Below, one piece after another: positions 1 through 64,000 of a stretch of DNA of 64,000 nt. A program made the position numbers and the translations under genes. Numbering within the stretch: position 1 is the stretch's first letter; each line of letters begins with the position of its first letter. This DNA is from Microthyrium microscopicum (Eukaryota). The stretch spans positions 1,375,530 to 1,439,529 of the forward strand of contig MU004238.1 of NCBI GenBank assembly GCA_010405405.1. Reading direction: 5' to 3'. The notes under the pieces were generated by a model. It was not told the DNA's origin. It ran no database searches and saw nothing but the letters and a program-made list of their open reading frames with translations.

Positions 1-1200
1 ACTTCTTATTAAAAAGAATCTTCTTCTATATATTTCTAAGAAAGTCTCTATAAAACTAAAAGAGGTAACTCTTCTAATTATTATATTTCTATTTCTTCTA
101 TAACTTAAGGAGGTTATTATAAAGCTCCTAAAGGTAGTGTTAATCTAATTTAACTATCTAAGACTTCTTAAAAGTAATATATTCTTACTTTATAGAGTAG
201 CCTAAATAGCCTAGCGTATAGTTTTAGACTACTTACTATATCTTTTAAAATCCTAAGTCTTAGGACTCTTTATAAAAGATAAGATTATTTAATTCTATCT
301 ATAATAGCTCTTTCTTAAGCTAATTACGTTTATAAATATACTAATAGAGTTACTAGTTATAAGTACTTTCTTAATAAAAGGGTTTAATAAACTTTTATTT
401 AACGTTATTAACCTAAGATATATATTCCTAGAGACTCTTCTTCTTATAAAGCTCTATCTTAGGCCTATCTTAATTTAAAAGTTCTAAGAGAGTAAAAGCT
501 TAGCTTAAAAGATACTAATTAAGTCTTATTATATTAACTTAGCTAAAGTTCTCTAACTTTTAGGTAGTTTTAAGTTTACTAAACTAAATTACCCTAGCTT
601 TTACTATTAGCTCTTATATCTTAAGCTCTAGCTTCTTTTTATTAATAAGTACGTTAAGTTCCTTCTTATAATACGTTATAAAGTTATTTTAGGTCTCCTT
701 AGGCCTAGGTAAATTAAGGTTAGCTAGTTTAATATTAGATAGGTCTAATAAATCTCTAAATATATTAGTTTAAGGTATAATAGGTACTAATAACCCTTAG
801 CCTAATAGTTAAGGCTACTTAAGTCTTATCTAGGTACTAAGGTCTAAATATCTACTATTAGATATAGTTTCTAATTAAATAAAAGATAAAAATAATTTCT
901 TTAGGTACTTAAAGGTTAAGAAGTAATTACTATATTAGAAATAAGTTATTCTAAGTAAGTAAAGACTATAATTATTATAGTTTAAGTAGATACGTAAAAA
1001 TAAGAATAAGAGTAATTACTAGGGAGTTACTTAGATCCTTATAATTCCTCTTCTTTATTACCTAAAGCTATAAGGACTCTACTAAGCTATCTATATTTAT
1101 AATAAGTCGTTATTAGTTAACCTAACTAATAACGCTTTATCCTACGTAGACGTGTCCTATTAGTAGCTGTCTTAAACTAGAGGTATCCTAGTTCCTAACA
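1..1200 (-). mobile_element. RIP-degenerate LTR retrotransposon fragment (putative LTR ~973-1200 plus gag-like start) nested in Tc1-like copy 1
   Basis: Very AT/TpA-rich. The minus strand begins TGTTAGGAAC at 1200 (TG start typical of LTRs), exactly where homology to 40537-43418 stops. A minus frame near 600-700 reads as RIP-mutated coiled-coil coding sequence. Confidence 0.55.
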
Positions 1201-2670
1201 TTAATATTACTTAACCTTTTCTAGTTAAAGTAATCTAAAATATTCTTAATGCTACTTAGGATGTTATTTATAAGCGTTAATATAGCCTAAACTACGTCTA
1301 AGAGACGTATTTACTTAGAACTAGTATCTAAAACGCTATAATAAATAGTGCTTAGTATTTTAAGATATTTTTACTTAATTTTAGCACCCTAGTTTCCTAG
1401 ATTAACTTTACGCTATTAACTCTACTAGTACCTAAATTCCTTCTTAAAATTACTATCGTTATAAAGATTTAAAAGTAAGGAATACCTATTATTAAGAATA
1501 AATTTAATTATATTTGCTAGAGTCTAGTTTAAACCTTTAAAAAAACTTAGGAATAGCTTAATTTACGTCTTAAAGAGCAAGGAATAATATATAGTTCTAT
1601 TATCTTAATATAGATATTTTTAAAGCAATAAATAAAGAAGGGGACTAAAGATCTTTAATATAGCTTTAGTATTAATTTAGGCTTAAGCAATAAGGAGCTT
1701 AATAGTATTCTTACTCTAATTTAGCGCTAAATTGCTTACTAGTACTAGTCTAATTTCCATTAGAATACTTAACACATTAGTAATCTTAAATAGGAGATTT
1801 TGTTTAATATTACTAAGCTAGAACGTCCTCCTTTAGCGTTAGTAATAACAGCTAAGATACTTAAATAGGTAGATCTACGTTACGAAGAATACTAACGGCA
1901 TATAAATTCCACCTTAGAATTTATTATATTATTAAGTAAATAGCTATATTAGGATAAACGCTATCTAAATTACCTTAATAGTAGTTACTACTAAGTCAAT
2001 TCTCGTAATAAGTATATCTTTTTAATAGCTATAATATTAAACAAGTAGGCCTAAAAGATAACTTCTAATAAGGCTAGAATTAAAGTACTACTTAAAATTA
2101 TAATATTAAACCTTTTAGAAGCTACGGCTATCTAAAGAGCTTAATATCAAACTACAACTATAATAATAATAATAATATTAAATTCTACTTTATAACTTGT
2201 TTATATTAATATTTACTACGATTAAGAGAGCTTAAACTTACCTAGTAGGACCTCTAGTAGGGTCTAGAGTAGCTAGAGCTAGTATACACGTTTTAGCTCT
2301 TTACTACGTTATAGTGGATTAGCTATAGCTTTAGGTTTAATCCTTAAGTTGCCATTAGTCTAAAAATATAATCTAGAGGAAGAATTTAATATATTTAATA
2401 GCTAGTACAATATTAATTTAGGTTTCTAATAACGTTTAGTATTTTTAGCTATTATTAAGACTCTTTAGGATAAAGGATATTATTTAGGCTATATAATAGG
2501 TAAAGATTACACTTAGTTTAAGTACCTTTTAGAGAGGGCTATAATTTAAAATTTTAATAATATAATTAAACTTTGTAAGGAATTTGTTACTAATTTCTAT
2601 TAGTATTATATATATTAGATTTCTTTTCTTAACGATACTAGTTCTAAGTTAAGCAAGTAAGATTTATAGT
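1201..2670 (+). pseudogene. RIP-inactivated second (cargo) ORF of Tc1-like copy 1
   Basis: Homologous to 40560-41996. The frame read at ~1860-2190 has only TAA/TAG stops and de-RIPs to approximately K-R-C-P-N...Y-C-W-V-D-S-R-G-K-H-I-F-L...W-A...I-E-V-P-P. Confidence 0.65.
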
Positions 2671-2741
2671 AGTAGTAGTTTAATATTAAATTGTTTTATA
2701 GTATATAATAGTTAAAGATTAGAAGTAATAATAAAGCTATT

Positions 2742-3839
2742 TAATAGAAATTCCTATATAACCCTAGGCCCTAATAGGTCTAAATAATATAACTACTATG
2801 TTGAATATGTCCTATAGCTTAATTTCTATCTATTATTCCTTTACTTAAAACCTTTATTCTTATACTTAAAAACTACTTAAATAATATAAATTTTTTATAA
2901 GAATACTACTAGGCGTTATTACCCTTAAGCTAGGCTTTTAAATTACTAAAGAACTCCTTAATAGGGTTAAAATCTAGATAGTAAGGTAGTAAGAATTTTA
3001 ATTATACCTCTATAGTCCTAAATATCTTACGAACCTTTTTGCTATAATAGAAAGACATATTATCTATAACAATAATACTTTAAGGAAGAGGATAAGGCTA
3101 ATAGATATTTAGAAGCTTATTTTTATACTACTAAGCAAAACTATTACTATTACTATTAGCTTCGTAGATATTTACTAATAGAATACTATTTACGCTATAT
3201 ACTAGTAGAATATTATACTATTTAGTAATATTATTAATATTCTTTAATTTTTACTTATCTAACGCTAAGAAGCTCTTAATATTTAGTTCTATACCTACTT
3301 TACTCTATTTCGTTATTCTTAAGACGCTAGTAATACTATACTTTACTTTATTAATAAAGATAAGCTATTTAGTAGTATATTTTAATATCTATAGGTAGTA
3401 TTTATAATAAGCTTTAGCAAAGTGCTAGGTAGTAATAATCTTTAATTACGAGATATAAGAATGCATCCCTTAGTGTTAGTTTATTACTAACCTTCTTTTT
3501 AATATAATTGTATCTATTTAGAACTTATAAAATAATAGGCTGACTTATAACAAGCCTAAATACATTCTAAATAAACCCTAATATCTTGAATTGTATTGAA
3601 TTAGGTTAGTAAAGTAGGTATTTAAATAACGTAACTCGTATATTATAATTTATTATTAGTAAAGGTCTTAGATATAGCTTTATAGGATCAAACGAGCCCT
3701 TAATCTTTAGTATTTAACGCTAGTATTTAATAGTATTCTTACTACATCTAATAGCCTTAGTGATAGCGTTCTTAGTGTAGCTAAGTTTAATTAGGTCCTG
3801 TACCTATTTTTAGTAGCGAGGTTCGAGATGGCGCAGCAT
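2742..3839 (-). pseudogene. RIP-inactivated DD34E (DDE_3, Tc1/IS630) transposase, copy 1
   Basis: ATG at 3839 followed by an HTH-like N-terminus. De-RIPed motifs are LIFI(D)(E) at ~3350, (M)DNxSF(H)(H)S at ~3050 and FL(P)PYx(P)DFNPI(E)EFF at ~2950-3000. The 3' end is approximate. Confidence 0.85.
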
Positions 3840-4289
3840 GTTAAAGATTGGTTCGTTATAGTGTTAAAATACTAAAAATTAAGAAATTTAATAAAAATTT
3901 GGCTTTAGGACTAATAATATTGCAATTTAGGAAGATAATGGAGTTAGTAAGATTAATCTAAGGGGCTACGCTGCTAAATTTATATACTAACGCACTTTTT
4001 AGATCTTCGTGCCCTCTAATCAGGTCCTGAAGCGCCATTTTACAGTTTCAGGGGGGGGACTAGAGAACCTAAATGGCACTGTAGCGGCATTTCCGTTCGT
4101 TTGTGCAGAGTCGGGGTCTTGCAGAGCCATGGTGCCGTGGTGCTGGTTCTGGAAGCCGAATCAACGTTCAGCAAGACTGTCGTTTGGAGACTTGACAAAT
4201 AAGGTTAGCTGTGCGGCATCTGCTTCACAGACTGAAGACATGATCCCTAGCCTGTACAGTTATTGCTCCACGCCTATAATCGACTACTA

Positions 4290-4754
4290 CCTGTGTTGAT
4301 TCAAAAGTCTGTTCGGTCCGAGCATTTATCACCAAAATTAGCAATCTTTGCCTTGTCGTTCTATAATCTATAGTGCTTTTAAAAATCTAAGCTACTCTTT
4401 AATAATTACTATAAAGATTCTCTATCCTATGAATATAGATATATAATATAAGAGCTACTAGAGGCTATAGAATTTGGATTATAAATAAGAGACTTATGGT
4501 TAAGCACTTAATTTAGCGGGCGCCCCTACTAAATCGTTCTAGAATAATGCCTTCTTAGCTTTACGCCTTAATAACTCTCTATAGAGATAGTTTTAAGCAA
4601 TTCTAAAAAGAGCATTATAAGGGGTAGTATATAAACTCACTTTGTATCTACTTTAAAAGATATTCGTTTAAAATTGAATGCGTAGGAAATTATTTTGAAC
4701 CATCAGTTTTGGTGATAAACGCTCGGACCGAACAGACTTTTGAATCAACACAGG
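4290..4754. mobile_element. MITE / non-autonomous TIR element (465 bp)
   Basis: Near-perfect ~50-bp TIR CCTGTGTTGATTCAAAAGTCTGTTCGGTCCGAGC(A/G)TTTATCACCAAAA. TA on both flanks (4288-89, 4755-56) and a RIP-like AT-rich interior. Confidence 0.9.
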
Positions 4755-7367
4755 TACTGCAGCGTGTAAATGTTGTCCTGGCCGTGTATTACTCGCCAGA
4801 CATGACCCTATCATATCAGTCTTTGGCTTACTTCAAGGATCCACGACTTGCTCACAGGTGCATGTCCGACGTCTTGATCCTCATGTACCACTGAATCCGA
4901 GCCCCCGCGCTATCTGGTTCCGGGCACCAACCTTTTCGTAACGTCAGCCGGCTTTGGACGACCATCAGTTGCCTGGACCTGACAACCCTGACTACCAAGG
5001 CATGAGGTGGAGTGGGTGACTCCTCAGTTTTAACCTCCTTGTTAAAACTTAAAGGCATGTCTTGGACAAGTTAGTGTCAGCCCAGCCATCCAGATGATCA
5101 TATATACCGAGGCGCTATCTATATCTCTATGTATCTCTCACGGCTCACCCGGAGGGCCGTCATCTGCCGGGGGCTCCCGCTCCAAGCCATTTCATGATTT
5201 GATGCCACTCTTTTTTACGATGCATTTCCACATGTCCATCAATGGAGCCTTGGTGGTGTTCGTACACACCCATCATGGCCGCCCCTGTTTCGTCAAAGTG
5301 CGCATTCCAAGCGACGATAATAGGCGGGCGTTATGCTTTGCCTTGCAGTTGTCTCCACTCTGGCCAGTCGCTTTGTGTTGAGCCTGCGTGACGGTATCGG
5401 TAGCGAGCGAGGCAACCTCGCCGTGTCTAGCGACGTCCTTGTTGCATCATGGAGCCTATAACCCACATTGTGCGAAAAGGGATATCTTAAGTGGTTCGCT
5501 CCTAGTTTCTACCTACCTGTTACCACTAAGGTAGATGACAGGGGTACAAGCTTCCTGCATCCAGCCTTTCCATAGCTTTGCTAGGTTCCGCGACGTTTCC
5601 ATCTGCGTGGCGGCGCTGCCAGGATGATGCCCAGTACTGCAGTCGATCAGCCTCTTACTGCCTCTTGTAGAACAAAGGCTCAAAGCATTCTTTCCGTCAG
5701 GGTGGCAAGCCCGGTCGACCTTGATACATTGAGCCACCCTACATAGACATCTTCAACGATCCTCCCTGACCTCCCGTCATCAAGATCGGAAGAACAATAA
5801 CAACAATCATAATCATCAAATAGTAACCTAAATTATACGAGAGTAAACCTTAGGCGTTGACCACTAGGAAACGCTTCTCTGCTGGGCTTGTGAACCGAAC
5901 CACGATCCATGGGAGTGTTGGATGTTTAGAAACATGGCGGCCAGGCTTCTCTTGCTGAGACTTGCCGCAATAGTAGCATACAGCATCACGGCCCTGGACG
6001 TTTCTCGCGGCCGGCATAAGAAAGCCTGCAGTCTTGCAAAGTGCTGGTGACCACTGACCAAGCATCCACGCCAAAATTACTGTGCAACTAATGAAGCCAG
6101 GCAAGGCTCGCAACCGGTGGATAACCCCATCAGCTACGATGTCTCCCAAAGCACTTGATCAAAAGCGAAGCATGGTACAGGTAGATGTCCTAGTGGATGG
6201 GATAATGGGATTGGAGTGTGCCATTGGCTTTATCAATCAATTAGAACTTGAACGAGATATCATAAAAAGTATATTTGTGAGGTTTATTGCTTGCTCGACG
6301 GAACAGCGTGCTGTTACAGGCCTTCTTGAAGATTTGAAGCAAGCGCTAAGAGGTTTTGAGTGCTTTACCTACCATGGTACCTCCCTAGGTGCCCATGCAA
6401 TGCAGCTTGATGCTTGGCATACTCTTTTTTTGCGAAGCAAGTCACCAGCTGGCAGCCGTAAAGTTAGACTACACACACATTTTTCCCGTGCTTGTCCTAG
6501 ACTCCCCCAGCGCCTTCCATGTCCATTGTCCATTTTGATCTCGCCCATCGCATCCTTTCGCACGACCTGAGAATTCAAAGACCAAGGATTGGCAGGCTCA
6601 AGGCTCAAGCTGCGGCAGCGCGACGTTCCCCATGATGGTCCAAACTATCCCGTTCCTCTTAGGCTATTATTACTGTATCCCTCAATATCCATCACATTCA
6701 CCCCAACTTGCGCCTCATACATGCCCTGCCACGCGCATACGCCCATGCTACTCGCCTCCACTGTTCTAGGACAGACCTGATGCTCCTTGTGAGTCCCTGA
6801 TGATGCTCCCACACGCCTATCGTCCGTTTCCCTGCCTTGCACGCCTCTCCCTGGCTCGTCCTTTGACCATTCTGTTGCCCTTTTCATTGGCTCCATCCAA
6901 CCGGTCTTGAGCGACTCGCCAGTTTCTGGATGAGCGCAAATCGCTGGAACATGCTGTTCCCCCAACTTCCCGAAAGTGCCACATATAATTGTTTTTACCC
7001 AATTACGGAGGTTGCTCTAACCGTTTGACCACCGACCACGCATGTAGGAGCCCTCCACATCCTGCTGGCCCTGCCGTTCAATCTCCAGTCAGTTTAGGAT
7101 GAACTTTCTTACCGGCCCTTGCTGGCGTCTAGTAGTACCCCCAGAGAAGGTGTCTTGGTGGACATGAGCATCACATCCATAAGGCGTTTCATTAGTCTTT
7201 AGTAGGTAACCATCCGGATTGTCTTCAGCCGCAGTGTTAAGTCTGATATATATCTCACTCATCCATCCCCTTGCTACAATTATGTTTAAGTACCGCCATG
7301 GCCGCCCGCCCCTTCTCCATCTAGAGCCGTGATATCATCAAACACCCAACCGTACCTTCCGCCCACA

Positions 7368-8312
7368 ATGGATTATGATCATATTCTGAACGAAGTTGCC
7401 TATAGAATGGCTGCCTCACAACTCAACAGAAGTGCTCGACACTCCTACACTTCAACACCTAATAGATGGTCTGGTAGAGTCGAAAAGTCTAGATCTCAAC
7501 ATACAAGCCCAGCGATTCACGAAAGGAGAAGAGCATACTCCACAACGAGGTCTCCATATCAATACCAGGCATACCAGGCATACAACCTACCTCAACAAAT
7601 GACCCAACCACGTCAATCAGTGAGGCCGTTCAGTTGGCACTCAACATCAACCTCATATATGATGCCAATGTCAACAATGCCTCAACTAACTCCACCTGCC
7701 ATGTCAACATATCATCCTTCACCATATGCCAACTCAACACACATGGCATATGATGCTCCCCGAAGCTTCTATCAAGATCTACCTGAACTTGAAAAGCCCA
7801 GTGGTCCTGCTTCAATGACATCGGAAACTCCATCCTCATACTCGTCTTTCCCAGACAGCTCACCTAACTGGCAATTCTACTATGACGAAAAAACGCCAGT
7901 CATGTCCACCCAGACGTACACCACATCTCCATTCGAACAACCCAACTGGTACGACACCCGCTGCCAGCAACAATCACCCATGGAGCCTTTGATTCCAATG
8001 ACATCTCTCCCACCTATCGTCCCACAGCCCAGCCTGGAGATGATGATGCAGGAAGAGCAATTCCAGCCTCAACCTACCTTCCGAGAACCCATGGTGCAAG
8101 AAGAAGAGCAGGGAGAGGTGCTCATCGCTCTCGGTCTCTACGATGCGCCAAGTCTCTCCGATATCAGCGCCAAACCATCCACCCTTCTTAAACTGACTGA
8201 GACGTGGCAGCCACCACCGGAAGACGAGGACGAAGATGAAGAGGAGTGCAGCCAGGAAGAGGAGAACCCAATTTCAGCACCTAGCGCCGGACAAAGCTGG
8301 TTCCACACATAA
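7368..8312 (+). CDS. Uncharacterised Ser/Pro/Gln-rich fungal protein
   Basis: Intronless ORF from the ATG at 7368. C-terminal EVLIALGLYD...LKLTETWQPP followed by an acidic tail. Confidence 0.75.
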   Translation: MDYDHILNEVAYRMAASQLNRSARHSYTSTPNRWSGRVEKSRSQHTSPAIHERRRAYSTTRSPYQYQAYQAYNLPQQMTQPRQSVRPFSWHSTSTSYMMPMSTMPQLTPPAMSTYHPSPYANSTHMAYDAPRSFYQDLPELEKPSGPASMTSETPSSYSSFPDSSPNWQFYYDEKTPVMSTQTYTTSPFEQPNWYDTRCQQQSPMEPLIPMTSLPPIVPQPSLEMMMQEEQFQPQPTFREPMVQEEEQGEVLIALGLYDAPSLSDISAKPSTLLKLTETWQPPPEDEDEDEEECSQEEENPISAPSAGQSWFHT

Positions 8313-9082
8313 ATCTATGTGTCTTCTGGAAAGCGGGACAGGAATCGAGAACGGACTAAGCTTACCACCAAACATCAAACAGCTGGCGAGTCTGCCGTGG
8401 CGTGCAGTATTTTGGTGGTCATACAGCCACTATATGTATATTCTTTTGCGTTTGTTACAATTAGCATGATACCCCCAACAACCTGCGATGGTACAGGAAT
8501 AGACACTATTAGTATAGTAGTCTTCAAATGAAGTATATTCATTCAAAATAATGAGTTATGTTGACTATTGCCTGTGTCTCCACGTGTTTGCTATTTGACT
8601 AGCGTGTAAAAGTCACAGACTGTGACCGGCTGATAGAAGCTGATCCTAGCTAGCACATGCCTCAATAATACGTGGAGTGGTTTAGGTTAGCTAAGTGCAC
8701 AACTTTTGCAAGTTTGTAGATTGCTGGCTCAGCAGCTGCAAGCGCAAGGGGTTGGGAGTTGCACAGCATTCAGCGGGTGTGCCGGGTACGGTAGCGATAG
8801 TAGTAAGCTGAGCAAGATGATAGTCAGGCGAGAAGCTGGAGAGCTATTGTTGTACGCGGAGGGAAGCTTGTGAGCTGAGCCTTGGAGGATGTTGGGTTGG
8901 GAAGAAAGTACCAGGTAGGCTTGGCGATGAAATTCAGACATTGTCAAGTCCGATCTCACTTCGGATCCGGAAAATCCTCCAACCGCCATCCTCGCTGACT
9001 AACCACTCTTCTTCTCAGCCTTGCGAATCAGCTCTCTCTCCTGCAAAGAAAAAAGTCAACAAACACCAGACCCATCACCACA

Positions 9083-10315
9083 ATGCCAACTCCCCACATC
9101 CACCCCTGGCGCACAAAACACGACCTCCTCACCGTCCGCTCCCTCCTCTACCCCGCCTCTCCTTCCCCCTCTTCGCAGCTCCAAGGTCTCGCCATCGTCG
9201 ATGCCTGGACTACGCGCGATGCGTCTACTATTCCGCACCCGATCGCTGCCACCGCCATGTTGCTTGACGCCCTGCTCCTCCACTCATCATCCACAACCAC
9301 AAGCCCATTTGCGCGCCGTGGAGCCCTTGGCCTTGCAATTGCGCGATTTGTCACAGGCTTCTGCGATACTCCGCCTTCGACACTAGCTGTTGCGCGACGT
9401 AGTATGTATGCGGTGGCGGAGGAGCTGCGCTTGCCGAGCGAGTGGGTGCGCATGCGGCATGAGATTACACACGGTGCGATGCCTGGCGTGGATGAGATGG
9501 TGGATGCGGCGCGGGCGGCGGTGGGGTGGTTGTGGGAACGGTATTGGAAGGGGCTTGATGCGGGCAGGGCAGTGGTTAAGGCGGAGGAGGTCAGGGAGCA
9601 GTTGAAGGCTGTGGTGAGAGAGCGGAAGATGGAGATCAAGGGGCAAGAAAATGGAGTAAGAGAGATCTTGGATGGACTGGTGGTGAGAGTAGATGGGGAT
9701 TGGACGGCGGTAGCCAAGGTGCTCGTAGAGAAGCGCTTTATGCTGGCTGGGCTGCGGTATGTGCTATCATGGAGTGGATCAGGCGGGTGGCTAATGTGTG
9801 ATAGGCAGGAACAAGGCATGAAGGTGTCGTTTTTGGTGTGGGATGTGCCGTTGAGATATCTGGTTGATGCTGATCTGGGCTTCCTTGTTAGTCTTTATGA
9901 AGCTTTTCGGAATGCGCTTTTGTGCGTGGCAGAAGAGGAGAAAGAGGCTATCATACAGTGGATTGCGCATCTGATATCTGATCAGAAGTGGAAACAGGCT
10001 CTGTTAGAGCAGTCTTCAGTGGAAGATGTGTACACTGAGACAATGGAGTTTTGCTTGCTCAACCCGGGCATAAAAATCAGAGAACTGGGATCTTTACTCT
10101 TAAAGTACGGCAGTAGAGATTTCAAAGAGGACTGGATTGAAATTTTCACAGCCTCTGAATTAAACGAGGACGATCGAGTGGCGGATGGTGTCGTAGAACT
10201 ACAAGAGAGAGAAGCCATGGATCTTGACAGTGATGCGCAGATAGCTCACCAACCCGATGAAGGAGGCTGGAACATGTTACAAGGCGTTTGGACACCACGG
10301 CCGATAGGCATATGA
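9083..10315 (+). CDS. LAS1: Las1 pre-rRNA ITS2 endonuclease (HEPN)
   Basis: PW at the N-terminus, RFVTGFCD, SMYAVAEELRLP and HEPN RHEITH motifs, and a WTPRPIG C-terminus. In-frame intron 9757-9804. Confidence 0.9.
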   Translation: MPTPHIHPWRTKHDLLTVRSLLYPASPSPSSQLQGLAIVDAWTTRDASTIPHPIAATAMLLDALLLHSSSTTTSPFARRGALGLAIARFVTGFCDTPPSTLAVARRSMYAVAEELRLPSEWVRMRHEITHGAMPGVDEMVDAARAAVGWLWERYWKGLDAGRAVVKAEEVREQLKAVVRERKMEIKGQENGVREILDGLVVRVDGDWTAVAKVLVEKRFMLAGLRYVLSWSGSGGWLMCDRQEQGMKVSFLVWDVPLRYLVDADLGFLVSLYEAFRNALLCVAEEEKEAIIQWIAHLISDQKWKQALLEQSSVEDVYTETMEFCLLNPGIKIRELGSLLLKYGSRDFKEDWIEIFTASELNEDDRVADGVVELQEREAMDLDSDAQIAHQPDEGGWNMLQGVWTPRPIGI

Positions 10316-10466
10316 TACCCCAATTGCGCTTTGCATTTGATATATAAAGCACGACGAATTAATGTGCGTAATATTAACATTGAGCTCCTCACATCGTCTT
10401 CGCGTTATTCGATCCCCAAACGCCGGTAATGCAATGCTGCTAAGATATAGTATCGACGAGGACCAT

Positions 10467-12607
10467 TCAAATTTTGACAATGTCCACTCTGCATCTCCCG
10501 TAAACGCGATGGCCAATTTCCACACCTGCGTCTCGTTCTTCGTCGGAGACCTCGAGGGGATTGACAACCATACGTGCATAGGTTCCTGGACCCCGTTTCT
10601 TGGATAGGAATCCTGGGTTGATACAAAGAACACTGTCAATGACCTAAATCTTGTTAGTACTCGAACGAAAATGAAGACGACAATGTATCTCATACCTTGG
10701 CAAAAGAGGGGAGGAGAGATGGTGTAATCAACACATCCGGTTTGGCACCTACAAACTCTCCTAGTCCTAAGTAGGCAACATCTAGACTTGGACCCAGTGG
10801 CATAAATGGAATCTCATCTGGCGCTGACTCCATGCGCTTGGGCTCGACAGGTGGGAAGACTGGAAAGAAATGCCGTTGTTCAACAAGCTGTCGACAGCCA
10901 CGCTCCAAAGGGTGCATCTGGCGCGCCGCACCGCCAGCTATCTCCGACATTCGTATCTGCTCCAAAATATCCTGCGAGGATATGCCAAAAAGCACTTCGT
11001 TGAGACTGACCATCATGGGGTTTGTCACGACTTGCACTTGCTTAGGCAGACCGAGCTCTTTACGCGGTTGCGGAAGTCGATCTTGGGGCCAGGCAGCGTG
11101 CTTCATCACGGCATCGCGGACTGATGGGCAAAGCATAACGCAGATGTTTGGCATAGCTTTAGCCAGTTTGTTAAGGGGCGCGGAGATATGTGCTCGGAAC
11201 AGGTCTGTAATTGTCGCTGAATCGGGATCCTTGGGGTATCCAGGTGGAAGATCAAAGTCTCCATTGCGCACTAGAGGATGTTCGACGTCAATGAATGGCC
11301 CAGTCAAGACTATGGCATCGGCTTGAATCTCCTCGGCTGCGCTAAGGAGGGCCACAAATGGAGAAAAGTCCAATTCCGATTCTGTCGTATACGGGCCAGA
11401 CGCAACGAAAGTCACAACGGAACGCGTAGAACCGTCTTCGCCAGTTATCCTGTCATTGACAAGATCAATATCAGAAATCTTTGAAGTAAGCATAGGCTGT
11501 TGAGGAGCATCAAGAACCTCCGTGACAGAGAAGTAGGTTCCTGACGCGTTGGTTCCGCGAAGAGCAACAATCTTTCCAGGGAAGAATTGGTAGCTCGGAA
11601 GCTTGTCAAGTTTGAGATGCACCCGTTTTCCTTGGCCCATTCTTCTTGATGTCTCGAGGACTAGCGAAGAAGCGTTGAGTTTCCCTTCGCTGCTATCACA
11701 GGCTATTCGGCCAACCGCTACAATCTCATCCTGACTCTGAAAAATTGGGTTGCCAATGTCCACATCGTCGAGATTATGATGGGCTTGTATTAGCTTCACA
11801 AAGTCCTCTATCCGATCGTCGAGAGTCTCAGATGCTTCGGATAGTTTCATAGCCATGGTCTTATAGGCGAATCGCGGTATATCTGTGTTGGACTTGGGTT
11901 TTACGCGTGGCTCGACGGGGAGGGCTTCGGATGGAGAGGGTATGTCGATATGGCTGTTGAGTGATTCTTGTATGATGCCGGGGTCTTTACGATCTGCGAA
12001 AGTTGCCCTGCCATTGTTAACAGTAAGTTCGAACATGAGTTTTAGACAGCCTACGGTGTACTATAATCCATTGGACTTCTGTTGTCGGTAGGCGAACTCA
12101 TTGCATGGTTTTTGGTTGCCTTTGCTCCGGGAGTCGCAAAGGCACCTTTACGTTTAATAGTACTGCCATTCGTGCTGTTGGCTCCAGATCTCGGGGTATT
12201 TGGAACGAGCCCATCAAGCCTATAGCTTATTAGTTCATATCGCATGAAGAGTATCCGTAAACATACATTCCAAGTACATCCCCTTTGCCCGTTGCATTTC
12301 GCGGGGTAGCGTTAAAGGTACGACGGTCATTGGGTTTATTGATAGTCTTTTTGCGGTTTTCCTGCTCCAGATTTTCTTGTAGATCTTTTCTGAAATCTCT
12401 CATAGTCTTGATGTTCATTTGTAGTTCGTCCGGTCCCATCTTCATGCAATAGGACTCCCATTTGAAAGATAGATCCTCCGTGGAAAGCGAGTGGATGCGG
12501 AGGATGGATTTCAGCTCATCGCGAATAACGTCGCCAATGTCGGTCGAGGGAAGGGAAAACTTTTCTGTCAGTTCTTGTGTCGTGGAATCCATTGTGTCAG
12601 TCATCAT
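10467..12607 (-). CDS. POL12: DNA polymerase alpha/primase B subunit
   Basis: Multi-exon. Motifs FKWESY, VGRIACDS, ASGPYT, LTGPFID and PDVLITPS; last exon VIDSVLCINPG...RVDIVKI*. Confidence 0.92.
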
Positions 12608-12680
12608 GGAGATACCGAAATAAGAGCAAAATGTTGTCGTCAAGATAGTTGTGGGTAGTAAGTTGTAAATGATTAACGGA

Positions 12681-12715
12681 ACGCGGTTGATACTCTGGAA
12701 GACGCGTCTCGCGTG
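12681..12715. promoter_or_regulatory. MCB-like (MluI cell-cycle box) cluster upstream of POL12
   Basis: ACGCGT at 12702-12707 plus ACGCGG and CGCGTG, ~100 bp upstream of a DNA replication gene. Confidence 0.55.
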
Positions 12716-13032
12716 TCGAGGCAGGGGATCCTTGTCATCTCCAACTACCCTGCCATTCGGATATCGGTTAGAATGCTGGCCGGATACCGCTTTTTCAGCC
12801 CATCCAAAATCAGTTCATGTTTAATTTGTATTTTTGAGTGGGTATAAAGAATTTCAAGAAGCCAATTGACTCTGAAATTCCAGAAGTAGAACCAGACAGG
12901 TAGTTGCCTTAATCAAACTTCCAGTTTGCGACCATATCTTGAGTACATAGTATTTACCCTTTTCAAACCCTGGCGACCCTTTCTAACCATTGTGGGGTAG
13001 AGATCTGATATATCCCCAAACAAAAGTCAGCC

Positions 13033-14335
13033 ATGGCTACGATAGACAATCCAGAGCCTGTCGTAATCGTTCCCGCCGAAGGGGATGCCCTGGCCGCAAA
13101 AGCTGCTGCTCTCGACTTATCGGAACCAAAATCTAGCGATGCCACAAAGTCAACAGCGACAGCATCAACAGCCTTGGACGACACCTCGCCCAAGGCGGCA
13201 AGCAAAGATGTAGCAACAACTGATGAGAAAGCTCCAGTAGCGGCAACCGAGCCAGCGAAAGTGGCAGAGGTAGCAAAACCAATTGAACCAACGCAGCCAT
13301 CTGGTCCTCGGCTCACACCCATTGAACACCCAACACCAACTTCCAAGCCTTTGCTCCGCGCAGAACTCACCGAAACCGAAGAGACCAAATACACCGAACT
13401 CCTCACCACCGTCAAAACATGGACCGAAATCCCTACTACCTCCGCTGCCAGCACCCCAGCCGAACCCATCAATGATGGCGACCGCCTCTTCCTCACCCGC
13501 GATTGTCTCCTCCGCTACCTACGAGCCACCAAATGGGACGTCCCCAGCTCCGCAAAACGACTTCTTGCAACCTTGACTTGGCGTCGCGAGTACGGCCTCG
13601 TGGGATTCACACACAGCTACATATCACCCGAGAATGAAACGGGCAAGCAAGTACTGCTGGGTTTCGACAATGAAGGCCGACCGTGCTTGTACTTGAACCC
13701 TTCGCGGCAGAACACGGAGCGCAGTGAGAAGCAGCTACACCACCTGTTCTATATGGTGGAGCGTGTGGTGGACTTGATGGTGCCTGGGCAGGAGACGCTC
13801 GCTCTGCTCGTGAACTTTATGGATACGCGCAAGGGTCAGGGAGCCTCGGTGGCACAGGCACGGACCGTGATGAGTGTATTGCAGAATCATTATCCAGAGC
13901 GATTAGGGCGTGCGCTGATTACAGACTGTAAGTAGCGGTAGTCTGGGACGGAGATGATGCGCTAACCAGCTCACAGTGCCTTGGTACATTTCAGCGTTCT
14001 TCAAGATGATCTCACCGTTTATTGATCCACATACGAGAACGAAGCTCAAATTCAATGAGCCTATGACGAATTATGTTCCCGCGGAGCAGTTGCTGACTCC
14101 ATTCGGCGGAAAGTTGGAGTTCGAGTACAAGCACGACGTGTATTGGCCAGCCTTGGACGCCCTTTGCACTCAACGTCGCCAGGAGTACTTTGATCGCTGG
14201 GTGAAAGCCGGTAAAGAAATCGGAGAGTGTGAGACCTATCTACGAGGAGGCGATAAAGCCAGTGTTCATGCCAACAAAACGGAGCCTGAAGCTGTTCAAG
14301 GGGCCACAGAGCCCATCAATACGACGATTGACTAG
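13033..14335 (+). CDS. PDR16: CRAL-TRIO/Sec14-family phosphatidylinositol transfer protein (Pdr16/Sfh3-like)
   Basis: CLLRYLRATKW, ENETGKQ, LQNHYPERLG and PFIDPHTRTK motifs. Intron 13928-13975. Confidence 0.88.
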
Positions 14336-15320
14336 ATTATTGTTACAAACGTCTTAGACAATAGATAATGAAAAGCATATACTGTTGCCTCAACAATGAG
14401 TAGATTCGAAGAAATTGGCTATACGGCATACAGCACGGCGAATTGGTAGTCACAGAAGGTGTGATATCTCCAACAATATTCCCCTTTCTATGGACACGCT
14501 CATGTGAAACTGGCTTACAATGAATTGGACTTGTCGGTCCAGCCCCGTAACGATCTATCGTTAGGCAAGCTTATGTTTGTTTTCTACATGGGGGGCCTCA
14601 CAAGACATGATTGAGAGCAATGTTATTCGAGATAAAACGCATCAAAATGGTGGCTAATTGTACATCCGGATCTATCATAATGCCCAATACAACCCCATCC
14701 CAGTTCAAAAGATAGTCTGCAGAGCATCATTTTGCTAAAACAACGCCGGACTCGATTCCACCCATTTCGATAATCTTGCTGGATCGCTCCAACATGCTCG
14801 TCTGGCAAAATGAATCAAGTCTTGCAGACCAAAACCGGAGAGGACAGCAAAAAAAAAGGACCTTCAGAGTTGGTGAATCTCCCATACAGGCATCGAGGGA
14901 CAGTGGAAAATTGAAATACGACTTTTTGGATATCGTGCGGGTGCTAGATGTAAAGTGGAGTAGGTGAAGTGTGGATAAAAAAGGCTAAGCCGTTAGGCAA
15001 CAAAGCCAAGTGACGAACCACCAAATGGCAAGGAGAAGAAGACATTGTTACTTTGATGGGGTATGCCTGGCTTTTGTGTATAGAGATCGAAAGGTGGAAG
15101 GGAGACCACCCATGAGGCTCATTGCATTCGCAGACGCCGTTGAAGGAAGGCCGTCGTAGTTCAAACATGCCAATGATGGTAAAAAAGAAAATCAAACATG
15201 ATATCCAGCCGAGGGAATACGCCGAGTTATGAAGGTATGCGATTCTTTTTACGTCACAGGATTAGGGGTCCACAGCCGGGATGTCTTCGATCGAGGCTCA
15301 CGAGGCTGCGAGCGACCATG

Positions 15321-17506
15321 CTATGTTGCTGCAGTTCTCGTAGCGCCACCGCGACCACCTCCACGGCCACCACGGGTTTTGGCAGGGACAGTACTCCAGC
15401 CATCTTCATCGGCAGCAGCGGTAGGTGTCGCAGGGGAAGATGGGTTTGATTGGCCGGATGGTTTACGTCCACCGCGCCAAGAGGAAGAACTGTATTTCGG
15501 TCCCTTAGGCGGTTCACGTCCTTCTCGAGGCTCTCGTCCCTCTCGCGGTTCACGAGGCTCACGCGGCTCACGGGGAGGTCCCCTGGCTCGAGCAGGCTTC
15601 TCGTCCGAGTTTCCGTTTGCTCCATCATCTTTGGAAGCCCATCGTTCCTTGGTCTTTGGTTCATCATTGCCGTCATTCGTGCGTGCCAGGACCTGGTACT
15701 TTTTGGGTGCAGGAGCTTCGGCGCCCTCTCCAGTTCCTTCGGTCTCTTCAGTCTCTTCACCATCATCATTCTCCGCAGCCGCCTTAGCAGCCGCTTCTTT
15801 TGCTTTCTTCTCCTCACGAGCTTTGTCGTCAGCTTCCTTCTTCTGGCGGATAGCCAGTTGACGTTTCTCTTCAATTTCGCGCTCGCGAGCCGTTGTATCA
15901 ATTGGACGGGCACCACCGAAAATGCTTGACTTGTTTTCTGCAGTGCCACTTGGGTCTGCTTCAGTAACAGCCTCAGAAACTGTTCGTTTGGCCAGGTTTA
16001 GCTTAGGGCGTCCACCTGCGGGAGGTGGGTGCGATGGTGAGGACGGGGTGCTCGGGTCAGGAGTAGGTGTATTGGATACCGGTGGAGCATCTGGCCGCAT
16101 CCGAGCACGCCATGTAGTATCCAGTTCGGCAGCGGTAGGCGCTCTCTCTACTGGAGGAGGTCGTTCTCGTTCTTTGAACTCTCCGCGTGGAGGACGTGAT
16201 CCATCTTGGGACCTATTTGTGCCTTCACCCCAGGAAGGTGAGTTCTTGCGTTCCTCTCCTGGCCCCTCGTTAAGACGAGCTCGTCCACCGCCTCGGAAGT
16301 TTGATTCGGCGCCAGCAGCTGGAGAGAGAGGGCCCTTGCGCTCCCAGTTGCCAAAGTCTCGATTTTTTCCATCGCCTTCCTGGGCGTTGCCGCGACGACT
16401 ACCTCCGCGCTCCATATCTGGAGCTTCGTATTGACGAAATCCGCGGTCTGACGCGCGACGTTGTTGCTGGCCTGGAAGATCTGGAAGTGGTCCCTTGCGA
16501 GACCAGTCAGTGATTTCTCGTCCCTCGAGGCGGTCCTTCGCTAAAGGGTGTTAGGAAAATAGAGGAAAAAGTGTGGGTAATAGCTTACGTGGATCGGCAA
16601 CGCTGATCTTGATATTGCGACCCTGGAACTGGGTCTGGTTGAGGTCTAGAGCCTTCTTCAGTCCGTCGAGAGAACCAAATTCGACATAACCAAATCCCTT
16701 GGGTCGGCGGTCCATTTTATCCTCAACAATTCGGACATTGGTGACCTCGCAGCCGCCGAAAAAGTCTTCGATATCAACAGAGGTTGCATCAAACGGGAGA
16801 TTGCCAAGATGAGCGGTGAATGGAGGCTTGGTTGGGAGGGGAAGTGGATCGCGCATTGGCATAGAGGCTGGAAACCAAAATTAGTGTCTCTCAACATAGG
16901 GCGTTGCAAGATACATACCATAGCTACGATCACCACCATAAGGAGCTGCACTCACAACGCGACGGTCGCCATATCCAGTGCGAGAGTCTATGCAGTTTAG
17001 TATGAATACTTCAAGCACCTCATTATAACCAAATATTGCTTACCACCAGCTAAATAAAGTTAGTGAAAAGCATTGCAATGGGTTAAAAGAATCTTACAAG
17101 AAATTGGCATGTCTTCCATCTCATCGGCCCAGGAGCCCATGCCTACAGATATATATTAGCTTCCGTTCCATATTGTTAATTCGACTGAGATGGTGTATCG
17201 ACTCTTCGATGGTCTCCATTGCGCGAATGGTTCCATGTCGATCGGTTTTGCGATACTGAATCTTGGCGTGACTTGACTTGATAGGAAGTAGGCTCATCGC
17301 GGAGAATGGTAGGACAAGGGGGGGCTATAGGAATGGCAAGATGCTCACTTTGATCACCCAGAAAGTCCCCGAGGGACATCTTCTGGACCTGCTTTTTGGG
17401 CGCTATAGATGAGACATTAGCGAAGAGTGCATAAAGCGACAAAGAGAATGCGCATGCAAAGTAGGCTGCGAAAGCCTTGTGCGCACAGTCAAGGAGACGT
17501 ACCCAT
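15321..17506 (-). CDS. TIF3: Translation initiation factor eIF4B
   Basis: Exons MAPKKQVQKMSLGDFL and GSWADEMED; RRM (AHLGNLPF, KGFGYVEF); SIFGGARPIDT; RGG tail; PRE/GRE repeats. Confidence 0.9.
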
Positions 17507-17958
17507 GATTGCGGTGGTTATCAGACAGCGCGACAAATAAATGGGCGCGCTGGCTGGAGATGTGGTAGAAGAGATGTGCGTAGAACACAACACCTCTGAT
17601 AGAAAGTATTGGTTGGGTGTGAAGTGGACGAAGGGCGAAGGGATCGCTGGTGGGAAGTGGTGATGCAAAAATGGTTGATGGTTTTCTGAGGGCGACTTTA
17701 TTAATCGCGCACCTTACCTTAAGCAGACTAGCGCATGCACGGTCGGTCAGATCTTAGCAAGTGGGAGAGCAGCTTTAGGCTTGGCGTGTTTTTCTGGAGA
17801 GAACATCCCCTACTACGGAAGCTATCAAATTTGTGCTTTATCCTACGACTTACTGTATCGAACAGTTACCTAAGTATCATTGGTTTCTCTGGACCAGGAG
17901 TGACTATCATCAATCATCTACGCCATAGTCACCAAGGCGGAATGATCTTTGCATATTC

Positions 17959-18716
17959 ATGACAACTGACAATCGTCATGAGCGACCATCTCCGGCGTGG
18001 GCTGCTATCCAGGCAGGAGGCCTAGCAGGTAATGTTTCTTCCGGCTATCCGGTGTATCGAAGCGTCTGACATACTTAGGTCTTGGTGGTATCTTGTTTGG
18101 CGGGACTAGCGGTATAGCTGGTGGTAAGAAGCCACTCGTCCTATGGACCCTCATGACTGGTTTCCAATGGGCAACTCTAGGTGGCACATACTGGGGTAAA
18201 CACTGGCTCTTTGTACATGAAGAGCACATGTACTAATAGGTCTAAGGACTTCGAAGTTCGATTTTGAATGAGTACCCTGAACCAGATATTACCCCATCCA
18301 CACGACTATATGCTAGTGCAGCGTCCGGATGTCTATCGTTTGCCGCCGTTGGTCTAGTCATCCGTACGTTTATTCTCTCTGGATTGAGTTCATTCTAATC
18401 GTGTTCCTCAGGCGGAAGGCAAAATGTCCTCCCTGGTGCTTTCATGGGCTCCGTGTTTGGATTTGCTGGTCAAGCTGGCTTCAACTACTTTGACAAAGAC
18501 AAGTACGCAGAGATGTCCAGACCTAAGCGGGACTCTATTTGGAAAAAAGCTGCCGACTCGGAATGGATGCCGTTCAAATCACTTACAGATGATGAACATG
18601 CCGACCTTCTAAAAGAGCGACTTCTTCGAGCTGAGGCTGAGATAGCGATTATTGATGACGAGATTGCCAGTCTACGGGACTCTCAAGTGCGCGAGAAAGC
18701 CGAGCAGCAGAAATAG
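17959..18716 (+). CDS. Conserved small membrane protein (Tim17/22/23-like Gly-rich helices, C-terminal coiled coil)
   Basis: Spliced reading GLAGLGGILFGG...FQWATLGGTYWG...GGRQNVLPGAFMGSVFGFAGQ...; three short introns. Confidence 0.65.
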
Positions 18717-19065
18717 TACGCTATTGAGCTTTGAATTTGAGAAAGTACGACAGCCGATTCAACTATGGTTCTGAGTGAAGAACGACCCCACAGTCCGATT
18801 TCCAGCATGTTTCCCGAAGGATATAAGCCAAGAACTGCTTCTTGAATCCAATACATGTAGGATATTGTTATATAGGAGTGTAGAGAAGGTCTATGACCTG
18901 CGATGCAAGGTCAAGCATTGTTCACAACTTCACAGAAACTACCCGGGTTTAATGCAATGTGCTAAATCCGCTTCCTCTTCATCCACAACCGCAGCCGCCT
19001 GAGCTTGACTTGACCACAACATCATCTGAGCTAAATTGCGTAAAATACCTATAGCCACTAGACAA

Positions 19066-20002
19066 ATGAATTCAAATATTGCTTTCCGACTCCGCCTCAA
19101 ACCGATCGCGACTCGTCTATTCATTAAGAGTTCTGTCCGACAGTACTCTACACCACAAGCGCCCTTGATACTTAGCGAAACCATCCCGTCTCCCCATTGC
19201 GGCCACATCAAGATCTTACATCTTAACAGACACGATGCAAAGAATGCAATATCTAGAGCTCTACTCTCGCAACTCAAGTATGAGTTGGATTCAATGAAAT
19301 GCAAGCCTACAGAAACACGCGCTCTCATCATAGCAAGCGCTGTAGACGGAACGTTCTGCGCAGGGGCGGATTTGAAAGAACGCAGGACTTTTACATTCGA
19401 TGAGTATGTCGCACAATTACTTGGTTCTGCACAAACTGAAGCCTTTTGACTAATCATTTTGCATTACCAGTACTCGCAAGTTTCTGACCGACTTGCGTGC
19501 AACGCTTGTTCAAATTGCTTCTCTACCCATTCCAACCATCTCGGCTATCGACGGTTACGCTCTTGGTGGAGGTCTTGAGCTAGCATTGTCCACAACTTTC
19601 CGTGTCATTTCATCAACCGCTCGAGTAGGACTACCAGAGACACGTCTCGGTATAATACCTGGAGCAGGTGGAACATTTCGACTGCCAGCCTTGGTCGGCG
19701 CTCAAAAAGCTCGAGAGCTGATCCTAACTGGACGGCGAATCTATGGCGATGAGGCACACCAAATAGGTCTCGCAGATGTCCTCTGTGAAAAGCAGCCGGT
19801 AGAGGAGTCGATTCGCCTGGCCAGTGATATTCTTCAAGGAGGTCCCATTGCTGTCGTCGAAGCATTACGTGCAGTTAATGGGTGGCAAACTGGAGGCGTA
19901 ACCGAGAATGAAGCCTATGAAATTGTTTTAGGAACCCAAGATCGTGTAGAAGCGCTCAATGCTTTCAAGGAGAAGAGACCACCGACATTCAAAGGACAAT
20001 GA
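19066..20002 (+). CDS. Enoyl-CoA hydratase/isomerase, methylglutaconyl-CoA hydratase-like, mitochondrial
   Basis: FCAGADLKER, ALGGGLELAL and PETRLGIIPGAGG motifs; Arg-rich presequence; one intron. Confidence 0.88.
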
Positions 20003-20042
20003 TAGAGTCGTCATTTTCAATTCTTTCAACGATATGTAACGC

Positions 20043-21125
20043 TCAGGAGGAGATCTTATACACATACTTCACACCGCTTGCTTTTCCTTCTTCTAAATTC
20101 TTCAGGCCCTTTCCAACACCTTCCAGGCCGCCAGGAATGATTTCGTATGGATGACCCTTAAGACGTCCATCATCCAGGGCACGAGAGAAGAATTTGAACC
20201 ATACAGCTCCAAAATCCTTCCTCGTCTTATGTACAGTACCGACTGAAGTGACAATTGCAGTCACACCGTCGGGGTACTTGAAGTCTGCCTTCGCATATTT
20301 CTCCACGGGTAGTAAATGAGAAATTACACCACCTTTTGGATCCACCACTTTAGTAATAATGTCATGCGAGCCGCCCTCGCTTACACCGTCAAATACATAC
20401 TTCACCTTTGAGCCCAGTCCCTCCTTCTTCAGAGCCTCCTCAATTTTCTTCGCCGTGGCATCTTCACCCTCACGATAGTCAACCACATAGTCACACAACT
20501 CTTTGCCCAAAGCCTGACTCTTGCCAGCCACCCCAATGATAGGCTTCAGCCCACTCAAACGTCCCAGTTGTGCCGCAAACGCGCCCGTGGCAGTTCCCGC
20601 TCCGTACACTAGCAGTGGAATCTTCACGTCCTTGTTCTGAAGCGGTGAATCCGGGCTCCATGGCTCCGGTAGCTGCAAGTCCTGGAATAGGCCAACAGCA
20701 CTTGTCATGGCTGCTAGGGGAATTGTAGCTGCCTCTTCGAAGCTGACGTGCTCTGGGAGGGCAAAAGTAGTATAGTCCCAAGCGAGGGCATACTCCGCAA
20801 AGGAGCCGTGAGGTGTGACCATCTCGTGAAAGGCGGCGACACGTTGGCCTTTTGTGAATGCGTAGACTTTTGGGCCGATGGCATGGATAGTGCCGGCGAT
20901 GTCGTCGCCACTGTTATGGGCGTTGTTACCCCTGAAATCTTTTAGTTTGGATTTGATAGAGCGAGAAAGGAAAGAGTGTATATACCATTTCGGGACTTTC
21001 CAGTCTTTAGGATTTGTGCCAGACACCGCAACCTTGATAACTACTTGGTGCTCGCCTGGTGTAGGTATAGGTGAGTCTACAATTTTAGTAGACCCGTCTG
21101 GTGAGACAATGACTTCTTTGGGCAT
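20043..21125 (-). CDS. MDR-family NAD(P)-dependent oxidoreductase (enoyl-reductase-like)
   Basis: VSGTNPKDWK, SFEEAATIPLA, YGAGTATG and ASGVKYV motifs. In-frame intron 20932-20985. Confidence 0.85.
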   Translation of the reverse strand: MPKEVIVSPDGSTKIVDSPIPTPGEHQVVIKVAVSGTNPKDWKVPKWYIHSFLSRSIKSKLKDFRGNNAHNSGDDIAGTIHAIGPKVYAFTKGQRVAAFHEMVTPHGSFAEYALAWDYTTFALPEHVSFEEAATIPLAAMTSAVGLFQDLQLPEPWSPDSPLQNKDVKIPLLVYGAGTATGAFAAQLGRLSGLKPIIGVAGKSQALGKELCDYVVDYREGEDATAKKIEEALKKEGLGSKVKYVFDGVSEGGSHDIITKVVDPKGGVISHLLPVEKYAKADFKYPDGVTAIVTSVGTVHKTRKDFGAVWFKFFSRALDDGRLKGHPYEIIPGGLEGVGKGLKNLEEGKASGVKYVYKISS

Positions 21126-21632
21126 CTTGACAGTGTTTTGTGGTATGATAAAGATTTGGGAGAGTAGTAGGGTAATGGTCAGTGGAATTATAATGTATAC
21201 CAAAACCGTGGGACAACGTGACAGTAACGGTGGCATCATGTAAGTAGCAATGATATCATTACCTCCCCACTACTAGTACTAGTAAATCAACATGAAATTT
21301 ACAGCCAGATGCAGCGGATGTAAACATGCGGGGATCGGCTCGGGGATAGAGCCGTTCTTGATGTCAACACCACAATATTGGTACTTTTAAGCGACTCTTC
21401 ACCTCCCGGAAATCCATATCCGCCTCGTTTACTTGTAGGTAGAAATCTGTCAATGCGTATATTGAGAAGCTTTCAAACTATAACGAAAGATCGCGAAGAA
21501 TGTGACAGTAGATTCTTCGATACCTCACGGTTTGCGCAATTGAATCGATTCATATCTAGTTATACATTGTCACGATGAGGCTTCTCATGAGACAGAAAAT
21601 TATCTTTTTGTGTTGTCACTTGTATATTGTGT

Positions 21633-23008
21633 CTACAAAGGTGTATCAACGTTGCTCAATACTTCCTCGATAACATCGTCAATAGCAACACCTTTGAGGA
21701 GTTCTTTGACTGCTTGCAATGTGCTTCCCCATTGAAGGCTACGCTCCCGCTCTGGTGCAACAAGTACCAGACGATGAGGATAGATCTTCCGAACAGCTAG
21801 CGCTACAAGTGATGGCGTTGTGAATGTCAAGCCATGGAATGGCGCCAATACCCTGATCTTCATGTCAGCAATGCTACAAGAGACCGGTAAATCAACTCAC
21901 CGGGAGAGTAAATTGAGCTGTCGAGTCGCAATAGAGCTTACACCTCCTGCTATGGCTCGATGAGTGCGTAGAAAGATAACAAGGTCGTGAATATAGGCTC
22001 TGACATCCGGACTCATGCTAACTCCTGCGGCACGAGTGACCAATGCTTGAATATCCTACGAATGGTTAATACAAATTCTGCAAGAACGGAATTGAACAAA
22101 CATCGTTAGAAATGAAGGGACCCTCATGGGGCGTACGAGATCGGGAAGCTTCGATAGGTGTAATGGGTGGAGTATGAATGACGGACGATAATGAACCTGC
22201 ATCTGAAGCAATATCATCGTCGTCGCCTTCGCCTGCGCGACCTATGTGGACCAGCGGATCTGTAGACTGGTGCAGATGGGAGATAAATATATGGTCATTC
22301 AGATGTAAGGTCAATCGTTTGGGTCCATGGACTTGTACGGCAATGAATAGTAGATTATCTGGCGCCTTGTGAACTTCCTTTCGCGAAAATATCCGTCGGC
22401 CGCGAATGAGCTTCGTGTGCGGTTAGCTCAAGGATTTCCGGGGCTCGCAATTCACACATACCTCTAAGGCTTGAATTTGAACTTGCTCGCTAGACTCATT
22501 CAAACTTGTGGCAATAACGATGTTTGCAATCTTTCCTCCTAGTTCCTGGCTGTAAGGCCTGGGTGATTTAAAATGCCTTGCGGCTCCCGAGCCTGGCACA
22601 CTGAGATAGTCCTAGGTCATCAGAGCTATGCTTAAAGAGTTTCAACCATAAGAACATACTTTGGGTTCAACAGCGTCCGAGTCTACATTAGGCGGCCTCA
22701 GTGTATCATCAACAAGAATCGATTGAGTGAATTCATCAAGCGTTGTTGATGGGCCACACCGTAAGATTGCTGCCGTCAATCCAAATGTTTCCCGACATAT
22801 CTAGCCATGATATTAGTAGTCATCGATACCCATTGGCTGAGGATGAAACTCTTACTAGGGACAACTCTTCCACTACAGCTTCTAGGTCGTGGACATCGGC
22901 CTCAACGATGCAGCAGTGTTGCTCGGCGACAAAACAGAGGAAACAGGCCAGCTCCAGATCACTGAGCTCCTGGATCTTTTCTGTTATGTCTTGCGTCCCA
23001 TTTTCCAT
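21633..23008 (-). CDS. Conserved fungal protein with degenerate AAA/Mg-chelatase-lid-like C-terminus (Mtc2-like)
   Basis: Exons LSDLELACFLCFVAEQHC, VQIQALE, YIHDLVIFLRTHRA and PSLVALAVRKIYPHRL...ERSLQWG. Confidence 0.6.
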
Positions 23009-23377
23009 GGATTTGAGGCTAGTATAACATCTATTTCGGTTCGGAATAAGAACAATCAATTGATTAATGTGGGAAAGGCCTGGTCTTAAGGCTTGGAGAG
23101 AGCTAAAGAGACATAATTGAAGCGGAGGTTTGAACATTATCAGATTAATAGAGGCTAACAATCTGCATGGGGCGGAAACGCTAGCAGGGGTTCACAAAGA
23201 TCTTATCTTAGCGCCTATTCCTCTTGTCAACTGCACAATTCAATGTGAATAACTTAACTTCCAGACCACGAACACATTGACTGACACATGATTAAAGTCT
23301 TTTCCTCCCGTTCGATCTTATCATTCTACAGCATACACGGAACTCTCTACCACAACTGCAAGAACTGATCAGGCGAA

Positions 23378-24572
23378 ATGGCTGCAGGCTCCGATGAAGC
23401 GACTCAAGCCCCTCCACGAGAACGCGTTAAAGACGTCGTTCAATACCTTCGCGCCGTGAAAGTATGATTCCTTATATTCCTGCGTCTTCCTTTTGTATTA
23501 AAAGTGTGTTAGCGATTTTGGCCTGATGGCTCACGGACGCACGTTACTTCCCTCGATTTCGATGACACTGGCGAGCTTGCAATCCTCAGTCGAAGCGACG
23601 ATACCATTCAAATTTACAATATCAAAGAGGGCAAACATGCCAAAGAGCTTAAGAGTCAGAAATATGGTGTGGATCTTGTGCGCTTCTCACATCATTCCCA
23701 AAGCATAATACATGCCAGTACAAAAATAGATGGTACGGAGACTTCAGGTTGTAAGACATCTTTTCTAATTGCTGGCAGATACTATTCGGTATCTTTCGAC
23801 TCATGATAACTCTTATATGCGGTACTTTCGTGGGCATGAAGGTCGCGTCACTTCTCTCTCAATGTGTCCGTCCAAGGACGAGTTTCTATCTTGCAGTGAA
23901 GATGGGACAATGCGGTTATGGTCCATCCAGTCTCAAAACGCAAAGGGCGTTCTCAAACTCCATGGCGCCCATCTTGGAGCATACGATCCATCTGCTTCCG
24001 TGATTGCCTGCGCATCGGGCCTTACCCAATCCATCTTACTCTATGATTTACGGAACTTTGACAAGCAGCCGTTTGCAACATTTGATCTGGACAGCATGAT
24101 CTCCCGATTTGACCCCAGTGGAGCAGGCCGTAATTGGACTAGCCTGTCATTTTCCAATGACGGCAAGAGTATCATGCTCGGGACCTCTGGAGCTGGACAC
24201 TTCGTCCTGGATGGATTCGAAGGATCACTGCGGCATTTCCTCAAACGGCGAGGGCCTTCACAACGGCGTGCACCGGGAGAATTGGGTTCAACGGCCACAC
24301 CTGGACAAGGAGACGTGTGTTTTAGTCCGGATGGTCAATTTGTTCTAGGTGGCTCTGGATCGGACGATGGCGTCTCTGTTTGGGATATTCGAGGAGCCGA
24401 CGACCCAGAACGAGAGCTGAAACCTGTTGCTCAACTGCCTTTTCCTGATGCCAAGAAGGATCGAGTGGAAATTGCTGTTTATAACCCTCGCTTCAACATG
24501 CTCTGCACTGCCGACCGAGCTGTCTCGATGTGGGTCCCCGACAAAGAGCTATATGGAAAGCCGAGTTCCTAG
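23378..24572 (+). CDS. SWD2: WD40 COMPASS/CPF subunit Swd2
   Basis: SQKYGVDLVRFSH, TIRYLSTHDNSYMRYFRGH and FSNDGKSI motifs; two introns. Confidence 0.9.
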
Positions 24573-24777
24573 AGGAGGTCATTATTACATTGTACGTTGC
24601 ACTATACCCATCATAGCATGCATTGGTTCGGAGTTGGATATTGCGTTGTTCAGAAAAGCAACCGGGCTGTGGCTACTTGCATAAGAATGTGTGTACTTCA
24701 TGCAATTTTTGGATTAGACATGTTACAGAAGTTGCCCAGATTCTATTCAGCAACTCGTCTTACTATTTATAAGTCGC

Positions 24778-25670
24778 CTAATAACCTTCAACACACTCTG
24801 TCAATCCCCTAGCACCGGCGTTTGTCTGCGTGAGCTCACCCGCCAGATGACACGCCTCGTTGAACACAATTCGATCGGGACCAGGAGGGCCTAGAAATGT
24901 TAGCCCCCATTACACCGGCCCATGGAGAACAACACTTACCTCCAATATATCCGCCGCTGTCAATGAGAGGAAATTCCCAATAGGGACCCTTGACGTCGCC
25001 AAAGTTGAATCCTTGCTGGTTGGGAAACGCCTTTGGAAACTCGGACTTGTTCACCGTCTGCGTCTTGTTCTTGTAAAAGCACCCGCCAATAATCGCGTTT
25101 GACACATCATATTCAATGTACTTCTTTCGTCCACAAGTTGTCAAAAACGGCACTGGCTCCTTGGGCGCGTCTGTTGTCGTCGTTGGAATTGTCTGTGGGC
25201 CTGTCGGTGTTGGATTCGGTCCAAATGGACTACGTGGTGGTCCCCATGCTGATGGTTGTGTCCATGTTCTTGTGCTTGACCGAGTCTCTTGCGGCGCCGC
25301 TGGGTTCGGTCGTGGAGTTGTTGTTGGTTGACGGGGTGGAGGGCCGGCAGGTGCGCCGTTTGTTGGTCGTGCGCCCCATGGCTGCCATGTCGGCCCTGGA
25401 GGCTGTTGAGGTGGCTGAGCTGGAGCTGAGGGAGCTGGTCCCCATGGTCGTCCCCATGGACGCGTGGTTTGGGCTGGAGGAGCTGGTGGAGCGGTTGGGC
25501 GCCCGCGTGAATCATCGTCGTCGTCGCCGCCGCGTCCCCATCCTCCCCAACCTTGGGCGTGCACACTCACACTGAGGAGGAGTAGTGCGATTATCGATTG
25601 CTATAGAGTTCAGAAATTTGTTCAAGTATGGAGAATGTGTACGCGTAATGCAAAAACTTACCTTGACCAT
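24778..25670 (-). CDS. Secreted RNase T1/N1-family protein with long Pro/Trp/Gly-rich N-terminal extension; likely catalytically impaired
   Basis: Signal peptide MVK|QSIIALLLLSVSVHA, then FPKAFPNQQGFNF, GPYWEFPL and, after an intron, PGPDRIVFNEACHLAGELTQTNA...C. Confidence 0.8.
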
Positions 25671-26435
25671 GATGACCGATTTAACTCAAGGCGAGCAGCA
25701 ATAGTTGAATGAGTGACTACAGTGAGATGTAATTCGAGATGTACTTGGGCTGTCACTCGGATTATAGTGTATTACGAGAAGCTCAATCAGATTGATGTTG
25801 AAACCACATGACGAAAATGAATGATTGAAGAAACAGAAAATAGTACAGATCCCAGAAGAAAGATCGTACAAATTATTAGAATCACCGAGAAATAGATGAA
25901 TATGCCACGGGAACTAATCAATGTCCTAAATTGCGTGCAGGGCGCATCGCACAAACACGCCGCGGAACTTGTACCCAGTAATAACTCCATAGGGTTATTG
26001 AAGCATTAGCTGTGAGTGGAAAGATTTAGACAGAAGTCTGGTTTCTAGATGTGCTTATGCACAAGGTTCCGTATCATTTATGAGATTATGGTAATCTAAG
26101 GATCCATCAATAGCACGATGTGTCTTGTAGTTCGAATCTAGAAGTCTTCGGCATTGTAGATTAGGGGTTTTGATAGCAATTGGTATTTGACATTATTTTC
26201 TTCTAGAACAAATTATTTTAGGTTTGTTGTGCTCCTTCTATTGCTTGGACCATAACCCGGCCCTTTATGCATTTGAGGTCAACGTCGCATCATGTAGAGC
26301 AGGGGCATCTACTGCCCTGACTGGGTAATAGAATAGATGACAGGTACCTGAAAGAGTAATTGTTGGCGAACAGATTTATTTAAATCTGTATGTGTAGAAA
26401 AGTAGCATCAGTGACCTGATTTGAACGAGTACATA

Positions 26436-27068
26436 CTATAGCGTGCGACGGGGGGTAGAGTAAATAATGTCTACGATTATGTCTCTACTATTTTATAGAA
26501 GGGTTCTCTCCACTGTATCCCCTAAGGAATTCATGCCAAATTTAGATATCATATTTAAGAGTTAACACCATTTTTGCAAAAAAACATGTCTAGATAATAT
26601 CAAGACTTTAGAAAAGATCTAAAAAAATTGCCTAATTAGGTAATTTTTTTGACTAAAGCTATTAAGTCTAGGTAGCTAGAAATACTTCACAATATAATCT
26701 TTTGTTAATTACGGTAATTTATTTTACGAATTAGGTTAGGCTCGTATTTTACTTATGAGCAAGATCTAGCAGTTAAAGTTCTACTAGTTTTACGAATACT
26801 AATTATGCAAATAAGCACTTTTAGGATATATAGACTACCTAAAGCTTCCTCTGCTTATTCTTACCTAAAATAACTTTTACTCCTTCCTTATCTCCTATTG
26901 TGATCCTTCCTAGCTACTAAGACACCTTCTAGCTAGACATCATTAAGAAATAATCTTAATCCGAGACATTATAGCCTCCTAAGCCACTATTTTGAACTTC
27001 ATGTTACCAAAATGTCTATCTTGAAACTACTCAACATCATTTGCTCTACCCCTCCTCCCACGCTATAG
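26436..27068. mobile_element. MITE (633 bp), RIP-mutated
   Basis: ~35-bp imperfect TIR CTATAGCGTG..GA.G.GGGGTAGAG(T/C)AAAT(A/G)ATGT. TA on both flanks and an AT-rich interior. Confidence 0.8.
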
Positions 27069-27251
27069 TAGCTATAGCGGGATGCATAAAGTCTTCTGGT
27101 CACTGAAGACTTTGAACGTATCGGACTATTGCGGCGTGATTATGTTTCGGTGGAAACCTTTGGAAAGGTTCATTGTTTTGTTTATAATGGGATATCTAGT
27201 AATGATACTACAGAAACTCATTCGCATCAATCTAACTTCAGGTCATTATCA

Positions 27252-28885
27252 TTATGACTTGGCATCGGGATTGAAAGCCTTTTGCCTCTGCCTTGAGTTC
27301 CAATTGAGTGTACGACTGATGCTGTCAATCCAATTCTCCGTATTCTGCTCAAGAGGAAGTACGGAAGGGAATGGAAACCTTGAAGCTGAGATGGTGACAT
27401 AATCGCCGGCACGGAGCTCGACCCTATACATTGTTAGATGCATCTTGGCTCGCAAGAAATAGGAGGGTAAATACCGTTCTTTTCCATCGAAACTAGCCCA
27501 AGCATTGGTCCTTGCATCATAAGGTACAGCGAGCCGCAGTACTATGCTGTCTGGTAGTATGATCGGGCGGAAGGAAAGCGTGTGGGCACATATAGCGGTC
27601 AAAAGAACAACAGGATTGTCAGGATGACAAAGTGATCCACCGGCCGCCAAATTGTACGCTGTAGAGCCTGTGGGCGTTGCAACACAGATACCATCAGCCT
27701 GGACGGTTGTGAAATGCTCATTGTCCCCAAAGACTTCAAGCGTAATCATGGCTGAAAGGCTTTAGTCAATGATAATCGTTTGTGCAAATGAAACTTACTG
27801 CCGTTTGGACCTCTGTCGACTACAACCTCATTCAAGATATGATGGTCTCGTTCTGGATTATGAGTAACCTGTTCAGCACCACTTCCGATAATTTCTTCGA
27901 TGACATCGTTTGCAACGCAATCTCCGTTGTCAACATGTCGCATGACAGTCGCTTCAAATCGTACCCGCAGATTCACATTGAAGCCTTGATCGAAGGTTTC
28001 TGTCAATATGTCTTGGTGGTTGGCAAAATCGAACTTGGTAAGAAAGCCAAGTGAACCCATCGCGAATGATAGCACAGGAGGAACAATCCGTTGAAACAGC
28101 CAGCTGGCGTACAACACTGTTCCATCGCCACCAAGAGCAATGACAACGTCAAATATTTGAGGCGCTTTGGCGCATAATTGGGTGTCCCAATACTTCAGGC
28201 GCCTTTCGTAACTCGGGTCTATCGCAAGTAGACTCTTTGCGTCAAACTCGGAATTGTCCTCCAAGGTATCCTCTACATATCTGTGAAAGAAATACCGCAT
28301 TAGCTCGATATCTGTAATTGAACTGTTGCTATACTTACACCCTATAATGCCTGTTTTTTGCGAGGAGCCATTCTGCAAGGGTTCGACTGAGTTGCACCAC
28401 TGTGGTGTCGTGTATCTTCCCAAGAATGAAGATGTTCTGGACCTTCAGTTTGAGCTTCATGTGAGACAATGTTTTTGATAGCTCCCGGATATTGAAAGCC
28501 ATGTCAGAAAGCTGCTTCTTGCTCAATAGACGAGACTGCGAATGTTCGGCATGGCTATGGAAATATTCCCCAGATTTATCACTCATTACAGTATCTTCTG
28601 GAATAGCAGAATGATGTATGAAGTGCTTTGGGCTAGAATCCGTCGGTTTGCGATGTCCATCAAGTAATTGATGCACAAAGCAGTCGGTGATCGTTTCGGT
28701 AGAGACTGCAACTGGAGTGTCCCATGTTGTTATGATAGATGACCTTCTTCGATGTATGGCTGCCTGCTCATCGTTAAAACTAACCTTGCACAGTGTTAGT
28801 CCTCGCTGGTGTAGTTGTAGATAAGTCTTTTTACCTCGAGGTCATGGTGAGAGCCAGTGTCTGAGCTATCTATTGCGGACTTCAT
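27252..28885 (-). CDS. UTR1: ATP-NAD kinase (Utr1/Yef1-like)
   Basis: LGGDGTVL, GSLGFL, LNEVVVDRG and ADG..ATPTGSTAY motifs; four introns. Confidence 0.9.
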
Positions 28886-29429
28886 GTTGTAAATAGACCT
28901 GGTCATTCACTTGGAGATTTGACAAACCTCGTGATATAAAAGCTCGTCTTCCACCATCTTGGCGACAGCGCCTTCTTAAATAACAACGACTTGGACACTT
29001 CTCATTCCAGAAATGTGGTTGCCAGGGAATGTGTGGTTCCTGTCATTCCTAGCTCTTGAATTTGTGATGTGTGTCTGAGTAAGCAGTACGTCAACGTACC
29101 ACTTTACCGATACTGTCCACAAGGAAAATCGTGTGTACACGAGATTCGTTTTCTTTTTCCAGAAGTCGTGATTGTCAAGTTGACTCAAGGAAAGATGTCA
29201 CAGATCGCTAATGACCTCAAGATGTTAATGTTAAAGCCGTGGTATACTGAACCAATCGGCTGGACTAACTACATCCAGCCGACAGTGCAGGGGTAGTTAG
29301 AGTAATTTAAAACCGATCTTATCTCATCGATCTATCAGATCGGATTTGAGTTGAGGGACTTAATCTTCGCTTGATTTCTAGAGTCTCTTCAAACTCTCTT
29401 ATCTCAGTAAAACATTCTATTTCGTCAAC

Positions 29430-30092
29430 ATGTCGAAACCATTGGAGAAGCTTCCTGAGATTTCGTCTCTACCGACTTTGCCTCGTGAGACACATGAGGC
29501 CATAATATCTCTTCTGTTTGAGCCATCACCTCCTTTGAACACTTTAGCTACTCCATCACTAGCAAATACCACCTATGGTTCCTATGAAGCATTGGTTGAT
29601 GCCGTTCATGGTATTTTGAAGTCTACTTTTGACAAAGAAGACTTCAGCACGTTAGATTCTATTCTTTCTGCACATCCTCGCTTAGGCGAAAAGAAGGTTG
29701 AAAGCGCTTTAAGTAAGGCTGAACAAGCGGCAATGATCAAAGCTAGCTCTGGCCAAGGTAGCGGGGACGCAGAAAAAGAGGCGGAGATCCTGCAGGCACT
29801 GAATAAGGAGTATGAAGAGACATTCCCGAGTCTGGTATATACGTAAGTTCGAGGTGGTCTATAATCTGATCTGGGCATCCTAGAACTGATCAATACAGCG
29901 TCTTTGTCAATGGACGGCCAAGATCTGTCATTTTTGAAGATATGAAAGAGAGAATCAAACGGCGCGATATCAACGCAGAGAGAGGCGATGCTATACAGGT
30001 ATGTTCCAGTTCATCAATTCATTGTGATAATATCTGACAGACCGTAGGCTATGTGTGACATTGCAAATGATAGAGCAAACAAGCTTCAGTAA
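29430..30092 (+). CDS. OHCU decarboxylase (urate catabolism)
   Basis: AHPRLG, LSKAEQA, LNKEYEETFP, VFVNGR and AMCDIA.DRA motifs; two introns. Confidence 0.85.
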
Positions 30093-30191
30093 AACATGGT
30101 ATCTTGCAGAAATCAAACGCTGTTCAATATGTCTTCCTCCAATCCTTAACCTCAGATAGTTGCGTTACCTCTCAGTACAATCATCAATTCG

Positions 30192-31064
30192 TTATGCAGC
30201 CGAACCAACTGGCTCTGGTGGAGTCCATGTACGATCGGGAGGTTTTGGCGGTTCATCATACCAGTCAGATGGCAGCACCGAAAAGGGGTCGTCATAGTCG
30301 TCATCTTCATTGGGGGATGTTAAAACAGGATCTAGGAAGTTAAAATCGCTGTAGACCTCGTCCTCCTCGTCCTCTTCGTAGAGTTGCGGTATGCGAATAC
30401 TTCCGATAGGATCTTCATCATGGTTGTTTGTTGAGTAGCCTCTCCAATCATCCAAGGCTTCGTAGTCTGAAAGACCTAGTGGACTTGGTATTGTAAATCC
30501 GGCAACACCAGGCTCATGTATTATCGCTCCAATGAGTAGTCCCTCATCCTCAACATCTTCAAGAGGCCCGTCTCCTTCGCGCAGTCTATCATTTGATTGG
30601 CTCTCATCCTTCCATAGCCTCTGTTCAAAAGACGTCGCGTTAGGACTGGAGCCAAATCCTGTTCGGTTTCGGTGCGCTCGATTCAATATGGCAGCCCTGC
30701 GAAGCGACCGGCCATGAAGATTTCTGGCCTTGGCCCAGACTGCAATGCGCGAACGTCCATGATCAGCAATGTAGGACGCAGGGTTACTGAACGGGCGCGA
30801 TAGAGGAGATGTGATGAGATAGAGCCGCAGCCTCCGCTTCTTAGTGCTTGGAAGAATAGGATCATCAGCAGAAAGAAATGTTGTTGGTCGAGCCCGTTTG
30901 CGTGTTTTCAATGGCCGCAGAGAAACTCGTGATGTATTGTCCCAGGTATCTTCTCCGAATGATAAAGTGTTAGAAGCCACTGGTAAATTCTGCTTCATGG
31001 TTGAGACAGGAAAACAGAATGTAAATTGCTGATTTGCTTTGGAGGTTATCCACTCAAATGCCAT
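30192..31064 (-). CDS. Uncharacterised fungal protein (basic KKRRLR segment, acidic C-terminus)
   Basis: Long ORF containing KKRRLRLYLITSPLSRPFSNPASYI and PSPLGLSDYEALD. Start is 31064 or 30998. Confidence 0.7.
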   Translation of the reverse strand: MAFEWITSKANQQFTFCFPVSTMKQNLPVASNTLSFGEDTWDNTSRVSLRPLKTRKRARPTTFLSADDPILPSTKKRRLRLYLITSPLSRPFSNPASYIADHGRSRIAVWAKARNLHGRSLRRAAILNRAHRNRTGFGSSPNATSFEQRLWKDESQSNDRLREGDGPLEDVEDEGLLIGAIIHEPGVAGFTIPSPLGLSDYEALDDWRGYSTNNHDEDPIGSIRIPQLYEEDEEDEVYSDFNFLDPVLTSPNEDDDYDDPFSVLPSDWYDEPPKPPDRTWTPPEPVGSAA

Positions 31065-34000
31065 GCCAAATGCGCCACTGATGTCCTGGATAGATGATCG
31101 GTTTACGACTTCATGGTTGATCAATTCAAGAAACGACCAGCAATGCTCCAGGAAAGTGACGAAAGATAAATCTGCCCAGAGCACGTAAATGGCCTGGTTA
31201 AACTTCGTAGAGGTTATGCGCCCAACAGACGGAATGGCCCGGATTCGGCTTTTTACTCCGCATCAAAGTGTATGCTGTAAAGGCTTGTAGTGTCTGAAAG
31301 ACGGTAAGTCTTGCAGAGAACCGTAGAAGCCTGGCCAGGTAGTTGGAAAACCAACACCGCCCGACTCGAATCAAGAAAACGATGTAAGGGAAATATTCGA
31401 TCACGCGACGGTGTGATGCCCTTCTATTGTCTTTGTCCGCGCTTGATGGCCGTATTGGGGATACCCTTTTTGGAGAAGAGCCAATGACTCTAGTAGGCGC
31501 AGGTATGATTTGTCGAAAGGATGTGTAATTTTTACTCGATTTTTTTCGTGTGACAACTTTAGAGACAACCTTCGTGCAATCCCGGGATGAGACAAAATTA
31601 GAAATTGATGGAGGGATGGATGATATATGAAGGCCGAATTTCGCTATAAAAACAAAAACTGTTTGCCTCGCAATGATGATCGTAGGAATTGCTCTGGAGA
31701 CCAGAAGAGAGACGTCGTCTGCCACTCGGCGTTATTCGATTTGACGAGGATCAGCAAAAAAAGTTGTTCAAGACTCAGGTTCCCCTTGTTTCCGAGGATG
31801 CTTTCTTGCAGCTCAGGTGGTCCAATAATAAGGAGTTGGTAAGAAGAAAAGTTTTGGAAAATGTAACTGTCAAAAGTGGACGCTTTTGCCCCCTGTTATC
31901 CCATCATGGTTTAGGAGGCGCATACTCTAGAGGAGAGTGCCCAGTGCCGTCCCAAGCGATCATATATGGCGTTCCAAGCCCGTTTGTTAGCCTGTCAAGC
32001 CCAATTTGTGCACCAAATGCACGCTAAATATGGCGTACGTGAAATTGAAATTTAGTGTGCATCGCTGCTCGTTAAGACCAACACTCTGGAAATTGCGCCG
32101 CCCTGTGTTGCCCGATCATCTCGACATAAATGAACATTAACCGCCCACCTGGCCATCGGCCACTGGCCGGCGTTCCTTGAAATAACGGTTGAGTTGGATG
32201 GTATAAGAAGCTAGGGGCTCTCCTTTATTGCACACAGTTTGCGAGAAAAATTCATGTCCGAGATGTAAGACGTCAAAAGCGGCATGCTAGCTCAGCGGAC
32301 AGCGGTGAGGCTCAGGTCAACTGTTACTGTAGAGTAGAGTACTGCTGGAGACGTTTACTCCGCAAACTTGATTTTACTGCCTGGCCATGCGCATCGTACT
32401 GTACGCTGCCACGTACCATTGTCCTACTCTATTTCCGGTGTCACCTTGAAAGGTAAGCAATCGTGTACTGTAGATACGATTACTACTGATCTTCTTGTTC
32501 AATTCTTTATTCTTGAAATCAAACAAGTGGATAACCAGATAAATATTGGTTACACTTTACAGTTGAGCAAGCGAGCAAACCTTACTTCTCTTACTATTAT
32601 AAAAAGTGGATTGGATTTGGTAAATCGTGGTAAAAGATGGCAACTGTCAGCCCCTTTACCAAGATTACCTCAGAACAAACCGCAGCAGAGATGGTCTTTT
32701 TTGAGTATCATTTCGTTGGTATTGCTAGGTGGACGATCATTTGCTAGACATTGTATATTCTGGTCGTATAGTACAAGTTTGTATGATCAAATTCCTAAAT
32801 GTTACAATGTTCCAATATAATATTCCATGGGTGATAGGCGGATTAATCCCTATTTGAGAAAAGGCCCAATTCCTCATCATGCAGAAGATACCCCAGCTTT
32901 CCATAGCTGCGGAAACTGCGGAGAAGCGAGAACTAAATTGGGATTGGCTGCAGACTGCAGCAAGCCAGCAACTGCAGCTCTGTGCTCTCAACTTTCAAGC
33001 CACTTCCTAATTTGGCTGGCTGGTAGACTAGGTTCTATGCAGGCATTCACTTGCATTGTGGGGGCCTGCGTATTGTAGAATTGAGGTTCATCCTAGTTAA
33101 TTTGAGCAGTTACCATGGCGGATATAAATCACCACTTGAGTATCATTTGACCCAACACCTCTTGTCTTCCTCTTCGCTACTTTCTTTAAACTGCCAGGAC
33201 GACCAGAATGCTTTACTCGTGCATAAGCGACCTGAATTACTCTAGACCTGACAATCTCGTTTACCCCTGCCTCACTTGAATGGATTCAAACAATTCTTTT
33301 TTAAAAGCGCAACGTTTCTCCAAGAAATTCTCGGTTGAATTTGGGTGAATGAAATTTGCTGGACCATCACTATATATTCAATCCGCTGGCAATGATTTTT
33401 CAACAGTAAAATGAAGGTCGAAGCCCAACAAATAAGTGCTCTCGTAGAACATACTTCAGAGTCTCAGCCTAACCGGAAATGGATAGCCAAAACCCTGCCA
33501 CAAGGGATTAGTAACTAGCGTTCCGGTTAGCCTTGAGAGCTCACTGTAAAACAGTTGACCGTTCGGTGGTTCAATCCGCTGCTAAATCGGAACTACAAAA
33601 AGCCTTCATAGGGCTTTTTATAGGCGCATTTCTACTTTGGATAGTAGAAATGCGCTGAATTTTTTTTTCCAAAGACTCTTCATCCATAATTCTTGGAGTT
33701 GGCAAATGGGATGGTCTTGGACGGCTTTGGCGAGTTTTATACCTTTCAAGTGCTCGTCTCAAGTTCTTTTCCTTCCATACTATTGTTTGAGAGAATGCTC
33801 AAATGAAGGAATCGGCTTATTTTTCCCAAACAGAGAGGAGGCATAGATATCACCAGGGATACGACGTTGAACATTACTTTGCAAGATTTTGATTTAGCTC
33901 ATAGATGTAGATCTTAAAGTTATTCCCCTAGTCTTGGAAAGTTGGAAACAGGTAGTTACTCAAATGTTAACACGTATTCGCACTCGAGAGAGAAGTTGCT

Positions 34001-34683
34001 TCGTCGATTTCTTCACTATAGGATGAGGTGAAGTTGGGCCTGAGTAGCTAAAAACGTGCCAGACTGAATCCCGTTGATCCCAGCCTCCACGAGGGAAATT
34101 ATGGGTATGGAAGTTACAGCCTAAGCGCCTCAACTCTAACTTCACTTCAAAGGATTTCAACACGATGTTATCTTGTTTGCCCCAATCCATCCCAAAATAG
34201 CCGCCTTGAGGTTGATGGTCAACTTCAATAAACGACAAAACTTTGCACATCGTCACGGCTCATCACGTGTCAAAAGCGGTGGCGTGCTAAGGTTAGGAAT
34301 AGGAACTGTTCGTCAGATGTTGGTCGGATCCGGTTCAGCTTTTTTCCAGTACTCGAACAATTGCTTCCGTTGACTTCTCCAGCATTCCTTCAGCTCCAAA
34401 TCGGCTGTTTGAAGGCTCCCATGCAAACGTCACTGAGTGGCGCGAACTGCAAGGTTGAAGTTACTATCCCTTGTCTTATCAAGATTTCACTTCCTTTGGC
34501 GACTACATCCCTTCCATTCCTATTGACCGTTGGACCACACGTTCTTATATATCGCAGTTGTAGGAGTACCCAAAAGAGCTTGGAAAGGAAAATCGCTTCA
34601 AAACAAAGGGGTTTACATAACTATTCTCGTCCTCAACAACATTACCACACGTCCACTTTGCGCCTTGCTCAATCATAAGCAAC

Positions 34684-35754
34684 ATGCGCTTCCGGATACG
34701 GGCTCCTTCGGGCACTCACACCGTCACACTTGACGATAATTCCACAGTCAACGATCTATGCTTAAAAATCACCGAATTGACAAATCTCATTGAGTACGAT
34801 GTCAAAGGCGGCTTTCCGCCACAGCCTCTGGTCCTAGCCGAACTTCCCTCAGACACCAAGCTCGCCGACACTGGCTACAAATTCAATGGCGAACAACTCA
34901 TCATCGCCTCCAAAGAAGAGCCCGGCGTCACGCAAGCAAAAGCCACCGCCAGCCACTCAGCCAGCATGACAAACGTACCCCCTTCATCCACTGAGCAAAA
35001 TTCCTCTCAACAAAAACAATCCTTCGCCGGCAAACAATCCTCCACATCATCTTCATCAACCACAAACGCAAACCTCCCTTCCTTATCACGCAAACCCAAC
35101 GATGTCGAATCTGACCCCCCAACCTATGAAATCCCCACCCGCGGCGGCCGCATGGTCCTCCGCGTAATGCCGGACGACAACAGCTGTCTCTTCCGCGCAC
35201 TCTCCACAGTCCTCCTAGGTCCCTCTTTGGATGGCATGACCGAACTGCGCTCCATCGTCGCACAAGTCATTGCCTCAGACCCAGAAACCTACAGCGAAGC
35301 CGTCCTCCAGCGCGCACCCGACAAGTACGCTGAGTGGATCCAGCGGCCGGAAAGCTGGGGCGGGTACGTCGACATCAAGTGTATCGCCGAGTATCTAGGC
35401 ACGGAAGTGGTGGGCGTAGACGTTAAGAGCGGGCTGATAACGCGGTATGGCGAAGGGGCAGCGATGCGTGCGTTTGTGGTATATTCAGGGATACATTACG
35501 ATGCGTTGGCGTTTGTGCCGGATGGATGTACGGCGGAGGAGACGGAATTTGATACGAAGCAGTTTCCAGTGGATGATGAGGCATATCTGGAGGCTGCAAA
35601 AGGGATTGCGGGTATGTTGAAGGAGAGGAACTATTTTACGGACACGGCGGGTATGTCAATCCGGTGTGGGGTTTGTGGGTGGACGGGTAATGGGGAGAAG
35701 GCGGCGACGAAGCATGCGGAGAGTACCGGGCATATGGACTTCCAGGAGGGATGA
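34684..35754 (+). CDS. OTU1: OTU-family deubiquitinase Otu1/YOD1
   Basis: UBX-like N-terminus (GFPP), MPDDNSCLF, WGG, YSGIHYD and a C-terminal C2H2 finger. Confidence 0.93.
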   Translation: MRFRIRAPSGTHTVTLDDNSTVNDLCLKITELTNLIEYDVKGGFPPQPLVLAELPSDTKLADTGYKFNGEQLIIASKEEPGVTQAKATASHSASMTNVPPSSTEQNSSQQKQSFAGKQSSTSSSSTTNANLPSLSRKPNDVESDPPTYEIPTRGGRMVLRVMPDDNSCLFRALSTVLLGPSLDGMTELRSIVAQVIASDPETYSEAVLQRAPDKYAEWIQRPESWGGYVDIKCIAEYLGTEVVGVDVKSGLITRYGEGAAMRAFVVYSGIHYDALAFVPDGCTAEETEFDTKQFPVDDEAYLEAAKGIAGMLKERNYFTDTAGMSIRCGVCGWTGNGEKAATKHAESTGHMDFQEG

Positions 35755-35923
35755 GTGTTCATTCAGGGGGATTTAGAGTTGAACCTTCGCTGTACATATT
35801 TTAGCCAAGTTATATTCGATCGTCTATCTACGTCTGGTGTTCAATCTACCAATCCTTTTTATATCACTATTCGTTTCTCATAAGGTATATTGACACAGTC
35901 CAAGCAAAGAATGAGGCAGCAGC

Positions 35924-37534
35924 CTAGGATTTGACTAGCAAGCTGGTGCTATCCATAGCATCTGGTTGAGGTAGGCCCATTGCGTCTAGTATAGTTGGAG
36001 CAACATCACCAAGAACACCACCTGAGGTTTTCAAGCTCCAACCCTTGGGAGCATTGAGCATGACAAACGGCACTTTGTTGGTTGTGTGACTTGTCTTTGG
36101 TTTTCCCTCGTCGTTGAGCATCTCCTCGGCATTTCTGAACCTAGTTAGTCTTTGATGTTCACTGTGGTTCGTTGTCACTCACCCGTGATCGGCTGTAATA
36201 AACAGCATATATCCATTCTTGTAACATGTCTCATAAATTTTTCCGATAGCCAAGTCGGTCTCGGCACATGCCTCAATAGCAGCTTCGTAGACACCAGTGT
36301 GCCCAACCATATCCGGAGGCGCAAAGTTGTTCATCAAAAACTCGAACTTGCCCTCTTGGATTCGCTCGCACAGCTTGTCAGCGACAGCCATGGCGCTCAT
36401 CTTTGGCTGAAGATCATAGGTTGCTACTTTTGGGCTTTGAACGAGCTCGCGCTCTTCGCCCTCAAATTGCTTTTCTACACCACCGTTGAAGAAGAAAGTA
36501 ACGTGGGCATATTTCTCGGTCTCAGCAACGTGGAGCTGCTTTACGCCTTGTTTTCCGAGCCACTCAGCAAGTACATCGTCCATGACTTGCGGTGGAAAGG
36601 CGATTGGAAAGGTATATTGTGTGTTGTAGCGAGTCATAGTGGTGATGGAAATATCCTTGGGGTATGGGAAGTCTGGCAGGCCGGAACGGTCAAAGTCTCC
36701 AAGAAGCTGGGTGACTTCCCGAACACGATCGGAGCGGTAGTTGAAGAAGAAGAGAGTGTCGCTGTCTTGGACTCGTCGATCTTTTCCGCCAATGATAATG
36801 GGCTTCAAGAACTCGTCATTCTCCTTCTTCTCGTAGCGCTCCTTGATGGTCTTGACTGGATCATCCGAGTCCTCACCCTCACCAAGAACGATACCTTTTA
36901 GACCCACTTCGACACGCTCCCAGCGCTTGTCACGGTCCATAATATAGTAGCGACCGACGATGGTCGCCATCTCGCCAGTACCAACCTCCTTGATGTGCTT
37001 GAGGAGATCTTCGAGGTAGCCGGCGGCGGACTTGGGGTCGGTATCTCGACCATCGCCGAAAAAGTGGATGAACACATGCGGTACACCCATTTGCTTTGCG
37101 ACTTTGAGCAACGCAACCAAGTGAAGGATATGTGAGTGCACGCCACCATCTGATACAAGACCCAGCAAGTGTAATCGACCATTACCATCGATGGCATGCT
37201 GAAAAGACTTCTTGATATTCACAGTATCCTTGAATGTATCCTTCTTGATAGTGCTATCAATTCGAACCACATCTTGCCAGACTACACGACCAGCGCCAAT
37301 GTTCAAATGTCCGACCTCACTATTGCCCATCAAGCCCTCGGGAAGACCGACTGCTTCGGAAGAGGCTTCGATCTCAGTATATCCTTGGGCGGCTGTTGAT
37401 TCCTTGGACTTGTAGTCGTCCATGTAGGGAGTATTGGCGGCGGCAATGGCATCACCATCTTTGGGAGAAGATTCGCTGGCAATGCCCCAGCCGTCAATGA
37501 CGATAAGGACGGCCTTTTGGTCGACTTTGACCAT
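35924..37534 (-). CDS. gpmI: 2,3-bisphosphoglycerate-independent phosphoglycerate mutase
   Basis: IDGWG, MGNSEVGH, SDGGVHSH, DGRDT, ETEKYAHVTFFFNGG, DMVGHTG and TADHG|NAE motifs; one intron. Confidence 0.95.
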
Positions 37535-40500
37535 GATTGCGAGGTGATGCGTCTGAGGTCGTGTTTGGGAGAAAAGGAGGGCAATTGACGCAAGAAGAGG
37601 TTGTTTGGGCTATGTTTTTAGTTCAAGGCAATTTGCGGGATTTCTGTCTTTTGAAGGCTACGACGGCCGTGGACTTTTAGGCTAGTGACGTCGGCGGGGA
37701 TCGGACGGATTGATTGCTTTTTCTCTATACGGTGCTTGGGTTATTCTGATGATGTAGACGAATTGGAGTTGAGAGATATCGCTCCACTGCTGAGTTCTAC
37801 AAGTGGAGATGAAAAGGAAAATCAGCAGAGCTCGAAGCCATGTATGGAGGAGCTGGAGATACCTCTTGTCAGAGAGCTGTCGATTCCCCCACCATGCACT
37901 TTTCACGATAAGAAGACCCCTGTCCACACAAATTCTCACAAGGCTGCCAAGACAAGGCTGAAGCCTATCGTCCCTTCACTTCAACTCGATTGGAAAATTA
38001 GTTTCCTGATACAATTGCTGCGTTCATAACGAACGGACAATTAGTACCAAATGGAGAGGGGTAAGTTATACTCAAATCGAATGTCTCATTTTGCTTTACA
38101 TCTTTCATTCGCCATAACTGCGCTAACAGTGCCGACATTTCATCAAATAAGGTAGGCTAGAGATACAACCCCTAATTTGAATTGAGTTGGTAGGTATCGT
38201 AGTCGATGTAGATGTGGGTCGTCACTTCGTCGAGTCACTGGTCATGGTTTCAAAAAGTCCTCTTTAGGGGAGGCTGAGGCACGGGCAAGATCTCGTCTAC
38301 AAGGTATCGGATGTACATTTTCATTGGCGGATATGTATGCGGCTCTACATGTGTGATGTAGGAGACTACGTATCGACTAAGTACACTGGTAGGCTATCAC
38401 CACATCGTTCAGCACTTTCCCAGCCGACCAGCAGATTGTGTTCTATATCTTAGGCCCACAAGTCAACTCAAAGCCATCTTCGAAACAGTACGGCTAAAGG
38501 CATATTCATATGGTAAGGAACTTCGACAAAAAATTTCTCCTCATATTACTCATTGGAACAACCACCCATTTTTCTGGTCTGGACCGCCATCAGGCTGAAA
38601 TTGGCTATCACCGGTGCACTAATCCGGCCTGGTCTGAGATGGGTACGTCTGACCAGTTAAAGAAACCATGGAGTGGTCAGGAACTAAATGAGAATTTAGC
38701 TTCGCAACTAGTTTCCTTCAACATCGCCTGTTGTTTGTATACTTCAGTTCACAATATGACTCTGAGGGAATCTACAGGTCAGGATGGACTGATAAATTAA
38801 TTTAAGGTACAATACTGCTTTTCTTCAAAGCTACCTATCTAGAAGTGTTTACAGTTGCATATCATACATTCCATTATGGGCTTGGGAGCAGATTCGGTAG
38901 ATCATCCAATTCGTTTATATCCATGTAAGGCTCGAGCCACTATGGCTTCTTGAGCACTGAGTCCGCCAGTCTAGATCGCATAGAGCAAGTCTTTAGATAC
39001 TTTACAAGGATATGGCAGAAATATATTATGCTCCATCACTCAACCCAACCATTGATGGCCAAGTCAGCTTGATTTCCAAGATCTAGAATCTTATTGCTGC
39101 TCGACGCGGGTAGGATCTGACTGCAATCCTACCTAATATCATGGAAAATGCCCTTGCATCTTCGAGCGGCAATTAGATAATTCCCCTGATCAAGCAGGTA
39201 CTAATTATATGCCTATACGTAGTGATATATGTCTGTTGGAAAACGGGCTTTTCGTGCAGTTCGTCAAAACACATTCTCTCTACTAACTCACAACGAAGAC
39301 ATCTCTCAAATCACTTCATCCATTACATAGATAAGCTGCCCGATATACTTAACCACAATGTCAGCAAACCAATGCAACAGACCAAACCTAGGAACACCTC
39401 AGATGTACCTCTCTCCCAACCATACAGTGCTATTGGAGTTGTCTTCCCCTACCCCCTGAAATTATAAAATGGCGCTTTAGGCCGTAATTGGGTGGATCCG
39501 CGGGTGGAACTAGGCGTTATAGTGCAAATTTGTAGGGCGCCTCCCAATCGTAGCCTATTAGTAGTCCCTAAAAACTATTCTTCCTATATACTATATTTTA
39601 GGTCGCTTTTAAAGCCGTGTTAGTAACGTAGATAGCAGAATAATAGTATTTAATTACTACTTATTTATTACTTTATAATATCTTAAAATAGTAGTATTCC
39701 TACTAGTTAATGACGTTTAAAGCTCTTTAATAGTAATTATATCTTGACGGAGCTAATTAAGCTGTAATCTTAAGTTAGGTTCCTAAAGATATTAAAGCTA
39801 AAGTAGGTAGAAAGGTAGTATTCCTACTAGTAGAGTTAAAGATCTAGAGTTAAAGATGTTAAACGGCATAGGATTATTAGCGCTAAGGGCTGTTTTATTA
39901 GTAATTAGATTTAATAGTAGTAAAGAAGCTAAAGATCTAGTACTAGCAACGTTAATAGGGTGCTATTTTAAAGTTAATAAAGAAGTAAGAGCGACGACTA
40001 TAAGATATCCTATTAATCTAATCTAAAATTATTAAAATATACTTATTTAACGTTATTTTATCTTTAACGATTCCTTAATATCTTCTATATAATTTTCTAC
40101 TACTCTTTTAATACTAAAATACTTCTTAATACTATAGTTTATACTCATTAGGTTCTTAGTCCTATCTAATTCCTAAACTACTATATCTTAACGCGCGCTA
40201 TAAATAAATACTACGCGTTAGTACCTAAAAAGGCTATTAAATAGTTATTTAAGATTTTAGCGAACGTAGGTAGAAATCCTTTATTAAAAACGCTTACGCT
40301 AGCCCTAAAGGCTCTAACTATATCTTCTTATCTTAAATACTCTATTTCTATATTTTATACTAAACCTATACTATTACTTATTCTTTATAATAAAGTTAAT
40401 ATAAATATTATTATTCCTAATTATTTATTAATACTACTAGCTTCTTAGGTTTAACTAAATAAGTATTCTTTATAATAAGATAGTAAGACTTAAGATATCT

Positions 40501-40559
40501 TAAAGTACGCTATAGATAAATTATATTTTTAAAATATTAATATTACTTAACCCTCTTTA

Positions 40560-41996
40560 ATTAAAGCAATCTAAAATATCCTTAATACTACTTAAGATAT
40601 TATTCGTAAGTATTAATATAGCTTAAACTACGTTAAAGAGACGTATTTACTTAGAACTAATACCTAAAACGCTATAATAGATAGCGCTTAGTATTCTAAG
40701 ATTTTTTTACTTAATTTTAGCGCCCTAGTTCCCTAGATTAACTCTACGCTAATAGCTCTACTAGTACTTAAATTCTCTTCTAAAATTACTATTATTACTA
40801 AGATCTAAAAGCGAGAAATAGCTACTATTAAGAATAAATTTAAATATCTTTATTAGAGTCTAGTTAAAGGCTTTAAAAAGACTTAGGAATAGCTTAATCT
40901 ACGCCTTAAAGAGTAAGGAATAATATATAGTTCTACTATCTTAATATAGACGTTTTTAAAGTAATAAATAAAGAGAGAAACTAAAGATTTTTAATATAGC
41001 TTTAGTATTAATATAGACTTAAGTAATAGAAAGCTTAGTAGTATTCTTACTCTAATTTAGTACTAAATTACTTACTAGTATAAGTCTAATTTCCGTAAGA
41101 ACTCTTAACGCGTTAGTAATCTAGAATAGGAAATTATATTTAGTATTACTAAGCCTAAACGACCTTTTCTACTATCCGTAATAGTAGCTAAGATACTAGA
41201 ATAGGTTAAACTATACTATAAAGAATAATAGTAGCGTGTAAATTCTACTTTATAATTTATACTATTAATAGATAAATATTTATATTAAAAGGAAAAATAT
41301 CTAAATAATCTTAATAAAGGATATTACTTTATAGATTCTCGTAATAAGTATATCTTCCTTATATTTAACAATTTAAATAATTAGGCTTAAGTAATAGCAA
41401 AGGGTAAATATACTATTAAATTACTACCTAATATTATAATATTAAACTTATTAAAAGGTACTACTGTTTAATAAGCTTACTATTAATATTAAATAATAAT
41501 AGTATTAAATTCTACTTCGTAACCTATTTATATTAATATTTACCATAATTAAGAAAGCTTAAACTTACTTAATAGGGCCTCTAGTAGGGTGTAGAGTAGT
41601 TAGAACTAGTATACGTGCTTAAGCTCTCTACTATATCGTAGCGAATTAGATATAGCTTTAAGTTTAATCCCTAAGCTACTATTAGTCTAAAAATACTATC
41701 TAGAGAACGAATTTAATACATTTAATAGCTAGTACAACATTAATTTAGGTTTCTAATAGCATTTAGTGTTTTTAGCTATTATTAAGGCTCTTTAAAATAA
41801 AGGATATTATTTAGGCTATATAGTAAATTAAGATTATACTTAATTTAAGAGCTTTTTAATAGGGGTTACGATTTAGGATTTTAACGACATAATTAAACTT
41901 TATAAGAAATTTATTACTAATTTTTATTAGTACTATATATATTAGATTTCTCTTCTTAATAATACTAGTTTTAAGTTAAATAAATAAGATTTATAG
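40560..41996 (+). pseudogene. RIP-inactivated cargo ORF (~480 aa, start unresolved) with Cys/His motif
   Basis: One continuous frame read by eye from ~40730 to ~41996 contains only TAA/TAG stops, all revertible to CAA/CAG/TGG/CGA. Conserved in copy 1 with an in-frame 9-nt indel. Confidence 0.65.
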
Positions 41997-42069
41997 TAGT
42001 AGTAGTTTAATATTAAATTCTTATTATAATATAAAGAAGTTAGGATTAGAAGTAATAATTAAAGCTATT

Positions 42070-43176
42070 TCCTAGATATTCCTATATAACCCTATGCTCT
42101 AAGGGATTTTAGTATTCTTTATAATATAACTACTATATTAAATATGCCCTTTAGCTTACTTCCTACTAGGTACTCCTTTACCTAAAACTTTAATTTTAAT
42201 ACTTAAAAACTACTTAAAAGACATAGAATTCTTATAGCTATACTACTAGCGGTTGTTCGTCTTTAATTAGGCCTTTAAATTACTAAAAAACTCTTTAATT
42301 AGATTAAAATCTAAGTAGTAAGGCGGTAGGAATTCTAATTATATCCTTATAGTTCTAAATATTTTATAAACCTCTTTACTATAATAAAAGGACGCGTTAT
42401 TTATAATAATAATACTATAAAGAAGAGGATAAGGCTAATAGATATCTAGAAGCTTATTTTTATATTACTAAGTAAATCTATTATTGTCATTATTAGCTTT
42501 ATAGATATCTACTAATAGAATACTATTAATACTATATATTAGTAGGATATTATACTATTTAGTAATATTACTAATATTCTTTAATTTTTACTTATCTAAT
42601 ATTAAGAAGCTTTTAATATTAGGTTTAATACCTACTTTACTCTACCTTATTATTCTTAAGATGTTAGTAATTCTATACCCTACTTTATTAATAAAGATAA
42701 GCTATTAAGAAATATATTTCAATATATAGAGATAGTATTTATAATAAGCTTTAGTAGAGCGCTAAGTAGTAATAACCTTTAATTATAAGATATAAGAATG
42801 CGTCCCCTAGTAATAGTTTATTACTAACCTTCTTTTTAGTATATTTATACCTATTTAGGACTTGTAAGATTACTATCTAACTAGTAATAAGCCTAAATAT
42901 ATCCTAAATAAACTTATATATTTTAAACTAAGTTAAATTAGGTTAGTAAAGTAGGTATTTAAATAACGCGACCCGTATATTAAAATTAATAATTAGTAGA
43001 GGTCTTAGCTACACCTTTATAGGTTTAAACGATCCTCTAATTCTTAGTATTTAACGCTAATATTTAATAGTATCTTTATAATATTTAATAGCTTTAACAA
43101 CGGATAACGTTAAGTAGCTAAGCTTAATTATATCCTTTACTTATTTTTGGCAATAAGCGTCAAGATATATTAGTAT
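42070..43176 (-). pseudogene. RIP-inactivated DD34E transposase, copy 2
   Basis: (D)NASF(H)(H)S at ~42380-42405 and LEFLPPY..DFN.I.EFF..LKA at ~42270-42340, with 34 residues between the D and E. The 3' end is approximate. Confidence 0.85.
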
Positions 43177-44103
43177 ATTAAAGAGTCATTTGGTACAGTA
43201 TTAAAATACTAAAAATTAAAATATTTAATAAAGATTTAGCTTTAGAATTAATAATAATGTAATTTAGGAAGAGGATAGAGTTAGTAAGTTTAATCTAAGG
43301 GGCTACGCTGCTAAATTTGTATACTAACGCACTCTTTAAATCCTTCCGCCCTCCAATTAGGCCCTAAAGCGCCATTTTATAATTTCAGGGCTGGGGGAAG
43401 ACAACTCCAATAGCACTGTAGCACCCTCTAACCCTCCACTAACATTCCACCAGCTACGAATCCTTCCCCGTCTGTTCCTACCGCTCCCAATACGACCAAC
43501 ACCAAGCAGCCTCCAAATGCTGCTCCTTTTCCATCCAAGGCTTCCAATGCTAGGCCTTCTGCAAAGTCGAACAATCAAATTTTGACACCTGGACCAGCTG
43601 TATGAAAGCGGAAAACGCCACCTGGGGACTGAGTTGTCAAGCGGCCGACCAGTCACCACTCTTGACTCATACGGGTCCGTTGCCAGCTTCTTATACACAG
43701 CCTCATTCGCCGGAGCCATATACACGCCTACAGGCGCTGGAGACACCAGTGGTGAAGGAGGTGTTGAGGAGGGATGTGGCTGCCACGACTACGTCAATTG
43801 GGCCTCCAATACCGACTGGACCGCATACGAATCAGACGCATTCGCATTCAGTGTCTTCAGCTTCAGCGGCTGCGACGACGGATGCGAAGAAGGGTGGTTC
43901 AGTGAAGGGGTTTGCCTCGATGGGTGGTGTTATGTGTGCTTTGTTGGTCGTTGCTGGTTTTGCTCTATAGAAGTCACTGAAGTTATAGGAGGCATGAAGT
44001 AATGTAAATGTATAAATGCAATTGTATCATTAAATCTGGGGTATTGTGCATATGTTAATATAATGGCAAGTCGTCATAAGTGTCATAAGATCATTTAGTC
44101 TTT

Positions 44104-46642
44104 TCATCTCAACTCCTTCTCTGCAGCGAAACTGATCGGCTCGCTTTCATGGATCATGATTGTTGGGGTGGTGGTGTTTGAATTGGTTTGCGTCAGGTCG
44201 CGGATTACTTCTTTGGCTTTTCGGAGATCTTTACGGTAGCCTTTGACGTCGAGCTTGTAGAGTACGATATCGTGCAAGTAGTACTCGATCTCACTCTCTA
44301 GCTCATCGATACGACCTCTTGATTCGTTGGCATCAATTGAATCGGTTGGAGATCGTGGCTCGGTGTCATTGCCCTTGAGGTAGCCGGCAGCCCGTTGACG
44401 TACGATGTTGATGGCATCCTCGAGGTTGGGGTTCTTCTGGAGGAATGGGAGGGATGGATGTTTGCGCGCATGATCGTCAATGGTGGTGCGGCGGATCTCG
44501 GCGTGTAAGAGGTTGGCGTATTGGTCGCGCTCGATGCGTACTGTGCGGAGTGCTTCCTGCATCTCCACCACTTTGCGGCCGGGCGAGGACGGTGGTGATG
44601 TGCGGGCCTTGAGGATGCTGACTTCAGCTTGGAGGCGCGCGTTTTGGGCTTCAAGGATAGATGCGGTTTGAGCCGACCCTTGGTTGGTGGCCATAAGAGT
44701 GCTGATTACTTGGGTCTTTTCATTGAGGCGTTGCTGGGCATCCTCAAGCTGGAAGGTCATCTCAGCGAGTGCAGTAGGGAGGTCGGAGTTGGGTGAACGA
44801 GTCTTGAGTTCTGCCTCCAGGATTTCGTTGCGGTGCTGCAGCTCCTTGAACTTGGCTAGCAAGTCATCACCAGCAGGAGACTGAGGAGGAGTATTCTTGA
44901 TAGCGTGTAATTCATCCATAGCTTGCTTCAGTTGTTTCTTGGTCGAGCAGACTTCTTGACGAACTTGGAGATTGCCTTCGAGCACGTCGACCTTTTGCGC
45001 GTTGACATCCTGTAATTTTGCTTCTAGACGCTCCGAGTTCTTCTTCTCTGCTTCCAATTGCTCCTTGACCGTAGAGTTTTTCTTCAGCTCTCCCTCGTAC
45101 TTTGCTTCCATGATGGCCAGATCGTTCTTCGCCGCATGGAAATCATTCTGTATAGCTTGCTCACTGACCTTGGCTTCTCGTAGCCGGCCTAGTATCTTTT
45201 GGATGTTCTCATCTGCTTCCTTGTTCGCACGGATTAATGCCGCTTTTTCATGCTCAAACTCGTTAAGGCGTGCAGACATGAACTCCAGGCGCTGTTTGAC
45301 CTGATCGTTTTCCATAAGGCTCGCGTGCGCCTGTTTCCTCTCGTCGCCGTACGCCTGCTGCGAATCACGCATCCTTGCGTCCTGTCCACTGTTGTCCGCA
45401 GCAAATGTTGCTGCTCTCATTGGTGTTTGCGGCATAGATTGGGTGCCGGAGGGTCCAACAGCGGGAAAGTACGAGTCGGTTGGTCTTGAGGAACTACGGA
45501 CATGCCCAGATGGGTTGTTTGGTGCGTTTGCATATTGTGGCTGGCGAGTTGGTGTGGCAAGTCCACGCTCGGGACTGGCGTTGGTGTTCTTCCGACTCCA
45601 GCCGCCTTGAAGTTCTTGGAGCTCGGTGATGGTTGCAGTCAGTGTGCCTTCAACTTCATCTAGTATCGATGCAGGTGGGAACAGCGACGATGTTGTTGTA
45701 TTCTGTGAGTTGCTTCTGGATCGTTGCCTTTGCACGCGAGAGCTGGCATTGCTAGGATCTCTAGTTGGTATTGTGGATTGAGATCCTCTCCTGGCATGGA
45801 TGGTTGAGTTTATGGAAGGCATCAATGTATATGAACCCTTGCTTGAACTCCTTTCAGGTCTTGATGAGCTGCCGCGTGGAGAACTGTTGTCTGTTGTGTT
45901 TGGTCGCGAAATTGGAGAAGTGACGCGTCGAGACCCCAGGTCATTGCCATTTTGATTTCTTTTCGAGTCAATGTCCACGGCCAAAGGCAGTGGTTTGTCC
46001 TCCCATGACATGACATATTTGGGTGCGCTGCCAATGGGAGTAGTCTTGGAGCGTCTTCTTGTGATATGGGGATCCGCTGTTTTGGGTCTTAGTGGTTCGA
46101 TGGATGGCGCGACGAAATGGTCAGAGGCAGCCGAAGGTCTTCGGCTGTGTAAACGACTTGGAGCTGGAGAAGGTGATGATCTCGGAGAGCGTTCTTCAAG
46201 AGCAGGAAAGTTTGAGAATATGGTATTGTCGTGCAAAGGTGGCGTTGTTGGGTTTTCGGTAGGAGTCGCATCACGAGATGAGGATCTGAGAAATGAATGG
46301 CGACCAATGTTAAGCTTCGGTGTCTGAAAAGAGATCATAGTTAGTATATTGATTCATTGTATGAAAAGTTCGAGCACGAATATCATAAGTTGTGTTTGAT
46401 AGTGACAAGGTCATGGGTCCCAATTCACTGCAGAGTTGAGGAGGCACAGGGTAGTATTCGCGTATGGATCAACTTGCCTTTTTGATAGGACTAGGCCCTG
46501 TGGTTGGTACCTTGCTGAGGCGAGTATGCTTTTCTGGGGATTTCTCGCGGGCTTTCAACTCTTCAATAGAAACTAGACCACCAATTCCACTACCAATGTT
46601 TGGCTTGCGCTCGCCGCGCCAGGAACTAAACTTGCCCATCAT
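44104..46642 (-). CDS. Large coiled-coil protein with Ser/Arg/Pro-rich N-terminus, function unknown
   Basis: 744-aa ORF with C-terminal YYLHDIVLYKLDVKGYRKDLR. The first exon joins in frame via a GC-AG intron at 46324-46477. Confidence 0.8.
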
Positions 46643-48052
46643 TCTGTGAAATGGTTTGGTCAATTGTTCATGATCTTGCGTCAGCAGGTGCTTGATATAA
46701 GATCAGGGGAGGCTGGTGTAGAGGATTTGTCAGGGGGCGAATGAACAGATGAGAGAAGCGGAATAGTGTTCAAGTTGAAGGTGGATGGCATGAAGAACAT
46801 ATGCTCCTTTCAAGAACAGCTCATGTGAGGCATAGTACATCAGTCCGTGGGTTGGGAATCGACAAGCGCACAGGCATATTGCTTTTTCGCAACGCTAGAC
46901 GGACCACTCAGCGTCCGAGGGCGAAGCGCTCACCGTTGTCTCGTTGGGTGGCATGAAGAATGCTTGCCAGTTTGCTGGAGCTGTTACCCTTAGAGCATCA
47001 GAATCCTACCTATCACTAGGTTCATCGGCTACTCCCCACCGCTCTGGGGTTATACAGATGCATGGCGGGCTTTGAAAATGAGAAAAAGCTTGGACAACTA
47101 CAGGCTCCCCAGAAGCCGCTCTACAATGACAAGTTACTCACCAGAGTGAGTAATGGGGAAAGGCTGATGAATCAAAGATGGAACAGGGGAGGAACGCGGT
47201 GAGGCGAGATATCGTGCATATTGAATGCATAGGGGCTGTGTTGTCATGCAGATGAATATCGGCTTGCCGATGTATAAAGATTCTCGGCATACATATGGTT
47301 ACGCCGCTACAGTGGTGGAGTGAAGTATTAGTATCAGAGAAATTGGATTATTATGCTCCTATATTGTCTTATCTGACACTTTTTGACTTTGGCTGGACAA
47401 TCACGAGCATGCTCATCATGTGCATCTTCACCGTGTTATCAACCACTATGCCAGCTTCGAAAGAGTCAACGAAAATACTGATCAGACCATATCTATGGTA
47501 TGACTGTTGCCTCGAGCTTATGATTCGAGATCAAAGGGCCTCATTGATGATAGCCGTATGAGTTGCGAGGCCAGTTCAATATCCAATAATGATAGTCCCA
47601 GCCACCTCTTTGCCTGCAATGTGAGACTGGTTCATCGTGACAAAAATCCTAGATCGTACCCCAGAATCAGGCGACCAGTGAGTTGTAGATCGACCACATG
47701 TTTGTATTCCGATACAATGTTACAGTGACACCCTACATGTATGTAGGTTCAGTAAGAGTCGGGAGAGGGAAGTTAAGCGCGTCAATCGCGCATGCTGCAT
47801 GTGGACCGTAGGGCCAAGCGTGCCTTCCAAAGTTGCAGCCCTGTACCAAAAGTGGTGGTTTGCACCTGCCACAGCCCACGGTCCCACGGCCCGAAACTTT
47901 CTTCGACTCAGCCTCATTTTTCACCCTGCACACCACGCTTTTGCACGCCCTTCTTAACTTTCTGTGACCGCCTTTTCTACCACTTGCTTAGCCAAGCAAT
48001 AATCCTTTACATTCCTCCCTACCTCCTACTTTGTACTTTGTTCCTCGGCCCA

Positions 48053-49135
48053 ATGCCTCCGCCTCGAGACAGCCCTGACGCTGACTCCCATCGGCCTCGC
48101 CGACACCACCATTCTCGGAGCACGCGAGACGATGAAATGAGCGGAGTCAATCACCGCTCTGCCGATGACCTGCAGGACCGCGTGCCAAGTCGCCGAAAAC
48201 GCAGTCGCAGTCGCAGCCGCGAGAGCAAACGGCGGAGACATCACAGCGCAAGTCGTTCCGCCAGTCCTGTGCGGCGGGACCGGGAGAAGCGAAGACATGG
48301 CAGTTCAGATGGATCTGCTAGTCCACCCGCGCGGCGCGAGAAGGACAAAACCACTGGCGAAAAAAGCATAGAACGGGCACATCGATCACATAAGGATAGA
48401 GATCACAATAGACGACGGAGCCGCTCGCGAGACCATCGCCATCGCGATGATAAACATCGTTCCGATCGGAGAAGAAAACACCACTCGCGCTCCCGATCGC
48501 CGCCTGCTTCACCATCCAAACGCGCACGCTACGAACGGAAACGCTCGACTAGCCCCTATCAAAAGTCTCGTAAACCACTGCCCTCTCAAGACGAGTCGTT
48601 CCGCGGTAAAGAGCATGGTGGTGCGCCAAATGGCGAAGGCGAGGATGTAGTTGTGCTGCAAAAAGCCAACTTCCGTCAAACAGGCCTGCTAGCACAAGAA
48701 GCCAATCGAGTTGAGGGCACGGATATTGTGCTGAAATATGCAGAACCTCCGGACGCTCGACAACCGCCCGCTTCGCAGGATTGGAGACTCTATGTGTTCA
48801 AGGGCGCAGAGACGCTGGATACAGTACCGCTCTGGACGCGCTCGTGCTGGCTAATGGGACGAGAGGGCCGAGTAGTGGACATGCGCGTAGAACATCCCAG
48901 TGCAAGCAAGCAACATGCGGTCATACAATTTAAATACGTAACTCGTACAAATGAGTTTGGCGACAAGAAGAGTATGGTCAAGCCATACTTGATTGACTTG
49001 GACAGTGCGAATGGCACCTCATTGAATGGCGACAGAATCCCAGGAAGCCGGTATATCGAAGTCAAGAGTGGAGATGTGCTACGTATTGGACTAAGTGAGC
49101 GAGAGTATGTATTCATGCTCCCTCCAAAGACCTAG
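48053..49135 (+). CDS. PML1: FHA-domain RES-complex splicing factor SNIP1/Pml1
   Basis: RS-rich N-terminus and motifs LKYAEPPDAR, WRLYVFKG, HPSASKQHAVIQF and PYLIDLDSANGT. Confidence 0.9.
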   Translation: MPPPRDSPDADSHRPRRHHHSRSTRDDEMSGVNHRSADDLQDRVPSRRKRSRSRSRESKRRRHHSASRSASPVRRDREKRRHGSSDGSASPPARREKDKTTGEKSIERAHRSHKDRDHNRRRSRSRDHRHRDDKHRSDRRRKHHSRSRSPPASPSKRARYERKRSTSPYQKSRKPLPSQDESFRGKEHGGAPNGEGEDVVVLQKANFRQTGLLAQEANRVEGTDIVLKYAEPPDARQPPASQDWRLYVFKGAETLDTVPLWTRSCWLMGREGRVVDMRVEHPSASKQHAVIQFKYVTRTNEFGDKKSMVKPYLIDLDSANGTSLNGDRIPGSRYIEVKSGDVLRIGLSEREYVFMLPPKT

Positions 49136-49661
49136 ATCTCAATTGAAAATCGCTGGCCTGAGCATCAACTACAGCACTCGCAGTGACAAGTGCTATTCCT
49201 ATCAAAATGTACTCATTCGAGGTTCTCTAGGTCCAAGGTTTTATATGAGAGTGACCCCGAGATATTGGCGAGCGTACGAAAGGGCTGGATCTATACAATA
49301 TTCCCAATAGGTGCCGTGGCTCTCATCGCATCACAAATTGCCGCAATGTTCATGCCACCTCTACACATTGTGAACACCTTGTCAATGTAGGTTTCTCTAA
49401 AGTGCACAGTTTGGACCCGCATGGTCACTCTTAAGCCTTGAGGTGAAATTGCAGCCTCTATGTCAACCTAACAACATAGCCTTTGTTACCTACAATGGAC
49501 CTCAACCACCCATATTCACTCTTGACTAACCTCAGACCGCTTTCACGCAAACTCCACGGCATATGGTTTCTCGATATATCACCCGAGGGCGCGCTATCAA
49601 AGCAGATTCGAAGCAAAGTCGCTCCTTCATCATCGAACCATCATCGACAGTGCTGGTCTAG

Positions 49662-50876
49662 TTGCTCAGAAATCGCCCCGAAAAACACAAAGAAATCCTC
49701 AAAAGACATTGCCAAGGACCCAGGACACGGATCATCGCGGTTATGGACTTTGGAAACAGCGCCAACTTCTTGATGGCCAGCGACACACCTGAGCTGATTG
49801 GCGCGGTTGACCTCCTATCTAGAATGGAGTGGTATCCCAATGATGGCTTCAGTCACAACCTTCCTGACTCAACATCTTCGGACTTAACATCTCCCATATC
49901 AACAGCTTTCGACTCGACAGCTTCCAACTCAACATATCCCTGCCAAAAGCCTGAAGTTTGCCCATTTCGAAATCCCAAGTTTCTAGGTAGAGGGGCCCAA
50001 GCAGTAATATGGGACGTCGATAGCGAAGATGGCTCTTTCGCTCTGAAACTCGGCAATCCAGAAAACCGCTTGGATGATCAAAACTACGAAATCCATGCAC
50101 TAGCCATGCTAAACGAAGCCTTAAAAGATCATCCCGCATACAACCACATTCCACGTTACTATGGTTGGGTGCATAAACAAGTCGATATAGCTGATGGTTT
50201 AAGAGGCCCATACGTAGGCTACGTTACCGAAAAGCTCGATGGCAACGTAGGTGACTACGTGGAAGCCCTGAGTAAGTCATTCTTTTCATTTGAGGAAAAA
50301 GAGTTGATACTCTGGAGCATGATGTTTCAGCTTGCCGTGGTCTTGGATGCGATTCACCATGGCCCTGACATCGAAGATTGGAAACCACTAAGTCACCGAG
50401 ATATCATTTCTTTGAATATCTTCTACAAAATCCTGCCGTCAACGATCTTTCCGCGCATCGTTCTGGGCGATTGGGGCGATGCCTGCTATGAGACCGAACT
50501 TCCACCATCAAATGCTATCCAGGCAAAATATGCCATTGGTATACCCGGTCATAGGGGTCCCAACCTGAAAGCCTCCAACTCGGAGCTTGATATGATCCGC
50601 TTTCGATTCTTCTTGAGACACTGGTCTCGAGAGCTAGGTTTTGTTCATGAAGACAAAAGCCCATTTAAATTTAGATCGGCTCTTGTTGACTTTGGGGACA
50701 TGCTAAGAACTAAACTTGGTGAAAATGAGCGCGGTGGCAGAGTAACTGTGAAATCGCTCCCCACCTCACGAGACGTTCTGCAATGGATAAAGCAGGTATG
50801 GAAGGAGGAAGCGCCTCATCAGTATGGCAATTCTGCAGCAGCCACAGAGCTTCAGCAGATGATACTCAGAAGATAG
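49662..50876 (+). CDS. Divergent protein kinase-like protein (5' end unresolved, possibly pseudogene)
   Basis: LGRGAQA, FALK, E helix, HRDIISLNIF and LGDWG motifs; no APE motif. Confidence 0.7.
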   Translation: MLRNRPEKHKEILKRHCQGPRTRIIAVMDFGNSANFLMASDTPELIGAVDLLSRMEWYPNDGFSHNLPDSTSSDLTSPISTAFDSTASNSTYPCQKPEVCPFRNPKFLGRGAQAVIWDVDSEDGSFALKLGNPENRLDDQNYEIHALAMLNEALKDHPAYNHIPRYYGWVHKQVDIADGLRGPYVGYVTEKLDGNVGDYVEALSKSFFSFEEKELILWSMMFQLAVVLDAIHHGPDIEDWKPLSHRDIISLNIFYKILPSTIFPRIVLGDWGDACYETELPPSNAIQAKYAIGIPGHRGPNLKASNSELDMIRFRFFLRHWSRELGFVHEDKSPFKFRSALVDFGDMLRTKLGENERGGRVTVKSLPTSRDVLQWIKQVWKEEAPHQYGNSAAATELQQMILRR

Positions 50877-51267
50877 GGAAGACCTTTTTATGAAGAATGT
50901 TTGTTGTTTCGGACTTTTTGGAGCTGCTGTAAAGATTGATACTGTGGGTCTGCAACCAATGGATAGAATAAATGGTGCGCTCCCATTAACTACGGTGTCT
51001 CCCATCGCACTTCATAACAATAAGATGCTTTAACTACCAGCGCATTCAATGAAAATCGACGTTGTTACGCTTTTAAGGGCAAATAGAGCACTCGGTTCTG
51101 GAGCGTAGCAGATGGTAGTCAGCGCACTCGATGGGAGCTCGACAGGTTGAGTTGGAATACTTTTCAATTATTAGCTCAGTTGACTATAATAGTACATGAG
51201 CTATCGAAACTCCAAACACCTTTCGTGCCCACGTTGATAAGTAGACATCACCCAGACACTTGATGAA

Positions 51268-51693
51268 TTACTTGGTGTTCGCCTTGACTTCTCCAGCAGC
51301 CTCGTTGTATGCGCCCTTTGCTTGACCCTTGAGTTCGGCAGCTTTGCCTTTGGCCTGTCCAGCTAAGTCGCTCGCTGTGCCTTTTGCTTGTCCAGCTACT
51401 TCGCTGGCGGAACCACTTGCTTCTCCAGTCTTTTGGCTTGCAGTACCAGTAGCTTGTCCAACGGTCTCCTTGACAGTGCCGGCCACAGATTCTACTCATT
51501 GATTAGCTATCGTGCTCAATGAACATCAAGGAGCTCAAAACATACCACCAGTCTCAATTCCCTTGACGGCAGCGTCAGAAACTGTTCGGTCGACGGCTTT
51601 GAGTGCATCTTTGCCCATCTCAATGGGGCCCTTTGACAGGCGCGCCGATGTGGCGAAGAGGCGGGTTTGACGGGCGATTGCTGTGCGGAACAT
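51268..51693 (-). CDS. LEA-like small protein with mitochondrial presequence
   Basis: MFRTAIARQTRLF...KAVDRTVSDAAVKGIETG, one intron, then 11-mer repeats such as ASEVAGQAKGT. Confidence 0.85.
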
Positions 51694-52569
51694 GATGAAG
51701 GAGGATGTGTTTTGATTGAAAAAGGTGTTGAGGATGTGATTGAGGAGATGATTTGATTTGGATGAAGAAAAGAAGTGGATTGAAAGTCCTGGAGGGTTTT
51801 GTAGCTGTCCCGCATTGTTTTGAAGATTTCATAGCATCATTGGCTCCCAGGGGGGTTCGACGTCATTGCCGTCTGTGCGCATGATGGCAATCGAGATCCT
51901 GGTCGGCATTGCCATCGGAGTTGTTACCGCTTTTCTTCACTCCATGGATATCATCATCAGAACACCGAAAGCCGCTCCTGATGATAGAAGAAATACAATC
52001 AAATAGTATGTATAAAAGACAATGACTCGGGAATTAACAATCAATACGCTGACAACCTTCAGATCAAACCTTCATACTGTGTCGAGAAACATGGCACGAT
52101 ATAATTGTCAGGCTGCACGAAGTTTAAACGACTTACATTCTCAACTAAGGTAATTCTTGAGATGTCCGAGAAGTAAGCAAAGTAGTGCAGAGCTGAATCG
52201 GGATGTATGGCTATTATGCCGTGCCAACTTGAAGGACAAAATAATGGCGCACTCCCATCAGTTCGTTGCCTCCCACATGCTGCGTTCTGTTATGGACAGT
52301 TTTGTTTCCCTATCGAATGAGAATAACGACACGTAAAGTATCGGGTACGATGGGGGATATAGCATGATCTTTATAAGGCGCAATGGTTAATGGCACACTC
52401 GCTGGGAACGTACCATGTATTTTTTCGACTGGTTGTCATGCATACAAGGCAGTTTCGACTATCAACGTCCACAGCCTCATGACTGCGCAGAAGCGACTCG
52501 CTTTAAATTGCCATCAAAGCTATCGACACATCAAACAAACAATTTCCTGAATTCACCGCAAGTCCCACG

Positions 52570-54624
52570 ATGGCAGGAAATGCATCTCGCTTGAAGCGCT
52601 GGACGCACCGTAGACTAGAGAAACGAAAGCTATACAAAAGTCTCCTAACAAATGAAACCAGATTTCTGATCATTTGTCCGGCTGACAACCTAGAGGACTC
52701 AATCAAGTGCACTCTATTCACGCGACCTCTTTGGCCCGATGTCGAGTTCTATGCTTTGTCATACGTTTGGGGGGATCCAGACGTGACTGAAGATATAGAT
52801 GTCAATGGACATGCTCTACCTGTTACTACAAACCTCGCTTCCGCGCTTCGGAATCTCAGAAAAATTTACAGTACGCATCCTGTACAGAGAGTATACTGGA
52901 TAGATGCGATTTGTAAGCTTCGCGTCCATATGCAATTAGACCTTTCTGTACTAATTGAGAAAGGCATCAACCAGAAGAGTACTGTAGAACGTAACCAACA
53001 GGTGCTACGCATGCAAGATATCTACTCTTCAGCCGATCGCGTACTTTCTTGGCTGGGAGACCACCCTTCACTTGTCAGCGGACTCCGGGCGCTTGAAATG
53101 TTCGTTAATATCATGAGGCACCTCCCATCTCGCAGCGGCGCAGGGGCATGGCGGCCAAGTATCTTTACCCACAGCACTGATTTCGACCTGATACTCGGCA
53201 AGGAATTCTGGGATCTTCGTTTGGTCTTCACCGATCCGTACTGGTCTCGAATATGGATATTTCAAGAGCGATTGAAAGCCAGAACTATGCTGTTGGTTTG
53301 TGGGCAACAAATGTTCCCTCGATCAAAACTGCCAACAGCCTACCGCAGCCTAAAATGGGTTCAACGAATATGGCCAAAATTGCAATCTTTCGCAGTTTCA
53401 GATTGCCATGGATTGGCTCTGCTCATTAGGACGATCTACAATCTTGAAATCGACCAGACGGCTTCACATGTCACGATGTTGGTGCATTGTTGGAGGATGG
53501 GATTCAGGACCACGGATCCGAGGGATATGATATATGCAATCTCTGGCGCTGGTTCTCATCATGCTGCACCCAATTACAAGAAGTCTGTTCACAAAATTTA
53601 TACAAACCACGCTAGAGCGGCCCTGAAGAATGGTAACATCGCACTTGTTTCATGCGCAGGAATCGGAAGCAGATCCAGCCGCCTAGAGGGTCTTCCCTCT
53701 TGGGTCCCAGACTGGCGACACAATGGAGACGAAAATTCTGCAGGTATGAACTTGTATTTGTCCAAGCTCACGGCATTGAGCGCAAGCATCGAATTAGATA
53801 TCAGATTCCGCAGACCAGACATTCTACTTTGGGAAGGCACAGTTTGGCAAGACATTACAGAATGCATTCCCGCTAATGATCTCTTCTATCTGAATCGTGT
53901 AGTATCTCTATATGGAACGATACTACTTCCAATTGTTGGTCAGCATCACGCATCTCGACTTTATGCTCTGGCTAATTTGATCGTGGTATTTTGCTGGGGC
54001 GACGATGGCACGGTGGCCAATCGCAAAGGGATTGAAAAACAGGACCATACCAGCAGAGCATTCATGGACATAGTCTTGTACTATACCTGGATCCTATTCA
54101 GAAGTGTCGCGCCGCTGCAGGATACAACTTTGACTACCCAGTCTTGGACCTCCAGTACACTGGCTCTATTTCGAGCTGCTGGCCAGGTGTCTGATGACTT
54201 AAATCTGGTAGATCTTCTGATCGATTTGTATTTTCGACATGGAGACATCTGCTCTGAAAGGATCGCAGCCAACCAAAAACTAGAGCAGTTGTGGAAACTT
54301 GATTCCATGATGAGCCAACTTGTCCAGCGCTCTCCCAACAGCGATGTTCTTCAGGCAATGGAGTTTTCATTGCGTTCTACCTGGACAACCTCTTCCACAT
54401 TACTAATAACAAAGCGTGGAGTACTGGGCCGTGGACCTGATCTAGTAACTGAAGGCGATGCTCTTTGCTTTCTCAAAGGCTTTCCTACTCTGTTCGTTCT
54501 AAGGAAGGAAGCATCACACTACCTGATGGTTGGTCCTTGCTACGTTACTGGGATGATGGATGGAAGATTACTGAAAAATCTGAAGAAGAAAACAACGAAA
54601 CTAAAGACTCTAGAAATCCACTGA
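52570..54624 (+). CDS. HET-domain heterokaryon incompatibility protein (HET-6-like)
   Basis: FYALSYVWG, WIDAI|CINQ, QVLRMQDIYS, YWSRIWIFQE, DPRDMIYA, LPSWVPDW and VGPCYVTGMMDG motifs. Intron 52913-52963. Confidence 0.92.
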   Translation: MAGNASRLKRWTHRRLEKRKLYKSLLTNETRFLIICPADNLEDSIKCTLFTRPLWPDVEFYALSYVWGDPDVTEDIDVNGHALPVTTNLASALRNLRKIYSTHPVQRVYWIDAICKLRVHMQLDLSVLIEKGINQKSTVERNQQVLRMQDIYSSADRVLSWLGDHPSLVSGLRALEMFVNIMRHLPSRSGAGAWRPSIFTHSTDFDLILGKEFWDLRLVFTDPYWSRIWIFQERLKARTMLLVCGQQMFPRSKLPTAYRSLKWVQRIWPKLQSFAVSDCHGLALLIRTIYNLEIDQTASHVTMLVHCWRMGFRTTDPRDMIYAISGAGSHHAAPNYKKSVHKIYTNHARAALKNGNIALVSCAGIGSRSSRLEGLPSWVPDWRHNGDENSAGMNLYLSKLTALSASIELDIRFRRPDILLWEGTVWQDITECIPANDLFYLNRVVSLYGTILLPIVGQHHASRLYALANLIVVFCWGDDGTVANRKGIEKQDHTSRAFMDIVLYYTWILFRSVAPLQDTTLTTQSWTSSTLALFRAAGQVSDDLNLVDLLIDLYFRHGDICSERIAANQKLEQLWKLDSMMSQLVQRSPNSDVLQAMEFSLRSTWTTSSTLLITKRGVLGRGPDLVTEGDALCFLKGFPTLFVLRKEASHYLMVGPCYVTGMMDGRLLKNLKKKTTKLKTLEIH

Positions 54625-54721
54625 TGTAATATATTCCCATACAGTGGAAGGTGACCTGAAAGGAGAAGGGAGAGTTTAGGACAAACTCAGGTACCTGAGC
54701 CTGAGAAGGATTTAACACGTA

Positions 54722-54943
54722 CCATAGCGTGGAGGGGGGAGTTATAGAAATCATCATATGAGGATTTTATATACAAATTTACTAATTCACCCCCTTTGCC
54801 GATTAAAGCTATGCAGACATTATTGTTACGATGATGAAAGCATAACTGAATAGAATAAAAACGATCATAACATGCTGAAGTAATTCGTTCTTGCCCGAGA
54901 TTCCCCTATGATCATTTGTATAACTCCCCCTCGCGCTCTATGG
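54722..54943. mobile_element. Short MITE (222 bp), TIR related to 26436-27068
   Basis: Left end CCATAGCGTGGAGGGGGGAGTTATAGAAATCAT; right end reverse complement CCATAGAGCGCGAGGGGGAGTTATACAAATGAT. TA on both flanks. Confidence 0.7.
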
Positions 54944-55230
54944 TATGCTAGGAGCACAAAAGACTGTCTCACATGTGCTACGATCTTATAGGAGATATAC
55001 ACCTGATTACAGTCTATGACATCTATAACCATAGTGACCACCAAGCAGAAAAATCAACAAGTGCCGATAAAGCTATATCAATTTCAACAACGAAACAGCG
55101 AGGCGGCAGCACCAACGCCCACCACAATCTATGAATCTACAACCCTGTATAGATAAACGCGAACCCATCTGAACATGTAACCTCGCGCAAATGCAACTAT
55201 CCCAAAGTCGTATCATATCATCCAATGTCA

Positions 55231-57093
55231 TTACTTTGTCTGCTGTCCAAACCTATCCCACATCATTGCCTTCTTCATAACACCTACGCTCCATACTCTT
55301 TATTCTCCTCCAACTTAAACTTGCCCTCATGCAATCCCTTCAATACCTCTAGCCCGTCTTTCGTTAACTCTGGTCTTCCAACTGGCGTCACTGCCCCTGT
55401 AAAGAAGCGCGGCTGCCAATCCTGCTCCGCTGCCTTGCGCTCTGCCGCCTTACTGCGTTGACGTTCCTCGATGATGACTTTGTGGTGCGTGGCGAGGGAG
55501 TATTGTTTGTTGAGAATGGCTTGCGTGACGTCGTTCCAGAAGCGGCGGCTTTCGTTTGGTAGTTGGTCTTCGAGCGGTGGGACGTCCTTGGCGACGGGGA
55601 AGAGAGGCGTTAAGTCGACAATGAGATGTTTCTCCTATATATTGTATTAGTATGGAGATATGGTATAGGGTATATGAGAATGAGGGGAGGATGTCAAATG
55701 GGGAACGTACGTCTGCCGCAGAGACAGGCCCGCTGCCAAGTGTATAGTATATCTTGTCCATCCAAGATCCTTCTATGCGTGCAATGACATCTTTCTCTGC
55801 AACTTCTTTGACTTTTTGGCCCTTGATGTCGTTGTCGGGGTCATATTTGAATATGACACCTTGAACTCTGCTTTTGGCGCCGCCTAGCCAGCCATCTTCA
55901 AGGTATTCTAGAATGACCTTCGTCTTTGTTTGCGGGCAAGTAACGTAACAGGTGTCTGCTACAGTTACTGACAGCGTGCCTTGAATATGGTTAGCATTTC
56001 AATACCTCGTCAATCATCAATCATAAGACAGCCTACCTCGTAACAGCCCACCAACGTGCGCTGCTGGATGTGTCAATTGATATTCCTCGTCCCACTTGCC
56101 CAAACTTATAAAAATGCCATGATTGTGATTTCCAGCAGCCACCCTCACACTAGTTCCGGTAAACTTTGCCGCAATCTGATCGTATCCGCGTGCCGACATG
56201 TCCTTTTCAGGACAGTCAATATACCATGCAGATACCGGCGGATGATGTGAAGTTTGCTCGGTAAGATATGACAGCTTGATTTTCTTGCCGCCAGTTTTTG
56301 TCGTCAAGGGAGCTGGGACTGGAGCTGACTTTGCCGACGATATTGAAGCTGCGCTGCTTCCTGGGGCACTGGCAGGATTTCTAAGTTCCGGCAGAGTATC
56401 TTCGACTTCCCAGTTACACTGTATGCCAATAAGTCAGCAATAGATCGTAAATACATCGATCAAAAGGGATCTGCCATACCCGAAAGAACTCTCCGAGCGT
56501 CGAGTTGTATGGCTTGCACGGCTTGCCCTTGACATATTTCTGTTCATCTTAGCCACAATAGCACCAGTTTACAGAGTCGCAGTCATACAAGATCTTTTGT
56601 GAACCAGAAGCGCAGCACACCAAGCATACGACCGGTCGGGTCCTCCGAATCGCCAATACTAATCTGACGTCAGCGAACTCCCATGTCTCCAAGATGCACC
56701 GGCTGCTCAAGACGCACCTAATAAACGCTTCAGGCCGATCCAGATAACCCCAATACTCTATGATGCTGTTAGCTAATGTAACCTCGTCGATACGGTGGAT
56801 CCGCAGTACCTAGATTTGGGGTCGGTTCGAGGAGATGTGCAGGCAGTGAAAAGCGAATCGATGCAAGATCTGATACGCCAATAAACCTAGAGCTCCCATC
56901 AGCTTCATTCTCCCCTCAATCATAGCTTTATCGTCGTCTAGATAACGCACTTTCGTAATATCCCCAGAAAGGTCTTGAGCTTTGATCCATCACCTGGCTC
57001 GGTCTCGACGGGTGCTGTTTCAGGACTCGTCAGCGTGCCATTTGGAGCCTTTTCAATCTTGTCCGCCTTGCTAGCGCCCTTCTCAGGTGGCAT
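55231..57093 (-). CDS. Oxysterol-binding protein (OSBP/Osh family)
   Basis: RFSLPAHLLEP, KPYNSTLGEFFR and EQTSHHPPVSAW motifs; multiple introns. Confidence 0.88.
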
Positions 57094-58295
57094 GATGAGT
57101 TATTTCGAAGTATTTGCGGTATGAAGTGGTGTTGCTGGGCGAAGCAGCGCGAATGGAGGGAGGGGTAGTAAAAGTTGTTGAAAGTTGCTTGATATGCAGG
57201 ACCAGCCGAGCTACCAGGGGCGGCGCTGCGGCGGGTTTTCGATGGGTGGACTCGGGCGTAGACAGATGCAGGTTCAGAGGACAGGCGTACTTGGCTGAGG
57301 ATTGAGACTGCAAAAGGTTGTGGAACTGGACAAAGTTTGGGTTTGGTGAAGTTGTTGTTGGAACGTGGGGGAGATGGTGGCGGCGGCTACAAGTGTCTGT
57401 GTTGGTACCAGAGTGGTGAGGTAAAGTGTGGCGCTCTATCTTTAGATGACGGATGATCTACTCCACGATTCGGAGAACGGTGATGTTGTCGACTTGGCAC
57501 CTGTTTTCAGAAGAAGATATTCCGATTGCTGCTCAGTTTGTTTGAGAAGGTTGCAAGTAGAGTAGAGCACGAGTGGAAGCAAACAGGAAGAATAGATAAC
57601 ACTTCTGGAAAGAGTTTAGACGGAAGAAGACGGTTGGCAGTTCCCAAACATAGAGTAGGGATGGATAGGGAGCACTGAGCACAGGAGCAAAAGCACCAAA
57701 AGTTACCGTAATGCAAGGCCGGATCTTGATGGAGCTCACAGCTCAGACTCTAAACTCGACAGCAAAGCACGAGGAGTCCATGTCTCAAGCTCTCCTAGAG
57801 TAACAATGAACCTGTCACAATGCATGTTCTGAACAGGGGGTTTTCACCACCAATTACATGTCATGCCTCTCGCATGCTGACAAGTTGGTGGTGCGCAAGC
57901 TGGCTCCACCATTACCGGTACATTGCTGATAACACAAGAATGGATACTTTTGGTGCCTTAAGCCAGATAGAATGATCGGAGACTGATGTTGTACTTTGGT
58001 ATTAGCAGAGCATATGCCGCCCATTTGATATTCAACCATATTAAAACCAGAGTAGTACCTCCAGTACATCCATAGAGTATCTTCAGATGTTGACTATGTA
58101 GGTACTCATAACAAGTAGTAACTATCACTATCTACTATCCATCACAGCCTATATAAAATCGTATTTCATGTCCTTCATCCCCTCGCTGAACAGTTGGTAT
58201 CTCGCTAAGAAAAAGAAGAAAAAAGTCATATGCCTACTCCCAGAAAAACGCCATACATGCCCATATCGAAAAAATCTCATACACCATCATTACAA

Positions 58296-61200
58296 TCAGC
58301 CAGTAGTTGGACGAATCTTTTTATACAAATCTGTATCAAAGAAGTTGAAGCTCGAATCATGGAAACAAAACGGCTGATCCAGCAGTCGCTGAGCCGTCGG
58401 GCGTTCTTGTGGTTGACTACAGAAACTGTCAGCTTCTCTCATCTCCAGTTGGTTAAAAGGGGCGATGACTTACATAGTAAAGCAATCAAACATAAAGCTC
58501 AACGCTTGGGGTGAAATCGTGCTCGACACATCATCCGGGATGGGCGGCGGCTCGTTGAGCTCACCGAGTTTGTAGATGGCACCAATAGCTTCCTCTTTAG
58601 CCCATGGCCGTCTGCCTGCAAACATCTCGAGGACTACACAGCCGAGCGACCAAATGTCGACTTTGGCGCTGTAGCCCACTCCTCCTGAACGGATGACTTC
58701 CGGCGCCATCCAAAAGACGGAGCCTTGCATGCTGTTCGTGCTGTCATTGCCGTAGATATTGTCCGTCTTCTTCGAGATACCGAAATCCGAGATCTTCGCA
58801 GAGCCGTCCATGTCCAGCAGGATATTGTCTGCCTTGAGATCACGATGCAGGATGCCTTCGTCATGCAGATAGGCCAGACCTTTGAGACACTGGCGTGTCA
58901 AGCTGGACACAATTTCCTCTGGGAATTTGCCATGCTTGCGGAGCACGGAGCCGATACTACCTCCAGGAATATACTCAAGGAAAATGCTGATGGAAAATTC
59001 TTTGCGTTCGCAGCCAAGATAGCTGACAATGTTGGGATGCTCGAGCGGCTCCATAAAGTCAATCTCATTGTCAAGACTGCGGACCATCTCCTTGAGTCGC
59101 TCCTTTTCTTGACCGGCGGCCTTGGGATTGACTTCGACTTGCTTGACAGCCAAGAATTCACCGGTGGCAATGTTCATGCCGAGATACACACGACCAAAGG
59201 TTCCCTTTCCAATCAACTGACCGCGAACCCACTTAAAGGTGGGTTGCCGTTGTGGCATGTGCGTTGCGCCAGAGGGTCCGGCGGTGGCTGACATCTGGGG
59301 CATTTCTTCTTGGTGGATAGTGTCGAGATTGATGATTCGGCTGCCGCGATTGGGCTTGACTTGTTCAATCTTGGCTCCGAACATCTTTGTGCTCTTGCGC
59401 CGAACGATTGCAGCATTTTGGCGGATAGTGTTGATTCTCGCAGGTAATGGAGCCTGTTGTTGCTGTACAGGTTGAGCAAGTTGGGGAATATAATTCCGTT
59501 GAACGACTTCACGAATGGATTTGGCGCGACCAAGTCCACCACCAGTTCTTTGCATCTGTCGTTGGGCAACAGAGGCAACAGAGCCAATCGTATCCTTAGC
59601 TTTGAGCGTGGACTCATCAGAACCTAGTGTATCGTTCTCGTCAACTCGGCCTAGAGGTTCGTACCCGTTGGGATTTGGCGGAGCGGAGTTACCAGCAGCC
59701 CAATTTGCTGCTTCCTGAATGACAGGTTGATCAAGGTTGATGTTGGGGAAGAATTCATCGAGATTATCGATAATGCCTTCCGCACTTGGACGAGCTGCCC
59801 AGACATCACTGGCAAAACTTCTCCTACGGTTTGCCTTTAGTTCCCAATCATCCGGATTATTTGACGAAGCAGAGGTAGCAGATCTAAGATTCTCGCCACT
59901 GAGGTCATCAGGATCAGTAGACGCGCTACGCTGTTCAGAGTGCGGCGATTGAAACTGAACTTCTTTTGGGGGTTTAATTGTAAGAACAGGAGGCTTGCCA
60001 GCTTCTGTGTCCTTACTCTTGCCTTTTGGTGGACCTCTATTGATTGGCATCGCAAACAAACCATCGTCGTCCGAATCACTTTGAGGCGACTCTGGTACAG
60101 CTGCGGCCGCCTTATACTTTGCAAAGTCAATCTTTGGTTCTTTGATGTCAAAGTTTGGCCCTACGCCACGCTTCGACTCTACTCTGGCTAGAGGCGGTGC
60201 TTGAGACGCATGCGGGCTGACGTTTTGTGTGTCTAGCTGCCGCACACGGTTAACAGCTTGTCCACCTGGCATCTGTAGAGTTAGGTTTGGCTTTCCACTG
60301 AACATGTTTTGACCGTTCATAGACAAGCCATGGATGGAACTAGCCACTTCACCAGCAGTGGTGTCTTCTGGGGAATCTTCGCGATCTGAGTTGTAGTCAG
60401 GGACCAAGAATGGAACACGGCCTTTGCTCATAGTAATAGTACCTGGACTTCCGGGGGGTGCCCCTGATGGACTGTTCTCTCCCGACCTCTTCCCGGTCTC
60501 GCCGAGCGCAGTAGCCATGGCTGACCTTCCAGACTCCACGGAAGAGTTAGATCGCTCCTTATCCAGAGGATTGCTCTCATAAATGATAAGATCAGTCTGT
60601 GAATCGCGTTTTGAGCCGCTGCCCCTCTCAGAACCAGATCTTCGTGAGGTATGACCTTTCTTGGTGAGAGAATCAGCTTTACGAAGCATTTTGGATCCAC
60701 CAGCTGGTGCTGCAGGAGGCGGTCTGTTGGGAGCAAGATCTCGACTTTTACGGTTAGGATCCGTATAAGGGGATTCGCGACGATTGTCAAAGTCAACCGT
60801 ACGGCCTGTGATGCTAGGGCTGTCTCTGGCATCAGATGGTGATGTAGACTGTAGCTTCATGCGCTTCGACTCTAGGTATGCTGATTGTTTCCGAGCAATC
60901 TCTCTACGATGCTCTTCAGCTGCCGCGTCTAGATTGACAGGGCGATCGGTATTGTAAATTTCTGCGCCGGCATCTGTATTGTCAGAAACAGGTAGGTTGT
61001 TTGAATTAGTACTTGGTAGAATGGGTGTTCCCATGACGCTCATCTTATGAGATGAGCTGGTGCCGTAGGGGGAAAGGTTCTGAGGTATAGTCGCCCACAG
61101 TTTGAGAGTGCCAGTTGCATCTGCAAGACTGCGTTTTGCATATACTAGCAGATCATCAGAGAGGGCGTCGTCATGGTCAGAGAGTAATGGAACGGTAATG

Positions 61201-63286
61201 TGTAGACCAAAGTCGGTGCCTGGCGGTAAGTCAAGGCCATCCGATATGGCCAAACGAATGCTTTCAGCTGAATCAACTCGCGATATGTCAATAACGCGAT
61301 AGTTGATGCCATCGGGTGTGACAAAAGCCACGCGTTTACCCTCGTCCTCCGCGACGGATAGACGGCTGCCAGCACCAGATCGGGTAGTGCCAGTAAGATG
61401 TAAAGAATTCTCGCTACCGTTCCTGAACTTGAAGAAATAATGTGGTTGACGGATGTTGGCTGGACTGGAAGGCGATTCAAGGCTCGACTCGTCGGGTGAA
61501 AGATGAGTGCCATCTTTCTTATCCTTGCGCTTGAGTCGAGAGAATATGTTCTTATGCTCCTTGACTGGAGGTTCACTCGGCGACGGACGGTTGCTTTCAA
61601 GGGCATTTCTTCCTCTGTTGGTAGATTCTGTACTGGCGTCACGGTTGTGCGTCGCCTTTCCATGTGGCCAGCCCTTTCCGTGTATTCCAGGGCTAGGCGC
61701 AGGACTAAGTCGACCGTCCCGTTGCGACTGATCCGGAAGATCCTGCGAAGAATTCCTACTTCGCCTCCTTCCATCTGCCATCCTGAGAGCATCCCTACTA
61801 TGCTTACTCCGTCCGTCTTCCACCTGAGATGGAGACACCCGGCGATTCCACAAATCTGATGATTGCCCAGGTGCTGCCACGAACCTATCAGGACTATCGT
61901 CTCCCAGTGCAGTTGTAGGTGTACCTGCTGGTCCTAGACCTGGCGAGTTTTCGACTGTACCCTCCGGTCCTGCACTAGTGGTCAATGAATGCTCTCGTTT
62001 GTGATGATATGCATTCAATGATGTTCCACCTCCAGCATCTCCAGTCTCCACAATTTTGCGAACTGCTCGTCTCAAACGTTTCCGTCGATCCATTTCCGCT
62101 TGAACATCGAAATTATCTCCCAATTTATCAGCTAATCGCGGATAGACCTGTTCGTGCATCATTGCCAGATTTCCACGATTTCTTCCGATGTCCAAGAAGG
62201 CATTCCCATGCACGTTAACCTCTCTAAACACTTCAATCCATTGACTTGGATAGTTTTGTGTAGCAAGAAATTTAAGCACCCGCTCCAAAGGCCATTGATA
62301 TCCAGGATCTGAAGGAGACAGAGGCTGTTGTGTTTGTAAAGCAGCGGGGAGAGATTGTGGATTTTGGGGAGTAGCCGTGGGTGGTCCAGGCGATGCGAAG
62401 CCATTTGGTGGCACTGCAATCGATCTTGGAGGTGCTGGCGTCATTTGTCCATGGGCAAAGGTCGGAAAAGCATTGGATCCGTCAATTGGGGTTTGAAGCG
62501 TAGTCATCCCCGTATTAGACTGAGTGCCATAGTCTGAATGTGTACCATATTGTGGTTGATCGTAGTACAAATCATCTGGAGGCGGGATACCGACTCCTGG
62601 TCCCCATCCTTCACCCCCAGGAATATATGTAGCGGAGACTAAACTGCCAGTGCTATTCTCTCGAATGGACTGTTGTGTCTGTTGCTGATAGGTACTGTAT
62701 GCTGAAGGATTATAACTTGGAACAGGTCGATTGCTAGCGGGCGGGGGAGGAGGATACGACTGTTGTCGTCCACCCCAGAAGGAATGCGCATTTTGGGGTA
62801 CAGCACTCGGAGGCCCGCTTGGAGGAGGAGGTATTATCAAGCCATGATGTTGTGGATGCTGTTGACGGGGCGGAGGCCCTGGGAGCGATATACCGATGGG
62901 AGTCTGTGGTGGTCTAATATGGTCAGTGTATGATCAACATGAATGCGCCCGGCTCAGCCCAACGCTGATAGAACTGTTGAAGACAATTCCACAGCACCAA
63001 CTGCACAGAGCCAGGCGCAACACTCAAAAGATGGTTGCACATAAATATCTTACGGTGGAGGAGGTGGGAACCCATTGCGATAGGCGCCATGCATGGCGCC
63101 GTATGCCAAATATGAATTGTTCTCTGTAAAGGATCGTTGCCGGTGCGGAGCAGCTATAGGCGATGGCGAATATGCCAAACTTGGATTTGCGCCGGGAACT
63201 TGCAGGTTGCTGTTAGAAGAGGAATAGGCGGGCGGATCTTGTGGAGGGAGGTCAGAGCCGGATCGTTGGCGGTTTTCGACTGTCAT
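58296..63286 (-). CDS. BCK1: Cell-wall-integrity MAP kinase kinase kinase Bck1/Mkh1
   Basis: RRKSTKMFG, GKGTFG, AVKQV, HRDLKADN, DFG and GSVFWMAPE motifs; SAM-like region; short first and last exons. Confidence 0.93.
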
Positions 63287-64000
63287 GCTAAGAAGGAGCA
63301 GAGTCCAGACGACAAACCCGAGATAGGATGGACTGATGTTCGTCGCTCAATATGAAGGGGGTGGGAGTAGCGGTCCGAGCGCTGAGATAGGTCTTTCTAA
63401 TATCTATTCCCGGCCTGTCAGATACATCAGGCCTGCGACAGTATCAGAATCAGATGTCCCAGGATATGGCGATATGGCGACGACAATGGGGATGGTGTAG
63501 ACATGAAAGTCGCACGCAAAGGAGGTGGTGAGACGAGAGAATAATGTCAAGACGGACCCCCTCTTGGAGTCTTGGAGAAGTGTTGGTGGTTGGATTCTGA
63601 CGAGAAGGAAGCAGCCAATCCCCGCGCTTACCTTGACGCCCGAGGCCATTGCTGTTGGCTCTTTTCTCTAGCCGTCTCCTCTCATTCGTTGCTTACAGCT
63701 TTTAGCAGCGGAGAGAGCCTCGAGAGCGTGGATGCTGCCGCTTAATGGCCACGCATAAGTTATAACGCGACATAAGCCAAATAAGCCACGCTAGAAGACT
63801 TCTAGTCTCTTTTCATGTGAGCCTCTCAAAGACTTCATCTTGTCTTTTAAATCCACCGCAAAACACATCTCTCACAGTTCCACGAGTGTATGAGACAGAA
63901 TCTTACATCAATCCCAACAACTTCAAAGGCCTATCAATGGACCAAAAAATTGACGTGCTCCCATCATCTTCGCTGGCTGCCATGTGCCACGCTTTCGTAC

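Follow-up and report, generated by a model that had tools for sequence, protein, structure and literature searches.

A RIP-degraded 4-kb Tc1/IS630-type transposon family in Microthyrium microscopicum with a candidate second gene

Introduction

The Tc1/mariner element is the textbook minimal transposon, made of two ends and one gene, although its usual build, a single gene in 1.3–2.4 kb, is a habit of the family and no condition of membership. In PIF/Harbinger, En/Spm, and Mutator, DNA transposons are known that require, or bring along, a second protein encoded by the element. There is also a two-gene Tc1/mariner layout with Fanzor1, in which the guide RNA lies towards the element end.

The closest described relatives of the element reported here are the fungal Tc1-family transposons. 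Molly and Pixie of Parastagonospora nodorum are Tc1/mariner elements that have been hit by RIP (PMC3017866), and the Tc1/mariner elements of Sclerotinia are 1.8–2.3 kb long, within a superfamily described in the same source as 1.3–2.4 kb with a single ORF (PMC4188875). The present family shares with them the TA duplication, the CAGTG termini, terminal inverted repeats (TIRs) some tens of bases long, a DDE_3 transposase in which 34 residues separate the second D from the E, MITE-like deletion derivatives, and decay by RIP. In contrast, it is about twice as long and has an additional 2.6 kb of family-wide sequence with a coding-like signature.

Tc/mariner elements carrying Fanzor1 have a transposase and a second gene, which encodes a TnpB-like RNA-guided nuclease (PMC3627910; PMC10530073). 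The Fanzor1 signature is given as D-x(125-275)-[TS][TS]-x2-C4 zinc finger-x(5-50)-RD, and the fungi listed with Fanzor1 in the table of that source belong to chytrids, Mucorales, and similar groups; filamentous ascomycetes are not among them (PMC3627910). Our family resembles these elements in having a second gene, here a candidate, within the same TA-flanked TIRs, but it has no detectable D...[TS][TS]xxC4...RD motif or Zn-ribbon, even with RIP allowed for.

Results

The window analysed is a stretch of 64,000 nt from the forward strand of M. microscopicum contig MU004238.1 (assembly GCA_010405405.1), and all positions refer to it. Element B, read directly from the sequence, occupies 39425–43418 (3,994 bp), and its TIRs of about 67 nt have the form CAGTG...CACTG. 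Within the window, 39423–39491 matches 43420–43353 at 92.8% over 69 nt including the TA (E = 5e-22), and a degenerate 25-nt TIR core occurs three times, compared with 0.00 expected from 100 shuffles. In contigs of the source sample (three runs), the flanks of other family copies diverge right outside the TA. The initial annotation, which had TIRs and a TA duplication bounding 3,994 bp, is confirmed on this point. The features are collected in Table 1.

Table 1. Features of element B and of the second copy, in window positions.
Feature	Position	Strand (frame)	Basis and remarks
TA target-site duplication, left	39423..39424		Read from sequence; flanks of other copies become unlike just before 39423
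Left TIR, starts CAGTG	39425..39491	+	Inverted-repeat match; little RIP damage
Left internal region, without demonstrable coding	39492..40559		Within the window in B only; unmatched in copy A
Candidate second coding region ('cargo')	40560..42005	+ (frame +0, plus strand tentative)	Transversion phases, 9-nt indel
Hypervariable segment, synonymous-biased transversions	41133..41488	+ (frame +0 or -1)	Phases, permutation
Conserved island in hypervariable segment, DSRNKYIFL in +0; motif of the initial annotation	41327..41353	+	A/B alignment
Spacer between the two candidate coding parts	42006..42100		Holds all three 1-nt A/B indels (B 42023, 42041, 42059)
Transposase, DDE part	42101..42700	- (frame -2)	DDE_3; D(N) codon 42689, D (N in B, D in A) 42401, E(K) 42296
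Transposase, N-terminal DNA-binding part	42760..43176	- (frame -0)	Translations
Right TIR	43353..43418	-	Inverted-repeat match to left TIR
TA target-site duplication, right	43419..43420		Read from sequence; loose ends of other copies begin behind 43420
Copy A, truncated or interrupted second copy, right 2.9 kb	1197..4085	+	81.4% over 2,911 nt to B; right TIR 4018–4083

Element B is saturated by RIP, with a GC content of 25%, TpA/ApT of 1.66, and (CpA+TpG)/(ApC+GpT) of 0.20; the flanks have 0.56–0.71 and 1.26–1.38, and the usual thresholds for these indices are 0.89 and 1.03. At the left end (39425–39560), the GC content is 0.49 and the RIP indices are normal. Copy A aligns to B 40533–43422. 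The 2,900 columns of the alignment contain 379 transitions, 152 transversions, and indels of 9, 9, 1, 1, and 1 nt, and the divergence is mosaic, from 0.023 to 0.137 transversions per site. Copy A breaks at 1196/1197, and within the window the left 1.1 kb is therefore represented by B alone. The selection tests described below rest on these two copies, which are mutually non-independent.

Pfam DDE_3 (PF13358) matches the minus strand only, at 31.0 bits in B (E = 2.7e-7) and 30.7 bits in A, above the curated cut-off of 28.6; one of the six frames matched in each copy, and the remaining five were empty at E ≤ 1. The catalytic triad, placed by motif and not from a printed profile alignment, has the spacing D-95-D-34-E in both copies, which bears out the minus-strand DD34E transposase of the initial annotation. 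The second D is kept in A and is N in B, while the first D is N and the E is K in both copies, each change being one RIP-type transition away. The DDE part has a transversion dN/dS of 0.14 with 10 synonymous codons. As start codon, B has ATA and A has ATG (3837–3839). For the N-terminal part, which has no HTH match in Pfam, a purine/pyrimidine (RY) model and the transversion dN/dS both point to phase -0/+2. Because the frame change is identical in both copies, we infer an intron in the transposase gene near 42700–42760.

Canonical Tc1 elements hold one gene in 1.3–2.4 kb; element B departs from this build with its 3,994 bp, of which about 2.6 kb lies outside the transposase gene. It is this internal sequence of the family's own, situated between the left terminus and the transposase 3′ end, that makes the family about twice as long as the canonical form. 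In one run of the source sample, the summed contig depth is about 1,300–1,650 over 40578–41145 and about 1,090–1,360 over 42140–42849, compared with about 120–170 in the flanks. The whole 4 kb is repeated about ten-fold in the sample. The source-sample runs each gave 439–578 contig pieces at a likeness of at least 80%, covering all 30 bins. The family depth drops to about 230–340 across 41133–41488, and one family contig has a 'same length, diverged' replacement over 41205–41415. The most variable segment of the candidate gene seems to vary jointly with the outer TIR and the N-terminal DNA-binding part of the transposase. A contig joint from 39632 to 43200 corresponds to an internally deleted derivative of roughly 0.35 kb. 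In the left internal region, no Pfam match was found in any frame, and the best-supported 1-nt indels, among those listed from family contigs, are at 39505/39510, 39669, 40257–40263, 40512–40515, and 40557.

The initial annotation had considered that the cargo might be a nested transposable element with its own ends. A search for an inner TIR or LTR inside B gave only AT-rich matches of about 70–80%, at most 45 nt long, and a RIP-tolerant RY scan for a 150-nt inner terminus gave 94–98 of 150 positions, compared with a shuffle mean of 97.8. A nested independent transposon was rejected, since its own terminal repeats and target duplication were not found inside B. Because the depth of the extra DNA equals that of the transposase half, the flanks diverge outside the TA, and there are no inner ends, the extra ~2.6 kb belongs to a multi-copy family as an integral component, found in each copy examined, and is not a private nested insert.

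Does this extra DNA encode a protein? In 40533–42020, the A/B transversions fall on the three codon phases as [26,13,34] (chi-square p = 0.0099), the second codon position being least changed (13/73). The sole A/B indel in this region is 9 nt long, at B 41489/41490, exactly as the initial annotation had noted for its linker. The candidate gene and the transposase have one 9-nt indel each, and the three 1-nt indels cluster at 42023–42059, between the candidate coding parts. At 41133–41432, there are 0.137 transversions per site with phases [11,7,23] (p = 0.006). Over 41133–41488, 13 of the 38 differing codons are synonymous in frame +0 and 14 in frame -1, with 1–4 in the other four frames. This synonymous excess has a permutation P of 0.0045 (maximum over six frames), compared with 0.0185 for the transposase control. 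The dN/dS excluding RIP sites, which the initial annotation had proposed as a check, was taken from transversions only: for 41133–41488 in frame +0 it is about 0.35, compared with 0.14 for the transposase control. In the right third of the candidate region, where 8 or 9 codons differ, the ratio is about 1 and no selection is visible. Beyond the 356 nt of the hypervariable stretch, this dN/dS-like measure ranges from 0.5 to 1.1 in frame +0, based on 8–10 differences. As a control of the method, these tests correctly returned the frames of the transposase; a change of frame within its N-terminal part, which had not been expected, was later confirmed by the translations. These data show in part that, before RIP, 41133–41488 changed along two subfamily lineages while purifying selection acted on a reading frame, and that 40.56–42.0 kb accepted no indel other than an in-frame one.

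The open reading frame itself was not confirmed. In a deRIP consensus, made from the two copies only (GC 0.30), stops remain in all six frames. Stop density in frame +0, at about 10 per 100 codons, equals that in +1, -1, and -2. Codons of the RIP-invariant stop class (YRR) have a share of 0.112 in +0 (483 codons), close to the 0.117 expected for an antisense shadow and, by our arithmetic, about 2.9 SD above the 0.077 expected for coding sequence. Over the whole candidate region, the YRR share is 0.104 in -2 and 0.104–0.118 in the four best frames, compared with 0.074 (DDE part) and 0.083 in the transposase frames. The YRR-poor segments were not above their shuffle null (best 8.7, null median 7.2). 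The conserved 1.4-kb plus-strand ORF of the initial annotation is therefore not supported, as the deRIP consensus restores no ORF and the YRR value is shadow-like. Of the selected, integral second gene that it described, the family-wide presence and the purifying selection in 41133–41488 are supported, and the single 1.4-kb ORF is not. Any RIP-made stop is 'reversible' in any frame.

The motif string in frame +0 is GYYFIDSRNKYIFL in B and SYY*VNSRNKYIFL in A. Thus, the string behind the earlier motif Y-C-x-V-D-S-R-G-K-H-I-F-L is kept in both copies, but it contains no C or H; the proposed Cys and His sites are Tyr codons in both. Under RIP, TAT/TAC is derivable from Cys, His, or Tyr. The suggestion of a Zn-binding Cys/His regulator hence rests wholly on free RIP reversal, and nothing favours a zinc site.

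The frame +0 profile found 0 of 1,835,955,588 representative proteins at E ≤ 0.001. In simulations, a gene put through RIP still scored about 1 bit per residue against its own ancestor, from which we judge that a relative at roughly 45–50% identity or more, an extrapolated threshold, would probably have been detected. The earlier description of the cargo as conserved does not reach past the M. microscopicum genome. In Pfam searches of A and B at E ≤ 1, DDE_3 was the only family, with no Myb/SANT and no OrfB_Zn_ribbon. PDB searches with three minus frames and profiles A1 and A2 gave no Fanzor/TnpB chain at E ≤ 10. The only PDB matches of the minus frames, to MOB1 (E about 0.9), were lost with the two-copy profile. 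In Rfam 15, which may hold no model for fungal Fanzor guide RNAs, the sole match was a chance one below threshold (potC, 22.7 bits compared with a gathering score of 44). The Fanzor/TnpB hallmark [TS][TS]-x2-C-x2-C...C-x2-C, with C>Y allowed, has no strict match in the six frames of A and B, and in its loose form 7 matches in B and 0 in A (shuffle mean 2.9). This miss is weak evidence because RIP could hide the motif.

These searches bear on whether the element captured part of a host gene as its coding-like segment (transduplication, Pack-type), which would travel with it but be of no use to it. Ant1 of Aspergillus niger, a Tc1/mariner element, is reportedly about 4.8 kb long and carries part of amyA, which counts for such a capture. 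We consider it very unlikely here, since a passenger fragment should not show purifying selection during family diversification, a tblastx search with the extra region as query found nothing at E ≤ 0.01 in the remaining ~56 kb of the window, and a host origin should usually leave relatives among the 1.84 billion representatives, which include fungal proteomes.

It could also be that there is no second gene, and that the 2.6 kb is non-coding filler, such as old insertion debris or long subterminal stretches that became fixed in the family's founder. Chance, or recombination between subfamilies, would then have produced the periodic transversions. The failure of deRIP to open a frame, YRR shares above the coding value in the four best frames, segment scores within the shuffle null, the empty homologue searches, the ratio outside the hypervariable stretch, and the mosaic divergence are all in keeping with filler. 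However, it would not account for a synonymous excess stronger than in the real transposase, for the protection of the second codon position over 1.49 kb, or for the replacement of equal length in a family contig. Furthermore, these 1.49 kb have no frame-breaking indel at about 5% transversion divergence, while the adjacent 40 nt have three. On balance, a non-coding origin is unlikely.

On which strand would the gene lie? In the left third, composition favours -2 (YRR 0.074 compared with 0.111 in +0), and the few transversions favour +1. The candidate frames are -2/+0/+1 for the left segment and +0/-1 for the middle one, and only +0 is common to both. Because the left third fits -2 better and the synonymous bias cannot separate +0 from -1, the convergent plus-strand orientation is a parsimony choice. 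The alternative is a minus-strand gene downstream of the transposase, either in tandem with one or two short introns (-2/-1/-2) or as spliced C-terminal exons of the transposase; a simple read-through fusion is excluded because A and B differ in the frame of the cargo relative to that of the transposase. With the low YRR share of the left segment in -2, the six-frame profile is nearly that of the transposase, and an RY hexamer model, whose controls gave the right strand by 3.7 and 12.5 bits, prefers -2 over +0 both in 40560–41159 of B (about 11 bits) and in the A counterpart (about 18 bits). The middle segment fits -1 equally well, and the 90-nt spacer with its 1-nt indels matches the size of fungal introns. 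The resulting layout would be that of the known two-gene elements with Fanzor1, whose occurrence in Mariner/Tc1 elements is published (PMC3627910; PMC10530073). Nevertheless, a minus-strand gene needs at least two frame changes, and 40533–42020 has no indel-tolerant, intron-like stretch between A and B. In addition, the transversion phases of the middle segment have position 1 below position 2 for -1, which is atypical, and the strict Fanzor hallmark, OrfB_Zn_ribbon or any other Pfam family in the candidate gene, and Fanzor/TnpB chains in the PDB were all looked for and not found. We regard the minus-strand gene as improbable.

Discussion

The explanation that we prefer, with about even confidence, is that B is the RIP-killed fossil of a Tc1/IS630 (DDE_3, DD34E-type) family that would have encoded a second, element-serving protein. 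The ancestral element would have been an autonomous cut-and-paste DNA transposon in a filamentous ascomycete, later inactivated by RIP. The second protein may have had up to about 480 residues, and its gene is most simply placed on the plus strand in frame +0. Transcription would then proceed from the left end in the direction of the transposase gene, and a spacer of about 90 nt would separate the putative 3′ ends of the two genes. The product would most likely have served the element because the gene was kept through subfamily divergence.

PIF/Harbinger, En/Spm, and Mutator share with this working model a transposase gene and a second element-specific gene kept by selection. They differ in belonging to other superfamilies with other transposases and target duplications, and Myb/SANT was not found in B. 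By analogy, we would purely infer that the second protein was an accessory transposition factor, perhaps acting with the transposase or on the ends. It may be a new kind of accessory factor in a superfamily regarded as single-gene: a protein with no detectable relative, retained through selection on the element and used in targeting, in regulation, or to escape genome defence. This is a tentative and somewhat doubtful proposal.

In such DNA, reversal of RIP by eye opens any frame, and transversion-only tests are the usable evidence. The copies are dead, and mutation has gone too far in them for the protein to be named; their value lies in the lead they give, a family with defined ends and a core motif that is traceable in related genomes. 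A long-lived fungal Tc1/mariner family with a retained second gene would add an accessory function to this group, and a new protein to study.

Results

Two AT-rich blocks, at 1–4085 and 39425–43418, both with 23–26% GC, lie in a window that is otherwise gene-dense with about 45–55% GC. The neighboring ORFs are ordinary filamentous-ascomycete genes; 12 of 17 have Pfam matches, including Las1, DNA polymerase alpha subunit B, iPGM, HET domain, and protein kinase. The second block is the element under study (copy B), and it sits between an iPGM-like ORF (36179–37609) and a Wtap-like ORF (44104–46353). Its inverted repeats (39423–39491 vs 43420–43353) agree at 92.8% over 69 nt (E = 5e-22), start with CAGTG, and have TA immediately outside both ends. 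Read from these repeats and the flanking TA, the size of 3994 bp claimed in the initial annotation was confirmed. The indices of repeat-induced point mutation (RIP) reach extreme values within the element, and those of the flanks are normal: TpA/ApT is 1.66 vs 0.56–0.71, and (CpA+TpG)/(ApC+GpT) is 0.20 vs 1.26–1.38. RIP has spared the outermost ~135 nt.

The second copy in the window (copy A) matches 40533–43422 of copy B at 81.4%. The 2900 aligned columns contain 379 transitions, 152 transversions, and indels of 9 nt (two) and 1 nt (three). No partner for the leftmost 1.1 kb of copy B exists in the window because another RIPed repeat occupies the sequence left of 1197. This repeat (1–1196) is RIPed more strongly still (GC 0.25, CpA index 0.03) and borders copy A at 1196/1197. 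Its last letters are ...CA, and it may represent one end of an LTR element that jumped into copy A. Just to the right of copy A is a MITE-like element of 469 bp (4288–4756), which is not RIP-mutated and carries inverted ends of 50 nt with 98% complementarity (TA/CCTGTG...CACAGG/TA). Two more short inverted-repeat elements, at 26434–27070 and 54720–54945, have similar termini, TACTATAGCGTG...GGGG and TACCATAGCGTG...GGGG, and from these they probably belong to one MITE family. The latter directly follows the HET-domain ORF.

When both copies were translated in six frames, with stops as X, DDE_3 was the sole Pfam family matched, in one minus frame per copy (31.0 bits, E = 2.7e-7, for B and 30.7 bits for A; cut-off 28.6). 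The remaining five frames of each copy gave no Pfam match at E ≤ 1. The catalytic residues are 95 and 34 residues apart, identically in A and B. The second catalytic D is unchanged in copy A, and in both copies the first D has become N and the E has become K, each one RIP-type transition from the catalytic residue. The start codon is kept as ATG in copy A (3837–3839) and is ATA in copy B. The same change of frame between the two parts of the transposase is found in both copies, which suggests a short intron near 42700–42760. The gene takes up ~1.1 kb, the extent that had been proposed for it.

Features of the element and summed contig depth in sequencing run X1 (summed depths are not copy numbers)
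Feature	Position	Strand, frame	Copy A	Summed depth
Flanks				about 120–170
Candidate second gene	40560–42005	plus, +0 (tentative)		
Extra part	40578–41145			about 1300–1650
Dip	41146–41429			about 230–340
Transposase part	42140–42849			about 1090–1360
Dip	42850–43133			about 355–500
Transposase, N-terminal DNA-binding part	43176 to ~42760	minus, −0	3360–3839 (range for 42700–43176)	
Transposase, DDE part	~42700 to 42100	minus, −2		
Copy B, left end to right end	39425–43418		1197–4085	

Outside the transposase gene, the element has an extra part of about 2.6 kb. Contigs of three sequencing runs (X1–X3) of one sample, which is probably the source of the assembly and so is not independent of it, were placed on the window at a likeness of at least 80%. 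Each run gave 439–578 contig pieces, and 30 of 30 bins were covered. The summed depths show merely that both halves of the element repeat to a similar degree. The loose ends of other copies start right outside both TA dinucleotides, which fixes the limits of the mobile unit. A 348-nt contig from the source sample links 39632 to 43200, with the segments 39484–39632 and 43200–43336 separated by 48 other letters; it represents a MITE-like family member that has lost its interior. Among the joints listed, none deletes the extra part alone. Inner TIRs or LTR-like repeats were not found within the element beyond AT-rich chance matches, and a search for an inner terminus in purine/pyrimidine (RY) code, which tolerates RIP, gave shuffle-level scores only. 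These negative searches and the like depth of both halves speak against the reading of the cargo as a nested transposable element with its own ends. As far as can be tested, the extra 2.6 kb belongs to the element.

In run X5, from a different sample with the same species label, contigs 2–3 kb long match the element termini only (39423–39504 and 43201–43383) and continue into unlike, GC-richer sequence. They could derive from relatives with fewer mutations, or from other elements that have the ends in common. Inside the extra region, 40713–40741 resembles, in inverted orientation, a 29-nt subterminal motif at the right end (43290–43318): 22 of 29 bases are the same, and 26 of 29 when coded as purine or pyrimidine. 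Copy A retains this look-alike, which may serve as a third binding site or resemble the motif by chance.

The initial annotation had placed in the extra part a conserved plus-strand ORF of about 1.4 kb, with a Cys/His motif. The recovery of an ORF by RIP reversal carries no evidential weight, because C>T or G>A yields TAA, TAG, and TGA from sense codons, and reversal thus opens any frame. The proposed motif residues are equally uninformative, since TAT and TAC are freely revertible to Cys or His. Column-wise reversal (deRIP) of the two copies, in which C was preferred to T, and G to A, left stops in all frames, with a +0 count no lower than those of +1, −1, and −2, and the claimed ORF was not obtained. 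We therefore restricted the tests to signals that RIP can neither create nor remove.

The transversions between A and B are distributed over the codon phases as 26, 13, and 34 in 40533–42020 (P = 0.0099) and as 11, 7, and 23 in 41133–41432 (P = 0.006), and the transitions show no codon periodicity. In 41133–41488, column-wise deRIP leaves 13 synonymous differing codons in +0, 14 in −1, which has its third codon position in common with +0, and 1–4 in the other four frames. Permuted transversion sites in this stretch equaled the observed six-frame maximum in 0.45% of 2000 trials. The permutation control on the DDE part of the transposase gave 10 synonymous codons in the true frame (P = 0.0185). 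The transversion-only dN/dS is 0.35 in +0 vs 0.14 for the transposase control. The sole A/B indel within 40533–42020 is 9 nt, the second 9-nt indel falls in the transposase tail, and all three 1-nt indels are at 42023–42059, between the segments with these two. Among the family-contig rows listed, the best-supported 1-nt indels are left of 40558 or form compensating pairs. The hypervariable stretch is length-preserving, as one family contig has a replacement of the same length, diverged, over 41205–41415.

The share of pyrimidine-purine-purine (YRR) codons, a class that is RIP-invariant and includes all stops, speaks against a single 1.4-kb ORF.

Share of YRR codons in reference frames and in the extra region
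Sequence	Frame	YRR share
Training ORFs of the window	coding	0.077
Training ORFs of the window	codon-aligned antisense	0.117
Transposase, copy B	transposase frame	0.074
Transposase, copy A	transposase frame	0.083
40560–42010 (483 codons)	+0	0.112
40560–42010 (483 codons)	−2	0.104
Left third	−2	0.074
Left third	+0	0.111
Middle	−1	0.084
Middle	+0	0.101
Right third	all	at least 0.116

The scores of YRR-poor segments showed no excess over shuffles. In an RY hexamer model, +0 or its partner frames lead in most windows, the strands are not separable, and the wrong strand came first in one control window. A strand test on pyrimidines at codon position 2 had no power, even on the transposase, and the mean BLOSUM score of replacements did not favor the true frame in the control. 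We use +0 as the working frame for the candidate second gene, because no other frame is a candidate in every segment and because it requires no intron; a minus-strand reading is also possible.

An exhaustive profile search with the two-copy +0 profile (499 positions) gave 0 of 1,835,955,588 representatives at E ≤ 0.001. Simulated RIP of four window genes to 21–25% GC left ~50% identity with the original protein, at ~1 bit per residue. We take this to mean that the library has no relative of +0 above ~45–50% identity, a threshold that is extrapolated rather than simulated; the search would overlook remoter homologs and transposon genes that lack annotation. The word-index protein search is blind through RIP: with the RIPed transposase as positive control, it gave 2400 candidates and none at E ≤ 0.001. 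With the two-copy −2 profile, 8000 candidates were scored and none reached E ≤ 0.01. The extra region gave no Pfam or Rfam identification and no PDB sequence relative, and frames −1 and −0 had no match in the PDB sequence search. PCNA (PDB, profile A1; E = 0.078, no stretch passing) is a chance match, MOB1 (PDB, frame −2; E = 0.89–1.4) was dropped when the match disappeared with the two-copy profile, and potC (Rfam) was a sub-threshold match only. The extra part resembles neither the transposase part nor any other portion of the window, and pattern scans for the element ends in metagenome and viral contigs found none.

Discussion

By its defining features the element belongs to the Tc1/IS630 superfamily; it deviates in length and content only. 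Tc1/mariner elements are described as having one ORF and 1.3–2.4 kb (PMC4188875), plant members as reaching 2–6 kb (PMC7325037), and Fanzor1 as a second gene in some Mariner/Tc1 elements (PMC3627910, PMC10530073). A two-gene build is already known, outside filamentous ascomycetes. Unlike in those elements, the Fanzor1 hallmark motif is not detectable here, even with Cys allowed as Tyr, which is weak evidence given RIP. In the accessible literature, we found no description of a Tc1-type element with two genes from a filamentous ascomycete; such an element may be catalogued in Repbase or Dfam.

A TA-targeting, TIR-bounded DDE_3 element multiplied in the genome and produced a deletion derivative before RIP mutated it. 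The structure of the element is real; the second gene is half-shown, and its protein cannot be named from these copies. A second element-encoded protein would have been retained while the A and B lineages diverged. The parts of the family that vary are the outer TIR (76% identity between A and B), the N-terminal part of the transposase, with 0.083 transversions per site, and the central stretch of the extra region, with 0.137. Their joint variability would fit co-evolving recognition partners, and for this reason we favor the hypothesis that the second protein may be an accessory transposition factor.
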